Positions 1 through 64,000 of a stretch of DNA of 64,000 bases are shown here, piece after piece. The stretch is from contig CAVWIG010000017.1 in the NCBI GenBank assembly GCA_963754945.1, positions 64,001-128,000 on the forward strand, given 5' to 3'. Within the stretch, counting starts at the first letter, position 1, and each line of letters begins with the position of its first letter. The notes beneath the pieces are model-generated. The model did no database searches, was not told the DNA's origin, and saw only the letters and a list, made by a program, of their open reading frames with translations. This stretch comes from Methanotrichaceae archaeon (GTDB lineage Archaea > Halobacteriota > Methanosarcinia > Methanotrichales > Methanotrichaceae). Made by a program: the position numbers and the translations under genes.

Positions 1-131
1 CTATAATATCCGGCTCACGTAGCTTGTTGTTAATCCATTTGGCGTTACCAATACACTTTGACTTGTTGAATTACCAATACACCTCAATGGTTGGATCATT
101 AATCATTTAGCTACAAAAAGGGCAAAAAGCC

Positions 132-2126
132 CTACAGTTTCTTCTGCAGGGCTTCAACTAAACCGGGAACTTCATCTGCTCCTGTGGGCACAGCGATGGT
201 CGAACCATTGAAGTCCATGCCGATGGGTTCGTACCTTCCTCCTAAGTGCTTGGCCAGGAAGGCCTCTGCAACAGCATAGAACGATATCTTGTTCTCAGGT
301 CGAGCAAACCCATGGCCTTCGTCCGAGTAAATTGCATAGGTCACAGAGAGGTTTTTGGCACGCATCACGTTTACGATCTGGTCGGACTCGTTCTGTCTTA
401 CCCTTGGGTCGTTGGCTCCCTGGCCGATTAGCAGAGGTCGCTGGATTTTGTCCGCATAGTTAATTGGGGAACGTTCCTTGAGCAGTTCTCTGCCCTCTTT
501 CGTCCTGTAGTCTCCAACCCTCGATGTCCATAGCTCCACTTCGGGACGCCAGTACGCCGGGACGCTCTCTAAAAGCGAGGTCAGATTTGAGGGTCCGCAG
601 ATATCCACGCCGCATGAGAATAGCTTTGGAGTGAAAGTCAGACCGGCCAAGGTTGCGTATCCGCCGTAGCTGCCTCCCATGATCGCTATCTTCTCCGGGT
701 CGGCTATACCCTGTTTGATGGACCAGTTGACGGCGTCGACTAGGTCGTCCTGCATCTTCCTTCCCCACTCCAGGTTTCCTGCATTCGTGAAGTTCTTGCC
801 AAAGCCTGTGGACTCGCGGTAGTTGACGCTGAGCACTGCGTAGCCGCGATTGGCCAACCATTGGTGAACTGAATCGAAACCCCATTCATCGCGATCCCAT
901 GGACCTCCGTGAACGTACAGGACCATAGGGACTGGTTTTCCTGGCTTGCTGTCTCCGGACTTGTCGCTGCCTAGCGGCAGGGTGTAGTAGCTTACGAGGC
1001 TCATATTGTCCCGAGATTTGATCACAACGGGAATCATCTTGGCCAGAGGCTGACCCTCTAGCTTCTCCATGTTTGTGAGCAAGAACTTAGCCACGTTCTT
1101 ATCCCTGTCGTAGGAATAGTAGCGTACAGGGCCATTGTCCATTAGGTAAGCTACAATCCAGGTCTTATCGTCCAGAGTTCGATCCAGAACCTCGACATCG
1201 CCGTCCGCGACCTTCCGAAGATAATCCAGGTCGCTTGCTATGGACGGGTCGATGACAATCCAGTGTTTTCTCTCGTAGGTGAAGGCCACAGCCTGCACAT
1301 TCTTCTCTGTGGGGTGGACCATGCTGTCGCTGAAGTCCGCTTTCGGGTCCTCGGCAATCAGGGTCTCATTTCCGGTGCTAAAATTCATGACGAACAGTGC
1401 GGCCGTGTCCCTTCCGCGACTATCTATGAAGTAGACGTCTTTGTTGTTCTTATTGAACCCGAGGGAGCCTGTGGTCAAGAAATCGTCCTTTCCGATCGTT
1501 TGGAATAGTTCCCAGCCGTTCTTTGTGAGCTTGTATATCGCCTCACCACCATCAGAAGTCATCTTGTGGGCCAGCCTAACAGTTAGGTTATCGTCTACAT
1601 CAAAATCCATGTACTCCTTGTTCTCCATGAGAAGGGTCAGGTTGCCGGTTGTGATGTCCAATTTGTACAGGTCGCTGAACTCTGGATCTCGTTTGTTGAG
1701 GGAGATGACGGCATCGTGGGGGAACTTGGGGCTCAAGGCTTTGATGTTGGCCTGTACGCCCTCGAAAGGCGTGAGGTTCTTAACCAGGCCGCTGCTCAGG
1801 TTAACCGTGTATATCGAGTAGTTCTCGTTGCCGTTCTTATCCTGGAGGTACAGTAGGTCTTTGTTGGTGTAAGCCCAGCCGTAATCGTGGATTCCCCTGT
1901 AGGTGTCGTTGGTCACTGGCCTTGCCTTCTCTAGATGGCCGGCAGGTGCTACCCAGACGTTGAGCACGCCCTTAACCGGTGCCAGGTAGCTCATGTTTGA
2001 CCCGTCGGAGCTGATCCTGACCATTGTACGATCAGGGTTGCCGAAGAGCAGATCTCTGGGTATCAAGTGGCTGGTTTTGTTCACTTGTTCCAAGCTCATG
2101 TTCGTCGCCGCGATGCATCCCGGCAT
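132..2126 (-). CDS. S9 family (prolyl oligopeptidase/acylaminoacyl peptidase) serine peptidase, probably a secreted lipoprotein
   Basis: VHGGPW, GGSYGGY nucleophile elbow, GANDPRV and DEGHGF catalytic motifs; in-frame upstream extension to 2171 encodes a hydrophobic signal peptide. Confidence 0.92.
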   Translation of the reverse strand: MPGCIAATNMSLEQVNKTSHLIPRDLLFGNPDRTMVRISSDGSNMSYLAPVKGVLNVWVAPAGHLEKARPVTNDTYRGIHDYGWAYTNKDLLYLQDKNGNENYSIYTVNLSSGLVKNLTPFEGVQANIKALSPKFPHDAVISLNKRDPEFSDLYKLDITTGNLTLLMENKEYMDFDVDDNLTVRLAHKMTSDGGEAIYKLTKNGWELFQTIGKDDFLTTGSLGFNKNNKDVYFIDSRGRDTAALFVMNFSTGNETLIAEDPKADFSDSMVHPTEKNVQAVAFTYERKHWIVIDPSIASDLDYLRKVADGDVEVLDRTLDDKTWIVAYLMDNGPVRYYSYDRDKNVAKFLLTNMEKLEGQPLAKMIPVVIKSRDNMSLVSYYTLPLGSDKSGDSKPGKPVPMVLYVHGGPWDRDEWGFDSVHQWLANRGYAVLSVNYRESTGFGKNFTNAGNLEWGRKMQDDLVDAVNWSIKQGIADPEKIAIMGGSYGGYATLAGLTFTPKLFSCGVDICGPSNLTSLLESVPAYWRPEVELWTSRVGDYRTKEGRELLKERSPINYADKIQRPLLIGQGANDPRVRQNESDQIVNVMRAKNLSVTYAIYSDEGHGFARPENKISFYAVAEAFLAKHLGGRYEPIGMDFNGSTIAVPTGADEVPGLVEALQKKL

Positions 2127-2500
2127 CAGCAGGATAGTGAGAATAATAAGAATAATGATATATCCTTTCGTATTTTTTCCTCCAGATCATATCTATTTCT
2201 TCTTTCTCCGAGCACATTCATTCTTTCTTCGTTACCTTTTATGTATCATAAATTAGGACGTAGATAGATATAGACAAGGTCAATATAATAATGACGCTTT
2301 AACCTGTTTAAATTTCATGTCCTAAGTTAAACGCTCAAGCTAAACTAGCTGCAAAATGATTCGAGACTCTACAGATGACGATATCGATTTTATGGGTCGG
2401 CAACGTGTTCACTCTTAACCTACAATAGTCGGAGGATAGACACGCAGTTCCGCTTTGGGTACCTTTGACCACAAGACCTACATCCAAGCAATATGTACTA

Positions 2501-3681
2501 GTGCATCATAACATTAATTTTGCAAATTAATATAATGCCTGTTTAGCTTTAATCTTGCATCATTCTTCGTGAATTTCCATCTTACAGTAGTTTTTTTTGC
2601 GTTACGTTCTTGTGCCACACCGAAGCCTCTTTGGTTAAAGTATCGATGTCTCCAATCCGACGATCGAGGCATTGCTTCGATAGGGCTGAGAGTTCTATCT
2701 CAGCCATGTTGAGCCAGCTACCTTTCTTTGGCGTATAATAATATTCGAACTCCTTAGCCAGCTCAAACGCCTCTTCAGGCGCAAAAGCATTATAAAATGA
2801 GCCTGAAGTATGCGTATTGAGATTATCCTGGACCAGTCGAATGGATTCTACACCTGGATATTGCTGGGTAAGTTCTTTCATGAAATGGGCATAGTCCACC
2901 CTTGTTCTGTGCTCCATGACACGAATCATTCTTTTTCCTGCATGAAGGTCAAAGGCAATAAGGATGCAACATGTCCCGTTACGGACGTATTCATAATGCA
3001 CCTTCTTCGGACTGCCTGGTTTCATGGGTATAGGCACTAAGACATCGCCTATCAGTTGGCATGGCCTCTCGTCGAAACAAACCACAGGATGCCTCGGATC
3101 ATATGGTTGCTCGTACAGAGTTAATACATTTTCCATGTTCCAGATATATTCGCTCGTCATGCTCCCTATGCACCATCGCTGTTTGAGCCATGGCTTTATT
3201 TCATTTTTTTTAACGCTCTGCAAACGCTCATTCCTGAGATCGAGTCCACTTCCCCCAGCTCAACAAGCTTGTCGGCCAATAGATTCAGCGTCCATCTCGA
3301 TCTGCCTTCAGGCGGATCTGAGCAAGCAATGCCGGTCAGTTTAGCCTCAACTCGTGCATCTATCTTCGGAGGCGCTCCACTGCGAGATCTTTCATTCAAT
3401 GCAGATTCCAGGCCACCCTCGAAATATCTCTTTCTTATCCTCACTATTGTCGTTCTGCTCGCCTTCAATGCATCAATGATCTCCGCATCGGATTGCCCTC
3501 CATCGGCCAGGAGCAGTATTCTTGCGCGAGTTAAACTCCTTGCAGACGACTTCCCACGACGGATGTACTGGTTCAACTCTTCTCGTTCTTTCTCTTCCAG
3601 TTTCACACAGAATTTTGTTTTTCTTGCCACGATCTATATTCTAGACCTTTTATAAGATTTAAAACTTGCGTTATGGTGCAC
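2501..3681 (-). mobile_element. IS630-family element, copy 1 (1181 bp)
   Basis: Terminal inverted repeats GTGCA(T/C)CATAAC, flanking TA within CTAG at both ends; near-identical to 25743-26924. Confidence 0.92.
2514..3630 (-). pseudogene. IS630 transposase (orfA HTH 3196-3630 plus orfB DDE), with an extra 1-bp deletion near the 3' end
   Basis: DNLNTH and SWLNMAEIE motifs; orfA/orfB overlap at an A8 run; CC at 2615-2616 where copy 2 has CCC truncates orfB. Confidence 0.85.
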
Positions 3682-3694
3682 TAGGTTAACCGAT

Positions 3695-3958
3695 ATGAAG
3701 AGTGACGATGGAACTACTATCATGATAGCCGGAGGCACATTATATTTTGTAGGGTGTGTCGGATTGTTTACAAATTGGAACTCGTATCATATAATAGACG
3801 TCACCTCCAGTGTAACCTCTGGTCTGGGTCTGTTAACCACCTGTGTGGGGATATTGCTGATTGATAATTACCGGTTATTCAAAGCCTTTGCTTTGATATG
3901 CATTGCATTGATTTTGACCTTCGGGATTTCATGGATAGCACGTCTTTCTACTCTCTGA
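3695..3958 (+). CDS. Small hypothetical membrane protein
   Basis: 87 aa with three hydrophobic segments. Confidence 0.5.
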   Translation: MKSDDGTTIMIAGGTLYFVGCVGLFTNWNSYHIIDVTSSVTSGLGLLTTCVGILLIDNYRLFKAFALICIALILTFGISWIARLSTL

Positions 3959-4006
3959 CACCATTTAATATACGATTATATCGAGCATAATATCCAATTC
4001 ACATAA

Positions 4007-4058
4007 TCAAACGGCTGCGGCGCACTACGCAGCAGAGCTGCAGGGTATTACGATAAAA
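4007..4058. repeat. Mini copy of the IS200/IS605-type hairpin element family
   Basis: TCAAACG...GCAGCAGAGCTGCAGGGTATTACGATAAAA, similar to 18326-18378 and to the ends of 58192-58342. Confidence 0.6.
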
Positions 4059-4315
4059 ATAATTGCCAGGCTCTGAGCGGCCCTCTTTCATCCGGCCTCG
4101 ATGGTTTCATCCGAAGCCTTTTAGTCGGCCAGAGTTAGATAGACCGTGGTAAGGGAAAAAGAGACTCTTTACAGGGCACCCTCGTAAATACATCAAAGAT
4201 GATGAAGCAATCTGAAGAATAATGGATTCAGGCCGGGGAGTCACTGCAGAAAGAGTTAATCGATAAGAGCAAATCAATATTGCTTCTTAATGAGAGATAA
4301 GGAAACATAGAATCA

Positions 4316-6997
4316 ATGGCCGCAAGTAAAATTTCTCCTCTGATGGAGCAGTACTACAGCATAAAGAAGCAGTACCCGGATGCCATACTGCTGTTCAGGG
4401 TAGGCGACTTCTTCGAGACATTTGCAGAGGATGCCGTTACCGTCGCCAGGGACCTGAACATAGTCCTCACCTCCAGGCAGAAGGACGATGCCGGGAACAA
4501 AATACCCCTGGCGGGCGTTCCCTACCACGCTCTGGACGTCTATCTCGCTAGGCTTGTAAAGTCCGGGCACAAGGTCGTCATCTGCGATCAGGTGGAGGAC
4601 CCGAAGCTCGCCAAAGGGCTGGTGAAAAGGGAGATAACCCGCGTTGTCACGCCGGGGACGATAATCGAGCCTTCCATGCTGGAGGATTCCTCCAACAACT
4701 ACCTGGCCGCTGTTGTGCAGGATCAGGAGAGCGGCCGTGCTGGCCTGGCTTTCGTAGACGTCTCGACTGGAGAGCTTCTAACAACAGAGATCGAATCCGA
4801 TCGGCTGAAGTCGGAGATGGCCCGGTTTCGGCCCGCTGAGTGCCTTTCTTCTGCTTCTTCTGCCGATCTATCTCATCTATCTCTTGACGGCCTCAAGGCC
4901 CAATTGCTGGACGAACCAAGCTTTTCTTTGGATAATGCGAGATCGGCCTTAGAGGCTCAATTCGGCCAGGGCTGGGCGGAACGGTTCAGGCTGGCTGACA
5001 AAACGCTGGCAACCAGGGCCTGCGGGGCCATCCTCCAGTACCTCCACCAGTCCCATTTCGATGCTCTCGGCCACATAAATGAAATCCGGCTCTACTCCTG
5101 CTCGGAGTTCATGGTCCTGGACGAGATCACCCTGCGAAACCTCGAGCTGATGAGGAACATCAGGGATCGCTCAAGAAGGGGAACTCTGCTGGAGTACTTG
5201 GACCAAACACAGACTCCGATGGGTTCCAGGACTCTGACAAAGTGGATCCAGATTCCATTGGTCTCCCTGCCCGAGATAAAGCGACGGCTGGATGCCATAG
5301 ATGAGCTGATAAAGAATCCAGTCCTTCGGACCAGCCTGGGAAACATGCTGAAGGGAGCTGCAGATCTGGAAAGGCTGGTCGGACGGGTCTCTTGCGGCGC
5401 TGCGACTCCCAAGGATATGGTGGCCCTCAAGAGCACTCTTGAGAGGTTGTCCGGACTCTTCGAGGCCCTGAATAACTGCAATAACTGCGGATCGCCCGAT
5501 AGAGCCGATAGAGCAAATCAATCATATCCATCATATCTCGAAGATCTGCATTCCCGGCTAGATCCAGTTCCTGTAACGGATGTCATCGGCCTCGTGGGCC
5601 GCTCTATTGCTGACGATCCTCCAGCCAACACCCGTGACGGTGGGATTATCCGGAACGGCTTTGACAAAGAGCTAGACGATCTCAGGTCAATTCTCAGAGA
5701 CAGCAAGGCCTGGATCTCCCGAATGGAGAACTCGGAGAAACAGCGTACGGGCATAAAATCCCTGAAGGTCGGCTATACCGGCGTCTTCGGCTACTACCTC
5801 GAGGTGTCAAGAGCAAACCTGCATTTGGTTCCTGAGAATTACCTGCGTAAGCAGACCCTTGCCAACGCCGAGCGCTTCATAACTCCCGAGCTGAAAGAGA
5901 CGGAGGCAAAGGTGATATCAGCCCAGGAGAGGTCGGTAGCCCTTGAGCAGGAGATCTTCGCGCGTGTCAGGTCAGAGGTGGCGGAGCACGCCAGGGAGAT
6001 TCAGTCCAGGGCCATCGCCCTGGGTGAGCTGGATGTGCTCTGCTCCCTCGCTGCGGTGGCCTCGGAGAACACGCTAGTCAAGCCCGAATTCAACTCTGAG
6101 GGCAGGATCGCCCTCCGAGACTCCCGCCACCCAGTCCTGGACAGGGCCATGAAGGGCGGCTTTGTGCCCAACGACGTTTACCTGGGCACGGGCACTAGCC
6201 GACTCATCATCCTGACAGGACCCAACATGGCAGGCAAGTCCACCTTCATGCGGCAAGTGGCCCTGGTCGTCATCATGGCCCAGATGGGCTCCTATGTTCC
6301 AGCATCTTTTGCCTCTCTGGCCGTTGTTGATCGGATATTCACACGGGTAGGTGCCTACGACGACCTATCCGCCGGCCAGTCCACTTTCATGGTTGAGATG
6401 ACCGAGCTTGCCAACATCCTCGATAACGCCAGCAAGGATAGCCTGGTCCTCCTGGATGAGGTTGGCCGGGGCACAAGCACCTTTGACGGCCTGGCCATCG
6501 CCTGGGCCATCTCCGAGTACCTTCACAACGTTGTCAAGGGCAAGGCCATCTTCGCCACCCACTACCACCAACTCACTCAGTTGGAAGGAGTTCTGCCGGG
6601 AGTCAAGAACTACAACATGGCCGTTAAAGAAGAGGGTGGCTCGATTACCTTCCTGCGGTCTGTAGTGCCCGGAGCCACAGACAAGAGCTATGGAGTCCAT
6701 GTGGCAAAGCTGGCCGGGGTTCCAGATGCGGTTATCAAGAGGGCGAACGAGGTTCTCAAGGAGATTGAGAGTGAGACGGTGATAGATCCTCTGGCAGGCT
6801 CGAAGAGAGGCAGAAAGTCATCGAAGTACACCCAGTTGATCTTCTTTGACCAGCCGGGTGGAGAACCGAGCCTACAGGAAAAGCAGATACATAGCGACCC
6901 AGTTGCGGATGAGATCCTTCGATTGGATCTTGATGCGATGACTCCACGCGAGGCGCACGGCAAGCTGGCAGAATACCAGAAGAGGCTGAAAGGATAG
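4316..6997 (+). CDS. mutS: DNA mismatch repair protein MutS
   Basis: PLMEQY, FRVGDFFE, TGPNMAGKST Walker A, STFMVEM, DEVGRGT, ATHY, SYGVHVAKLAG. Confidence 0.97.
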   Translation: MAASKISPLMEQYYSIKKQYPDAILLFRVGDFFETFAEDAVTVARDLNIVLTSRQKDDAGNKIPLAGVPYHALDVYLARLVKSGHKVVICDQVEDPKLAKGLVKREITRVVTPGTIIEPSMLEDSSNNYLAAVVQDQESGRAGLAFVDVSTGELLTTEIESDRLKSEMARFRPAECLSSASSADLSHLSLDGLKAQLLDEPSFSLDNARSALEAQFGQGWAERFRLADKTLATRACGAILQYLHQSHFDALGHINEIRLYSCSEFMVLDEITLRNLELMRNIRDRSRRGTLLEYLDQTQTPMGSRTLTKWIQIPLVSLPEIKRRLDAIDELIKNPVLRTSLGNMLKGAADLERLVGRVSCGAATPKDMVALKSTLERLSGLFEALNNCNNCGSPDRADRANQSYPSYLEDLHSRLDPVPVTDVIGLVGRSIADDPPANTRDGGIIRNGFDKELDDLRSILRDSKAWISRMENSEKQRTGIKSLKVGYTGVFGYYLEVSRANLHLVPENYLRKQTLANAERFITPELKETEAKVISAQERSVALEQEIFARVRSEVAEHAREIQSRAIALGELDVLCSLAAVASENTLVKPEFNSEGRIALRDSRHPVLDRAMKGGFVPNDVYLGTGTSRLIILTGPNMAGKSTFMRQVALVVIMAQMGSYVPASFASLAVVDRIFTRVGAYDDLSAGQSTFMVEMTELANILDNASKDSLVLLDEVGRGTSTFDGLAIAWAISEYLHNVVKGKAIFATHYHQLTQLEGVLPGVKNYNMAVKEEGGSITFLRSVVPGATDKSYGVHVAKLAGVPDAVIKRANEVLKEIESETVIDPLAGSKRGRKSSKYTQLIFFDQPGGEPSLQEKQIHSDPVADEILRLDLDAMTPREAHGKLAEYQKRLKG

Positions 6998-6999
6998 AG

Positions 7000-7048
7000 A
7001 TGCCGATGCAGAAGATCGATTCCTGGATGAGGACACCATAAACAAATT
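7000..7048 (+). pseudogene. mutL: N-terminal stub of MutL
   Basis: ATG 2 nt after the mutS stop; with a 1-nt correction reads MPMQKIRFLDEDTINK, matching the MutL N-terminal pattern (I..L.E..INKIAAGE), then similarity stops. Confidence 0.65.
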
Positions 7049-7278
7049 GATAAATACCTCTACAAGGACAGGATATATAGAGAAAAATTGGCGGTACGTG
7101 TTTAGTTCCCACTGAATCGCTCGCTTGATGCTGTTTCGAGTTAACGAATACGTGCTCACCAATAACTTGCGCCAGAATGAAAAACAATATCAATAGACGA
7201 AGTTACTTGGAATTTGCTCTCTTATTACTGACCACGTGAGATGTTCACCAACTGGGTTTATTGATGCTGATTGAGGTG

Positions 7279-7292
7279 AGCTAAACACATAC
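7279..7292. repeat. Orphan IS66-like terminal sequence
   Basis: AGCTAAACACATAC, identical to the end at 13075-13088 and the reverse complement of 14481-14494. Confidence 0.55.
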
Positions 7293-7349
7293 AATTGGCG
7301 AAAGCAATGCAGCTCGGCCGCAATAAATTGAGGAGTTGACCCTACTACC

Positions 7350-8648
7350 ATGATGCATGCCACATTCGACAATTGGATTCGACAAGAAGCGATTCCGTTC
7401 TCCGTCGATTCGTCTGAAACCTTCAACGCCGCCGTCGATAAGGTCATCGCCTCACTTGACTACTCGGTGGAGTTGCTTGGCTTTGGAGAAGCACTCCACG
7501 GCGACGAGGAGATTCTTATGCTCCGCAACCGGCTCTTCCAACGATTGGTGGAGGCGCATGGCTACAGCGCCATCGCAATCGAGAGCAGTTTCCCCAGGGC
7601 GAACGTAGTGAACGAGTACGTGGCGGGTCGCGGTCCAGTATCGTATGACGCTCTGCAAGAGGCCGGATTCAGCAACGGCTTTGGCCGGCTCGACGCGAAT
7701 CGTGAACTTGTGGAGTGGATGAGGGCGTACAATGCCGATCCAACGCACCGCATCAAACTCCAGTTCTACGGCTTCGACAGTCCGACAGAGATGATGTTCA
7801 GCGATAGTCCAAGAAAGGTTCTTCATTTTGTTCTAGATTACCTCGTCTCGATTGATAGTGACAGTGGCCAGGAGCATCGCCAGCGCATTGACCCGCTTCT
7901 TGGCCAGGACTCCGATTGGGAGAACCCCGCTGCAATGATGGACCCGACTAAATCGGTAGGCCGTTCCCCAGCTGCAACTGCGCTCCGGATTGAGACTGAG
8001 GAACTCATTGCAGAACTGCAAGTACGCCATCCCGAATTGGTGGCCAAAAGCGACGGAAATCGGTATTTGGAAGCCGTGCATTATGCAAAGGTCGCACGGT
8101 GGCTGCTGAACTATCATGCTACATTGGCGCGACAGTCGGACGCGGGCGAACGGCTTGTCAGGGGCCTCGGCCTTCGAGATGCGATGATGGCGGATAATCT
8201 GGAATACATGGTATCCCGTGAACATGGTCGAGGGAAAGTGCTTGCCTTCGCTCACAACAGCCATCTGAAGCGCGGAAAGGCGGAGTGGCAACTGGGCACT
8301 GACCTATTGACATGGTGGCCTGCGGGAGCGCACCTCTGTGAGATCTTCGGCCCGCGCTATGCAGTCATCGGAACGGCCGTTGGCGTTTCTGATGCCAATG
8401 GCATCGGCCAGCCCGAACCAGGCACTATTGAGGCGAGGCTGACGGCCGTTCCGGGGCCGGAGCGGTTCATTCCAACCCACGAAGGGCAGGGGCTTCCAGC
8501 CTCGGCAATCGCAGCTCTTCCGATTCGTTCGGGCAGCATGAAGAACCCGACCTACTTCCCACTAACTCCCCAAAGCTTCACCGATTTCGACTGGCTGGCT
8601 GTCCTGGATAGAACGGCATACAGCCGTGGTGGGCCGTCGCTGCAATAA
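7350..8648 (+). CDS. Erythromycin esterase (EreA/EreB-like) family protein
   Basis: GFGEALHG, AIES, ELVEWMRAYN, FYGFD, RDAMMADN, FAHNSH motifs. Confidence 0.88.
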   Translation: MMHATFDNWIRQEAIPFSVDSSETFNAAVDKVIASLDYSVELLGFGEALHGDEEILMLRNRLFQRLVEAHGYSAIAIESSFPRANVVNEYVAGRGPVSYDALQEAGFSNGFGRLDANRELVEWMRAYNADPTHRIKLQFYGFDSPTEMMFSDSPRKVLHFVLDYLVSIDSDSGQEHRQRIDPLLGQDSDWENPAAMMDPTKSVGRSPAATALRIETEELIAELQVRHPELVAKSDGNRYLEAVHYAKVARWLLNYHATLARQSDAGERLVRGLGLRDAMMADNLEYMVSREHGRGKVLAFAHNSHLKRGKAEWQLGTDLLTWWPAGAHLCEIFGPRYAVIGTAVGVSDANGIGQPEPGTIEARLTAVPGPERFIPTHEGQGLPASAIAALPIRSGSMKNPTYFPLTPQSFTDFDWLAVLDRTAYSRGGPSLQ

Positions 8649-8814
8649 TGGACGCTAGCACCAAGCGGTAAACTCTTCGACGTTCTGGCAGCCGTCAGTG
8701 GCAGCGGGACGTTCGGATCGACGCGACTGGCGTGGGATTGGGTACTGGAACGATTGTGGGAATCGTCATCGACGGTCGGAGGGGCAACTCTCCTCGGCCT
8801 TCCAGGAGATCAGA

Positions 8815-10727
8815 CCGGAGTTTATAAGATCTTTTAAAAAACGGTCGTTACATGTTGAAAGATGTAGGGTCTAAGGAAGAATTAATTCATTCTGGAAGAT
8901 ATTGGCCGAGTTGGAGTTTGCTGAAGACGTCTGCAGTATTTTTGTTCATGTCTTCGACCACAAAATCGAATTTCGTTCTGCTCGCTTCATGAGCTTCTGC
9001 GTTGTAGATAACACCAAGCCTTACTTGATCCAAATAGTGTGCCAATCGTTCTATCGATAATTCGGAATCATTAATAACATAGAGCAGATAATTATATAAT
9101 AAGATTCCGACGACACATAAGAACACATGTGCCCTGATTTTACTATCTTTGCGGACATACGTTGGTTTCAAGGGTATCAACAATCGATCTTTTAACCATG
9201 CGATATCCGTTTCAATTTGGTTGCGCGAATCATACAATTCCGATATCTGGCGCGAAGTTAATTCCATCATATCCGTAAATATGACGGTTTTTCCCATAGA
9301 AGATACATGCTCTTGGATGCGAGTTTCGTTCAGCTGGAAATCGAGCTGCAACTTTCGATCTACTTCGACAACCTTATAATCAAATAAACCGCGATATTGC
9401 TTTGGAATTGCATCTACAACCCGATTGATCAGACCCTTTGGAGTCAATTTTCTACCTTTGCCATTTCTGTTTAATTTTAATTTTATATTCTCTATATCAT
9501 TTAGAATTTCATCTTTAACTCGGTTCCATTCAGCTAGCTGTTTTTGTTGAGTTCGTTCGTTATATCTAATTATTCCTATAAAATCATGACTATACCAGCG
9601 TTTTGCTGTTCGATAGGCTCTTAAGGGATTTTCATGGGCGTTCGTCCAAGTCTCATTGAATTCCGAAATCGGAATCTGAAAGAGTTCTTTGCACATCGAC
9701 TCAGGCAAGGAACCGACAACATGCATTCGCTCCACTGCTTTTTGAATATTTTCTGTCGAATTCATACCCCGATCAAATATTATCGCGATGTCTTTTGAAG
9801 GAATATCGATATCATGAAGCCTTTTGCAGATACTATCAATCAGACCTGAGAATAATTGTGTATCGTTCTTGTTTGCAGGATATACAAATGAGTTGAACGG
9901 AATATTATGATCCGATGTGGTCAATCCTATTCCAATCAGATTCTTATCGTATCTCTTCTCTTTTGAGTTCCCTTTTTGTGGCAAGGTTTCTCCACGATCG
10001 ATATGAGTATAAAAATTCGTGGTATCAAATATTAGTCGTGTAGGTTTAAGTCCACGTTTAATCAAGCTACGAGATATATCAAGTTCAATGTTCTGAATGG
10101 TCTTTTCATCTAATTCATTCATATAATTAAGAAAGTTTTGACTAGAGAGTTTATATTTTGGGTTCCAAAAGAATTGAAGCGAACTCTCTTTGAAGTATTC
10201 GTCGAGAACGTTCCGGCTTAAGGCATGCTCAGATCTACCGATGATCATCAGAAGAAGGTATTGTGCAGGAGTAAGGCCACCGAGCTTCTTTCGATCTATA
10301 TTCCGGTTTATGCTATCTGTTAAACCTACTTCTTCAGCTGCCTTTATAAAGGCTGCAGGTTTCCCAAAAGAAAAAGAAGCAATATGGGCGGGCTTTTTCG
10401 AAGAGAAAAGCTCATTGACTTTATCAGGAGATCCTACGCATTTTTGCATCACTTGGACTACCTTTCCATTTATGCGTTGGTTCTCGATGAGATAGAGATA
10501 CTTGCGCCCTTTGATGGTTTTTATCTTGAAGTGCACCACGTATATTAGACCCTACAAGTGGATAAATGTTTCGATCATCTAACCGATTCTGAAGCAAATA
10601 ATGGGTTTAATCGCATGTTTTCATAAGATAACTAAACGACAATGACGCAAGAAAATATAAAAATTTGTTAGACCCTACAAGAAACGATACGTGCTGATGG
10701 GCTGGGCCAATATTTTATAAACTCCGG
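8815..10727 (-). mobile_element. IS1634-family element
   Basis: Terminal inverted repeats CCGGAGTTTATAA; 5-bp target duplication TCAGA at 8810-8814 and 10728-10732. Confidence 0.9.
8887..10539 (-). CDS. IS1634-family transposase
   Basis: FDTTNFY, GNSKEKRYD, FDRGM, Y..R..IE, IRAHVFLC motifs. Confidence 0.9.
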   Translation of the reverse strand: MVHFKIKTIKGRKYLYLIENQRINGKVVQVMQKCVGSPDKVNELFSSKKPAHIASFSFGKPAAFIKAAEEVGLTDSINRNIDRKKLGGLTPAQYLLLMIIGRSEHALSRNVLDEYFKESSLQFFWNPKYKLSSQNFLNYMNELDEKTIQNIELDISRSLIKRGLKPTRLIFDTTNFYTHIDRGETLPQKGNSKEKRYDKNLIGIGLTTSDHNIPFNSFVYPANKNDTQLFSGLIDSICKRLHDIDIPSKDIAIIFDRGMNSTENIQKAVERMHVVGSLPESMCKELFQIPISEFNETWTNAHENPLRAYRTAKRWYSHDFIGIIRYNERTQQKQLAEWNRVKDEILNDIENIKLKLNRNGKGRKLTPKGLINRVVDAIPKQYRGLFDYKVVEVDRKLQLDFQLNETRIQEHVSSMGKTVIFTDMMELTSRQISELYDSRNQIETDIAWLKDRLLIPLKPTYVRKDSKIRAHVFLCVVGILLYNYLLYVINDSELSIERLAHYLDQVRLGVIYNAEAHEASRTKFDFVVEDMNKNTADVFSKLQLGQYLPE

Positions 10728-10913
10728 TCAGAAAGCTTAGGCTCAAGATTCCGGTCATATCCATAGCTAAAAGTTAAGAGGGAGGGACGAAAAGGCATCG
10801 CTCTTCATCCATGAGACAAGGATGATGCTAACAGGTTCGCCATCCCCTAAAATCGGCTGCTCAGACAGAAGGCGGTCATAAAAAAATAATCGAATATCAC
10901 GAGTATTTGATCT

Positions 10914-11438
10914 TCAACCCTTTTGGCCTATCTTTTTGGCCTTCTCTACTATGCTTTTAATGAAATCTGTCTTAGCATTCGCATAGACGACCATGTCGTG
11001 ACCGTATCTCTCAGCCAGATCAAGCTTCAGCTCATAATATCTCCTGGCATCCTCCGGATGAACCCTGAGCCAGTCTCTGAAGATGATGTGCTTTAGATGA
11101 AAATCGCTATCATACTTGATCAGATGCAAGTGAAAGCGAACCCCTCCGGCAATACGGCAAGCGCAGTAGAACCAGTCAGAGTCCTCTCCCCGGCTTATGT
11201 GGATATATCCCAAGGGCTTTATTACCTCAAGGATCTCATCTGTGGTCTTTTTGTCCGTCACTCCAACAATAATATCTATTATCGCCTTGGCTCCCAGGCC
11301 CGGGACCGATGTGCTGCCTATGTGATCCATGGAGAGAATCTTTTCGCCGACAGCTTCATGGATAAAGCATCTCTCAGCCTCATATTGCTGCGGCCAGAGG
11401 GGATCATACGGGACTAGTTTTACTGACATCGATAGCAC
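10914..11438 (-). CDS. GrpB family (UPF0157) nucleotidyltransferase-like protein
   Basis: YDPLWP, HIGSTSVPGLGAKAIIDI, FRDWLR, Y..LK, YANAKT. Confidence 0.9.
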   Translation of the reverse strand: MLSMSVKLVPYDPLWPQQYEAERCFIHEAVGEKILSMDHIGSTSVPGLGAKAIIDIIVGVTDKKTTDEILEVIKPLGYIHISRGEDSDWFYCACRIAGGVRFHLHLIKYDSDFHLKHIIFRDWLRVHPEDARRYYELKLDLAERYGHDMVVYANAKTDFIKSIVEKAKKIGQKG

Positions 11439-12131
11439 TCAGTATTTTCTCTCTTCATAGGATAAAATACAGGCAGATTCCGGGTTCAGGTCACAAATAT
11501 ACTGGTTTGAACTCAAAATTGACCAACTCAACTAAATTTGAGGATAATAAAACTCGAATTAAATATCTTGAAAAGTAATTACAATCGATTGGAATGGTTA
11601 AAACTAAAAAAAATCCATTCTGAAAGAGATGGATAATATCTTTCAACGTAGTGGTACCTTAAGTACCATGACCGTCGTACTTGCTTGTGGCAAGTTTAAT
11701 CCCGATGACCATCGTGAATTAAACGTGCCGGCAGTAGAACTTTTGGCTTTCAGTGTAGAATGCCTTTCTCAACAATGGTTTCTCCCAAAAAGTTTTATGG
11801 TGGACACCTCCGAAATACACGTGAGGGCATTTCCTACTCATTGGTGAACTCTATGCCTAGATCAAACAAAACTCCTGAAGAACATGCCCGTGAAAAATGG
11901 GCAAGAAGACACGCTACCTTGAAACGTTTCGCAACTCTGCGATCTGCTGAAGAAAGAGTTCTATGACTCTATGTAAGTATTTGTGAAATGTCATAGAACT
12001 TTCTTCCTAATCGCATCCAATTTTTTTAAAAATCGTAAATCCGAATCAACAGCACCATGCTTTAAACATCATCCAGATATATCTTGTGTAAGAGCCTTAT
12101 TCATATGGGGCGTTGATAACGAATCTTGCTT

Positions 12132-12430
12132 TCATAATTCCGCTCCACTCCTAAAAAAGAGCGCCAATAGCAACATCGAGCCTGGAGCGGTGACGATCCA
12201 CGGTAAACCGAGAAGCAGTAAAGTCGCGGAAAAATTCGGATAAAAATATACTATGACAAACAGGGGGATAATTAAGCCATTAGCCAGGAAAAACCACCTG
12301 AGCCACTTCTGCTGCCCTTAAGGCAAAGAGAACAGCCGCATGGCTCCAAAACCTCTTCTCGTCTGGTGTCACATAGTGAAGTGCAAGCAAAGCGAGCATA
12401 AATGGCGTTGCAATCAAGTATCGTGGCAGG
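12132..12430 (-). pseudogene. Fragmented membrane protein gene
   Basis: Hydrophobic pieces ALLALHYVTPDEKRFWSHAAVLFA and WLRWFFLANGLIIPLFVIVYFYPNFSATLLLLGLPW in different frames; 5' part lost next to the IS66 remnant. Confidence 0.5.
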
Positions 12431-12438
12431 ACTTATTT

Positions 12439-13088
12439 TCAGCCATACAGTCTCTTCAGAGCGTCTTGGATTTTTCTGTGGGGCAGTCTATCTTCATATC
12501 TGAATAGTGTCGCCAGTGAGATTATGTTGTTACCAAATTTACCTTCATGTGGGCAGTCAGAATTGCCTGCAACAACTTCTTTTTGGCAGCAGGGGCATCT
12601 GTAAATGCGAAATTTTGTATTCAGTGATGGTGATTGGTTGAGGTTCCGGAATTTCTTCAATAATCTTCGAATCAATTCGGAATGGAAGGCTAAGCTCTGC
12701 TCCGCAATTTGGACAAAGATCCATTGTAACTTTCACTTGCCGATCTGGAGTCGCATAAGGTCTTGTTAAACCTTTGTGCCCAATCTTTTGACCGGGATTT
12801 CCCTTGAGGTTCTTATCCTGACCTATTTTTCGATTCCGCCCTCGTCTTAGACTTGGTGGAGTATGTGCATTCTCATATTGAGCTAATCGGGATTCAAGTT
12901 CTCGTATTTTTGCCTTAAGCAACTCATTCTCACGCTTTAAAAGCTCATTCTGTTCCCGAAGTTGCTTATTGATCTCTCCTTCGTCCATACTCTCAATTGA
13001 GGATTATTATCGTTACATTATTTAATTTTTCTGATCAAAATGGTTTTAGGCAATTTTGGATGAATTCACGAGGGAGCTAAACACATAC
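12439..13088 (-). mobile_element. IS66-family (single-ORF, ISBst12-like) left-end remnant with frameshifted, truncated transposase
   Basis: End GTATGTGTTTAGCT at 13088; coiled coil, TPPS, PGQKIGHKG, CPNCG..YRCPCC zinc finger; +1 frameshift at 12603-12605. Confidence 0.8.
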
Positions 13089-13374
13089 AAATTTTCTAGT
13101 AATTTTCCCTCCCGCACCTAATCATCATGGTTGTACATGCAATTTTCTTTGAATATAAGTGTTCTCAGCACAGAGAGCTTATGCGATAGAAGGGATGATA
13201 GATTGAAGGTCGCTGTCATTGGCGGTGGCATTGTAGGCGCAGAATTCTGAGGAATGCTCTGCCCGGCCCTTTCGAGATCACGCGGATCGAGCCAAAGCAG
13301 CAGATAGAGTGCCAGGCCCTTTATATAGAGTGCTTGGCGGGCATGGTAGGAATTACCGGTAATAAGTTCCAAGT

Positions 13375-13497
13375 TGCAAGCAGCGGGGCATGTTCCCGCC
13401 GACACATAAAAATGCTCTACGAAAGCTGAAGCATCCTTAAGTTGGACTTATGCCATTTATCCCAGCCACAGCAAGCTGCGGGGTATTACGTTTTAAA
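13375..13497. mobile_element. Partial copy of the 151-bp hairpin MITE
   Basis: Close match to the reverse complement of 58192-58316. Confidence 0.8.
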
Positions 13498-13580
13498 CCC
13501 ACATGATTCGGTGACTCATACATGGAGAATGAAAATCGATATCGTACGTGACATTTTCATGGGAAAATAAAAAAAGAGGC

Positions 13581-14168
13581 TTAAAGCCCTGTTGCACGGG
13601 CTAGCTTCATGCTTGTGTTCTCTTCGTAGTTGCCCTCGACCAGCACTGCAATGGTTTTGTTGTTCCAGAGGAATAGGTACTGGATTCCGTTTTCCCCGGT
13701 TATCCTTCCAATCTCTGTCGTCTCGTGGCCATTTACTGTCGCCGATGTTATCAGTGATTTGTTTCCGCGAAGCATCCAAGTGTTGCTTGATTTAAAGTTC
13801 TCGAGATAATTTGAGACTGCTGCTTTCGCGTGATCTTCATCTTTTAGGGCAATCAGAGTCACCTTTGCATCGCCGTTAAAAGCTCCCAAGCTAGACTGAT
13901 TATATCGAGCAAGAGTGGCATTTACCGAACCTATATCTTTTGTACCGTAGAACTCCTTTATCTCCCCTGTCATGTTCAACCCTTGTAAGGATTTATCCTC
14001 GATTACAATCAGCTTGAATCCTTCAGGTAGTTTTTCTCCCTGAGGAAGGTAGCTCTTGAGGGAATCCGTCCCCATTTTATCTTGGGCAATACAACCCGAT
14101 ACAACCAGCAACGCTACGGCTGTTAACAATACGCAAGTCGTGTACTTTGGTTTCATTGGTTCCTCCAT
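13581..14168 (-). CDS. Hypothetical secreted lipoprotein
   Basis: Signal peptide ending in lipobox-like VSGC. Confidence 0.75.
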   Translation of the reverse strand: MEEPMKPKYTTCVLLTAVALLVVSGCIAQDKMGTDSLKSYLPQGEKLPEGFKLIVIEDKSLQGLNMTGEIKEFYGTKDIGSVNATLARYNQSSLGAFNGDAKVTLIALKDEDHAKAAVSNYLENFKSSNTWMLRGNKSLITSATVNGHETTEIGRITGENGIQYLFLWNNKTIAVLVEGNYEENTSMKLARATGL

Positions 14169-14480
14169 GCCTTTTATCCGAAAGAAAGCTATTGAAGCTT
14201 AACGACATCATGATAGCCGAGCTGAGATAAGACGATTTCGGAGCGGAGTCACTTCAAAGATTATAAATCAAGAGAGCACGGAGAAACTAACCAACGGCGA
14301 TTGTTGTTTCTTTGCGATTTCTTCAAGCCAGAAAATATTGACGACGAGATGGAGAGCTTTGGTAGGAGGGACCAACCAAACTCTCCAGAGGCAAAAGCCT
14401 CGAGTCGTCACTTCACTACCACTCCAATGTTTCGTGGTAGGCTAACTAATATTTTATGCATTGAAGGTATTTAACTTTTT

Positions 14481-14520
14481 GTATGTGTTTAGCTGGTTAG
14501 CTTTGCCGTTAGCATTTGGA
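14481..14520 (-). mobile_element. IS66-like right-end remnant
   Basis: GTATGTGTTTAGCT terminus; minus strand reads QMLTAKLTS-stop running into the inverted repeat. Confidence 0.5.
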
Positions 14521-15069
14521 GACAACTTTTTTTTATGGGTCGTGGATCATCACCCCGGACCATTATATAAATAAAATTATATAATTATTTGTACTAACCT
14601 TAAGTAGAGCGGAAGAAGCATGGATGCTGTTTTATGCCTCACAACTCTGCCGGTTCTAGATGGCCCTCAAAGGAGCACTCAGTATTGAAAAGGATTGAAG
14701 AATGAATCGAAACGCTACTAATGTGCCTGTTAGGAAATAATGCTTGACCGGCGCGATTACCTCGAACTCTTTAGCCGAACCAATGACAAAACCCGATAGG
14801 GATCTAAGCTTATGCCTCCTAGACCAAGCGCATCACGCTATCTGTTGGCACCACGGCGATGACAAAAGAAGGGGGCTGGATTCAGCGGCCTCGTGACGAG
14901 CTTCGCCTACCGAAGGACGGCTGAAGGGTTTCCTAATGGCTGCCTGACCATACGGTCTCTCACCGAACCCACCTCCCGTTTCACACCTAGCACGGTCGTC
15001 TCCTCTTACGAGGTTGACGAGGCCTGAGAGGGGCGTGGGCCGCGCCCTTCAGCAAAAGGACGAAGAGCA

Positions 15070-15202
15070 TACAAGGCAAGGTCGCGACCTTCCACTTCAC
15101 GATAAGGCAGAGACCACCCCTGGCAACAGTTGGATTTGTGAGAAATGCCTTGAAGCCGGAATGGGCGGCTACATCAGCAAGCCCGTGAGGATAGCGAATT
15201 AG
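15070..15202 (+). pseudogene. Degenerate hybrid histidine kinase/receiver fragments
   Basis: GKVATFHFTI (HATPase end) and EKCLEAGMGGYISKPV (receiver end) in different frames. Confidence 0.5.
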
Positions 15203-15437
15203 CAGATATTGAGAAATATCAGGAGTCTCAGATTGGGTCATGAATCACTTTTGATCCAAAATCGAACTCAATAAAAATCTTTGACGCCTTGACGAGATCC
15301 TTTCTGGCTGGCATAATCTTTGGAAAGGGGAATGTTCCCAGAATATATAGTTACTTATGCAATATTTTTATGGATTGATATCTCCATAAAAAATCTTATA
15401 TAAATAAGAGTACTAGTAGATATTAAGCCTACTCATA

Positions 15438-15833
15438 GTGAAACTAGGAGGGAGTATCGTCACTCATCTGCGTATCTTGCTAGCTGAAGATAACGAATTA
15501 AATCAAAAAGTAACTCTGGCTATGCTCAAACATCTGGGCTACAAAGCATGTACGGCACTAAATGGCATTGAAGTGTTGCATGCACTTGAGCGTCGGCGAT
15601 ATGACTTGATTCTAATGAACATAGGTATGCCGCTATTGGATGGTATAGGAGCCACATGGGAGATCCGCAGGCGCTGGCCGAATGGACCCAGGATTGTGGC
15701 CCTCACTGCTCGTGTCCTTCCTGAAATGAAAGAGAAATGCTTCGAAGCTGGTATGGATGATTACATTGCAAAGCCGGTGCAGCTTAGAGAGCTTGCCGAG
15801 GTCCTGAAGAAGTGTAACCTGGAGGCCCAATAA
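15438..15833 (+). CDS. Single-domain response regulator receiver with the phosphoacceptor Asp replaced by Asn
   Basis: ILLAEDN, DLILMNIGMP, ALTA, GMDDYIAKP. Confidence 0.88.
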   Translation: MKLGGSIVTHLRILLAEDNELNQKVTLAMLKHLGYKACTALNGIEVLHALERRRYDLILMNIGMPLLDGIGATWEIRRRWPNGPRIVALTARVLPEMKEKCFEAGMDDYIAKPVQLRELAEVLKKCNLEAQ

Positions 15834-16051
15834 ATCGGAGAATCGAGGATACCGCGAGGGCTAATGAAGATACGAGACCCCCATATATTTGCGGTCAAGG
15901 AAATGGCCGGAGCCTTGACGGGGTAGAAGGGCTTGGCCAGCTTCTACCGGCTCATTGTGCCGAAAGGCTGGAGGTTGAGCTGGGCTTGAGCTCCAAGCTC
16001 GGCGACGCGGATTGGACCGACCAAGGGGGATGGTCTAATTCCAGCCTCTAT

Positions 16052-16912
16052 TCATACCGTCAAAGTATAGCTACCCCCGCAATTATAGGTTTTCGTCTGC
16101 GAATAGCTGAATCCTTGGCTATATACCTTTATCGTGTGCTGCTGGTTTCCTGAGACGGTGAAGCTGAAGGTGCCATCGGAATAGTCACCACTCTGGCCGT
16201 CGCCACCTATGTAATTCCCATCAACGTAGACAGAGTAGCCTGTCATCCAATTAGATATGACGATTACCTGGGCATTGCATCCAGGGGTTGGCGGATAAGG
16301 CGTTGGGGGGTAAGGTGTCGGAGGGTATGGCGAAGGCGGAGAGGGAGTCGGACTTGGCCCCGGATAATAGGGAGAGCCGTAGACATAGACGTAAATGTAG
16401 TTGCTCCAGCCACTGCAGTAATACTGCAGAGTGTGCCAACCGGCAGCATCTCCATAGAACCACATCTTCTGCCAGCCGGGATAGCGCACATTGGATAGGT
16501 ATTGACTAACCAGTCTTCCGCTCGGATACCACTCATAGCTGTACAGAGGACCCGATCCTACCACGTTAAGCCACATAGGTAGCCACTGGCCGAAGTTACA
16601 GCCTGCCACGGTAGAGGAGGGAGCGGGGATATAGAACTGGTTTGGCACGGAGACCCCCTGAGGTAAAACCATCTGGCTACTTGCAGGAGCAACCGCCCCT
16701 AATCTCGGTGCTGCGGATCTGGCGGAGGACTCCGTAGTGGCCAGGAGCGATTTTCCGCTTTCCGATGGAGGTGGAGACTGGACGCTGGCCCCGGCCTGGG
16801 GAGTTTGGAGTCCCAGAGATTCCGCGCTAGGGGGAGAAGACGGTGTCGGCTGACCCCATGCCCCCGCGATCAGGAGCATAAAGAGCAGCGCTGTAGCTAA
16901 AATCTTCTTCAT
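16052..16912 (-). CDS. Secreted/surface protein with Pro-rich linker
   Basis: Signal peptide MKKILATALLFMLLIAGAWG; (PYPPT)x3; C-terminal beta-rich PEGA-like segment. Confidence 0.75.
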   Translation of the reverse strand: MKKILATALLFMLLIAGAWGQPTPSSPPSAESLGLQTPQAGASVQSPPPSESGKSLLATTESSARSAAPRLGAVAPASSQMVLPQGVSVPNQFYIPAPSSTVAGCNFGQWLPMWLNVVGSGPLYSYEWYPSGRLVSQYLSNVRYPGWQKMWFYGDAAGWHTLQYYCSGWSNYIYVYVYGSPYYPGPSPTPSPPSPYPPTPYPPTPYPPTPGCNAQVIVISNWMTGYSVYVDGNYIGGDGQSGDYSDGTFSFTVSGNQQHTIKVYSQGFSYSQTKTYNCGGSYTLTV

Positions 16913-16956
16913 CTTTTGGCCTCTTAATATTTCTTTAGCTTGTTTGAGATTCTTAT

Positions 16957-17634
16957 TCAATGAAACTTTTCAGGGAACTGCAGGATTATGCCGTTAGCTA
17001 GAGAATCGGACATGAGGTTAGCTTGCTCTTCGATCCTGTCCGTGGTATTAATGGATGCAGTGTAATCTTTATTTAACAGCTCATTGGTCACCTTCTCTGT
17101 AAGATTAATATGCTCATACCACATGGCTTTCCTATCGGTGAGCGAGAGCGATGGAATAGTGGTATTTTCGAAGAAGGCTATTTCGTCCGTATTCTTGTAC
17201 CACCTGCTATTGGCATTCTTCAATGCCGTCTGGTTTCCATCTTTGGTTGCGGTAGCAAGCTCCAGGGTGGTGTTGAGATTCTCCTCGATTAGAGCACCGT
17301 ATTTGCCGGCGGCCTCTTTTCCCAGGTAGGGAATAAGGGTCTCGGAGATATCCTTAGAGGTTCTCAATAATCTATTGATGACCGGACCTTTCTCCCCACC
17401 GCCCTGGATAATAGCTGTGATGGCCATTCTGGTCCAGAACACCTTCTCTTGCCCTACAGTTCTTAATTGCAGCCATATGCTCTCCTCGACGGGAGTTACG
17501 ACCACGTCTGTCTGATTGATCTGTCCGACGATAACCGGCTCTAATTCAGCGGTCAAGTTCCCTGCAACTGAGCAGAATCCCGGTGCTGCGATCAGCACCA
17601 AGGCTAGCACTGTTAGTAAGGGTTTTTTTAGCAT
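16957..17634 (-). CDS. Secreted alpha-helical hypothetical protein
   Basis: Signal peptide; FWTR, WYKNTDEIA, MWYEHINLT motifs; C-terminal QFPEKF. Confidence 0.75.
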   Translation of the reverse strand: MLKKPLLTVLALVLIAAPGFCSVAGNLTAELEPVIVGQINQTDVVVTPVEESIWLQLRTVGQEKVFWTRMAITAIIQGGGEKGPVINRLLRTSKDISETLIPYLGKEAAGKYGALIEENLNTTLELATATKDGNQTALKNANSRWYKNTDEIAFFENTTIPSLSLTDRKAMWYEHINLTEKVTNELLNKDYTASINTTDRIEEQANLMSDSLANGIILQFPEKFH

Positions 17635-17885
17635 AAAACATCCGTAAAATATTCGTATTAGTAGTATTTAACAATTGCGCGATCTAGCTCATTTCATGTC
17701 TTTCCGAAGATGTAAGAGTCAAAAATAATGAGAACACACCAACTTTACTTCGGTGTGCTCCAAGTCACAGCAGTGTTCCCTGGGAGTCGAATCCAATTGA
17801 AGCTAAAGACATAGGCCCCAGAATACAAGGGATCACAACTTTTTTCGAAAACGTCTTTTCCTCATCCTCTTAGGATTGAAAAAAA

Positions 17886-18278
17886 TCATTTCACTATGGA
17901 GATGGGATAGATCTTACGACTTCCAATGGTGCCGTTTTCCCACGGCTGAAGGTAAAGCATGGTCAATACTGTATCGCCAGTACTTTTAGGAACAAAGGTG
18001 AATACTTCCCTTCCAGGAACCCCGACCATTACAGTGCTTTTATCTCCTTGGACATAGGTGGCACTTACCAAGTTCACGTATTGAGGGTCGAAGCTTGTCC
18101 ACCAATTAAAACCCGTCGACATGGGGTTGGATTCAACAGAGACGATGAACTCCTTTCCAAGGGTGGCATTGACAGCTTTTTCGCATGGGGCATTATCGCA
18201 GATGCTACTTGCAGAAACTGCACCAATTAAGAAAAAGGCTAAAGCCAGAAGTTTAATTGCACATCTACCCATTCTCAC
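17886..18278 (-). CDS. Protease inhibitor I42 (chagasin) family protein
   Basis: ESNPMSTGFNW, VGVPG.E.FTF, YLQPWE motifs plus signal peptide. Confidence 0.85.
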   Translation of the reverse strand: MRMGRCAIKLLALAFFLIGAVSASSICDNAPCEKAVNATLGKEFIVSVESNPMSTGFNWWTSFDPQYVNLVSATYVQGDKSTVMVGVPGREVFTFVPKSTGDTVLTMLYLQPWENGTIGSRKIYPISIVK

Positions 18279-18325
18279 GACCTCTTCTAATAATGCTGCG
18301 ATGCATCTATTTAAAAATTGCCTTA

Positions 18326-18378
18326 GTCAAACGAGCGGCGACACACCCTGCAACAGAGCTGTGGGGTATTACGATAAA
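18326..18378. repeat. Mini copy of the hairpin element family
   Basis: GTCAAACG...CCCTGCAACAGAGCTGTGGGGTATTACGATAAA, similar to 4007-4058. Confidence 0.6.
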
Positions 18379-18827
18379 ATAAGCTTAGGAAGTCTGGTCA
18401 TGAGGACCGATGGTGGGATATAACTTCCGTCAAGAGCCACATGCTCGGCCCTAAAACTTAAAGCCCAAGGCAGGTTCCAGTTGTTAAGCCACCAGACGGA
18501 GGACAGAAGGGGAGCTGGCTGAGTGTTTAGGTTTAGCTTGGATATTCAATAAGGAAAAGGTAAAGGACGTTTGGTGACCTGTGGTTCCAGAGAAAAATCA
18601 AAGCGAGTAAATGATAACGATATTTTTTGCCAAATAATCAGGCTTATCGATTACGTTGCGCCTCGATCACCGAGATCTCTTTCCAATTTTGAGACATCGC
18701 GATATTCATTTATTCTCGATGATGCAGCCCCTGATTAACACCTTCGAGCTTGGGATGATAGGCGTTTAAAAAGGATTAAGTCTAACCTGTTCATCTCCTG
18801 AAGATAATAAACCAACGAGTAACTAAA

Positions 18828-21761
18828 ATGAAATCCATCAAAATCAAAGGTGCTCGTGAGCACAACCTGAAGAACATCACGGTAGAGCTCCCTAGAGACA
18901 AGTTCATCGTCATCACAGGCGTCTCAGGCTCCGGCAAGTCCACCCTTGCCTTTGACACCATATATGCGGAGGGGCAGCGTCGTTACGTGGAGTCGTTGTC
19001 AGCCTATGCCCGCCAGTTCCTTGGGCAGATGGACAAGCCAGACGTCGACAGCATCGAAGGCTTATCCCCCGCTATATCCATCGAGCAGAAGACGACGTCG
19101 AAAAACCCCCGCAGCACTGTGGGAACGGTAACAGAGATATATGATTACCTGCGCCTGCTATTTGCAAGGATCGGCGTGCCACACTGTCCCGAACATGACA
19201 TCATGATCGAGTCTCAGTCTCCAGATAGGATTGCAGACAGCGTACTTGCAGAAGTCGGTAAGGCAGGCGGTGACAGACAGGTCACGATCCTGGCCCCGGT
19301 GATCCGCCAGAAAAAGGGAACCTATGGTCAGCTCTTCAAAGACCTGAACAGCGAAGGCTTCGCAAGAGTAAGGGTGAACGGTGAGATCCGAAGAACCGAT
19401 GAGGATATCGAACTCGATCGCTACAAGAAGCACGATATCGAGGTAGTCATCGATAGGCTGGACCCGGCCGAAGACAGATCTAGGCTAGTCGAGGCAATTG
19501 AGAATGCCCTCAAGAAAACCGAAGGGCTAGTTAATATTCTGAATGCAGAAAACGGTGAACGGCTTTACTCCTCCAAGATGGCCTGTCCTGTCTGTGGAAT
19601 GGCATTTGAGGAGCTGCAGCCTCGCATGTTCTCTTTCAACAGCCCATTTGGGGCCTGCGAGGCTTGCAACGGTCTGGGCATTCGCATGGAGTTCGATCCC
19701 GGTCTGATAATCCCGGACAAGGAGATGTGTATAGCGGACGGTGCAGTGGCCCTTTACCGAAACGCCATCGACGGATGGCGAGGGCAGCACCTGGCGGCAG
19801 TGGCCAAGCACTTCGACTTCGACATCTTCACTCCAATTCAAAACCTGACAGAGGAACAGTATAGAGCTCTCATGTACGGCTCAAATGATCGCATCCAATT
19901 CAGCATGAGCATGAAGAACGGGGATGCCTATTGGTCCCATAATGCTAGCTGGGAAGGGCTAATCCCACAGTCTGTGAGGCTATATGGGCAGACCAACTCC
20001 GAATACCGACGGGAGGAGCTTGAAAAGTTCATGAGGGTTCTGCCCTGTCCCAAATGCGATGGAAAACGCCTGAAAGAGAAGGTGCTGGCCGTAAGAATTG
20101 CTGAAAAGTCCATTGTGGATGTAACCGATCTATCAGTCAGAGAATGCATCTCATTTTTCGAAAGGCTGGAGTCAAGGCTTTCCGGAAAAGAGAAAGAGAT
20201 TGCCCGGCAGGTCCTTAAAGAGATCCACTCACGCCTTGGCTTCCTTGAGCATGTCGGCCTTGGATACTTGACTCTATCAAGAAACGCGGGCACTCTTTCT
20301 GGCGGCGAAGCCCAGAGGATCAGGCTGGCCACACAGATCGGTTCGAACCTGACCGGCGTGCTTTACGTCCTGGACGAGCCCTCCATTGGACTGCACCAGC
20401 GAGACAACACGCGATTGATCAAGACTCTGAAGGAGCTTAGAGACTTGGGCAATACACTGATCGTTGTCGAGCACGACGAGGAGACCATCCGAAGCGCCGA
20501 TCACGTCCTGGACATCGGTCCAGGTGCCGGCATACATGGTGGATATCTGGTTGCCCAAGGAATTCCTGAGGAGATCGAAAGGAACCCTGCATCCCTTACA
20601 GGTCAGTACCTCTCAGGGAAAAAGCGGATCGATACTCCGTCTATGCGCAGGAAGAGCGATTCTTTTATCCGCATCAGAGGATGCCGGGAGAACAACCTGA
20701 AGAACATCGATGCCTGCATCCCCATTGGCGTCTTGACTGTGGTTACCGGGGTATCGGGCTCGGGAAAGTCAACGCTGATTCACGATACTCTCTACCAGGC
20801 TCTGATGAAGAGGATCAACGGATCGTCGGTGACGCCTGGCGAGTATGACGAGCTTTGCTTTGACTCAGAGATCGACAAAGTCATTGTGATCGACCAGAGC
20901 CCAATTGGTAGGACTCCCCGCTCCAACCCTGCGACCTACACCAAGGTCTTTGACGCCATCCGCCAGGCGTTTTCGGGAACCAAGGAGTCCAAAGTAAGAG
21001 GGTACAAGGGTGGGCGCTTCTCCTTCAACGTGCACGGGGGAAGGTGTGAAGCCTGCCAGGGCGAAGGGCTGATCAAGATCGAGATGAACTTCCTGCCGGA
21101 CGTCTACATCGAGTGTGATGAGTGCAAAGGCACTCGGTACAACCGTGAAACCTTGGAGGTCAAGTACAAAGGCAGGTCCATAGCCGAGGTCCTGGACATG
21201 ACAGTTGAGGAGGCAAGGGATCACTTCAAGAACATCCCCTTCATCAAGAACAAACTCGATACTCTAGTTGAGGTGGGGCTAGACTACATCAAGCTGGGCC
21301 AGAGCTCCACCACCCTCTCCGGTGGAGAAGCCCAGAGAATCAAGTTAACAAGGGAGCTGTCCAAGAAGGCAACTGGCAGAACCATTTACCTTCTGGACGA
21401 GCCGACAACTGGCTTACACTTCGACGATGTGAAGAAGCTGATCGCAGTCCTGAACGACTTGGTCGAAAAAGGAAATACAGTAGTAGTAATCGAGCACAAC
21501 CTGGATGTAATCAAGTCTGCTGACTACATCATCGATCTGGGACCGGAGGGCGGGGACGAGGGAGGACGGATTGTGGCGGCGGGGACGCCTGAAGAAGTTG
21601 CAATGATCTCTGAAAGCCATACTGGAATGTTTCTAATGCCCAAGCTTTTTGAACAAACAGGATCAGGATCAGCGATTCAATCATCGAGAAAATGGTCATC
21701 GAAATCGAAAATGCAGGTAGGGGTACGCGAAGGAAACGAATTAAAGCTCAGCTCTAAGTGA
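18828..21761 (+). CDS. uvrA: Excinuclease ABC subunit A
   Basis: GAREHNLKN, two GVSGSGKS Walker A motifs, zinc fingers, LSGGEAQRI x2. Confidence 0.98.
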
Positions 21762-22090
21762 TCTAATGTTTAAATCCGCCAGGAGGGCGGATATGAACTG
21801 CTTTATTGTTGCACGTATAAGGAACGTCCAAAAAGCCAGTAATGCACGACGGGCCTACAAAGATATAACGTTCCCGTTGCAACTCTCTAGGAGGGCCAAT
21901 CGAGGAACGGATGGCATCAGCCGTGTCAGATCGGCAGCGGACTAGGTCTGAAGGATTGAAGGATATCGAGTTGGTCTGTAGGACGACACCTGCTGCAAGG
22001 TGAAGGTATTCATTTTAGAACAACCCCGGATCTTCCACCCCTATTATGGACAGGGTTTTATGCTTGTAATGGCCTATTGTTTTATCTTCC

Positions 22091-23257
22091 ATGAAATTGA
22101 AACAATTGCCTACAGATTTTATCGTCGAGGAAATCCCCAATATCAGAGTCACTCAGAAAAAAGACGATCAAGCCATATTTCTCCTGGAAAAAAAGGAGAT
22201 TGGTACATATAATGCAATTCACTCTATTGCAAAAAAACTCCATATTCCACTATCTGAAATTGGATATGCAGGACTGAAAGACAAGCATGCTCTAACCAGA
22301 CAGTACATTTCTATTCCAACACACTATAAGGCCCAGAACACAGAGATTGGCGCGCTGAACATTCAGCTTATAGGTTACCACAGGAAAAAAATAAAAATTG
22401 GTGATCTAAAGGGAAACAAATTTACGATTATTGTTCACGATGTCAAAAATAGCGAGTTGGATGATGTTTTCGAGATAGCAAAGACTATTTCCTGCTCCGG
22501 CGTCCCGAATTATTTTGATTCCCAACGCTTTGGCAGTGTCATCAAAAAGGAATTCGTTGCAAAATATGTAATAAAGAAGGATTACGAACAAGCGGTTAAA
22601 CTGTACCTAACTGCTTACCTCGAATCAGAACCAAGAAGGGTTAAAGACGAAAAAAATAAGATCCTTGCCCGGTGGGATGACCTACGCAATGTAGCCGTTG
22701 GGGACAAAGTCTTTGCAATAATAATAAAAGAGTATTTAAAAACAAACCGCTGGCTTGCTGCTTACAAAAGAATACCCGCTAGCTTGAGAGAGATGTTCGT
22801 AAATGCCTACCAGAGCTATATTTGGAATGAGTGCATCAAAGAGGTATTGAAGACCTCTGTTGATGAGAAAAAATTATACCCGATAGATTATGCAGCAGGA
22901 TCGCTGATCTTCTACGAGACTCTTTCAGTGAATGAAATAAAGAAGATCTCGCCTACCTTTAGAACGGTGAGCGACACAGCAATCTTTTCCGACTTTGAGA
23001 AGCGAGTTATTGATTTTGTTCTCGTGAGACAAGGAATCGGACTTGCAGATCTGAATATTGAATCTGAGACGGGGAGTTTCTTTAAGTCACATGCACGCCC
23101 CATAATCGTAATACCGGAGGATTTTTTGATCTCCGATCCTGTGAAGGATGAATTGAATGTTACAAAAAGGTCATCAAAATTTGAGATCGAATTGTCTTTT
23201 TCTTTACCAAAAGGAAGCTATGCGACCATTGTCACAAAACACCTTTTCGGAAACTAA
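22091..23257 (+). CDS. truD: tRNA pseudouridine(13) synthase TruD
   Basis: DFIVEE, YAGLKDKHALTRQ, GNKF, PNYFDSQRFG, AYQSYIWN, FSLPKGSYAT. Confidence 0.93.
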   Translation: MKLKQLPTDFIVEEIPNIRVTQKKDDQAIFLLEKKEIGTYNAIHSIAKKLHIPLSEIGYAGLKDKHALTRQYISIPTHYKAQNTEIGALNIQLIGYHRKKIKIGDLKGNKFTIIVHDVKNSELDDVFEIAKTISCSGVPNYFDSQRFGSVIKKEFVAKYVIKKDYEQAVKLYLTAYLESEPRRVKDEKNKILARWDDLRNVAVGDKVFAIIIKEYLKTNRWLAAYKRIPASLREMFVNAYQSYIWNECIKEVLKTSVDEKKLYPIDYAAGSLIFYETLSVNEIKKISPTFRTVSDTAIFSDFEKRVIDFVLVRQGIGLADLNIESETGSFFKSHARPIIVIPEDFLISDPVKDELNVTKRSSKFEIELSFSLPKGSYATIVTKHLFGN

Positions 23258-23375
23258 GAAACCCGAAGGGCTATCTGGCACGCCAAAGTCACAGCTCGCC
23301 CCGGAAGGACCTGTCGAGGATGGAAGGCAACAGCCGTGTCCAGCTCGGCACTTTGCCTTATCACAGGATGGCTAA

Positions 23376-23929
23376 TCACGAGCTGCCAGTTAGTCCTTTT
23401 GCCACGGCATCTCTCCTTATGGCATCAACACTTTTCACTGCTAAACTGGCTTCATCAACCTTAATATGAGGTTTCAGCTCAGTAATCCGAAATTCTCTTG
23501 ATTTTTCCATCCCATCCGGATTGAGAGTAACGTATAGGGCAGTAGCAAGACGTTCAAGATCTGCAACGCCTAATTTCCCGATCTTCTCGGCGATGAACTG
23601 AATTTCTTTTGCGTAGCTACTTAGAGTCTTAGGAAATTGCCAAGAAATTCTCGGCTCTCCTCAGTGGGAAATAAGCTTGGTCCATAGGGAATACGTGGTT
23701 GATATTGAAGTAAGGCATCAGCTCGCATTGCTGTTATCTCGTCACTAAGATCGAAAGAGAATGGCCCGTGCTTGTAAAGCATGAACTCGAAACCCGTCGG
23801 AACCCTCAGAAGCTCTTGCAGGAAATATGTGGCTTTCTGTATGTGGGTTTCACCACACCAACTTCCTTTGGCCTTCATCTCTTTTATTAGCGATAGCAGT
23901 ACAGCTTCTCGCTGCAACCTCTTCATCAT
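23376..23929 (-). pseudogene. YwgA/DUF4065-like wHTH protein, one frameshift at about 23637
   Basis: GETHIQKATYFLQE..F.LYKHGPFSFDL motif; continues in another frame FPKTLSSYAKEIQF..LERLATALYV..TGSS-stop. Confidence 0.7.
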
Positions 23930-25255
23930 ACCTCTTCCACCTCTCTCGAAGTGATAATCTTCTTTCGATTCTTATCGAGCCAAGTTTCAGCTTGGTTTCT
24001 GTACTTCGGGCTTATATAAACGTAATCAATTGCCACCACAGGCACTCTCTCAAGAGTATCTGATTCTGAAAGAGAGGAAACGATTCGGCCATCCCTTGAA
24101 AGAACCGGAAAGTTCAAGCCGCCTCCTTTCTGGATATCTTTCTCATACCTCACCTCTGATTCTCCGTACTCATTGCATGCCGCCTTGAAAACAGCCATAC
24201 CAGCTTCACGATTTATATCGAGATCTTCCCGAGTTCTCCTGTAAAGCAGCCTGAAATGCTCCCTCTTGGCAATCCGGCGGGCAGGATCGTGTCCTGGATG
24301 TTTGTCGTCTCTGTTTGCCCTGAATAGCTCCGATATGACTTCATTATCCGTTATCTGAAGAAGAGCCCTTATCGATGTTGGGAACATTCCCCCTTGCAAC
24401 CAGCTCTTCAAGAAGTCCTTGAGGTGAATGTCGTATATCCTCCGAACATGATGGCAATAGACTTGTGTAAACATAAAATATCTCGCCAGGAGCAATGCTT
24501 CAGCTGAGTGCAGTCCGCCCTCTTCTATGCCAAGAGCAGGTTCCTGAGAACCTGGCTCTTCTTCGGAGGCTCGATCCACCTTTGGCAAGATTCGAAGGGT
24601 ATCGATGAGCCGGTATTGGTCGAATCGTCCGTAGGCGACACCTATATGATACGAATCCCGAAGCAAATAATCCATTCTATCTACTCCGAAGGCATCGCCC
24701 ACTATTATCTCGGAGAGAATAGCCTCCCAATCATTGAACTTGCTTTCCTTGTAGTACTTGGGGCCAACTGCCAGCTTGGCGACATCTTCCGAATTCACCT
24801 TGATCTGATTCCAAATTTGATCCATCTCTTCGCTTCTAATTATTTCCAGGGTCAGACGTTCATGGTTCCAACCCTCGGGAAGCAGATCGCTCTCAGCAGC
24901 ATGAGAGAATGGAAGGTGACCCAGATCGTGACACAATGCGGCCATCCTCAAAGCCCTTTTCCAATACTTTAGATCAAAGTCTATCGGAACTATCTCTCGC
25001 ACTGAATCATGATGGATATTGACTGGATCCGTAACGATATCGTATACTCTGCTTGCAAGCTCCATTACTCCAAGAGAATGCTCGAACCTGCGATAGAGTA
25101 GCTCCAGGATACAACAAATACGTCAAAGCAAGCTGGTGGATATGCCGAAGCCTCTGGAAAGGTACCGAATCTAAGACCTTTATTTCTTCTGGATCTAGCC
25201 TTATGAAATTATGGATCGGGTCCCGGATCTCCTGTTGATTTGACATCAAGCTCAT
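23926..25255 (-). pseudogene. HD-domain dNTP triphosphohydrolase (YwfO/SAMHD1-like), one frameshift at about 25095
   Basis: IRDPIH, FQRLRHIHQL, YPGAT(H)RRFEHSLG, ALCHDLGHLPFSH, DRMDYLLRDS, QVY.H. Confidence 0.85.
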
Positions 25256-25293
25256 GGAGGCAACTCTCTAAAATTAAGTAGATTCTTTATATT

Positions 25294-25740
25294 TAGGACT
25301 TACGCAGTTGAATCTTTCGACAATGAATAATAAGGATATTTTATATATTCGCGAATTGACTCGCGAATAATTCTTCGCTTAGATTCGAACCAACTTATTC
25401 CTATTCTAAGCCTTTCTACTTCTAATCTGAGAAACGCTCTCAGGGAGAACATTATGTGTGCTCTCTGGGACTGACTTTTTCTTGCTTGACAGCTTTCGAC
25501 TCCACAGAATTGCTTTATGCCTCTGTGATATTCCTCAATCTTCCAGGAATATCCACCAAATTTTTCGCGTTTAGCTTCGTCTATCTCCAGCACGTCAGTT
25601 GCCCAGTATCCTATGTCACCGTCATTAGAGACTATTCGGAATACTTTTATAAAACCATAAGCTTTTAAATGCACTTCCCTGCCTTGCAACGGTATCTCTA
25701 TCTCCTGAATTTGCATATTTTTGGTGTTATTCGGATTCAC
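25294..25740 (-). mobile_element. 3' remnant of an IS701-like (IS4 superfamily) transposase with its right end
   Basis: WKIEEYHRGIKQFCGVESCQARK...QRAHI motif; cut off at the IS630 junction. Confidence 0.72.
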
Positions 25741-25742
25741 TA

Positions 25743-26924
25743 GTGCACCATAACATTAATTTTGCAAATTAATATAATGCCTGTTTAGCTTTAATCTTGC
25801 ATCATTCTTCGTGAATTTCCATCTTACAGTAGTTTTTTTTGCGTTACGTTCTTGTGCCCACACCGAAGCCTCTTTGGTTAAAGTATCGATGTCTCCAATC
25901 CGACGATCGAGGCATTGCTTCGATAGGGCTGAGAGTTCTATCTCAGCCATGTTGAGCCAGCTACCTTTCTTTGGCGTATAATAATATTCGAACTCCTTAG
26001 CCAGCTCAAACGCCTCTTCAGGCGCAAAAGCATTATAAAATGAGCCTGAAGTATGCGTATTGAGATTATCCTGGACCAATCGAATGGATTCTACACCTGG
26101 ATATTGCTGGGTAAGTTCTTTCATGAAATGGGCGTAGTCCACCCTTGTCCTGTGCTCCATGACACGAATCATTCTTTTTCCTGCATGAAGATCAAAAGCA
26201 ATAAGGATGCAACATGTCCCGTTACGGACGTATTCATAATGCACCTTCTTCGGACTGCCTGGTTTCATGGGTATAGGCACTAAGACATCGCCTATCAGTT
26301 GGCATGGCCTCTCGTCGAAACAAACCACAGGATGCCTCGGATCATATGGTTGCTCGTACAGAGTTAATACATTTTCCATGTTCCAGATATATTCGCTCGT
26401 CATGCTCCCTATGCACCATCGCTGTTTGAGCCATGGCTTTATTTCATTTTTTTTAACGCTCTGCAAACGCTCATTCCTGAGATCGAGTCCACTTCCCCCA
26501 GCTCAACAAGCTTGTCGGCCAATAGATTCAGCGTCCATCTCGATCTGCCTTCAGGCGGATCTGAGCAAGCAATGCCGGTCAGTTTAGCCTCAACTCGTGC
26601 ATCTATCTTCGGAGGCGCTCCACTGCGAGATCTTTCATTCAATGCAGATTCCAGGCCACCCTCGAAATATCTCTTTCTTATCCTCACTATTGTCGTTCTG
26701 CTCGCCTTCAATGCATCAATGATCTCCGCATCGGATTGCCCTTCGTCGGCCAGGAGCAGTATTCTTGCGCGAGTTAAACTCCTTGCAGACGACTTCCCAC
26801 GACGGATGTACTGGTTCAACTCTTCTCGTTCTTTCTCTTCCAGTTTCACACAGAATTTTGTTTTTCTTGCCACGATCTATATTCTAGACCTTTTATAAGA
26901 TTTAAAACTTGCGTTATGGTGCAC
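25743..26924 (-). mobile_element. IS630-family element, copy 2 (1182 bp, intact)
   Basis: Perfect terminal inverted repeats GTGCACCATAAC, TA/CTAG flanks. Confidence 0.93.
25756..26873 (-). CDS. IS630 transposase (orfA 26439-26873 plus orfB 25756-26466, probable programmed -1 frameshift)
   Basis: HTH orfA, DDE orfB, overlap at an A8 slippery run. Confidence 0.88.
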
Positions 26925-26926
26925 TA

Positions 26927-27205
26927 GTCATATGCAGCTTAATCCTTTTGGCCTTGGCTTTGATTTGCGAAGCAACCGCGCCAGTTCAATTAACTGGAAG
27001 CAACGGTCAAGCCATTTTGGGCCAAATAGCGGGGTCTGCACAAGCCAATAACACCTCAGCGAATTCTGGTCAAACCAATAATATCTCGACAAATACCAAT
27101 CTTGGGAATTGGGGCGGCGCTCCGATAGGATATGAGCTAAATAAATCCGGAATATTGACTCCCTCCCAGTGGGAAAATGATGGTGAATGGACCCCTAGTA
27201 TCTGA
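26927..27205 (+). pseudogene. Small secreted protein lacking its native start
   Basis: Signal-peptide remainder VICSLILLALAL begins at the IS630 junction; the track start codon lies inside the IS inverted repeat. Confidence 0.55.
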
Positions 27206-27282
27206 AATCTTTATGAGGCGAGCTGGTAGATCATGCATATTGCGATGAACTTTATCTAAATCAAAATGAATGAGGAGGTATC

Positions 27283-28005
27283 ATGACAAAAACAGGAATC
27301 CTACTGATTTTCGCATTTGTAGTTGCATCAAGTTTGGCACCTGCTGCTTTCGCGGTGTGTGAGAATTGCGGCGTAGACCCTACTGATCAGGATTGGGCCT
27401 CAAGTGTAGCCAGTTTTATGGAAGGCAAGCCCGTAGATGATACACCATCAGATTTGACCCCCGCGCAGCAGTACAGACTCAGAAATACAGAATTCAATTC
27501 CAGTTTACTCACGTCAAGTCCCAGCCAAGCTTCAAATGAGGTCAGCAACCCAGTGGCAAGTAACACAGCGGCAAGCAACGCAGCAGTGCCGCCAACACAA
27601 ACTACGATGCCAAAGCTCAACATTGTTCTAAACGACATACGAGCTATGCCCAATCCGGCGAATTTTAGTGCTCCAGTTTTGATAACAGCGGTTTTCGGAA
27701 ACAACAGCTCGATTGATGCAACTCCGAATAGCCTCTCGACAAGCGCAGATTTGACCTATATGGCAGTTTATGCAGGCATCAAGAACTCAGCAGGAACTGA
27801 GATTGGCAGAGTGAATATGCAACGAACATCTGGGAGTGAATATGCCGGGATCTGGAACGCCAACGTGGCATCAGGAACATATAAGGCAACAATTGATGCA
27901 TCTGGATCTGGAGGATCAAAGACGTTCAATGACGCCTTGCAGATAGTGGTAAACGGCTCTAAAAATAGCCCCAACACCATTCATGCTGTTCGAAATCTAG
28001 GATAA
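27283..28005 (+). CDS. Secreted CxxC protein with C-terminal beta-sandwich domain
   Basis: Signal peptide, VCENCG; C-terminal domain homologous to the C-terminus of the rhodanese at 57296-58180. Confidence 0.75.
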   Translation: MTKTGILLIFAFVVASSLAPAAFAVCENCGVDPTDQDWASSVASFMEGKPVDDTPSDLTPAQQYRLRNTEFNSSLLTSSPSQASNEVSNPVASNTAASNAAVPPTQTTMPKLNIVLNDIRAMPNPANFSAPVLITAVFGNNSSIDATPNSLSTSADLTYMAVYAGIKNSAGTEIGRVNMQRTSGSEYAGIWNANVASGTYKATIDASGSGGSKTFNDALQIVVNGSKNSPNTIHAVRNLG

Positions 28006-28342
28006 GATTGGCAGGCCGAAGTATTGGTTCATGATTCCGAGAGTACACCACTTGCTTGAAGGCCATTACTCTTTTTTGTCCTTCTGAGCTTCGAATAAGT
28101 TCTATCTCGTCCTAGCTCTCAGTCCCTCGTCGTGGCATTTCAGTCAGACTATACCACATCTTTATATGTGCTAAATGTCGATACGTAATCAGGCAAGAGT
28201 CTTGCGTCCACTTCCTCTGTCCTACATCAATGGACTTTTGCCTCCATCCTTTTCATTCTCAGATTTGAGTGCCTTTAACTTACATCTGTCGAAAGTCGAA
28301 TATGTCTTAGACATAAGTCGATAGTACAGAACAAGAGGACAT

Positions 28343-28630
28343 ATGTCATACTATCATCCGATGATGCATCCCTTTATAGGAATTGGAATTGGCCTATTTT
28401 GGCCGATAATCGTAATAGCCGTAGCTTATCTTATTTACAAGCTGATCAAGAGTGAGAAGATCCTCGTACCAAGCAGGCCAGCTATCAGAAGCGCCGAGGA
28501 TATTCTGGCTGAGAGGTATGCAAAGGAAGAGCTGACCCGAGAGCAGTACGTGCAGATGAAAGAAGACTTGAAGAAAGTCCAATTGACAGAAGCCTTAGGG
28601 GGGAGTACCCAGGCCGTACCACGTTTTTAA
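28343..28630 (+). CDS. SHOCT-domain membrane protein
   Basis: TM helix then AEDILAERYAKEELTREQYVQMKEDL. Confidence 0.8.
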   Translation: MSYYHPMMHPFIGIGIGLFWPIIVIAVAYLIYKLIKSEKILVPSRPAIRSAEDILAERYAKEELTREQYVQMKEDLKKVQLTEALGGSTQAVPRF

Positions 28631-29638
28631 ATGTGTTAGACCCCAAACATGCATGTGGGCAAAAGTCACGAATCACCTTTAGACCGATGCATCCCAATTG
28701 CACCAAACCATTGACTTTTGCCCGCTTCATTATCAGCTCAGATGCAAGTCTTTTCAAAGTCTTGCTATGAATAATAGCTTCAGGAGAGCAAGCTTGGTAG
28801 GGAGCTTCATCATATTTCCCTTCTGCTTGTTCAGCCTAGTATCGATTATCTGCGTTTCCTCTATCACCAGACCTGTCTCAGTCCAGATCTTGTTGAGATG
28901 GCCGCAGGAGTATACTCCTCTTCTTCAAGCTCTCTGATCCTCTTGAGAATCTTGGACGGGATATCAGACTCGGCTGCTGGCTCAACAGGCTGGTTTGTCC
29001 TGGCTGATTCGAGTTTGGATTGGGATGATTTTATCTCAAAAGTCTTGCCTTCATCCTTCGGGGTCTGGTGGGCTTCCTTGGGCTCCTTTCTGGTCATGAA
29101 TGCGATTCTGCCTCGACCCGCTGCCATGTAAAGAAAATATCACGTTTTGCTAGCTCTTCGGAGATCTCTCGGCTTGTCTTCCCCTCAGCATTCATGCGCT
29201 TGATTTCTTCATCTACTTCTGGAGCCATCGAAGTATCCTATCGAACGTACTTATTCTTCTTTGGTTCGGTTGGCTCTCTGTGGGACTGCTTCGTAGATTT
29301 TAAGGTCTATGAAAGGCTGATATCTTATCTTAATCAAGTCCTGGATCTCAGCGTGGTAGGAAGGATTTTCCATTCCTGCAAAATGGATTCCCGGGGCTTC
29401 CCTTCCACTTAGCATATCAATTCTTCCTGTTTGCCAACAACGCTTTGCCTAGCTATCCCACAGTTATGAGGAGATCTCTGGCGAAGCTTGCGCATCAAGG
29501 CCGCAGATCATGGTCGTAAAGGTCATTTTAAAAATTAATTTTGGACGCTTTATGAATATGTCGAAGCTGAATGGAATATAGGCTGGCATCAATCGATGAC
29601 CAGATAAGGATGGATATAATATCAAGATTGGTGGAATC

Positions 29639-30169
29639 GTGCAGAATAAGATTTTAGCAATAACGGCACTTATAGTGCTCTTAATACCAGCAATGGCGGA
29701 ATTAACTGATTACCAGAAGGGCGTACAAGCCGGTATCCAAGCGGGCTTTTCAATGGGCAGATCTTACCAACAATCGTATGACGGGACGCTCGACACGGGA
29801 CGATATAACCAAGCGATTAACCAATATAATCAGTTTATACAATCCATATTTGCAGGCAACCAAACGGCGATAAACACTTTATTGATTAATCCAACGTCGG
29901 CTGCAACGACGGATGTTTCGCCCAATATGTATCCCGCGTCAACTGCGAATTATAAACCTATCCACGCGATAGATGCGAGTTGGAATCAGACGACTCGGGC
30001 AGTTGCGGCACCACCACAAGGTCAAACAATTTACGGCGAACCAATAGATGCTTATTGCACGGATAACCCAGATGCTCCAGCCTGTAACTTGCAAAATACG
30101 CCGTATACCGGATCTCAGATCAATCCTGATACTAATCAACCCTATGGTCAACCCTTGGGAGGCGTATAG
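29639..30169 (+). CDS. Secreted hypothetical protein
   Basis: Signal peptide; DYQKGV..G; PIHAID motif. Confidence 0.7.
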   Translation: MQNKILAITALIVLLIPAMAELTDYQKGVQAGIQAGFSMGRSYQQSYDGTLDTGRYNQAINQYNQFIQSIFAGNQTAINTLLINPTSAATTDVSPNMYPASTANYKPIHAIDASWNQTTRAVAAPPQGQTIYGEPIDAYCTDNPDAPACNLQNTPYTGSQINPDTNQPYGQPLGGV

Positions 30170-30263
30170 CGCCTCCATTATTTTCATTCCAGAACTGCCA
30201 CAAAATCTAGCCCCTGCCTATTCCAGGTTTGGATGAGGTTTGTTTGGGGCGTATCTCTGGCTC

Positions 30264-30535
30264 CTAGCTATCTTCCCTGTATCCTTTTGGTTCATCTACG
30301 ATCTCGATAGTAGCAATAGCGTGCTTAAATACCAGGAGTTGCCCTTTTGCAGTCTGGATTAGGATCTCGTGGGGGTTGTAGCCTTCCAGGGTTCCGGTAA
30401 ACAGGCTGGCCTCCTGAGATCAGGCGGATAATGACCTTCTTGCCTTTGAGTTCGGGATCAATTGTGGTCCGTGTCTCTCTGCCACACTCTTTGTTCTTGG
30501 ACCGCTGCTTTTTGATCTATTTCTTTGGTTGTCAT
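30264..30535 (-). pseudogene. Hfq-like Sm-fold RNA-binding protein, frameshifted
   Basis: ELKGKKVIIRLISGGQPV/TGTLEGYNPHEILIQTAKGQLLVFKHAIATI; [YF]KHAI is the Hfq Sm2 signature; at least 2 frameshifts. Confidence 0.75.
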
Positions 30536-30559
30536 GTTACTTCCAGAATGCCTTGGGAA

Positions 30560-30712
30560 TTACTTTTTGGCAAGAGCCTTTTCCACCTGTTCATAAAGCT
30601 CAGGGTACTTCTTCCCTAACCTTTTCTCTAGGATGGTCCTGGCCTCATCAGATATGGAAAGCTCCGGAGTGGTCTTCTTCAGGTACCACAGCACAGCTGA
30701 GATTTCTGGGCA
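30560..30712 (-). pseudogene. Truncated small helical protein upstream of the Hfq-like gene
   Basis: PEISAVLWYLKKTTPELSISDEARTILEKRLGKKYPELYEQVEK; no start codon. Confidence 0.4.
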
Positions 30713-30843
30713 CTATAATGCTACTGTTTGCCCATTCACCCTTATGAAAGATCAATAATGGGTGAACTAAGAGCCTTATGTGTCATCCCTGAGTTATGGC
30801 ATGTCCTGTACACATAAAGGCTAAAGGGTGTAGGGACTGTCCT

Positions 30844-31092
30844 CTATTTCAGAATGAATTCTTTGGGCCTTTGCTCAGTTTTCTCATGATCAGGTTTTGC
30901 ATAGCAGACCTCTTCATATAGATTCAGTATCATTTCCTCCACTTCCGAGATCCTGACACCAAAGATCTCGGCCAGTATCTCCTTGGCGGCCTGAAGTTCG
31001 AGAACCCTTAGCTCCACCTTCGGAGCCGAAGAGCTATGCACAACAACCAGCTTCTTTTGCGGCCATCTTATTTTCTCAAGAACTCCAGCCAT
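30844..31092 (-). CDS. Hypothetical protein
   Basis: 82-aa ATG ORF with plausible composition. Confidence 0.5.
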   Translation of the reverse strand: MAGVLEKIRWPQKKLVVVHSSSAPKVELRVLELQAAKEILAEIFGVRISEVEEMILNLYEEVCYAKPDHEKTEQRPKEFILK

Positions 31093-31228
31093 AATAAGCT
31101 ATTACTACGTCATGAACAACAGGATTACAATCAGATGCATCAGGTTCTCGATAACCTTAAAGAGGTATGTTCTACGATAACAAAAGGAAACCCTTAAAAT
31201 AGATCTTCCTCAATACCAACTACCTTCC

Positions 31229-31288
31229 AGGTGATGGGGTCCGCCTAGGCAAAGGCCTGAACTGCCACTGAGGCTGATGACTCCTGCC
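31229..31288 (+). ncRNA. Fluoride (crcB motif) riboswitch
   Basis: GGTGATGGGGTCCGCC...AACTGCC-ACTGA-GGCTGATGACTCCTGC fits the consensus GGCGAUGGnGUUCGCC..AACCGC..GCUGAUGACnCCURC, including the pseudoknot pairing. Confidence 0.85.
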
Positions 31289-31295
31289 ATAATAG

Positions 31296-31793
31296 ATGAA
31301 ATTGCTGGAGAATGGTAGGTTGATGAGGATATCCCGTCCAACTCTGCTGGTATTGCTAACGTCCGCCCAATGTCAGCAGACCGCGAAAGTTTGGTTCGAC
31401 AAAGGAGTTGCTCTCTATGGTAAGGGCAAGTACAATGAAGTCATTCTGGCATGTGATAAAGCCATCCAGCTAAAACCAGATGATGCCGAGGCCTACAACA
31501 ATAAAGGACTTGCTCTCGATGGCCTAAACAAGTACGATGAAGCCATTCAGGCTTATGATAAAGCCATCCAGCTAAAACCGGATCTTGCCGAGGCCTACTA
31601 CAATAAAGGATTTGCTCTCTATGGTCAGGGCAAGTACAATGAAGTCATTCAAGCTTTCGACAAGGCTATCCAGCTAGAACCAGATGATGCTGATGCCTGG
31701 TACAACAATGGAATTGCTCTCAAAGCCCTCGGAAGGACGACCGAATCAAATGCTGCATTCGCCAAGGCTAAGGAGCTGGGATATAAAGGCTAA
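31296..31793 (+). CDS. Tetratricopeptide repeat protein (start possibly 31323)
   Basis: 34-aa repeats YDEAIQAYDKAIQLKPDxAEAYxNKG; C-terminal AAFAKAKELGY. Confidence 0.9.
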   Translation: MKLLENGRLMRISRPTLLVLLTSAQCQQTAKVWFDKGVALYGKGKYNEVILACDKAIQLKPDDAEAYNNKGLALDGLNKYDEAIQAYDKAIQLKPDLAEAYYNKGFALYGQGKYNEVIQAFDKAIQLEPDDADAWYNNGIALKALGRTTESNAAFAKAKELGYKG

Positions 31794-32028
31794 AGGCTTA
31801 GGTCGTGCCGAGATTACCTGTAATCTCCAGGCTACGCAGCTGGGATATAGCTATCGATATGGTTTTTGCATCTGCGATTACGTGCGGGGGATAAGACCCC
31901 GCACGTTGGCACAAAAGATAAAGGGTATGTGGAGGACAAACATTCAGACCAGCATCAGCTACATATTGTAATAACGACTGCTCTGAAACGCACTCCAATC
32001 GTCCAATCGTTTGTTCGGTCTTACATCT

Positions 32029-33313
32029 GAGGGTTTCGATTTAGTGTTGGTTAATGAAGCCTTAAATTCTTGCGTTAATATTTTCAATCTTTATAGTGGT
32101 TTTTTAGCATATTTCACCCCTAAATTGGCTTATTAGATTTCAATTTACCTTGTTGTTTCTAATTTTTGCGCTTTTTTAGAGAGCTTCCGCTAGGCTGTTT
32201 GTTTATGCACTAAATATTTCAACTGTTCCAGGTTGTAAACGACCGAATTCATCATGAATTTTACTCCAGCTCTTGCGACAGTTGTTACATAAACATGTGC
32301 TCCCTTATGCCTCCGCTTCATAACAGCGAAGCATCTTTCGATGTGCGATCGCGTTTTACTGATTCTCTTATTCCTCAGAAGATCTATGATTCCAAGCTTG
32401 TGACCTCTTGTAGCTTTTTTCATGGCTGCATCATATCCTCGAGTTTTTGCACCATCATATCCCTTATCGGCGTAACGTGGTAGCCCTTCAATTCCAAGAT
32501 CTACCTGACTATCGTGTACAGAAGCAGTTGTAGTCTCAAAATATCTGATAAGGTGGTAATTGGTATCGATTGAGATATGACCTTTATATCCGAAAAAGGA
32601 TTTGACACCCTTTTTTGCCCAACTTCCCTCATTTATTGGCTCTTCTTCGAGTCTCTGTGGTTTGGCCTTGTCATCAATAATATTATTTGAAATACCAATT
32701 AGCTCTTTATCAAACTCCTGATTCAGGCTCGTACTGGTGGCTTCGGAATCTTGACCTTCCTTTTTGTCCCCGCCTTGCTCGTCTTTCTTGTTCCTCTTCC
32801 GACCTGGGTCCGAAGTTATGAAGGTTGCATCCTGGATAGTGCCATTCTTTACAGTAAACCCCATCTCATCGAGCTGCCTTTGAAGCTCATTCCAAAGATC
32901 ATCGTATACGTCGCACTTAATCAAACGTTCACGGAATAGCCAAACTGTGCTGAAATCAGGAATTACTTCAGTGGTGCCAAGGAAAATACGAAAAGAGATC
33001 CTATCCGCAACCTGTCGCTCCAGTTCTGGATCTGTTAGACCAAACCAATGCTGAATTACGAGAGCTTTCACCATAATCACGATGTCAATGTTCGGACGAC
33101 CTCCGCGGCTAGTTTTATTTTTGTGTATCAATGGTTCCAAAAATCTGAAACGCTCCCAATTGATCAACGATCCGATCTCGGATAGATCATCTCCGAGGGC
33201 TTTTACTCGAGCATATTCTGCTCGAATGGCAAAATCAATGAGAGTCCTCATGCATTATATTATAGTATTAATAGTATATAAGTATTTCGATTGATTAGTT
33301 TTTCGAAACTCTC
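32029..33313 (-). mobile_element. IS5-family element, copy A (1285 bp)
   Basis: Inverted repeats GAGGGTTTCGA/TCGAAACTCTC; 4-bp target duplication ATCT. Confidence 0.92.
32190..33251 (-). CDS. IS5-family transposase
   Basis: GGRP, DRISFRIF, PDFST, IQDATF, FGYKGH, ADKGY, R..IERCF. Confidence 0.93.
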   Translation of the reverse strand: MRTLIDFAIRAEYARVKALGDDLSEIGSLINWERFRFLEPLIHKNKTSRGGRPNIDIVIMVKALVIQHWFGLTDPELERQVADRISFRIFLGTTEVIPDFSTVWLFRERLIKCDVYDDLWNELQRQLDEMGFTVKNGTIQDATFITSDPGRKRNKKDEQGGDKKEGQDSEATSTSLNQEFDKELIGISNNIIDDKAKPQRLEEEPINEGSWAKKGVKSFFGYKGHISIDTNYHLIRYFETTTASVHDSQVDLGIEGLPRYADKGYDGAKTRGYDAAMKKATRGHKLGIIDLLRNKRISKTRSHIERCFAVMKRRHKGAHVYVTTVARAGVKFMMNSVVYNLEQLKYLVHKQTA

Positions 33314-33360
33314 ATCTATATATGTTCATAGCAACATTACACTCGATTGGAGAAACAAAG

Positions 33361-33999
33361 ATGAAATTGGAATTAGCAATAATCGGATTAGTGTCACTGG
33401 TATTGTTTTCTTCAATTCCAACAGATGGCGCTCAGTCTAACATGAGCATATCGATAGGCGGACATAAATTCACAACAGGATTAGATAATAATTGGACAGC
33501 TAATCAGGCAAATGTGATCGATTACAACCCACAAAAATACGTTACCGATAGTCGTTCACGCTTTGAAATGACTAACCAAGGAGACGGGGAAAATGCGTCC
33601 GCTGATCCTGTACCCAAATACGCAATCGATTGGACAGGAACCCAAGCCGTTAGCGCGTTTTCCTATAAAACAAAGCAATCTCCAGAATCAATAGCAAAGT
33701 ATGGCCTTACTAAATACGGCTTCTTGGACATCCGTGTATTAAAGCTGACCAATGATTACATAGAAGCCTATGGCTCCAGTCCTGATGATACTCTATCTCA
33801 TGCGACCGAGCTAATTTCTGGCAGGGTAATCGACACTGAATTCAATGGTAAACTAGCTATGAAAAGTAGAGATAATGACGAATCGCATAGCGTTATCGCC
33901 TTTCTCTTAGATAATACTACGGTTGCTTTGATCAATGTTCAGCTGAAACATATCGGCATAAGCGCTCAAGATATAATTAATCAGATGACTGTGAACTGA
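33361..33999 (+). CDS. Secreted hypothetical protein
   Basis: Signal peptide MKLELAIIGLVSLVLFSS. Confidence 0.7.
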   Translation: MKLELAIIGLVSLVLFSSIPTDGAQSNMSISIGGHKFTTGLDNNWTANQANVIDYNPQKYVTDSRSRFEMTNQGDGENASADPVPKYAIDWTGTQAVSAFSYKTKQSPESIAKYGLTKYGFLDIRVLKLTNDYIEAYGSSPDDTLSHATELISGRVIDTEFNGKLAMKSRDNDESHSVIAFLLDNTTVALINVQLKHIGISAQDIINQMTVN

Positions 34000-34133
34000 C
34001 ACCAGGGCGGCCTAAATTGATGCAGTATGTATAACCTGTAAGCCTCCGTCTTCCTTTTTAGCTACTATTCTAGGTATAAATAATTTTTATAAAGGTCAAC
34101 TTGCTCTCGAACTCCAGCCTTTGCGCTCCAGGT

Positions 34134-34362
34134 TTAAACTGAAAGCCACTCTTCGCGGCTGATCTATCCTTCTTTCAAGATCTGCGCTAGAAGCCCAACA
34201 ACAAAATCCTTTCCATGATGAGGATCGGGAATGGCTACATATACACGCCCCTTGGCTAATCCTTAACAATATAGGCATGACCTGATCCTGGATAAGTCCC
34301 TCGAATCCCAACGTTTCGACGTCGGATAAGCTCTTGCCTAGAGACGAGAGTAGACGAGACAA
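34134..34362 (-). pseudogene. hicA: HicA-family toxin remnant
   Basis: Across frames: VSRQELIRR..LGFEG.YPGSGHAYI..IPDPHHGKDFVVGLLAQILKEG.ISREEW; several frameshifts and stops. Confidence 0.7.
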
Positions 34363-34425
34363 TTGCTATCGGCTTTTAGCGGATAGGACAACATTACAAT
34401 GTATTTGGTCATGATGAACTGATAT

Positions 34426-35696
34426 GGTAGTGTGCCGAGATTTCTGTAATTTGGAGTTGCCCTGTATCCCAACATACTCAATCAGCATCCATAGATAAAT
34501 ACTTTTTAGCGGTCAGCCATTCTTCGTTGATATCGATGAGGATCGAAACCCCTAACCTCATGAACGAGCTCTCACTTGGGAAGGCACCGACTACCCTGGA
34601 TCTTCTTTTCAGCTCCTTGTTGATCCTCTCCAGCCCGTTTGTAGTCCGAATCCTTCTCCAGTGACCTCTGGGGAATGCCCTGTAATTCCACAGACTGAAT
34701 CTGAAGCGGTCGATAGTGTCAGCAGATTTCGCATAACCTCTTTCCCTCAATTCTTTCGCTAAGTCCTGTATCTTGATTTCGTCTTCCAGAGCGATCTTGA
34801 TCTTATCGGCGATCTCCTTATGATACTTCTTGGCAACGTTTCTCAAGACCGCTCTTGAAAAGTGAACGTGACACATTTGCCATGAAGCACCAAGAAATGA
34901 TTTCTCAACCGCTTTCTGGATTCCCTTATGACCATCTGATATCACGAGCTTTACTCCGGACAACCCACGATCCGCCAGATCTTGAAATAATCCCGACCAG
35001 AAGAGTTCATCTTCACTGTCAGCTATTCTTGCGCCAAGTATCTCGCGATAACCGTCATCTCTAACACCTGTGACGATCATGAAAGCTTTGGTAACATATC
35101 TTGATTCTGTTCTTACTTTGAAGTAGCTTGCATCTACATAAAGATAAGGAATAGGACGTTCGATAGGTTTCTTCAGGAATTCTTCTACCTTCTCGTCAAG
35201 CTCTTTGGATATCCTGGAAACGCTAGAGGCAGATAAATTCTCGATGCCAAATCGAGAGACAATATCTTGGATTCTCCTGGTTGAAACCCCCTGGAGATAC
35301 GATTCGAGTACAGCGTTGACCAAAGCCTTCTCTACGCGCGAAAATCTGTCGAACACCTTGGTTTCGAAGGAAATTTCACGGAATTGAGGTTTCTTGAGTC
35401 GGAGCTCTCCAACTCGCGTCTTCAGAGATCTTTCCTTGTAGCCATTCCTATGTGCCTTTCGGGATTCGACTCTCTGATACGGTTCTGCATCTGCCTGTTG
35501 CGCCGCTTCTAGCTGCATTACAAGGTTCAAGAACCAGGTCAGAAGCTTCTTTAGTCCATCTTCCTGATCGATAAGGTAATCTTCCAAGAGTGCTATGGGT
35601 ATCATGGTCCTGTGTCCTCCTTTTCTCAAGATTGGATAGGATACAGGGCCGATAATCATTCTTATTATCAAAGTACAGAAAAATCGTTACACTGCC
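34426..35696 (-). mobile_element. IS256-family element
   Basis: Imperfect inverted repeats GGTAGTGT/ACACTGCC; 8-bp target duplication ACTGATAT. Confidence 0.93.
34478..35605 (-). CDS. IS256-family transposase
   Basis: RNGYKER, GVSTR, DASYFKVR, SDGHKG, QMCHVH, TTNGLERINKE. Confidence 0.93.
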   Translation of the reverse strand: MIPIALLEDYLIDQEDGLKKLLTWFLNLVMQLEAAQQADAEPYQRVESRKAHRNGYKERSLKTRVGELRLKKPQFREISFETKVFDRFSRVEKALVNAVLESYLQGVSTRRIQDIVSRFGIENLSASSVSRISKELDEKVEEFLKKPIERPIPYLYVDASYFKVRTESRYVTKAFMIVTGVRDDGYREILGARIADSEDELFWSGLFQDLADRGLSGVKLVISDGHKGIQKAVEKSFLGASWQMCHVHFSRAVLRNVAKKYHKEIADKIKIALEDEIKIQDLAKELRERGYAKSADTIDRFRFSLWNYRAFPRGHWRRIRTTNGLERINKELKRRSRVVGAFPSESSFMRLGVSILIDINEEWLTAKKYLSMDAD

Positions 35697-35865
35697 ACTG
35701 ATATGAATGACTTTATCCAAAATAGAACATTCTTGAGACTTTGTTTGTTATTATTGCTCGAATGCACAACATTCTCTTGACTCTTTTCATCGTACCACGT
35801 CTTTAAAATGTTGAAGCCCAATATTGGGCTCAGGCAAAATTCAAAAGAATCCTGGAGGGAGATTA

Positions 35866-36567
35866 GTGAGAACTTATCGTCTATTTACGGTTTTATTGGC
35901 CATAATCGTAATTGCATGTTTATCTGTAGTCCAAGGGCAGATTAATGCCCCTTCAAGCATAGTTACACCAAATGCGACTTCGCAATATGCTCAGTACTAT
36001 ACCATGCCTACAGTATCGGCTCCGAGTACCCACATTAGTGCTCCCGCACAGACTCTGATCGTAGGCAAGACGGCTACCCTATATCTCGGCACCCAGCAAC
36101 AATCCGTGCCCTACTCGCAGTACCAGGCTAATGCCAACAATGCAGTCGTCCCCACCTTGTGGATACAAGGAACCGGGAGCTGGACACAATATGTAACGGT
36201 TCCTCAGGGTGCAACAGTACCGCTTATAGCGGTTTCTCCCACAGGAGGCAGCGGCTACCTCGGTGAGATACTAAATGGAATAACGTATAACTCCAACTTC
36301 TACTTCTATCCCAACAGTATACTAACCTTCTATGCAGACACAATCGGGCAACACACACTATCTGTCAGCATAAACGGCCAGCCAAGCAACCAGGTGACAA
36401 TAAATGTGGTAGCTTACGTGCCTCCACAAGCGTACCTGGCACCATATAATTATCCGGCATTTAGGTATTCAGAACCCACATACTATAACTATAACTCAGG
36501 CCATCATATAGGCGGTTTTGTAGGTCATGGGATCCGCGGATTTCATGGGAGGGAACATCATAAATAA
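35866..36567 (+). CDS. Secreted/surface protein
   Basis: Signal peptide; LWIQG..WTQY and FYADTIGQHTL (compare FYGDAAGWHTL in 16052-16912); His/Gly-rich tail. Confidence 0.7.
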   Translation: MRTYRLFTVLLAIIVIACLSVVQGQINAPSSIVTPNATSQYAQYYTMPTVSAPSTHISAPAQTLIVGKTATLYLGTQQQSVPYSQYQANANNAVVPTLWIQGTGSWTQYVTVPQGATVPLIAVSPTGGSGYLGEILNGITYNSNFYFYPNSILTFYADTIGQHTLSVSINGQPSNQVTINVVAYVPPQAYLAPYNYPAFRYSEPTYYNYNSGHHIGGFVGHGIRGFHGREHHK

Positions 36568-36796
36568 CTACCACTAAGTACTCAAATCCTGATTTGGTGA
36601 GGCGGAAAAGTAAACTCTGAGTCCGGCGAGAAGTCAAAGAGTTTGAGGATTTGGATAACAAAGCGTAGTCTCGATGACCATCCTCCTCCATTCTGGCCCA
36701 ATTCTATTAGGTGAAAATGTCGAAGGCAGCGTATAAGGTCTTCCTGCCAGGTACGATGTATATGACGAAAAATATTGCTAACCTATAGAGGGATAT

Positions 36797-37285
36797 ATGG
36801 CAAAGGGATTAGTTAAGCAATACACAAATTTATCAGCGCTGGTAGCTTTGATGTTGCTTGTGTCGATAAGCACTGGGCTAGTTGGTGTTGTCATTGCCAA
36901 GCCTTATTTTAATATCACCCAGGACATGAATCTATCGCAGGTGCTTGGTAGATCGGATCTGAATAATTCGAACTCGACGAACGCGACCACTCCTCAGCAA
37001 CCGGTTCACTTGGTAGATGGCATTTACGGAGACTCAGACCAGTATCCAGAACATCCGGCGCATACAATCGATGGGACTGTACCCAACACAACGCTGCAGC
37101 AAGCAAATTGGATGGGGTCTGATAGCGGGCTACCGTCAACAGGATCTCCAGTTTCACAGTCACCAGGATCTCAGGCATGGGCTAATGATATACTACAGGA
37201 ATTGGGATTAGGGCCCCAAGGCACACAGTCGCCATCACAGTCACCAGGATCTCAGGGTTCGCAGTTGCCGGCTTTCTTGCAGTGA
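36797..37285 (+). CDS. Secreted low-complexity protein
   Basis: Signal peptide; HTID motif; SQSPGSQ repeated twice. Confidence 0.65.
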   Translation: MAKGLVKQYTNLSALVALMLLVSISTGLVGVVIAKPYFNITQDMNLSQVLGRSDLNNSNSTNATTPQQPVHLVDGIYGDSDQYPEHPAHTIDGTVPNTTLQQANWMGSDSGLPSTGSPVSQSPGSQAWANDILQELGLGPQGTQSPSQSPGSQGSQLPAFLQ

Positions 37286-37848
37286 ACTTAAGTAGTGTGG
37301 AACGTCTGGTAAACACCTCGAAGCTTTGGAACATCCAGAAAGATGGAACAGAAGAGGTTTAAAAAATGTGGTTGCGGTTTTTCTGTACTCTGTTTGTTCG
37401 GGGCAATCGTGGGAGGTGCAGCGTTTTACTTCCCATTACGGGTTTGGGTGTGTCGAAGCCTTATGGGACTGCGGGAGCCCCAGCGATTCAGACCGAAATG
37501 TGGTTAAAAGTGGTGATCACCCCGCTACTTGAAGCAATTGTTTTTGCGCTGTTGGATATAGGATGACAATTGAAAGAGGCACGGCAGGATGATCCGGATA
37601 CGTAGAAAAAAATAAGCTGCTAAGTGCGGCGGGTGGTACTGATGGAAATAAATCTTTTGCGGGCCGCAGTCTTAGTCATTATTTGGATCGTTGCTAATAG
37701 GATCAGCAACACGTTAACGCCTTGAAAAGGCTAGGAGACGAAACGAAAATGTCAACGGAAGCACCAACGAACTTGTACGAAAAGCTGGATGAGGTCGGCC
37801 CATTGGCTGGCAAAGTGACCATTATCGAGTGGGTAAAGGAGGGATGGG

Positions 37849-38115
37849 ATGAGCCTCCCTACTTTTGACGAGACCGCCGACAGCCTTAGGATGGTCTGCG
37901 ATGAAGCGCAAAAGGGGCTCTATCGGCTTGGACAGATACGGGAAAGAAATGATCTCCAATCCGAGAAGGAGCTTAGAATTTTCATATTAGCTACCAGCAA
38001 GGTGATTCTTGAAACGCTGCCATGTCTCCAGTTAGAAGAGGATGCAATCGCGGATATTGACAGCAAATATTCACATATCCTAAACGAATTCATCGAGAAA
38101 TCGGAACCGGTCTAA
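37849..38115 (+). CDS. Hypothetical protein
   Basis: ATG preceded by GGAGG; 88 aa. Confidence 0.5.
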   Translation: MSLPTFDETADSLRMVCDEAQKGLYRLGQIRERNDLQSEKELRIFILATSKVILETLPCLQLEEDAIADIDSKYSHILNEFIEKSEPV

Positions 38116-38121
38116 TGGCCA

Positions 38122-38778
38122 GCTAGGCAAGCTGAAGATCTGGCGATAATCTTTTTTATCGTGTGGCTACTACTATCTCTCTGGCCGGGCTCTGGTCATA
38201 CCCCCTATATCCATTTAAGGTCGTCCCTGGCCATATCTCAAAATTTAGTTCTATTACATTTGCTAGGTCACCAATGAGAGGCCAGGCATGCACGGAATAG
38301 AGCGAAAGCGACCGAGATAGCCGCAGGCAATAGCCGCCAGGTAGCGAGGAGATGGAGACAGAAGACTATATCCCTCAAGCTCTCCTTTTGATCATGGCTG
38401 TGATATGTGTAGCCCGATCCATCCCTCCTAAATTTTGGGTCGTTGACCATACCCACTAATGCCTGGAAAGGTGGGATATGAGGAAAAAATGAGATCTAGT
38501 AGCAGAGACATGGAATTGAAGAAAAAGCTCAAAAAGAAGATTTTGGGAAAGAAGAAGGATGGCGTCCAAGACGAAAGTAACAACGCGAAGCGTAGCTCTT
38601 AGAAGAAGGCGAGCAGGGCCAACGATATCGAGTCCTGGCCAGCGGCAACCTAAGATGATCCTGAGACGCAGAAAGAACAATCTGCTAGGCAAGCTAAATA
38701 TCTAGCGATTACCCCCTATATCCTTTCAGACTATTCCTGGCTATCCCTTATCGATTAGTTCTATTACATCTGCTAGGT
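38122..38778. repeat. Degenerate direct repeat pair (about 38122-38268 and 38683-38778)
   Basis: Shared GCTAGGCAAGCT..ACCCCCTATATCC..TTAGTTCTATTACAT(T/C)TGCTAGGT. Confidence 0.65.
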
Positions 38779-38851
38779 ACTTGGTGAAATGTCATAGAAA
38801 GCAATCATGAATCCTGATTCGCACCCAAAACTATGAAAACGATTGCAGCGG

Positions 38852-39010
38852 ATTGCAGTATTGATATGGGTAGTGAAGGCTGCTAATTAGTTCGGGACTT
38901 GGATCCCGTCATAGAAAGTAGCCAGACTTCTTGAGCACCCAAATGCGTCGCTGAACGCGAATGGCAATTCACCACCAGGGATTACTCATCTGCCCATATC
39001 GCAACTGCGA
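38852..39010 (+). ncRNA. Candidate IS110 bridge RNA
   Basis: Noncoding 5' region of IS110; closing stem GATATGGGTAG/CTGCCCATATC enclosing stem-internal loop-hairpin modules. Confidence 0.6.
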
Positions 39011-39017
39011 GGGCATA

Positions 39018-40150
39018 ATGTCTGGAAAAAGAGAAATAGCTTGCGGAGTTGATGTACACAATAAGTTTATTGTGGCGACTATTCTTTCCAGCGACGGCTT
39101 GAAGCTTCAAGATCGATTTGAAACAAGCTTAGAAGAGCTTTTGAAGTTCAAGAATTGGCTAAAGGAGAATGGTTGCCATAAAGTGGCCGTGGAATCTACG
39201 GGCAATTACTGGCTTCCGATTTACAATGTCTTAGAGGGGTCTGTAAATTTTATTCTGGCAAATGCCTATCAGATTAAGCATATTCCAGGAAGAAAGACAG
39301 ACGCGCTGGATTCCGAGTGGATTGCGGAGATTTGTTTGAAGAATCTGATCTCTCCATCCCGAATCTTTCCCAGAGATCACCGCGAATTGAGATCTCTTAC
39401 AAGGACGAGAGAGAGCCTGATTAAAGTAAGAACCAAGATCAAGAATCGGGTTACTCACGAGCTAGAGGCTGCATGTATCAAGCTTTCCTCGGTGCTATCT
39501 GACGTTTTTGGCAAGTCAGGAAGACATATCGTCGATGGACTTCTTAACGGCATGGATTTGGAGAAGATATTGGAAAGCATACCTTCGAAAAGGGTAAGAG
39601 CGATTAAAGAGGAGATACGTGGAATCATCCAGGCTAACCTATCTCCTTCACAGATCTTTCTCCTTCGATCTCATCTGAATATGATTGATGCCATTACCAA
39701 ACAGATTGTAGAAATCGACGCTAAGATTTCGGATCAGATCTCTTCACGGAATGAAGACATGAGGATCGCTTTATCCATGCCGGGAATGGGAGTCGTTTCT
39801 GCATCTACTATCCTGGCAGAGGTCGGAGATTTCAGAGACTTCAGTTCCCCGAATAAGCTTGCTGCTTATTGCGGACTTGTGCCATCTGTTTATCAATCGG
39901 CAGGCAAGCAGATAAACGGCCATATCACAAAGCATGGTTCACCTCACATAAGAGGGATGATTATTGAGGTGGCACATGCCATTATTCGATCAAAGCGAAA
40001 CTCGAAACTCAAGAAGTTCTTCTTGAGGATCAAGGCAAGAAGAGGTACAAAAATTGGTGTCGTTGCTCTTGCAAGAAAAGTGCTCTGCATACTTTATCAT
40101 TTGCTGATCAGTCAAGAGCTCTATCAAGATGACCTGCTCAGCAAACCAAG
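39018..40150 (+). pseudogene. IS110-family recombinase, 3'-truncated by IS5 copy B
   Basis: GVDVH, VESTGNYW, GRKTDALD (DEDD), MPGMG, YCGLVPSVYQSAG, ALARK. Confidence 0.9.
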
Positions 40151-41435
40151 GAGGGTTTCGATTTAGTGTTGGTTAATGAAGCCTTAAATTCTTGCGTTAA
40201 TATTTTCAATCTTTATAGTGGTTTTTTAGCATATTTCACCCCTAAATTGGCTTATTAGATTTCAATTTACCTTGTTGTTTCTAATTTTTGCGCTTTTTTA
40301 GAGAGCTTCCGCTAGGCTGTTTGTTTATGCACTAAATATTTCAACTGTTCCAGGTTGTAAACGACCGAATTCATCATGAATTTTACTCCAGCTCTTGCGA
40401 CAGTTGTTACATAAACATGTGCTCCCTTATGCCCCCGCTTCATAACAGCGAAGCATCTTTCGATGTGCGATCGCGTTTTACTGATTCTCTTATTCCTCAG
40501 AAGATCTATGATTCCAAGCTTGTGACCTCTTGTAGCTTTTTTCATGGCTGCATCATATCCTCGAGTTTTTGCACCATCATATCCCTTATCGGCGTAACGT
40601 GGTAGCCCTTCAATTCCAAGATCTACCTGACTATCGTGTACAGAAGCAGTTGTAGTCTCAAAATATCTGATAAGGTGGTAATTGGTATCGATTGAGATAT
40701 GACCTTTATATCCGAAAAAGGATTTGACACCCTTTTTTGCCCAACTTCCCTCATTTATTGGCTCTTCTTCGAGTCTCTGTGGTTTGGCCTTGTCATCAAT
40801 AATATTATTTGAAATACCAATTAGCTCTTTATCAAACTCCTGATTCAGGCTCGTACTGGTGGCTTCGGAATCTTGACCTTCCTTTTTGTCCCCGCCTTGC
40901 TCGTCTTTCTTGTTCCTCTTCCGACCTGGGTCCGAAGTTATGAAGGTTGCATCCTGGATAGTGCCATTCTTTACAGTAAACCCCATCTCATCGAGCTGCC
41001 TTTGAAGCTCATTCCAAAGATCATCGTATACGTCGCACTTAATCAAACGTTCACGGAATAGCCAAACTGTGCTGAAATCAGGAATTACTTCAGTGGTGCC
41101 AAGGAAAATACGAAAAGAGATCCTATCCGCAACCTGTCGCTCCAGTTCTGGATCTGTTAGACCAAACCAATGCTGAATTACGAGAGCTTTCACCATAATC
41201 ACGATGTCAATGTTCGGACGACCTCCGCGGCTAGTTTTATTTTTGTATATCAATGGTTCCAAAAATCTGAAACGCTCCCAATTGATCAACGATCCGATCT
41301 CGGATAGATCATCTCCGAGGGCTTTTACTCGAGCATATTCTGCTCGAATGGCAAAATCAATGAGAGTCCTCATGCATTATATTATAGTATTAATAGTATA
41401 TAAGTATTTCGATTGATTAGTTTTTCGAAACTCTC
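40151..41435 (-). mobile_element. IS5-family element, copy B (1285 bp, no target duplication)
   Basis: Near-identical to copy A; flanks CAAG and ATAG differ. Confidence 0.92.
40312..41373 (-). CDS. IS5-family transposase
   Basis: Two amino-acid differences from copy A. Confidence 0.93.
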   Translation of the reverse strand: MRTLIDFAIRAEYARVKALGDDLSEIGSLINWERFRFLEPLIYKNKTSRGGRPNIDIVIMVKALVIQHWFGLTDPELERQVADRISFRIFLGTTEVIPDFSTVWLFRERLIKCDVYDDLWNELQRQLDEMGFTVKNGTIQDATFITSDPGRKRNKKDEQGGDKKEGQDSEATSTSLNQEFDKELIGISNNIIDDKAKPQRLEEEPINEGSWAKKGVKSFFGYKGHISIDTNYHLIRYFETTTASVHDSQVDLGIEGLPRYADKGYDGAKTRGYDAAMKKATRGHKLGIIDLLRNKRISKTRSHIERCFAVMKRGHKGAHVYVTTVARAGVKFMMNSVVYNLEQLKYLVHKQTA

Positions 41436-41737
41436 ATAGGATTGATTATCCGCAGAGATGAATAGCCGATACGCCTCCGATTGAAGGCATTTTGGCTCCG
41501 GACTATCTGCCAGAAGACGAACAAACTGAAAAATGGCGATCCATGAGAGTAAAATCGTCGGTTCAAATTGCGCATAGATCGTAAGTGCGTCGGGACGAAG
41601 AGTTGATTTAACCTTCAATACTATTAATATTTGAGAATTGTGTGACCTTGGCTGTAGTGTCAAGGAACAAAAAGATTGACCCAATCCCGAACAGGCATAC
41701 ATCGTACTGGCATCTAAATAGACTACAAGGGATACGA

Positions 41738-43087
41738 ATGGAAGGATCCGAGAGAACTTATGATTTAATCGTGATCGGCACAGGTAATGCAGGCACCGCG
41801 ATGTCACATGAGGCTCGACGTGCGGGATGGAAGGTTGCCATAGCCGATCAACTCCCCTTTGGCGGAACATGCGCTGTGAAAGGATGTATTCCGAAGAAGG
41901 TTTTGGTAAGTGCTGCGGAAGTAATCGTAAGAGCGAAATCCATGCAGAACAAGGGAATCGATGGGGACATTCGCATCAATTGGCCTGAACTGATAAGCTT
42001 CAAGCGAACGTTCACAGACCCAATCCCATCTACGCGTATCAGGACTTACGCCGAAAGAGGGATAGACACATACTGCGGTCACGCTCGATTTCTCGGAAGA
42101 AACATCCTTCGGGTAGGGGACGAAACGATGACCGCCCGATTCATCGGAATCGCGACTGGCGCGTCTCCCAGTAGACTAGGGATTCCAGGCGAGAGATTCG
42201 TCAGCTCTAGCGATGATTTCCTCGCAATGAAAACCATTCCCAAGCGAATCATCTTCATCGGTGGCGGTATCATCTCCTTTGAATTTGCACACGTGGCAGC
42301 CAGTGCTGGGGCGAAAGTTACGATCCTGCATAGGGGCGGTCGATTATTGAAGAACTTCGACCCATTCTTGGTTGATCTCCTTGTGAAAGCCTTTAGGGCA
42401 TCGGGAATCGAGATTCACATGAACATGCCAGTTAAATCGGTCGAGGAAGGTCCGGACCGACTGCTCGTTCATGCAGGCAAGGACGGTGAGCACATATTTG
42501 AGGCAGAGATGGTCGTGCATGGAGCTGGAAGAGCGCCGAACATCGAGAGCCTCGACCTGAAAGCAGGGGAAGTTTCAGTCGACGAAAAGGGAATAGCGAT
42601 CAACCAGCATCTACAGAGCATTTCAAACCCGTCCGTTTACGTGGCTGGAGACGCCAACGCAAGAGGAAAACCGCTCTCTTCTGTTGCAACGATGGATGGC
42701 AGGACCGCAGCTAGGAACATGATTAACGGCAACACGCTAACAACCGATTACAGGACTGTGCCTAGTGTAGTATTCACTTTTCCTTTGCTCGCATCTGTAG
42801 GGCTCGGGAAAGATGAGGCGATGAAGTGCGGAATTAAGACTGTTGTATATGAACGAGAGACTTCAGACTGGTTCTCTAGCCGCAGTGTCGACATTGCCCA
42901 TTCAGGGTACAGGATTCTCACAGATCAATCAGGTAGGATCATTGGGGCACATCTTTTGGGATACAACGCCGACGAGACCATTAACATCTTTGCACTTGCA
43001 ATGAGGGCGGGCATGAAGCTCGCTGATTTGCAGGAAGTAGCTTGGGCGTACCCCACAGCAGCCTACGACATCAATCGGATACGGTAA
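41738..43087 (+). CDS. Pyridine nucleotide-disulfide oxidoreductase (glutathione reductase/dihydrolipoamide dehydrogenase family)
   Basis: GxGxxG, GGTCAVKGCIPKK redox disulfide, ATG, AGD, C-terminal YPT; no MerA C-terminal CC. Confidence 0.9.
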   Translation: MEGSERTYDLIVIGTGNAGTAMSHEARRAGWKVAIADQLPFGGTCAVKGCIPKKVLVSAAEVIVRAKSMQNKGIDGDIRINWPELISFKRTFTDPIPSTRIRTYAERGIDTYCGHARFLGRNILRVGDETMTARFIGIATGASPSRLGIPGERFVSSSDDFLAMKTIPKRIIFIGGGIISFEFAHVAASAGAKVTILHRGGRLLKNFDPFLVDLLVKAFRASGIEIHMNMPVKSVEEGPDRLLVHAGKDGEHIFEAEMVVHGAGRAPNIESLDLKAGEVSVDEKGIAINQHLQSISNPSVYVAGDANARGKPLSSVATMDGRTAARNMINGNTLTTDYRTVPSVVFTFPLLASVGLGKDEAMKCGIKTVVYERETSDWFSSRSVDIAHSGYRILTDQSGRIIGAHLLGYNADETINIFALAMRAGMKLADLQEVAWAYPTAAYDINRIR

Positions 43088-43375
43088 CCTTTGGATTTTA
43101 GGCCTTTGATGAACTGATCTTTTGTTCACAATGTCGTTTATAGCGAACAGCTCTATTCTATAGATCGGTCATATCTGATAGATTCGAGAAGAAGCTAGAT
43201 TTTCAGCAGCCGGTTTGCCTTCATGCAGAGCGATGTAATGAACCTTGCCGCTACCACTAACGCCTTATACATAGCATTGCTTTATTCCCCAATCCTCGGC
43301 AAGAATGCTAGCACTTGAATAGTTTCCGTGTATTAAAAAGAGACAAATCACCGATTTGAAGATGTGTGAACAGAA

Positions 43376-44110
43376 ATGCTAACGGAAAGAGAGCTGGACA
43401 GGTACGACAGGCAGATCCGACTGCTGGGAGAAGATGGCCAGGAAAAGCTGAAAGATGCAAAGGTCTTCATCGCAGGTGCCGGCGGCCTCGGCTCCCCAAT
43501 ATCGATATATCTCACGGCCGCGGGTATCGGTAAAATCAAACTCGTCGATAAAGATACTGTAGCCCTGAGCAACCTCAACCGTCAGATCCTTCACTGGGAG
43601 AAGGACGTAGACAGGGAAAAAGCGATATCCGCCCGGGATAAGCTCACGGAGATCAACAGTGACATCAAAATAGATGCGAAATCAGAGACAATAACGGAAG
43701 ACAATGCCTCCGATCTAGTTGCCGATGCAGACCTGGTAATCGATGCCATGGACAACTTTCCCACCAGGTATCTGCTGAACAGAACTGCTCTGGAGAAGGG
43801 CATACCCTTCATTCACGGAGCTATCAATGGATTCCACGGCCAAGCCACCACTGTGCTTCCCGGAGAGTCTGCCTGTCTTCGATGTATCTTTAGAGAAGCT
43901 CCTCCGCCATCGGTCTTCCCCGTTCTTGGAGTTACACCCGGCATCATCGGTTTAATTCAGGCATCCGAGGCCATTAAATACATCGTCGGTATCGGCGAGC
44001 TGCTTTCCGGAAAGCTTCTTCTCTGGGACGGGCTGACATCTCAGACAGAAATCGTACAGGTAGACAAAAATGCCCATTGCCAGGATTGCGGAACTGGCGG
44101 ACGAAGGTAA
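43376..44110 (+). CDS. ThiF/MoeB/HesA family adenylyltransferase
   Basis: RYDRQI, GAGGLGS, SNLNRQ, CLRC..CQDC. Confidence 0.92.
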   Translation: MLTERELDRYDRQIRLLGEDGQEKLKDAKVFIAGAGGLGSPISIYLTAAGIGKIKLVDKDTVALSNLNRQILHWEKDVDREKAISARDKLTEINSDIKIDAKSETITEDNASDLVADADLVIDAMDNFPTRYLLNRTALEKGIPFIHGAINGFHGQATTVLPGESACLRCIFREAPPPSVFPVLGVTPGIIGLIQASEAIKYIVGIGELLSGKLLLWDGLTSQTEIVQVDKNAHCQDCGTGGRR

Positions 44111-44126
44111 GAAGGAGTAGCCCAAA

Positions 44127-45293
44127 ATGTACTTGGTCAGGTACTCGGAGATTGCCCTGAAGTCTGAGCCGGTAAGAAGGCGCTGGGAAGATGTTTTGAT
44201 CTCCAGCATCCAGAAGGTCCTTCCGGGAGTGAAAGTCAGCAAGGAACGAGGCAGAATCTGGCTGGATGGTCCAGTGGACCCGGAGAAGCTCAGAAAAGTC
44301 TTCGGAATAGTCTCCTTCTCCGAGGTCGAGCACTGCAAGCTGGAAGAGCTGAACTCCTATATCCTGGATTTCTGCATAAGATCTGGCCTTGAGACGGCTA
44401 GGACCTTCGCCCTGAGGCTCCGGAGAGTGGGCAACCATCCCTTCAAATCACAGGAGAAGACCATCGAGCTGGCTGATCTTATCCTGGCAAGGTTCAAGAA
44501 CCTCGGAGTGGATCTTGACGAACCGGAGGCCACAGTCTATGTGGAGATCAGGGATGACGATGTCTACCTTTACCGAAATGCGGTTAAAGGTCCGGGAGGC
44601 ATTCCCCTGGGAGTGGAGGGCAAACTGGTAGCCCTCTTCTCCGGCGGCATAGACTCGCCAGTCGCAGCCTGGATGATGATGAAGCGAGGCTGCAAGATAA
44701 TTCCCGTTTACGCTGACCTGGAATCCTTCGCTAGCGTTAGCGCGCTGGATCGCGCCCAGGCAGTCATCGAAGCCTTGAGAGCTTACCAACCGGATCTGGA
44801 GCTTCTGGTTGTGAAAGACGGCTTCCTGATGAGGGCTGTGGAAGTCCTGAGGAAAAAGGATCTGGAGAACTATACCTGCATCTTGTGCAAGCGCAGGATG
44901 TACCGCTTGGCGGAGTCTGTGGCAAGGGAAGTGGGTGCCAAGGGGATTGTAACAGGCGAGTCCCTTGGCCAGGTTGCATCTCAGACCCTGGACAATCTCT
45001 TTGTCCTCGATGACTGTGCCTCAATGCCGGTTTACCGGCCCCTAATCGGTTTTGACAAGGTTGAGGCGGAGAAGATCGCCAGGGAGATCGGGACCTACGA
45101 GCCGTCCATTCTTAAGGCCGAAGGCTGCAAAGCGGTTCCCTACAAGCCTTCCACCAAGGCCAAGCTTGAGAAGGTGTTGGCGGTGGAGAAAACACTATCA
45201 GTGGAAGACCAAGTAGCTGAGGGTTCAACCTCTGGGCCAGAACATAATGATGGTCACGCCGATCAGGGAGATGACGCCTCCAAGGATATCTAA
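44127..45293 (+). CDS. thiI: tRNA 4-thiouridine synthase ThiI
   Basis: [15 protein letters not shown] domain, [32 protein letters not shown]. Confidence 0.93.
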
Positions 45294-45554
45294 CCTGTCA
45301 GGAACTACCTTATCTATCTGCCAGCCCCACAGGATGGAGAGAGCTATGAAAATGCCGCCGTAGGCAGCATAAACTCGGCCGAAGTTTGCGGGTTGGAAGG
45401 TTGGTATGATTCCATAGAGGATCAAGACCAGCGCGCCAAGCACAGCAAACCAGATTCCTCTTCCATCTCTGACCCACAGCCACATGAGATACCCGCCGCC
45501 TATCTCGCAGAGTCCTGCGAGAACGAATAAAAATAGAGATCGAGCTATGTCCAT
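45225..45554 (-). CDS. YnfA (UPF0060) family small membrane protein
   Basis: [23 protein letters not shown]. Confidence 0.9.
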
Positions 45555-45688
45555 TGTAGCCTCCAGATTCTTCTATTAACAAAGACTCAAGCCTGATATG
45601 AAAAGTGCACGCTAGATTTAGACACAATCCCAAATATCGAATCTGAGGACAGAGATGCACAAAGGAAAATGTTTATACAATACATCAA

Positions 45689-46255
45689 ATGAATATGGTC
45701 GAACGTAATAGAGATGATGACATGCAAGACGCTAAGCCGAAGTTCATATTCACTTGCCAAGAGTGCGGGCAGTGCTGCGAACGAGAAGTCGCGATTTATT
45801 TGAGCGACGTTGAGAGATGGTCAAAGGATGGAACCATCTACCAGGTATTTCCAAATCTAACAGTATCAGGTGAATCTATGCCGTTGTCGCTACATCTGGA
45901 AAGAGAGGACGGCAAATGCAAGATGTTCGATCCGGACAGCAAAAAATGCAAGATCTACGACAATCGCCCGTTATCATGCAGGGCATATCCTCTGAGGCAC
46001 GATGGAACAGGCTTTCTCTTGAGGGATGAGGAATGTCCCGGATTGAATAAAGGCGAGATGAGCCGGGAGAACCTGGAAGAGATCAGGAAAGATGCCATCC
46101 AGGAACATGAGGCAGAGGTTCACACAGCCGCTGTCCTGCCCACAATACAAGCGCTCTTGTTGAGCGACATGGCCAAGAAGTCTGAGGAAGCCTACAGCAA
46201 ACTGTCCGATGAAGAGAAGGCGAAGCTGGAAGAAATTTTGAAAAAGGAGAAATAA
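45689..46255 (+). CDS. YkgJ-family CxxCxxCC cysteine-cluster protein
   Basis: CQECGQCC, CKIYDNRPLSCRAYP, CPG. Confidence 0.88.
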   Translation: MNMVERNRDDDMQDAKPKFIFTCQECGQCCEREVAIYLSDVERWSKDGTIYQVFPNLTVSGESMPLSLHLEREDGKCKMFDPDSKKCKIYDNRPLSCRAYPLRHDGTGFLLRDEECPGLNKGEMSRENLEEIRKDAIQEHEAEVHTAAVLPTIQALLLSDMAKKSEEAYSKLSDEEKAKLEEILKKEK

Positions 46256-46337
46256 CTGCTTGCCATCAATCTCGCTACTACGGTCGCACGAAGCAAGATT
46301 TCTGGACCTACAACTCTTGCTCTCGGCTAAATCTCCC

Positions 46338-47291
46338 TTAGCGTTCCTTTTTCTGCTGTTTAACGAAACGGTCCCAGTCCCATGGCTCGTCCAGGACCTT
46401 CACCTCAACGCTTCGGATCCCGTTGATCCCCTCGACCCGGCGCTTGACCTGATCCGTAAGATGGTCCACCAGAGGGCAGGCCTGGGTAGTCAGGACCATG
46501 TCCACTTCGGCATGGTCGTCTCTCACGATTATATCCTTGATCAGGCCAAGATCCACGATATCGATTCCCACCTCAGGATCTATGACATCCCTCAAGGCCG
46601 CCCTGATCTCATCCTCAATTACCAGCTCAGCCCTGATCTTTTCGGCCTCAGGTCCCGGCAGAGACTTCTCTATGCCTCTCAGCCGCTCCTCAAGCCGGTT
46701 CTGCCGGTCCAGCAACCTGCTAACAACCCTGAGCATTGGGTCTGGTAAGTTGCCATAGTCCAGGTCGGTTCGTGTCGTCGGGCACTCGGGCTCCGCTATT
46801 CTCCCAGGAACGCCCACAACCGTAGCCCCTGGCGGAACAGATCTCACAACTACGGAACCGGCTCCTATCTTTGCCCCTCTTCCAACGGTTATCGGACCAA
46901 GGACTATGGACCCTGCGCCTATCACTACTTCGTCCTCAATTGTAGGATGACGCTTCACCTTTTCGAGACTAGTTCCACCCAGGACCGTTCCCATGTACAT
47001 CAGGACGTCGTTGCCGATCTCTGCCGTCTCTCCGATCACCACACCCATGCCGTGGTCTATGAAGAACCTCCGACCGATCTTAGCTCCAGGGTGAATCTCC
47101 ACTCCGGTGAGGAAACGCGATATATGGGAGCTGAAACGGGCCAGGAAGAACAGATTATGAGTCCACAGAAAATGAGACATCCTGTGCAGCCAGACAGCAT
47201 GTAGCCCAGGATAGCAAAAGACGACTTCCCAGACAGTCTTGGCTGCTGGGTCTTTGGCAAAGACAGTCTGGATGTCTTCTCTGATGCTCAT
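46338..47291 (-). CDS. cysE: Serine O-acetyltransferase fused to a C-terminal DUF59/SufT-like domain
   Basis: DPAA, EIHPGA, FIDHG, KRHPT, VGVPGR; then [25 protein letters not shown]. Confidence 0.92.
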
Positions 47292-47308
47292 CTTCCGGTT
47301 ACCTCACC

Positions 47309-48239
47309 TCAAAACTCGAAGAGCTCTGTGCTCAGGTATCGCTCGCCAGTATCTGGCATTATTGCTACAACGAGCTTTCCCTTATTCTCCGGCCTGGCAG
47401 CCACCTGAAGGGCAGCCCAGGCTGCTGCGCCAGAAGAGATTCCGACAAGTATCCCTTCTTCTTTGGCCAGCCTTCGGGCAGTTTTTATTGCGTCCTCGTA
47501 CTCTACCTTTACAATCTCATCCACTAGATCGCGTCGTAGCACATCCGGCACGAAGCCTGCTCCGATTCCCTGGATCTTGTGCGGTCCAGGCTTGCCTCTT
47601 GAGAGGACCGGAGATGCTGCGGGCTCGACTGCGATGGTGCGAAATCCCGGTCGGCGGGACTTGATGACTTCGGCTATACCGGTTATTGTTCCGCCAGTGC
47701 CCACGCCCGCCACAACGAAGTCCACCTTTCCGTCTGTGTCTCTCCAGATCTCCTCTGCTGTAGTCTTGCGATGGATCTCAGGATTGGCCGGGTTCCTGAA
47801 CTGCTGGGGAATGTAGTAATAGCGCGGGATCCTTTGCCAACATTTCTTCTGCAGTTGCTATCGCTCCTTTCATCCCTTGACTTCCTGGGGTCAACACCAG
47901 ATCGGCTCCCAAGGCTTTGAGCAATTTCCGCCGCTCGATCGACATGGTCTCCGGCATCACCAGGACCAGCTTGTAGCCCCTGGCGGCGGCGACGAAGGCC
48001 AGGGCGATGCCTGTGTTTCCGCTGGTTGGTTCCAGGATGATGGTGTCTGGTTTGATGTGTCCTGCTTTTTCAGCGGCGTCGATCATGGACACTCCGATTC
48101 TGTCTTTTACACTGCTCAGGGGATTAAAAGACTCCAACTTGACTACCACTGTGGCGTCTATGCCTTTAGTTACTCTATTTAGTTTGACCAGAGGCGTATT
48201 GCCGATGGTCTTGGTTAGATCCTCGTAGATCCTTACCAT
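47309..48239 (-). pseudogene. cysK: Cysteine synthase A with one +1 frameshift at 47826-47828
   Basis: GNTPLV, SVKDRI, PTSGNTG, QQF.NPAN, GVGTGGT, HKIQGIG, ERYLST. Confidence 0.9.
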
Positions 48240-48908
48240 GAATTAACATCTCCATTCTATTAGCTGTTAAGAGCAGACACTCCGAAAGAAGGCAAATCTT
48301 GAACCATGCATAGCTACATTATGCGTAAATTGTTCTGCGACCAGCATACTCGATTCCAACTTTTGGCTTATGACTAAGCTTCGCCTAACATGTCTTTTGA
48401 GCGGTCTCTTTCAGATCAGTTATTCCTGAAACCCAAAGGCTCTAATCGGGGCGATTTCATGTACGTTTTTAGTTAAGACATCAAGCATTAAGGACGTATT
48501 CATTGCGGCAATTTCCATCCGAATTAATCATCACGATTGTTATTATGCCCTGGAGATATAAGACTTCTCCGGAGCGTGAGCTTCTGGAATATTGAAGGAG
48601 GCATCGAGCATACGATCTTCCTTTGAGTCCCATTATGAGCCATGCAGGTGTAGTTACGGAAAGAGTACGGGATTCGAGCGAGAGCTCAATCTCTGTGATG
48701 AACAGTTCAGGAGATGTCAGCTGCCCGGTGAGAATGTAGGATTTAACTCAGAGATCGGAGATATGCGAAGGATTATCTCCCGATGCTGAAAACGTTGCCA
48801 GCTCCGTTGTTGCCCACAAACGTCAGAACTTAGATAGTGATTAAAGAATAAGAAGCGGATGCGCAGTAGGTATAAGAATGCCGCTTCTCGGGAATTTATT
48901 CTGTAAAT

Positions 48909-49259
48909 TTATTCCACCAGCTCATACAGTATCTTCATGGCCTTGGTAAAGGGAGGCATACCTGAAGTCAGAAGAACCACCCTCAGAACATCAACTATTT
49001 CGTCCTTGGTGATTTTGAACTCCTTCATTGCGCTAATCATCTGCTTTTTTGTTGCCCTGTCGTCTGAGGCAGAAGCATTTATGCCCAGGGCTATCAACTT
49101 CTGTGTTTTGTAGTCTATGACCTTCCCGGTGTAGGCGGCCTCGTTCAAACCTACAATCGCATTGTAAAGGTCAGGGTATTCATTTTTTACTTTTGCCATT
49201 CCTTCGCCAAAGAACACTTCGTCTTTCATTTTGTCCACCAACTTTACTTCTTTCCGCAT
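48909..49259 (-). CDS. Carboxymuconolactone decarboxylase (CMD/AhpD-like) family protein
   Basis: IDYKTQKLIALGI..ITKDEIVDVL..SGMP pattern; lacks CxxC. Confidence 0.75.
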   Translation of the reverse strand: MRKEVKLVDKMKDEVFFGEGMAKVKNEYPDLYNAIVGLNEAAYTGKVIDYKTQKLIALGINASASDDRATKKQMISAMKEFKITKDEIVDVLRVVLLTSGMPPFTKAMKILYELVE

Positions 49260-49794
49260 ATTTTATAGCTCATTCCGTATAGCCTTTTCTAAAGTTGTGT
49301 TATAGATTTATGTTCACATTGCCATCTATGAGGTCCGAAATGGTCGAGATGGCATAAGAAAAAGAGACAAAAAATCCATCGGAGATGAACTTACCTCATA
49401 AAACGCAAGTGATGGCAACCACCGACAAATCAACCGTCATCAGGAGATGCGCCATGTGGCATCCAAGGCAGGAAAAGGACACAAAGACGGAAGGATTGGG
49501 CAAGCCGATCAGACCTGTCTTGTAGCGCATAACTGGCATTATCTATCATAATTAAGTGATTCTAGTTTCATTGTTGGGCACAATAATCCTTGAGCTATGG
49601 ACGCATGCGAGAGTTCAGATTCTCGAACATCCGGTTCTTGGAGTTTTTTTGACTATATTGGCACCATCGATTCCAATTTGTGCTTGGAGTCATCAATACA
49701 ACAATATTAATTATTATTCATAGTCCAAAATTTAAAATACGAACAAAACTATTTAGATCAATAAAAGCTAATAGAACTACAGGATAGTGATGAT

Positions 49795-49938
49795 GTGAAA
49801 GTTATTGACCCCGCCTGCAAAATGGAAATAGAGGACAAATGGGCAGCATACAAATCTGAGTATAAAGGAAAGACGTATTATTTCTGCTGCGATTCCTGCA
49901 AGAAGAGGTTCGATTTAAGTCCAGAGAAGTATCTCTGA
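49795..49938 (+). CDS. Stand-alone YHS/TRASH domain protein 1 (47 aa)
   Basis: Manual translation VKVIDPACKMEIEDKWAAYKSEYKGKTYYFCCDSCKKRFDLSPEKYL. Confidence 0.9.
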   Translation: MKVIDPACKMEIEDKWAAYKSEYKGKTYYFCCDSCKKRFDLSPEKYL

Positions 49939-50015
49939 GCATTGCAGGGATGCTTGTTCGCGCGAATACTTCTAAGGAAATTTTTTTGTTTAATCCAGAA
50001 AGGAGGACGAATATA

Positions 50016-52121
50016 ATGGCAGTGGAAGAAGTGGCACCGAACCTACCTGAGATCGGCAAAGAGCCAGAGATGCCTGGCATGGGTAGGATGGGTATGGATC
50101 ATGAAGCGCAAAAAACAAGTCATGAGCACAAAATGCATGACATGGACCTGCGCCCTAACGAACCCCATAAAACACATCGAGGCAGACACGAAGGCCACGT
50201 CACTGAGGACTTTAAAAGAAGATTCATAATATCTTTAATTTTGACCCTCCCCATCCTTGCCCTCTCTCCGTTTATTCAGGACCTATTTAGATTTAAATTA
50301 GAGTTTCCGGGCTCTATTTATGCTCTGTTCCTGCTTTCCACATTCGTCTATTTCTATGGCGGCTATCCATTCCTGAAGGGTTTCTTGAATGAGATCAGGG
50401 ACAACAACATCGGAATGATGACCCTGATCGCAACGGCCATAAGCGCCGCCTATTTTTACAGCTCGGCAGTGGCCTTCGGCCTGCGAGGAGAGATCTTCTT
50501 CTGGGAGCTTGCCACGCTGATTGATATCATGCTTCTCGGCCACTGGATCGAGATGCGCTCCGTGCTGGGAGCCTCACGTGCTTTAGAGGAGCTGGTCAAA
50601 ATAATGCCCTCCGAAGCCCACCTGCTAAAAAACGGGCAGACTGTGGACGTCAAGGTTGAAATGCTGAAGCCAGGAGACCGAGTTCTGGTCAAGCCCGGAG
50701 AGAAAATACCTGTCGATGGGGCTGTGATAGAGGGAGAGACGAGCGTCAATGAGTCGATGCTGACCGGAGAATCCAAGCCGGTTACGAAAAAGGCTGAGGA
50801 CAACGTGATAGGCGGCTCCATCAATGGTGAGGGCTCGATATCGGTGGAGGTAAGAAAGATTGGCTCAGAGACTTACCTCAATCAGGTCATTGAACTGGTC
50901 AGGCAGGCTCAGGAGAGCAAGTCAAAGACCCAGGATCTGGCCGACAATGCTGCTCGCTTGCTCACAATCATATCGCTCAGCGTCGGAGCCATCACTCTGG
51001 CAACCTGGCTTTACATTGGCAAGGACTCCTCCTTCGCCGTCGAGAGGGCGGTTACAGTCATGGTCATATCCTGTCCACATGCTTTAGGTCTGGCTGTCCC
51101 ACTGGTGGTTGCAGTCTCGACTTCTCTAGCAGCAAAATCAGGACTGCTGATCCGGAATAGACAGGCATTTGAGAGGGCCAAAGACCTTCAGGCTGTGGTC
51201 TTCGACAAGACAGGAACGCTGACCGAGGGCCGGTTCGGAGTAACTGATATCGTACCCCTTTCGGAGTCAGATGAGAAGGAAATCCTAAGATTGACTGCAT
51301 CCCTGGAAGCAAACTCAGAGCATCCCATAGCCGCAGGAATTGTGAACGACTCGTTGGAGAAAGGGATCGAGCTTGTCCACGTTCATGAGTTCAAAGCAAT
51401 CCCCGGAAAGGGCGTAGAGGGCCAGGTCCATGGAAAAAGATGGAGTGTCGCTAGCCCCGGATACCTGCGGGAAAGCAAGATCGAACTTAAGGACGAGAGG
51501 GTAGAGAAGCTGGAGCAACAGGGAAAGACCGTTGTTTTCCTGCTCGAAGAAGACCGCCCCATCGGGGCCATAGCCCTGGCTGACATCATAAGGAAGGAGT
51601 CCCGAGAGGCCATCGAGAAGCTTAAGGCGATGGGCATAAAGTGCATGATGCTCACCGGGGACAACAGGTTTGTGGCCAAGTGGGTCGCCGAGGAGCTGGG
51701 GCTGGACGATTTCTTCGCCGAGGTGCTGCCTCACGAAAAGGCGGAGGCCATAAAAAAGGTCCAGAAGGATTACATTGTGGCCATGGTAGGAGACGGGGTC
51801 AACGACGCTCCTGCCCTCGTGCAGGCTGACATTGGAATAGCCATTGGCGCGGGTACTGACGTAGCGGTCGAGTCGGCTGACATAGTTCTCGTCAGGAACG
51901 ATCCCAGAGACGTCGTGAACATAGTCGGCCTGTCGAAGAAAACTTACACGAAGATGTTTCAGAACCTTGTCTGGGCTACGGGTTACAACGCCTTTGCAAT
52001 TCCCTTGGCGGCCGGAGTTCTGTACAGCTACGGCGTACTCCTCAGCCCTGCCATCGCTGCAATCTTCATGAGCGCGAGCACTGTAATTGTGGCCATAAAT
52101 GCGAGATTGCTTAAAATGTAG
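50016..52121 (+). CDS. copB: Copper-translocating P1B-3 ATPase (CopB type)
   Basis: His/Met-rich N-terminus, LTGES, CPHAL, DKTGT, SEHP, GDGVND, YN and MS..ST motifs; AGGAGG before ATG 50016. Confidence 0.92.
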   Translation: MAVEEVAPNLPEIGKEPEMPGMGRMGMDHEAQKTSHEHKMHDMDLRPNEPHKTHRGRHEGHVTEDFKRRFIISLILTLPILALSPFIQDLFRFKLEFPGSIYALFLLSTFVYFYGGYPFLKGFLNEIRDNNIGMMTLIATAISAAYFYSSAVAFGLRGEIFFWELATLIDIMLLGHWIEMRSVLGASRALEELVKIMPSEAHLLKNGQTVDVKVEMLKPGDRVLVKPGEKIPVDGAVIEGETSVNESMLTGESKPVTKKAEDNVIGGSINGEGSISVEVRKIGSETYLNQVIELVRQAQESKSKTQDLADNAARLLTIISLSVGAITLATWLYIGKDSSFAVERAVTVMVISCPHALGLAVPLVVAVSTSLAAKSGLLIRNRQAFERAKDLQAVVFDKTGTLTEGRFGVTDIVPLSESDEKEILRLTASLEANSEHPIAAGIVNDSLEKGIELVHVHEFKAIPGKGVEGQVHGKRWSVASPGYLRESKIELKDERVEKLEQQGKTVVFLLEEDRPIGAIALADIIRKESREAIEKLKAMGIKCMMLTGDNRFVAKWVAEELGLDDFFAEVLPHEKAEAIKKVQKDYIVAMVGDGVNDAPALVQADIGIAIGAGTDVAVESADIVLVRNDPRDVVNIVGLSKKTYTKMFQNLVWATGYNAFAIPLAAGVLYSYGVLLSPAIAAIFMSASTVIVAINARLLKM

Positions 52122-52215
52122 CTTTAGCTTGGATACTCTGCCGATCTATAAATACTAAGAGCTGGTCATAGTTACATGTTGAAAATTTCATAAAATAGAG
52201 AGTGAGGATGATAGA

Positions 52216-52517
52216 ATGGCTAAATCGGGAAGAAACGCGCTGGTCTCACTGCTGGCATGCATAGGGTTATTGATCGCAATGATTAGCCTCACCGCAGGAA
52301 GTATGATGGGGCAAGGTGGCATGATGGGAAAGACGATGGGTCAGTGCATGAGCAAAGAATGTGACACCATGATGAATACCTGCCGGACAACATGACCTGT
52401 ATGGTGGCACAATCCATGATGGGAACCTGTCCCGCCAACAAGACCTGCTACAAGATAGAGGCCCAGAAATCGGTCGCATCTGGCAACGTATCAACTAAAG
52501 ATCAGCACGTCCACTAA
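52216..52517 (+). CDS. Secreted Met/Cys-rich small protein (one frameshift at about 52383)
   Basis: Adding one C gives 100 aa: signal peptide then MMGQGGMMG..CMSKECDTMMNTCPDNMTCM..MMGTCPANKTC..HVH. Confidence 0.65.
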
Positions 52518-52658
52518 CTTGAACGCCGGACTGAAGGCCAAATTACCGCGATCAGTTCGAGAGGTGTGCAGATTCTCTCCTGTATGCCCTCGTTAATTGG
52601 AGAACATTAGATCACATTTTTAATAATTGATAGTATTAGTTTTGCTGAGTTGAGATTC

Positions 52659-54431
52659 ATGATTGCAAAAGACCCAATCTGCGGGATGCCGGTGGATGCC
52701 CAAACTGCGAAGTTCAAGGCTGAGATCAGGGGCGGTGAATATTATTTCTGCAGCGAAGGCCACATGCGCAGCTTTCTTGAAGCCTCCAGGATCGCCTACT
52801 TCTCCATGGAGATAGGCATAAAGAGCGATATACCGACTTACAGCGGCGGGCTTGGCGTGCTGGCAGGCGACTCGGTGCGTTCCTGCGCGGATCTAAGGAT
52901 TCCCCTCGTAGCAGTAACCCTCGTCAGCAGGAAAGGCTATCTGAGGCAGCAGATAACCGAATGGGGCGATCAGCTAGAACATCCCGACGAGTGGGAGCCA
53001 TCCAAGTTCATGAGGCTGCTTCCTGATACAGTAAAGGTGTGGATCGACGGCAGAGATGTAAAGATAAAATCCTGGCTCTACGACCTTCAGAGTCCGACGG
53101 GTGGGCTGGTTCCTGTGCTTTTCCTGGATACGGATGTCCCAGAGAACGATCCCGAAGATAGAGAGATCACCAGCTTCCTCTATGGAGGCGATGAGAGGTA
53201 CAGGCTGAAACAGGAGATGGTCCTGGGAATCGGCGGCATGAGGATGCTCGAAGCACTGAGCCTCAAGATCAGCAAGTACCACATGAACGAGGGACATTCG
53301 GGCCTCTTGACTCTGGAGCTGCTGAAGAAGAACGACATGAACGCTGACAAGACAAGGGATCTATGTATCTTCACGACCCATACACCAGTCGAAGCGGCCT
53401 TTGATAAGTTCTCTTACGATGATGCTCAAGCCTTCTTAGGAGATGAATTCCCACTGGAAGAGCTGAAAAAGTACGCTGGATCGGATAGGCTAAACATGAC
53501 CCTTCTCGCCTTGAACCTGAGCAAGTACGTGAACGGAGTAACCAAAGCTCACATGGAGTATTCCAAAAATCTCTTCCCAGGTTATCATTTAAGCGCTATA
53601 ACCAACGGCGTTCACCCTTACACCTGGACTTGCCAGCCTTTCAGGGATCTCTTTGACAAGCACATCCCTGGATGGGCAAACGAGCCCGAGCTGCTGGTCA
53701 GGGTCGATGAGATTCCCCACCAGAAAATCTGGGATGCTCATATTAAAGCCAAGAAATTGCTGATCGATTACATCAACGAGAACACCGAAGCGGGCATGGA
53801 TATTAATGCTCTCACGTTGGGTTTCGCACGGAGGGCTGCGTCCTACAAGCGTGCAACGCTGATCTTCTCGGATCTGAACAGGCTGAGGGACATAAACAGG
53901 AGTGGAAAGTTACAGCTCATCTTCGCGGGAAAGGCACATCCGAGAGACGAGGCAGGTAAGCGCATTATCAAAGAGATATACAACTACAGCTCTCAGTTGA
54001 GAGGAGATCTTAACATAATCTACCTCGAAAATTACAATATGAAACAGGCGGGCAGGCTCACCTCTGGCGTCGATCTATGGCTGAACACGCCGCTACCGCC
54101 TAACGAAGCATCGGGAACGAGCGGCATGAAAGCGGCCTACAACGGCGTAATAAATTTCAGCGTCCTAGACGGCTGGTGGATCGAGGGCTGCATCGAGGGC
54201 ATCACTGGATGGGCGATAGGCCCGAAGCCGAGAGAACTTATGGTAGAAAGAGAAAAAAGGGCTCGCGAGCTGAAAGATCTGTACAATAAACTGGAATATC
54301 TGGTAGTTCCAATGTTCTACGATAACAGAGATGCCTGGACGAACATGATGAGGAACTCTATAGGAAAGATTGCCTATTACTTCCACAGTCACAGGATGAT
54401 GCGAAGATACGCTACGGAGGCTTATCTGTAG
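52659..54431 (+). CDS. glgP: Alpha-glucan (glycogen/maltodextrin) phosphorylase with N-terminal YHS domain
   Basis: DPICGM..YYFCSEGH then AYFSME, YSGGLGVLAGD, HMNEGH, FTTHTP, ITNGVH, AGKAHP, EASGTSGMK. Confidence 0.92.
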   Translation: MIAKDPICGMPVDAQTAKFKAEIRGGEYYFCSEGHMRSFLEASRIAYFSMEIGIKSDIPTYSGGLGVLAGDSVRSCADLRIPLVAVTLVSRKGYLRQQITEWGDQLEHPDEWEPSKFMRLLPDTVKVWIDGRDVKIKSWLYDLQSPTGGLVPVLFLDTDVPENDPEDREITSFLYGGDERYRLKQEMVLGIGGMRMLEALSLKISKYHMNEGHSGLLTLELLKKNDMNADKTRDLCIFTTHTPVEAAFDKFSYDDAQAFLGDEFPLEELKKYAGSDRLNMTLLALNLSKYVNGVTKAHMEYSKNLFPGYHLSAITNGVHPYTWTCQPFRDLFDKHIPGWANEPELLVRVDEIPHQKIWDAHIKAKKLLIDYINENTEAGMDINALTLGFARRAASYKRATLIFSDLNRLRDINRSGKLQLIFAGKAHPRDEAGKRIIKEIYNYSSQLRGDLNIIYLENYNMKQAGRLTSGVDLWLNTPLPPNEASGTSGMKAAYNGVINFSVLDGWWIEGCIEGITGWAIGPKPRELMVEREKRARELKDLYNKLEYLVVPMFYDNRDAWTNMMRNSIGKIAYYFHSHRMMRRYATEAYL

Positions 54432-54581
54432 GGCTGAAACTCCTGGATGCCTCTGAGATGAACCCTATATGTTTAATCCCTTAGTACGATACAAATTTAT
54501 TCTCAGTTCGATACAAATTAAGCTACTAAAGGGCTTCAAGTTTCGAGGCAGCTTAATATAATTCTGGATATTGGTGATAAA

Positions 54582-54725
54582 ATGCGGGTTATAGATCCTA
54601 TTTGCAAGATGGAGATGGAAGATAAGTGGGCAGGCTTCAAAAGCGAGTACAAAGGGAAAACTTACTACTTCTGCAGCCTTGATCATAAAAAGATGTTCGA
54701 TGAGAACCCGGAAAAGTACCTCTAG
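54582..54725 (+). CDS. Stand-alone YHS domain protein 2 (47 aa)
   Basis: MRVIDPICKMEMEDKWAGFKSEYKGKTYYFCSLDHKKMFDENPEKYL; GGTGA RBS. Confidence 0.9.
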   Translation: MRVIDPICKMEMEDKWAGFKSEYKGKTYYFCSLDHKKMFDENPEKYL

Positions 54726-54764
54726 CGATTGAAATGAAGTAAGAATGGCAGTAAGGAATGGGAA

Positions 54765-55130
54765 ATGAGAGGACGTAATTCAGCAATCATTGCTATAGCA
54801 TTAATCTCAATCATAAGCTTATCCGGATGCATCAATCAGGAAAAGCTTCCGCCGAACACAGTTGAGATCAAGAACTATAACTACAGTCACTATGCCTTCA
54901 CTCCGGAGACGATCACAGTGCCTGCAGGTACGGAAGTAACTTGGATAAACCGCGATTCAGGTAACCATACCGTTACAAGTGACCTTATATTAACAAGTAC
55001 AAAGGAGATGTTCGACTCTGGAATCATAAGGCCAGGTGAAAACTACAGCCACGCTTTCAATGATCCTGGATATTACAGTTACCACTGCAAGGTTCATACA
55101 TACATGAAGGGCTATGTAATTGTGAAATAG
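54765..55130 (+). CDS. Cupredoxin (plastocyanin/amicyanin-like) lipoprotein
   Basis: Lipobox LSGC; VTWIN.D..NHTV; YHCKVHTYMKG type-1 copper ligands. Confidence 0.9.
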   Translation: MRGRNSAIIAIALISIISLSGCINQEKLPPNTVEIKNYNYSHYAFTPETITVPAGTEVTWINRDSGNHTVTSDLILTSTKEMFDSGIIRPGENYSHAFNDPGYYSYHCKVHTYMKGYVIVK

Positions 55131-55323
55131 GCTCTGATTCTTCGAGCTAAATATTTGGACTAAGCGCCTTATATTTTTAAAACTGGAAAAAGTGAGCCTG
55201 GTTTCATAATAGTACGAAGATATCTGAAATGGAATTTTTTAAAATTGAGCAATTGCCTCTCCGCAATCCATGATTATAAATAGTTTAAGAAGTCAACTAT
55301 ATCAGAAAGTAGGAGAGATTCCG

Positions 55324-55578
55324 ATGAGCTTGAAGTTGGATGTAAAAGCATTTACCATAGCCAGTGGTATTGTAACGGGGCTAGCCAATCTCGTAGTGTC
55401 TCTGTTTGCCGTAGCTACCGGTCAGGGATTGCAGTACTTTGAAATACTCGCGCCCTTCCACCCAGGGTATACACCAACAGTAGCGGGTGCCGTGATAGGC
55501 TCCATCTGGATGCTCATCTACGGCGCGATAATTGGAGCACTTCTGGCTTATATCTATAACTACTTTGTGAAGGAGTAG
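55324..55578 (+). CDS. Small two-TM membrane protein
   Basis: Hydrophobic helices, HPGY.PT, AYIYN. Confidence 0.7.
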   Translation: MSLKLDVKAFTIASGIVTGLANLVVSLFAVATGQGLQYFEILAPFHPGYTPTVAGAVIGSIWMLIYGAIIGALLAYIYNYFVKE

Positions 55579-55864
55579 CTGCCTTCAGCAGGATGAATAA
55601 GCGATGGAGACACGGTCACTATTTTTTCACTTCAATAGCCGGATCTGACTAAGCTCTTGATAATTTTTTCCCTACAATCAGAAGAACGAGAATATTGGGT
55701 GCAACATGTAGAAATGGCCAATGAGGCCTTATCAGCTATCGAACAATATTGCCACAAGGATAAGCTATTTAGGCAAAGATGGGTAGAACAATTACCCTGT
55801 TTATTTTAGATTGAGTACCCCCGTAGCTTGTTTCGGGGTGCCTATTTGACTTATTGGTGATAGA

Positions 55865-56014
55865 ATGACGATGAAAGATCCTGTCTGCAAAATGGAGCTG
55901 GATGAGAAGGAAGCGAAGTTCAAGGCCGAATACCAGGGAAAAACTTACTACTTCTGCAACCTCTCCGATAAGAAGAAGTTTGAAGCGAATCCGAAGAAAT
56001 ACCTGGAGTCCTGA
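55865..56014 (+). CDS. Stand-alone YHS domain protein 3 (49 aa)
   Basis: MTMKDPVCKMELDEKEAKFKAEYQGKTYYFCNLSDKKKFEANPKKYLES; GGTGA RBS. Confidence 0.9.
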   Translation: MTMKDPVCKMELDEKEAKFKAEYQGKTYYFCNLSDKKKFEANPKKYLES

Positions 56015-56026
56015 TTGGGAGCCAAA

Positions 56027-56986
56027 ATGAAGATAGTTGTAGCAGACCCGATCTTCCTTCCTAATGATTATAGAGCCAGGTTGAGAGCCCTTGGCGAGCT
56101 TGAGGTCTACGACAGCGTGCCCTCTTCACTGGATGAGTTCATGGGAAGGATAAAGGATGCAGAGATAGTCGTAGTGGGAAGATATGGTGTTTCTGCCGAA
56201 GCATTCCGAAATGCACCTAGGCTAAAGTTGATATCCCTTTGGCAGACCGGCTACGACAACGTCGATCTGAAAGCCGCAAATGAACATGGTGTGATCGTAT
56301 CCAACGTTCCCAACTACGCCTTCGACTCCGTAGCAGAATTCACCTTCGCCCTTGCCCTCAATCTGCTCAGAAAAGTCCACATAGCTGATATGAACTTACG
56401 CAAGGGCAAGTTCAATTGGAAAGACTACATCGGCAATGAGCTTATGAGCAAGACTCTGGGAGTGCTCGGAACAGGCAATATAGGAAAAAGGGTAATACAG
56501 ATCGCTCAGGGGTTCAACATGAATGTGCTCTCAACTTCTGCTCACCCTAGCCCAGAGAAGGCAAAGAAGCTGGGGGCAAAGTTCGTTGACCTCGACACCC
56601 TGCTTTCAGAGAGCGATATTGTGACTTTGCATCTCCCGCTCACGCCAGAGACCGAGCACATGATAGGTGCCTTACAACTGGCCAAGATGAAACCAACTTC
56701 AATCCTGATAAACACTGCAAGAGGTAAAATAATTGATGAAGAGGCCCTTGTGGAAGCGCTCAGGGAGAAGAAGATTGCGGGAGCTGGCCTGGATGTCTTC
56801 GAGAAGGAGCCGCTACCTTTGGACAGTCCTCTTCTGGAGCTGGACAACGTTGTTCTTACGCCGCATATAGCCTTCCTGTCCGAGGAATCTATAGACGAAT
56901 GCACCTACGTGTGCGTAGAGAACATCGAGATGTTCGCAACAGGCCAGCCTCAGAATGTTGTTAACCCCCGCGGGCTAGCGGCATAA
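56027..56986 (+). CDS. D-isomer-specific 2-hydroxyacid dehydrogenase
   Basis: GYDNVD, GTGNIG, LHLPL, INTARG, DVFEKEP, TPHIA. Confidence 0.93.
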   Translation: MKIVVADPIFLPNDYRARLRALGELEVYDSVPSSLDEFMGRIKDAEIVVVGRYGVSAEAFRNAPRLKLISLWQTGYDNVDLKAANEHGVIVSNVPNYAFDSVAEFTFALALNLLRKVHIADMNLRKGKFNWKDYIGNELMSKTLGVLGTGNIGKRVIQIAQGFNMNVLSTSAHPSPEKAKKLGAKFVDLDTLLSESDIVTLHLPLTPETEHMIGALQLAKMKPTSILINTARGKIIDEEALVEALREKKIAGAGLDVFEKEPLPLDSPLLELDNVVLTPHIAFLSEESIDECTYVCVENIEMFATGQPQNVVNPRGLAA

Positions 56987-57002
56987 TTATGGTTGGGCGA
57001 TA

Positions 57003-57224
57003 ATGTCTAGGCGATCTCTCTTTGCAGTCAATGCGACCATGGCCATTTTTTTCCTAGCGCAGGTGGCTACAGGCATAAGACTTTGGCTTATCGATCTCAT
57101 AGGATGGAAGCAGTCCAATATATGGATGAACGTTCATCTTATCACAGGCTTCGGCTTACTTGTGCTCATCGCAATACACCTTTACATAAACCGGGAATGG
57201 ATTAAGGCGCAGTTCTCAAGATAA
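57003..57224 (+). CDS. Small membrane protein (DUF4405-like)
   Basis: TG, H...G....IHLYINREWI pattern. Confidence 0.7.
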   Translation: MSRRSLFAVNATMAIFFLAQVATGIRLWLIDLIGWKQSNIWMNVHLITGFGLLVLIAIHLYINREWIKAQFSR

Positions 57225-57295
57225 AGGCCCATGCATAAAAGAAAAAAAACCTAGCCGGAGTCGACTTCGACCTCACCTAGCCGCTTCCAAGAATC

Positions 57296-58793
57296 TTATG
57301 CCTGCTGAATGCTGTTTGCTGCACCCGAGCCAGCTATCTTTATCTCCAGGACATCCCTGAAGGTCTTAGATGCGCCTGATGCAGATGCGACTATGGTTAT
57401 CCTGTAAACTCCAGAAGCAACTCTGGCCTTCCAGGTTCCAGCGTACTCATCTCCTGAGACCTGCTGCATACTCACTTTGGCAACCTCCTCGCCCTTGGAG
57501 TCCTCAATGACTGCCTCGCTCTTGAAGGTCTCAACCGCAGTTTTGCCTATGGAGCCCAGCTTTACACCTCCTTCTTTCGTGCTCGTTAGACTGCCACCAG
57601 TGTAGATAGTGATGGGTTCGCACGTTGCACATCCCTTGGTCGTGAGTTTGATCTCCTTAGACGTTGCTGAAAGCCTTGAATTCGTAGAGTTGTTTGCTGG
57701 AGTTGCATCTGTGGGTCTCACAGAAGATTCATTCGATCTGCCCTCTCCAAAGATTGCGACAATCTTGATGGGAGTGCCGGATGCCGCAGGATTCGGTTCT
57801 GCATGCACTTCTTTTATGCCTAGGTTAAGAGTGGGCTGGCTCTCCAGCCAGTTCTGCCAGGAGTAAAGCCGAGCGTCATAGCCGGTAAGAGTCAGCCCGT
57901 ACCAGACCAGCGATGCCTTCACACCAGTGTTGGTGAAGACCACTACAGGCTTATCCCTGCTCAATCCAGAGAATAGCTCCTTGAGGGCCGATTCGTTCTT
58001 GATCTTTTCATTATCAAGAATCTCATCGAAAGGTATGTTAATAGCGCGTGGTATAGAGCCTGCACTGTAGTCCGATGCTGCCCTAGCGTCCACTATCTGC
58101 GCGCCGCTGTTCTTCACATAGTCAAAGGTTGCGAACAGGTTTGCCTTGAGCTGAGGAATGTAGATCGTTCGGGATCGCACTTCAGATTTATTTTAAAACG
58201 CAATACCCCGCAGCTTGCTGCGGCTGGGATAAAGAGCATGTAACTCCAACTTAAGGATGCTTCAGATTTCGTAGAGCATTTTTATGCGTCGGCGGGAACA
58301 TGCCCCGCTGCTTGCAGCGGGGTCCGCCGACGCAACGTTGACTTGAGGTCGGCTTTCCCAAAGCAACCCAATCTTTTATGCCTCCATCTAACACCTTTAC
58401 CTTTTCGTGACCAAGGTACTTCAGAATCCAGTATACGTAAGTAGAGGTCGAAGGTCCTCCGCCACAAGGCATGCACTCACCATAGATCACAACAGAATCG
58501 TCTCTGGAGATTCCGGTATCACCAAGTATCTGCGCTATCTCTGAAACCGGTTTCATTACTCCCCCATCGTTTACAAATTTAGTGTATGGGATGCCGATTG
58601 CTCCTTGGATGTAGCTCGTAGCATTGGGGGACACATCCACCAGGACGTCTGTTCCGGAGATATTCGAAGGCGAGGCAAGCATCGATGAGATGCTTCCGGC
58701 TTCCATACCCATTGCGCCTGCGGTTAGCGCGGCCAAAAGAAAAAGTGCTGCAAAGATACAACTTAAGGCTAAATTAGATCTGACGTTTCTCAT
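57296..58793 (-). pseudogene. Secreted tandem rhodanese (sulfurtransferase-like) protein split by a 151-bp MITE
   Basis: Signal peptide; YIQGAI, VVIYG, VKVLDGG; VDAR..Y..GSIP.A; removing 58192-58342 restores one 448-aa ORF. Confidence 0.85.
58192..58342. mobile_element. 151-bp non-autonomous hairpin element (IS200/IS605-type ends)
   Basis: Subterminal hairpins CCGCAGC-TT-GCTGCGG and CCCCGCTGC-TT-GCAGCGGGG; no target duplication or terminal inverted repeat; second copy at 13375-13497. Confidence 0.82.
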
Positions 58794-59152
58794 GATTTCA
58801 CCTATTTAACAAGATTGAACTATGTGCTTCGCAAACTGTCGATGATGAATTCGCATAGCTTGCTCGGGGGTTCCCAAATCCTCTTAAGAGGGCTTCCATA
58901 TTATTATCAATCGCCGTAGTAACACTTGTTATTGAAGCGGACATTAATCGATCGACATATAAACCTATTGAAAGGAAGAACGTTGAGAAGTTTGTTCAGC
59001 AAAAAGAAATCGGTTTCTGGCTCCCGCATACTAAAAGTAAGAGCTTGCGCCATCTCAACATTAGAGGCTAATTTATTTTGCCTTTTAATTGATGGCCTTA
59101 AGCGCTGATATTGTCCTTAAGGACCTGGTTACATCCGAATAGATACTCGACA

Positions 59153-61049
59153 TCATCTCTTCGCCACCCGCAGACCATTCATCACAGCTAGTATCTCAGA
59201 GGTCTCGTGGAAGAAGACCGCAGCAGCAACGCTCAAAATTCCGATGAGCGCAGATGGGATCATCACAGCCAGGACGAGCAACGAGAAAGCAATATTCTGG
59301 CTGCTAATCTTCCTAGCCTTCTTGCCGATATTTATTGCAAACGAAATTTTCGCTAGGTCATCAGCCATAAGCGCGACATCCGCTGCCTCAATAGCGGCGT
59401 CCGTGCCCGCAGCTCCCATAGCAATTCCCACAGTAGCCTGGGCCAGAGCAGGCGCATCATTTATTCCATCTCCCACCATGGCAACAGCGCCATATTTCTG
59501 CTCTAGCTCCTTCACAGCTTGGGTCTTTTCATCAGGCTTGAGGTTTGCCCTGATCTCATTCACACCTAACTCCTGTGAGATTGCCTTGGCTACTAAATCG
59601 CTATCACCAGTTAGCATTACCACCTTGAGCCCCATTCTATTGAGCTCCTCTATGACCTCTTTTGCCTTGGGCCTTATCTCATCTCTTATACCGATGATAC
59701 CCTCGATGCCTTCAGAGGTTCCCACGAGGATCGTGGTCTTTCCCTCGCGTCTCAGCCGCTCAATCTCGGTACCCTCGGGAATGCTCAATCCCAGCCCTGC
59801 GAAAAACTCGGGTTTGCCTGCATAAACGGTCTTACCTTCTATATTGCCGCTGACACCCGAACCTATGAGGCACGCGAAGTTTTCCACTGCCAGGGGTTCG
59901 AGTTTCATCTCCGTGGACCTTTCAACAATCGCCTGGGCCAGGGGATGCTCCGAAAGATGCTCAACGCTATAGGCCCGCCGCAGAACATCGGTCTCTCCTC
60001 CCTTCAGTGCCAGGATATCGGTAACTACTGGCTTGCCCCTGGTAAGGGTTCCCGTTTTGTCGAAGGCTACTGCCTTGATCTTGCCTAAATTCTCAAGGTG
60101 AACTCCGCCCTTAATGAGTACGCCTTTCTTTCCGGCCATTCCGATTCCTGCTGCTATGGCCACGGGAGTCGACATTACCAGAGCACAGGGCGCCGCTGCA
60201 ACCAGGAGGACGACGGCTCTTCTACCCCACTCGGATATACCGCCATCGAAGAAGAGAGAGGCTGCGACCAAGAGAGCCGCACTCAGGAGGACCAGCGGAG
60301 AATACCTATCGCCGAAACGCTCGATGAAAAGCTGAGCCTTGCCCTTCTCTTCGTGGGCCTCCTCAACCAGACGAATTATCTTTGATAAGGTGTTATCTTC
60401 GAAGGCCGTAGCGGCTCTGATTTCCAGAGCGCCTTCTCTGTTGATGGTGCCTGCAAAGACTCTCATGCCCTCGTTCTTCTCGACCGGAATGGATTCCCCT
60501 GTAACTGGAGCTTCATCAATACTGGATTTTCCTCTTTCGATTACTCCATCTGTTGGAACGGCTTCACCAGGCCTGACAACGAACAGATCTCCCACTTTAA
60601 GGTCTTTCACAGGTACAGTTACTTCTTTTCCATCGATGAGAATCCTGGCCTCCTTTGGGGCAAGGTCGAGAAGTTCCCTTATGGAGCCCCTGGTCCTGGC
60701 ATAGGTATATTCCTCCAATCCCTCTGCAGCGCTGTAAAGGAAAACCAGGAATGCTGCTTCATCCCAAATGCCCAGCAGCACCGAGCCAATAGCGGCTGCC
60801 ATCATGAGGATCTCAATTCCGACCCTCTTCTCCTCAAGAAACTCCTCGATGCCCTCTCTGGACCAGTGATAACCGCCTAGCAGGATGGCAACAATGAATA
60901 CCGCGTTCTCGGAATACGCCGTGATTAATCCCAGGTGCGCTAACCCAAATGCGGATACTGATACTGTTAGCAAACCGGAGATCAAGGCATTGCGCATTAT
61001 AAGGGTACTCGTACCATTTCCCATCAGAGATATCTTCCACTTCGCTCAT
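59153..61049 (-). CDS. Heavy-metal P1B ATPase (P1B-4-like, Zn/Cd/Co); likely +1 frameshift at about 61001 near the start
   Basis: VTGES, APCAL, DKTGT, SEHP, GDGIND, HETSE; upstream ATG 61049 with GGAG gives MSEVEDISDGKWYEYP. Confidence 0.88.
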
Positions 61050-61106
61050 TCTTGCTCTCCTTTGCATTCTAAAAGTCAATCATTTTATAATATTCAACCT
61101 TATATT

Positions 61107-61478
61107 TCAACTTTCATTGATGTGTTTTAACCCTTCATGGAAAAGCGCAACCACATGTTCATCATCGAGGCTATAGTATGCGATTTTACCTTCTTTACGA
61201 AGCTTGACTATGCGTCTATCCTTAAGAATTCTTAACTGGTGGGATATTGCCGAGTTTTCCATGCCAAGCACGAAAGATAGATCGCAGACGCACATTTCCC
61301 CGGATAACAGAGTATTTATTATTCTTAGCCGGGTAGGATCGCCCATCGTCTTAAATATCTCAGATAAGCGCTGCACTGCCTTATCGCCGAGCTCTCTCGT
61401 TTTTGCCTTTTTTACTAGCTCTGGATGTATGCAATAGACTTCACAATTTTCGTCTATACTGGTATTATGCATGACCAT
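61107..61478 (-). CDS. ArsR/SmtB (CadC/ZiaR-like) metal-sensing repressor
   Basis: CEVYC, DPTRLRI, EMCVCD, SAISHQLRIL, DDEHV..H..E. Confidence 0.92.
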   Translation of the reverse strand: MVMHNTSIDENCEVYCIHPELVKKAKTRELGDKAVQRLSEIFKTMGDPTRLRIINTLLSGEMCVCDLSFVLGMENSAISHQLRILKDRRIVKLRKEGKIAYYSLDDEHVVALFHEGLKHINES

Positions 61479-61500
61479 CTCCTATCCATATTAGCGAACA

Positions 61501-61518
61501 TATGAACATGTGTTCATA
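61501..61518. promoter_or_regulatory. SmtB/ArsR-type operator palindrome
   Basis: TATGAACA-TG-TGTTCATA perfect 8-2-8 inverted repeat just upstream of the repressor gene. Confidence 0.8.
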
Positions 61519-61607
61519 CGTGCAACAATGTAGTGGTATTTAAAGATTTAGATTAAGGATTAAGGCGGCTTTGCAAAATAGTAGTTCGAAGAGGAATAAA
61601 AATTTAG

Positions 61608-62375
61608 TTAGATAATGCGGAATTCAGGTGAAGGTCCACCTGTTTCTGAGGCCTCCCGTTTAACTGCATTTTGCCAGCCTTTCATGAAGGTCTCCCAATC
61701 CTGGTAGTGATCCCTTAGGACGGTGCAAATATCCTCCATCATCCCGAAGGGTATTCCAACCACTACGCTGTCATCATCAAGGCCGGAATACCACGAAGAT
61801 CCATCACACCCTAGAGATACGTTCAACTCGCCCTTCAGGTAGGGAGAAACGGTGGCATCCATGCAGAACGACTGAGCCCCTGTCGTGCTGAAGGTGGACT
61901 TGACTCCCGATTTGTAAATCATTGCCTGGGTTATCCTGCGAGCCTGGATGGGAGTGCCCACAAATATCACTACGTCAGGATTGACAACCATCTTGTCCAG
62001 AGGTGCAACATAGGTCGCGACTATGCTACTTTCATCGTGAAGGAGAATGCTTTCATAGATGCTGGCGCCCGTCTCTCTGCTCTCGCATTTCATGAGTTTG
62101 TCGAAGTACAGAGATCCAGAGGATACATCCTCCGGACAGTTTACTAGGCCAAGACTTGATGCCCCGAGCTTGCATTCATGGTAATCCGCATGGGCGAGAA
62201 AGCTGTCGCCGTGCAGCCTCGCAGTCTGGATCATCTGGCAGTACATGAAAGGTCTCTCCAGGGATTCCAGATCCTTGGGGATGTCCTCCTCACGCTTGAA
62301 CAGGGCCACGCCCACAATGTTATCCTCTATTCCCAGGGCGGTCTTCATTATATCCGACATCTCTTCAAGATTCAT
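61608..62375 (-). CDS. DUF169 domain protein
   Basis: YCQM, C.LG...LG, PDVVI, QSFC.D, SLGCDG. Confidence 0.85.
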   Translation of the reverse strand: MNLEEMSDIMKTALGIEDNIVGVALFKREEDIPKDLESLERPFMYCQMIQTARLHGDSFLAHADYHECKLGASSLGLVNCPEDVSSGSLYFDKLMKCESRETGASIYESILLHDESSIVATYVAPLDKMVVNPDVVIFVGTPIQARRITQAMIYKSGVKSTFSTTGAQSFCMDATVSPYLKGELNVSLGCDGSSWYSGLDDDSVVVGIPFGMMEDICTVLRDHYQDWETFMKGWQNAVKREASETGGPSPEFRII

Positions 62376-62499
62376 CGCAAAACCTCCTGAAGAATTACGT
62401 CGAGATGGCATTTCTTCCTTTCGTTTACTGTCTCGAAGTTTAGGAAAATTTAATAACAATAGTTACCATAGATATTCTAGATTTAATGGAGGTTAGTAT

Positions 62500-62850
62500 A
62501 TGAATAAAGCAGAGTGCAATCTTTCCTTGGATGAGCTTCTGGAATTTGAGGGCGTAAGGGAAGCGGGGATATTCAGCCCTGAGGGAAAGCTTGTAGAGTA
62601 TAAATCCAAAGTTGGTATGCCAAAAGAGATGGCCCAGATGACCGCCAAGTTCTGCGGGGCTGTAAACACAATGTTCGATGCCCTGGCTAGCGCCTACACA
62701 GATCTCTACAAGATGAACTGGGTACCTCAGCACAACTGGATATACAGCGGAGGCGACTGGACTGTTATAATCTCTGGCAATAGGGGCGTCTTCGTTGAAA
62801 CCTCCGAGGCCGATTTAGAGAAGCTCCTTAAAGCCCTGGGTGTGTGTTAA
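62500..62850 (+). CDS. DUF2173 (roadblock-like) family protein
   Basis: GV..AG.FS..GKL, AKFC..V, W.P..WIYSGG. Confidence 0.8.
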   Translation: MNKAECNLSLDELLEFEGVREAGIFSPEGKLVEYKSKVGMPKEMAQMTAKFCGAVNTMFDALASAYTDLYKMNWVPQHNWIYSGGDWTVIISGNRGVFVETSEADLEKLLKALGVC

Positions 62851-62948
62851 TTTTCCGTAAACTAGATGTCAAGACCTAGCTAGCCGCTTGCTAGCTAAAC
62901 CATATTTAGTCAGCCCGTTAGCATTTCAGGCAAAAGAGGTTAACTCAA

Positions 62949-63287
62949 ATGGATGCCAGTAATCTCAATTCAAAAGAAGGATTCGGATGGGCCTATAAGA
63001 TAGCGTTGCTCTGTATTTTGGCTATAGTTGCATTTTACCTGATTGAGGAGCACAGAGCACATCTCATAGCCTATTCGGGCACTATATTATTCGTAATCTT
63101 CATTCTACTACACCTCTTCATGCATAGTGGGCATGGAGGACATGGTGGCCACGGAGATCACGGAGGTAGTGATGGAGCCCATCATGAGCACGACAGCGGA
63201 AGAGAGGAAATGCCTGAAGCCGATAAAGCAGGAGAACCTATAGACGCGCACCAGCATGAGAACAGACAGGTGGAGAACAAGCTATGA
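62949..63287 (+). CDS. DUF2933-like membrane protein with His-rich tail
   Basis: EHRAHL, LHLFMH.GHGGHGGH. Confidence 0.8.
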   Translation: MDASNLNSKEGFGWAYKIALLCILAIVAFYLIEEHRAHLIAYSGTILFVIFILLHLFMHSGHGGHGGHGDHGGSDGAHHEHDSGREEMPEADKAGEPIDAHQHENRQVENKL

Positions 63288-63952
63288 CCGGAATGCCCAT
63301 GAGCGAGGCACCAGCATATGGCCTCTGGTCTTTGGTCGTAATCAACTCCCTGATATTCATAATCTTCGCCTTCAGCTTTACAAGACCTAAAACAAAACGT
63401 GACTGGCGCTCATTAGGGGGGTTCGCAGCTTTCATAGTTGCACTGTTCACAGAGATGTACGGCTTTCCTCTGACCATTTATCTGCTCTCGGGCTGGCTGG
63501 CAAGCCGCTATCCTGGGCTGGACCTGTACTCCCACAACTCCGGGCACCTCTGGAGCGATCTACTGGGCTCAACAGGGAACCCCCACCTGGCCCCGATTCA
63601 CATAATCAGCGATATCATGATCCTGGGTGGGCTGTATCTCCTGGCCTCGGCATGGGAAGTGCTGTACAAGGCGCAGAAGAACCATACGCTTGCGACGACA
63701 GGGCCTTATGCCCACGTCCGCCACCCTCAGTACGACGCTTTCATACTGGTCATGCTCGGATTTCTGGTTCAGTGGCCCACAATAATTACCTTGATCATGT
63801 TTCCCATACTAGTCTGGATGTACAAGAGACTTGCAGGCCAGGAGGAAAAAGAGATCCTTGCGGAATTTGGGGAGGAGTATTCCAAATACGCTGCTGTTAC
63901 TCCCGCGTTCATTCCGCGATTTGGATCAAAATCGAATAAATCCGCTGAATAA
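63284..63952 (+). CDS. Isoprenylcysteine carboxyl methyltransferase-family membrane protein
   Basis: ALFTEMYGFPLTIY, TTGPYAHVRHPQY, EE..L..FGEEY..Y. Confidence 0.9.
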   Translation: MTGMPMSEAPAYGLWSLVVINSLIFIIFAFSFTRPKTKRDWRSLGGFAAFIVALFTEMYGFPLTIYLLSGWLASRYPGLDLYSHNSGHLWSDLLGSTGNPHLAPIHIISDIMILGGLYLLASAWEVLYKAQKNHTLATTGPYAHVRHPQYDAFILVMLGFLVQWPTIITLIMFPILVWMYKRLAGQEEKEILAEFGEEYSKYAAVTPAFIPRFGSKSNKSAE

Positions 63953-64000
63953 GAGGTGGTGGTGTACCTCAAAACTGGTATAGTCAAAACTGCGACAGCG

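Follow-up and report, generated by a model that had tools for sequence, protein, structure and literature searches.

A window of 64,000 nucleotides (the whole stretch of DNA analysed) from a Methanotrichaceae archaeon encodes a protein in which a YHS/TRASH-type module runs directly into a compact α-glucan phosphorylase of family GT35 (Table 1). This fusion is genuine, it has been conserved under constraint, and its gene context supports a link to metals. Our best explanation, which we hold tentatively, is that the product is a catalytically competent phosphorylase gated by a metal ion, with the YHS module welded onto its core.

A conserved fusion of a YHS module and a phosphorylase

The fused gene occupies a single uninterrupted frame on the + strand that opens at 52650 (TTG) or 52659 (ATG) and ends at 54431, with both domains in frame and no stop between them; the ATG is the likely start, since homologues begin with MIAxDP. 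A database protein (P0001) that carries both PF04945 and PF00343 matches the gene product at 100%. All of the best 120 database matches to the fused protein carry a YHS domain, and the full ligand tetrad is found in 113 of them, the other seven being truncated gene calls or fragments. The architecture recurs across independent assemblies from several sources and is therefore, together with the unbroken frame, neither a chance open reading frame nor a mis-join. The earlier note had named a singleton or an assembly artefact as what would overturn it, and this is ruled out by the 120 matches, by the archaeal clade described below and by the independent assemblies: although the source genome is a MAG (87.7% completeness, 3.2% contamination), the chance that two separate genes were read as one is negligible with the identical fusion present even in complete chromosomes (e.g., L016 and L041). 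A literature search for a YHS-phosphorylase fusion returned no paper.

Table 1. Features of the fused gene and its surroundings, by position in the window.
Feature	Position	Strand	Basis or remark
Free-standing YHS mini-gene 1, 47 aa	49795..49938	+	66.7 bits; 11 bases ahead of ATPase ORF
CopB-like copper P1B-type ATPase, His-rich N-terminus, directly upstream	49950..52121	+	TIGR01511 637 bits, TIGR01525 638.8 bits
Small Met/Cys-rich ORF, 59 aa, hydrophobic N-terminus; candidate gene between pump and phosphorylase	52216..52395	+	ORF
YHS-phosphorylase gene	52659..54431	+	590 aa plus stop; PF04945 + PF00343
YHS/TRASH-type module, predicted metal-binding	52668..52781	+	Residues 4-41; Pfam match
Putative ligand D5	52671-52673	+	Ligand column
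Putative ligand C8	52680-52682	+	Ligand column
Putative ligand C31	52749-52751	+	Ligand column
Putative ligand H35	52761-52763	+	Ligand column
Nine-residue junction M36-R44, fourth ligand to first core strand IAYFSME	52764..52790	+	Spacing; pLDDT
GT35 catalytic core	52791..54425	+	Residues 45-589; TIGR02094
PLP lysine K491	54129-54131	+	EASGTSGMK motif
Free-standing YHS mini-gene 2, 47 aa	54582..54725	+	Profile match; upstream of cupredoxin gene
Cupredoxin-type copper protein, lipoprotein-like N-terminus	54765..55130	+	PF00127, PF13473
Free-standing YHS mini-gene 3, 49 aa	55865..56014	+	Profile match; abuts 2-hydroxyacid dehydrogenase ORF
2-hydroxyacid dehydrogenase ORF	56015-56986	+	3' of mini-gene 3
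Second heavy-metal-type P-type ATPase	59153-61024	-	Same metal island
ArsR-family regulator	61107-61478	-	Same metal island

Both halves of the protein are recognised by their profiles, as expected from the earlier note, which had seen a YHS domain running in frame into a GT35 phosphorylase with an intact PLP-lysine motif. Residues 45-589 match the NCBIfam 'alpha-glucan family phosphorylase' TIGR02094 with 527.9 bits (cut-off 191.7), and PF00343 is matched at an E-value of 5.1e-29 (101.5 bits, cut-off 27). The PLP motif is indeed intact: across 92 aligned sequences EASGTSGMK (E483-K491) does not vary, and it aligns with EASGTSGEK of the Segatella copri enzyme. R391, R392, K397, H208 and H213 are invariant in the same sequences and align with the CRRFATYKRA and NEGH segments of this solved enzyme, for which R507, R508, K513 and H316 are described as phosphate- and substrate-site residues (PMC12912991). 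The AF2 model of the whole protein (pLDDT 90.6, pTM 0.92) has the GT-B phosphorylase fold, and its closest solved structure is that of the S. copri enzyme (9l6i; Foldseek E-value 7.6e-48; VIA Z 32.9, rmsd 2.3 over 554 residues, TM 0.85). From sequence and model, the product is predicted to be a catalytically competent compact glycogen/α-glucan phosphorylase, a part of our overall explanation that shares its tentative standing. The host genome appears able to make the glucan substrate, as GT5-like synthase candidates and a GH57 enzyme are encoded on the same contig as the fused gene.

The YHS module is matched by PF04945 at an E-value of 5.7e-9 (36.3 bits, cut-off 30.3; 40.4 bits in a six-frame genome search) over residues 4-41 of the 590-residue protein, or 7-44 of the 593-residue reading. 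The match covers profile positions 2-38 of 47, the C-terminal F-x3-P-x2-Y tail being absent from the window module: after F39 the chain passes straight into the core strand, whereas the bacterial build of the fusion retains the YHS tail. D5, C8 and C31 of the expected tetrad D/C-x2-C ... C-x3-C are present, and the fourth position is His35 in place of Cys, histidine being itself a metal ligand. The four ligand columns of 49 fused rows hold 43 Asp and 2 Cys, 48 Cys and 1 Asn, 37 Cys and 12 Asp, and 42 Cys and 7 His, so that substitutions are almost only to other ligand residues. In the AF2 model, the module forms β hairpins (strands 2-4, 11-13, 19-23 and 26-30) followed by a helix (33-41), all at pLDDT 88-93, and at the level of secondary structure its DSSP assignment matches the treble-clef layout of knuckle hairpin, second hairpin and ligand-bearing helix. 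The spacing of the junction is nine residues in 116 of 116 measurable matches among the best 120; with a pLDDT of 93-95 at the junction and of 88-95 from the module through it, the model suggests a rigid weld between module and core in the archaeal build.

Distribution and gene neighbourhoods

Of 80 loci from genomes, 36 have the fused form, as have 48 of 80 from metagenomes. The tree has one archaeal clade of 47 rows (SH-aLRT 99), in which the YHS module is lost in a single row (L021) and where the window protein falls into a sub-clade of seven rows with the ligand set D-C-C-H (support 100). Sister clades at 59-63% identity are without the module. The alignment (A1) and tree left out L032 (in-frame stops), L056 (masked N-terminus), and L052 and L078 (both truncated), and 15 P-proteins in A1 were hand-picked among fused matches, the fused share of tree rows being no frequency. 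The bacterial build carries a full-length YHS domain followed by a linker that is unstructured in AF2 (residues 45-55, pLDDT <50) and lies on a separate branch; because it differs in this way, the pairing of YHS and phosphorylase probably arose twice. That the fusion arose on the spot, by one of the adjacent mini-genes joining the phosphorylase, was considered and rejected: the window module is 48-70% identical to other archaeal fused modules vs 30-43% to the local mini-genes, and the window core nests inside the fused clade.

The window gene lies in a copper island (Table 1). The order CopB to YHS-phosphorylase is found in five loci of this lineage, namely the window, the genome's own contig C36, G004 (C5), L204 and L205, with 537 bases between the two genes in the window (52122-52658) and 44 in C36; the upstream pump is a CopB 84% identical in L204 and a P1B-type ATPase 45% identical in L205. 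YHS mini-genes also occur near the CopB-linked loci of this lineage. The five loci represent a single island that was passed on or transferred as a unit, and amount to about one observation. Within the island, mini-gene 2 likewise has His for Cys at the fourth ligand position. Mini-gene 3 and the dehydrogenase, a pair kept in L016 and G004, share a frame and abut at 56014/56015 in the window; a joining of the two by stop-codon read-through was considered, and their counterparts in G004 overlap in different frames. No copper P1B ATPase was seen within 8 kb of the fused gene of L016. For positions 51900-54500 of the window no RNA run was listed, and five DNA runs cover small shares of this interval.

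In bacteria, metal-efflux neighbours no further than 8 kb away (any of P1B ATPase, CusA/B, HMBD protein, YHS-cupredoxin or additional YHS) accompany 8 of 16 fused vs 0 of 64 unfused loci, a contrast in which related loci are not independent of each other; the eight metal-linked loci bear four phylum-level labels. Among the metagenome loci, 7 of 48 fused vs 1 of 28 unfused have a P1B ATPase at a distance of up to 7 kb. A general association of the archaeal clade with copper genes is not supported: in the genome set, a P1B ATPase adjoins just one of 36 fused loci, which is of the bacterial build. Most archaeal fused genes, including most Bathyarchaeia copies, neighbour pyruvate kinase, PFK, PGM, glycogen synthase, GH57 and type II/III cation ATPases rather than metal genes. 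Extra YHS genes were found beside fused loci only (L016, L045, L061, L031, L034, L134, L139, L236, L238, L241 and L243; L127 duplicates L034, and L128 duplicates L031), and the CopA adjoining the bacterial fusion L034 (L034:4316-7042; YHS+HMA) itself begins with a YHS domain. Some relatives have ferritin/rubrerythrin-like or flavin reductase genes nearby (four loci each). A metal link of the fusion is thus supported by gene context, through the CopB gene upstream in the five loci of this lineage and the contrast between fused and unfused loci in bacteria.

What the module may do

Metal binding, the identity of the metal and any effect on activity we infer, and gating of the phosphorylase by a metal is plausible on the model of the copper-activated YHS adenylyl cyclase discussed below. 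The first ~41 residues would form a treble-clef module holding one metal ion through D5, C8, C31 and H35, placed ahead of the core where classical phosphorylases have their N-terminal regulatory and subunit-contact region. A thiophilic metal at this site, most likely Cu(I) in a copB island, may shift the position of the module, and this shift may alter the activity or the assembly state of the enzyme. In a cell under metal stress, the enzyme would in this way liberate glucose-1-phosphate from glycogen, and glycolysis would turn it into ATP for the neighbouring P-type pumps. The more specific proposal that the YHS domain is a sensor of Cu(I) in the cytoplasm, or of a different thiophilic metal, turns glycogen breakdown on to supply the adjacent efflux pumps with substrate-level ATP, and was invented for this at least twice, as a rigid archaeal and a tethered bacterial build, is possible, and we hold it with slightly greater reserve than metal gating as such.

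Nearly as likely as metal gating, which we place slightly ahead, is that the module is a constitutive, purely structural zinc finger, which caps or replaces the N-terminal helical region and sets stability or quaternary structure without sensing, its place in copper islands being a by-product of mosaicism. Zn(II) is at least as usual as Cu(I) at an Asp/Cys/Cys/His site, and likewise at the D-C-D-C variant, and ligand sets with Asp and His do occur here. The constant junction and the confidently modelled passage from module to core fit a fixed element about as well, as do the Bathyarchaeia copies in glycogen and glycolysis neighbourhoods. The YHS profile also matches the solved phenol hydroxylase PhN (E-value 1e-4), in which a structural Zn is reportedly held by four Cys. 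PMC4999995 places TRASH-type domains among the treble-clef zinc fingers, and the closest solved relative of the phosphorylase assembles into oligomers through a helical domain, according to PMC12912991. A separate point against metal gating is that the YHS-like region of toluene-4-monooxygenase is described as having bound no metal in crystals (PMC4626032). On the other hand, the sister clades do without such a cap, the flexible linker of the bacterial build would be odd for one, and the bacterial contrast in metal neighbours would need another explanation.

A docking or hand-over role for the module, in which it would contact YHS mini-proteins or YHS-bearing pumps to receive or pass on metal or to keep the phosphorylase close to the pump, is unlikely. 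Such a role would suit the window island with its three mini-genes, the confinement of extra YHS genes to fused loci and the YHS-headed CopA next to L034, but the majority of fused loci lack an additional YHS gene. Still less probable is a thiol redox switch, in which oxidation of the Cys ligands would free the metal and alter activity when an anaerobe meets oxygen. The ligands do include Cys, the hosts are strict anaerobes, and the ferritin/rubrerythrin-like and flavin reductase genes mentioned above would be in keeping with it; nothing, however, speaks specifically for a redox switch, and sub-clades with Cys replaced by Asp or His retain the domain, which favours metal ligation over thiol chemistry. 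The redox half of the gating idea in the earlier note has accordingly found no backing.

Glycogen phosphorylase is the textbook example of an enzyme controlled both allosterically and by covalent modification, and we know of no metal-controlled glycogen phosphorylase described to date. If the YHS module gates the enzyme, the energy reserve would be coupled directly to heavy-metal stress, through a hitherto undescribed post-translational link between the two. Metal gating would also account for the gene travelling in copper and metal-efflux islands, and would be a second tested function for the widespread but barely studied YHS domain. If the module is only a structural zinc finger, the protein would be an ordinary domain variant. 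The question is directly testable, with a small soluble protein, unfused controls at ~60% identity and natural ligand variants (C-C-C, C-C-H, C-D-C and all-Cys).

Comparison with known systems

The YHS/TRASH domains at the N-termini of copper P1B-type ATPases and the free-standing YHS mini-proteins belong to the same domain family as the window module and occur in the same islands, but there the domain sits on transporters or stands alone, while its partner in the window is a cytoplasmic catabolic enzyme. In Methanosarcinales and Bathyarchaeia, the compact TIGR02094 phosphorylases that are not fused share a core that is 59-66% identical, a similar length, and glycogen and glycolysis neighbourhoods; unlike the window protein, they lack a metal module, and their chain begins 10-25 residues ahead of the IAYFSME strand.

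Classical GT35 enzymes (muscle and liver GP, E. coli GlgP, MalP) are controlled by phosphorylation and nucleotides. They share with the window protein the GT-B fold, the PLP lysine motif and the phosphate-site arginines, but their N-terminal 57-63 residues have no counterpart in it: the structural alignment begins at model residue 1 or 26 vs residue 58-64 of the classical enzymes. In the classical enzymes, these residues comprise the phosphorylation peptide as well as the first helices of the AMP and subunit-contact region. The 'clade 2' glycogen phosphorylase of S. copri (PDB 9L6I/20YR) is closer, with 34-36% identity, the same catalytic residues and likewise no tower helix, yet it has ~106 extra N-terminal residues, a C-terminal β-sheet domain and no metal module (852 aa vs 590), and is described as regulated via assembly, AMP driving the pentamer into a decamer (PMC12912991).

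The nearest parallel for the module itself is the class IIIc adenylyl cyclase of Mycobacterium phlei (Linder 2015, PMC4626032), which according to this source is activated by Cu2+ only with its YHS domain present. As in the window protein, the YHS domain is separated from the catalytic domain by no more than a very short linker (8-11 residues in the cyclase, 9 in the window protein), and the ligands proposed for the cyclase (D178, C181, C204 and C208) follow the same pattern D-x2-C ... C-x3-C/H. The YHS domain is C-terminal in the cyclase and N-terminal in the window protein, which belongs to another enzyme class, has His as its fourth ligand and is missing the last ~9 positions of the YHS profile.

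Phosphorylase core and N-terminal YHS module

The reading frame has two possible starts (see table), of which the ATG, also the start given in the earlier note, is the likely one because homologues open with MIAxDP.... Its product matches the phosphorylase family PF00343 in Pfam and, over residues 45-589, TIGR02094 'alpha-glucan family phosphorylase' in NCBIfam (527.9 bits against a cut-off of 191.7). The PLP-lysine motif, previously described as intact, is invariant across 92 aligned relatives (E483-K491), as are R391, R392, K397, H208 and H213, and these residues align with those named as catalytic for the Segatella copri enzyme in excerpts of PMC12912991. The AlphaFold2 model built from the 92-relative alignment (mean pLDDT 90.6, pTM 0.92) has S. 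copri glycogen phosphorylase 9l6i as its top solved-structure match (Foldseek E 7.6e-48, TM 0.85; VIA Z 32.9, rmsd 2.3 over 554 residues). Judging by family match, invariant catalytic residues and model, the enzyme part looks fully functional, and a glucan substrate is plausible, since genes for a GH57 enzyme and for candidate GT5-like synthases are found on the same contig.

The N-terminal segment DPICGM...YYFCSEGH, read as a YHS domain from the sequence alone, scores above the Pfam cut-off for YHS (PF04945; E 5.7e-9, 36.3 bits against 30.3, profile positions 2-38 of 47) and can be aligned both to free-standing YHS proteins and to the modules of other fused phosphorylases. The YHS ligand positions given by Linder, D/C-x2-C ... 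C-x3-C in the excerpted text (PMC4626032), correspond in the window protein to D5, C8, C31 and H35, our putative ligands. Over 49 fused rows these columns hold D43/C2, C48/N1, C37/D12 and C42/H7, so that substitutions, bar one Asn in locus L024, are to other metal-ligating residues; G9, F30 and F39 are invariant. With a mean pairwise identity of 0.52, against 0.68 for the core, the module is less conserved than the core, yet clearly constrained. In the model it forms four short strands followed by a helix (33-41) bearing H35 (pLDDT 88-93), a predicted order that is the treble-clef layout. For the final ~9 profile positions of YHS the protein has no counterpart, the chain entering the first core strand, IAYFSME, after F39, and the fourth ligand lies 9 residues from this strand in 116 of 116 measurable matches.

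Distribution and phylogeny of the fusion

A search of 5.8 billion proteins, whose best 120 matches were scored for the four ligand positions, recovered the whole tetrad in 113 (D-C-C-C 63, D-C-D-C 36, D-C-C-H 13, D-C-C-D 1), the remaining 7 being gene calls shortened at an internal Met, or fragments. The concern raised with the first reading, that the fusion might be a singleton, is thus answered: species-representative genomes yield 36 fused loci out of 80 (43 unfused, 1 masked), and metagenomes 48 out of 80 (28 unfused, 4 unclear). Among 50%-identity clusters the module is clearly covered in 2 of the best 150 representatives (P0121, P0153) of 11,260 family matches; within this large family, then, the fused forms make up a single branch.

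In a quick maximum-likelihood tree built from core sequences only (94 rows, LG+G4, SH-aLRT), archaeal fusions form a single clade of 47 rows (support 99), with unfused Methanosarcinales enzymes as sister group. L021 is the only row in this clade without the module; L058, L063, L070 and L091 do carry it, in a CPxCG...CFCSxNC form. Each tetrad variant has its own clade: D-C-C-H (7 rows, support 100), D-C-D-C (11 rows, support 97) and all-Cys (6 rows, support 100). A second build is found at 16 bacterial loci, labelled Ignavibacteria and Bacteroidota, Omnitrophota, Planctomycetota (Kuenenia/Brocadiaceae kind), Nitrospirales and delta-proteobacterial, where a full-length YHS domain is followed by a linker of 15-20 residues and then the phosphorylase; AlphaFold2 folds its module (pLDDT 76-90), with residues 45-55 below 50. 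Three loci of this build are included in the tree, on a separate branch amid unfused bacterial enzymes. Because the junctions differ and the tree placements are separate, two independent fusions, archaeal and bacterial, are the simpler reading, and a single ancient fusion that was later lost many times is less likely; the tree demands at least seven changes in presence or absence of the module.

Within the window's own order the fused form occurs in 2 of 105 genomes, the window's own and the related G004, and an unfused compact enzyme of 59-63% identity in about 30. This patchy presence, together with nesting among Bathyarchaeia sequences, suggests that the fused gene was acquired by transfer. 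The window's genome has a second, frame-broken fused copy (C36:10225-12007; 85% identical, break after GVLAGDS) and a near-copy, split into three frames, of the long DUF3417-type phosphorylase of contig C13 (C32:33409-35709); these broken copies may reflect pseudogenes, errors of assembly or the presence of a co-binned strain. The short N-terminus MDRILHDPVYKM... of an unfused phosphorylase in another archaeal MAG (L137:8001-9683) is possibly the remnant of a lost YHS module.

Genomic neighbourhoods

The YHS-phosphorylase gene sits within a metal island (see table). The farther part of the island encodes two rhodanese proteins, another heavy-metal-type ATPase together with an ArsR regulator, a DUF2933 protein and an ICMT-like protein. 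To the left of the island are transposase genes, among them a DDE transposase that recurs on the right, beyond the window; the two DDE copies, identical across the first 70 residues compared, bracket the island. The three free-standing YHS mini-genes (47-49 aa) differ in their fourth ligand (Cys, His, Asp), the third sharing one frame with the adjoining dehydrogenase; in bacteria, YHS and cupredoxin also occur fused in one protein (L135:12662-13177; Pfam YHS and Cupredoxin_1). The ORF between copper pump and phosphorylase, with its hydrophobic N-terminus and Met/Cys-rich tail (MMGQGGMMGKTMGQCM...), may encode a small copper-binding membrane protein.

Features of the metal island and its borders, in window coordinates
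Feature	Position	Strand	Remark
IS110-family transposase	38961-40166		
DDE transposase	40312-41373	-	
Possible C- and N-terminal halves of a cysteine-synthase-like PLP enzyme	47309-47725, 47778-48239	-	adjacent ORFs; gene may be split
YHS mini-gene 1	49795-49938		directly before CopB
CopB-type P1B ATPase	49950-52121		
Met/Cys-rich ORF	52216-52395	+	59 aa
YHS-phosphorylase	52650 (TTG) or 52659 (ATG) to 54431	+	
YHS mini-gene 2	54582-54725		directly before cupredoxin
Cupredoxin	54765-55130		then small membrane protein
YHS mini-gene 3	55865-56014		directly before dehydrogenase
2-hydroxyacid dehydrogenase	from 56015		
DDE transposase, second copy	~73568-74629	+	beyond window, C17

The order CopB, fused phosphorylase recurs on the genome's own contig C36 (44-base gap); in G004 (L126, C5:5498-7803), where both the mini-gene and CopB are split over several frames and a 555-aa ORF separates them from an intact fused phosphorylase; and at L204, where CopB is 84% identical and a mini-gene and membrane protein lie downstream. 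L205 has a more distant P1B-type ATPase upstream (45% identical), and Methanosarcina sp. T3 (L016) retains the phosphorylase along with the mini-gene/dehydrogenase pair and, 5 kb upstream, an HMA protein, with no pump within 8 kb of the phosphorylase. Being copies of a single island, these loci together amount to roughly one observation.

Around the compact enzyme in the first genome set, whether fused or unfused, we found type II/III P-type cation ATPases at 16 loci (out of 17 in one ATPase cluster, whose remaining member is the copper ATPase of L034), pyruvate kinase at 13 loci, GT4/GT5 synthase at 9, GH57 at 7, histidine phosphatase at 6, and phosphoglucomutase and phosphofructokinase at 5 each. 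The cation ATPase (Cation_ATPase_N) or pyruvate kinase neighbours are at L019, L036, L039-L041, L044, L046, L051, L065, L067, L068, L074-L076, L081 and L092, which hints that glycogen breakdown genes may be more widely linked with ATP-driven ion pumps. Copper-type ATPases adjoin 1 of 36 fused loci in the genome set (L034, bacterial build) against 0 of 43 unfused. Among metagenome loci, 7 of 48 fused ones (L204, L205, L206, L226, L230, L241, L243) have a P1B ATPase within 7 kb, against 1 of 28 unfused (L283). The difference is sharp in bacteria: at least one gene for a P1B ATPase, CusA, CusB, an HMBD protein, a fused YHS-cupredoxin or an additional YHS protein occurs within 8 kb at 8 of 16 fused loci, 3 of the 16 having ~2 kb of flank or less, against 0 of 64 unfused loci (720 kb of flank), whose neighbours are housekeeping genes, e.g., ribosomal protein S2, RRF and menaquinone synthesis. 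The eight positive loci come under four phylum-level labels and involve efflux systems of two kinds, related genomes not being independent.

Possible roles of the module

Given the pump neighbours and the precedent of a Mycobacterium phlei cyclase, we tentatively favour, at somewhat short of even confidence, a metal-gated release of glucose-1-phosphate that would supply ATP under metal stress. The main rival, a constitutive structural zinc finger, is nearly as likely: consistent with it are the invariant junction to the core, the Asp and His among the ligands, the glycolytic surroundings in which most archaeal copies lie, and the match of the YHS profile to the solved phenol hydroxylase PhN (E 1e-4), an enzyme reported to contain a structural zinc. 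The YHS-like copy of toluene-4-monooxygenase, in excerpts of PMC4626032, had nothing bound in crystals. That the module docks to other YHS proteins is improbable, and that it is a redox switch very improbable.

Full-text searches of open-access papers and preprints returned no paper joining 'YHS domain' with 'phosphorylase' and nothing related for 'TRASH domain' with 'glycogen', and no YHS-domain paper there concerned a phosphorylase by title and abstract opening. Because the search covered that literature only, and precomputed Pfam labels already make the architecture visible in databases, we regard the YHS-phosphorylase as an uncharacterised variant of two known parts. What the window contributes is the methanogen-lineage D-C-C-H form in a copB island, the contrast of rigid archaeal and tethered bacterial junctions, and the core tree.

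Under metal gating, a metal-dependent shift of the rigidly attached module, placed immediately ahead of the first core strand, could alter assembly or active-site access. In classical phosphorylases the region ahead of the core is the regulatory and subunit-contact part. VIA alignments start at model residue 1 or 26, against residue 58-64 of mammalian enzymes and residue 90 of 9l6i, and the S. copri enzyme has ~106 further residues ahead of its first core strand compared with the window protein; there, according to excerpts of PMC12912991, a helical domain builds a pentamer and AMP works via assembly. The M. phlei cyclase, the only tested YHS enzyme in the excerpted text of PMC4626032, is activated by 1-10 uM Cu2+ solely with its module present.
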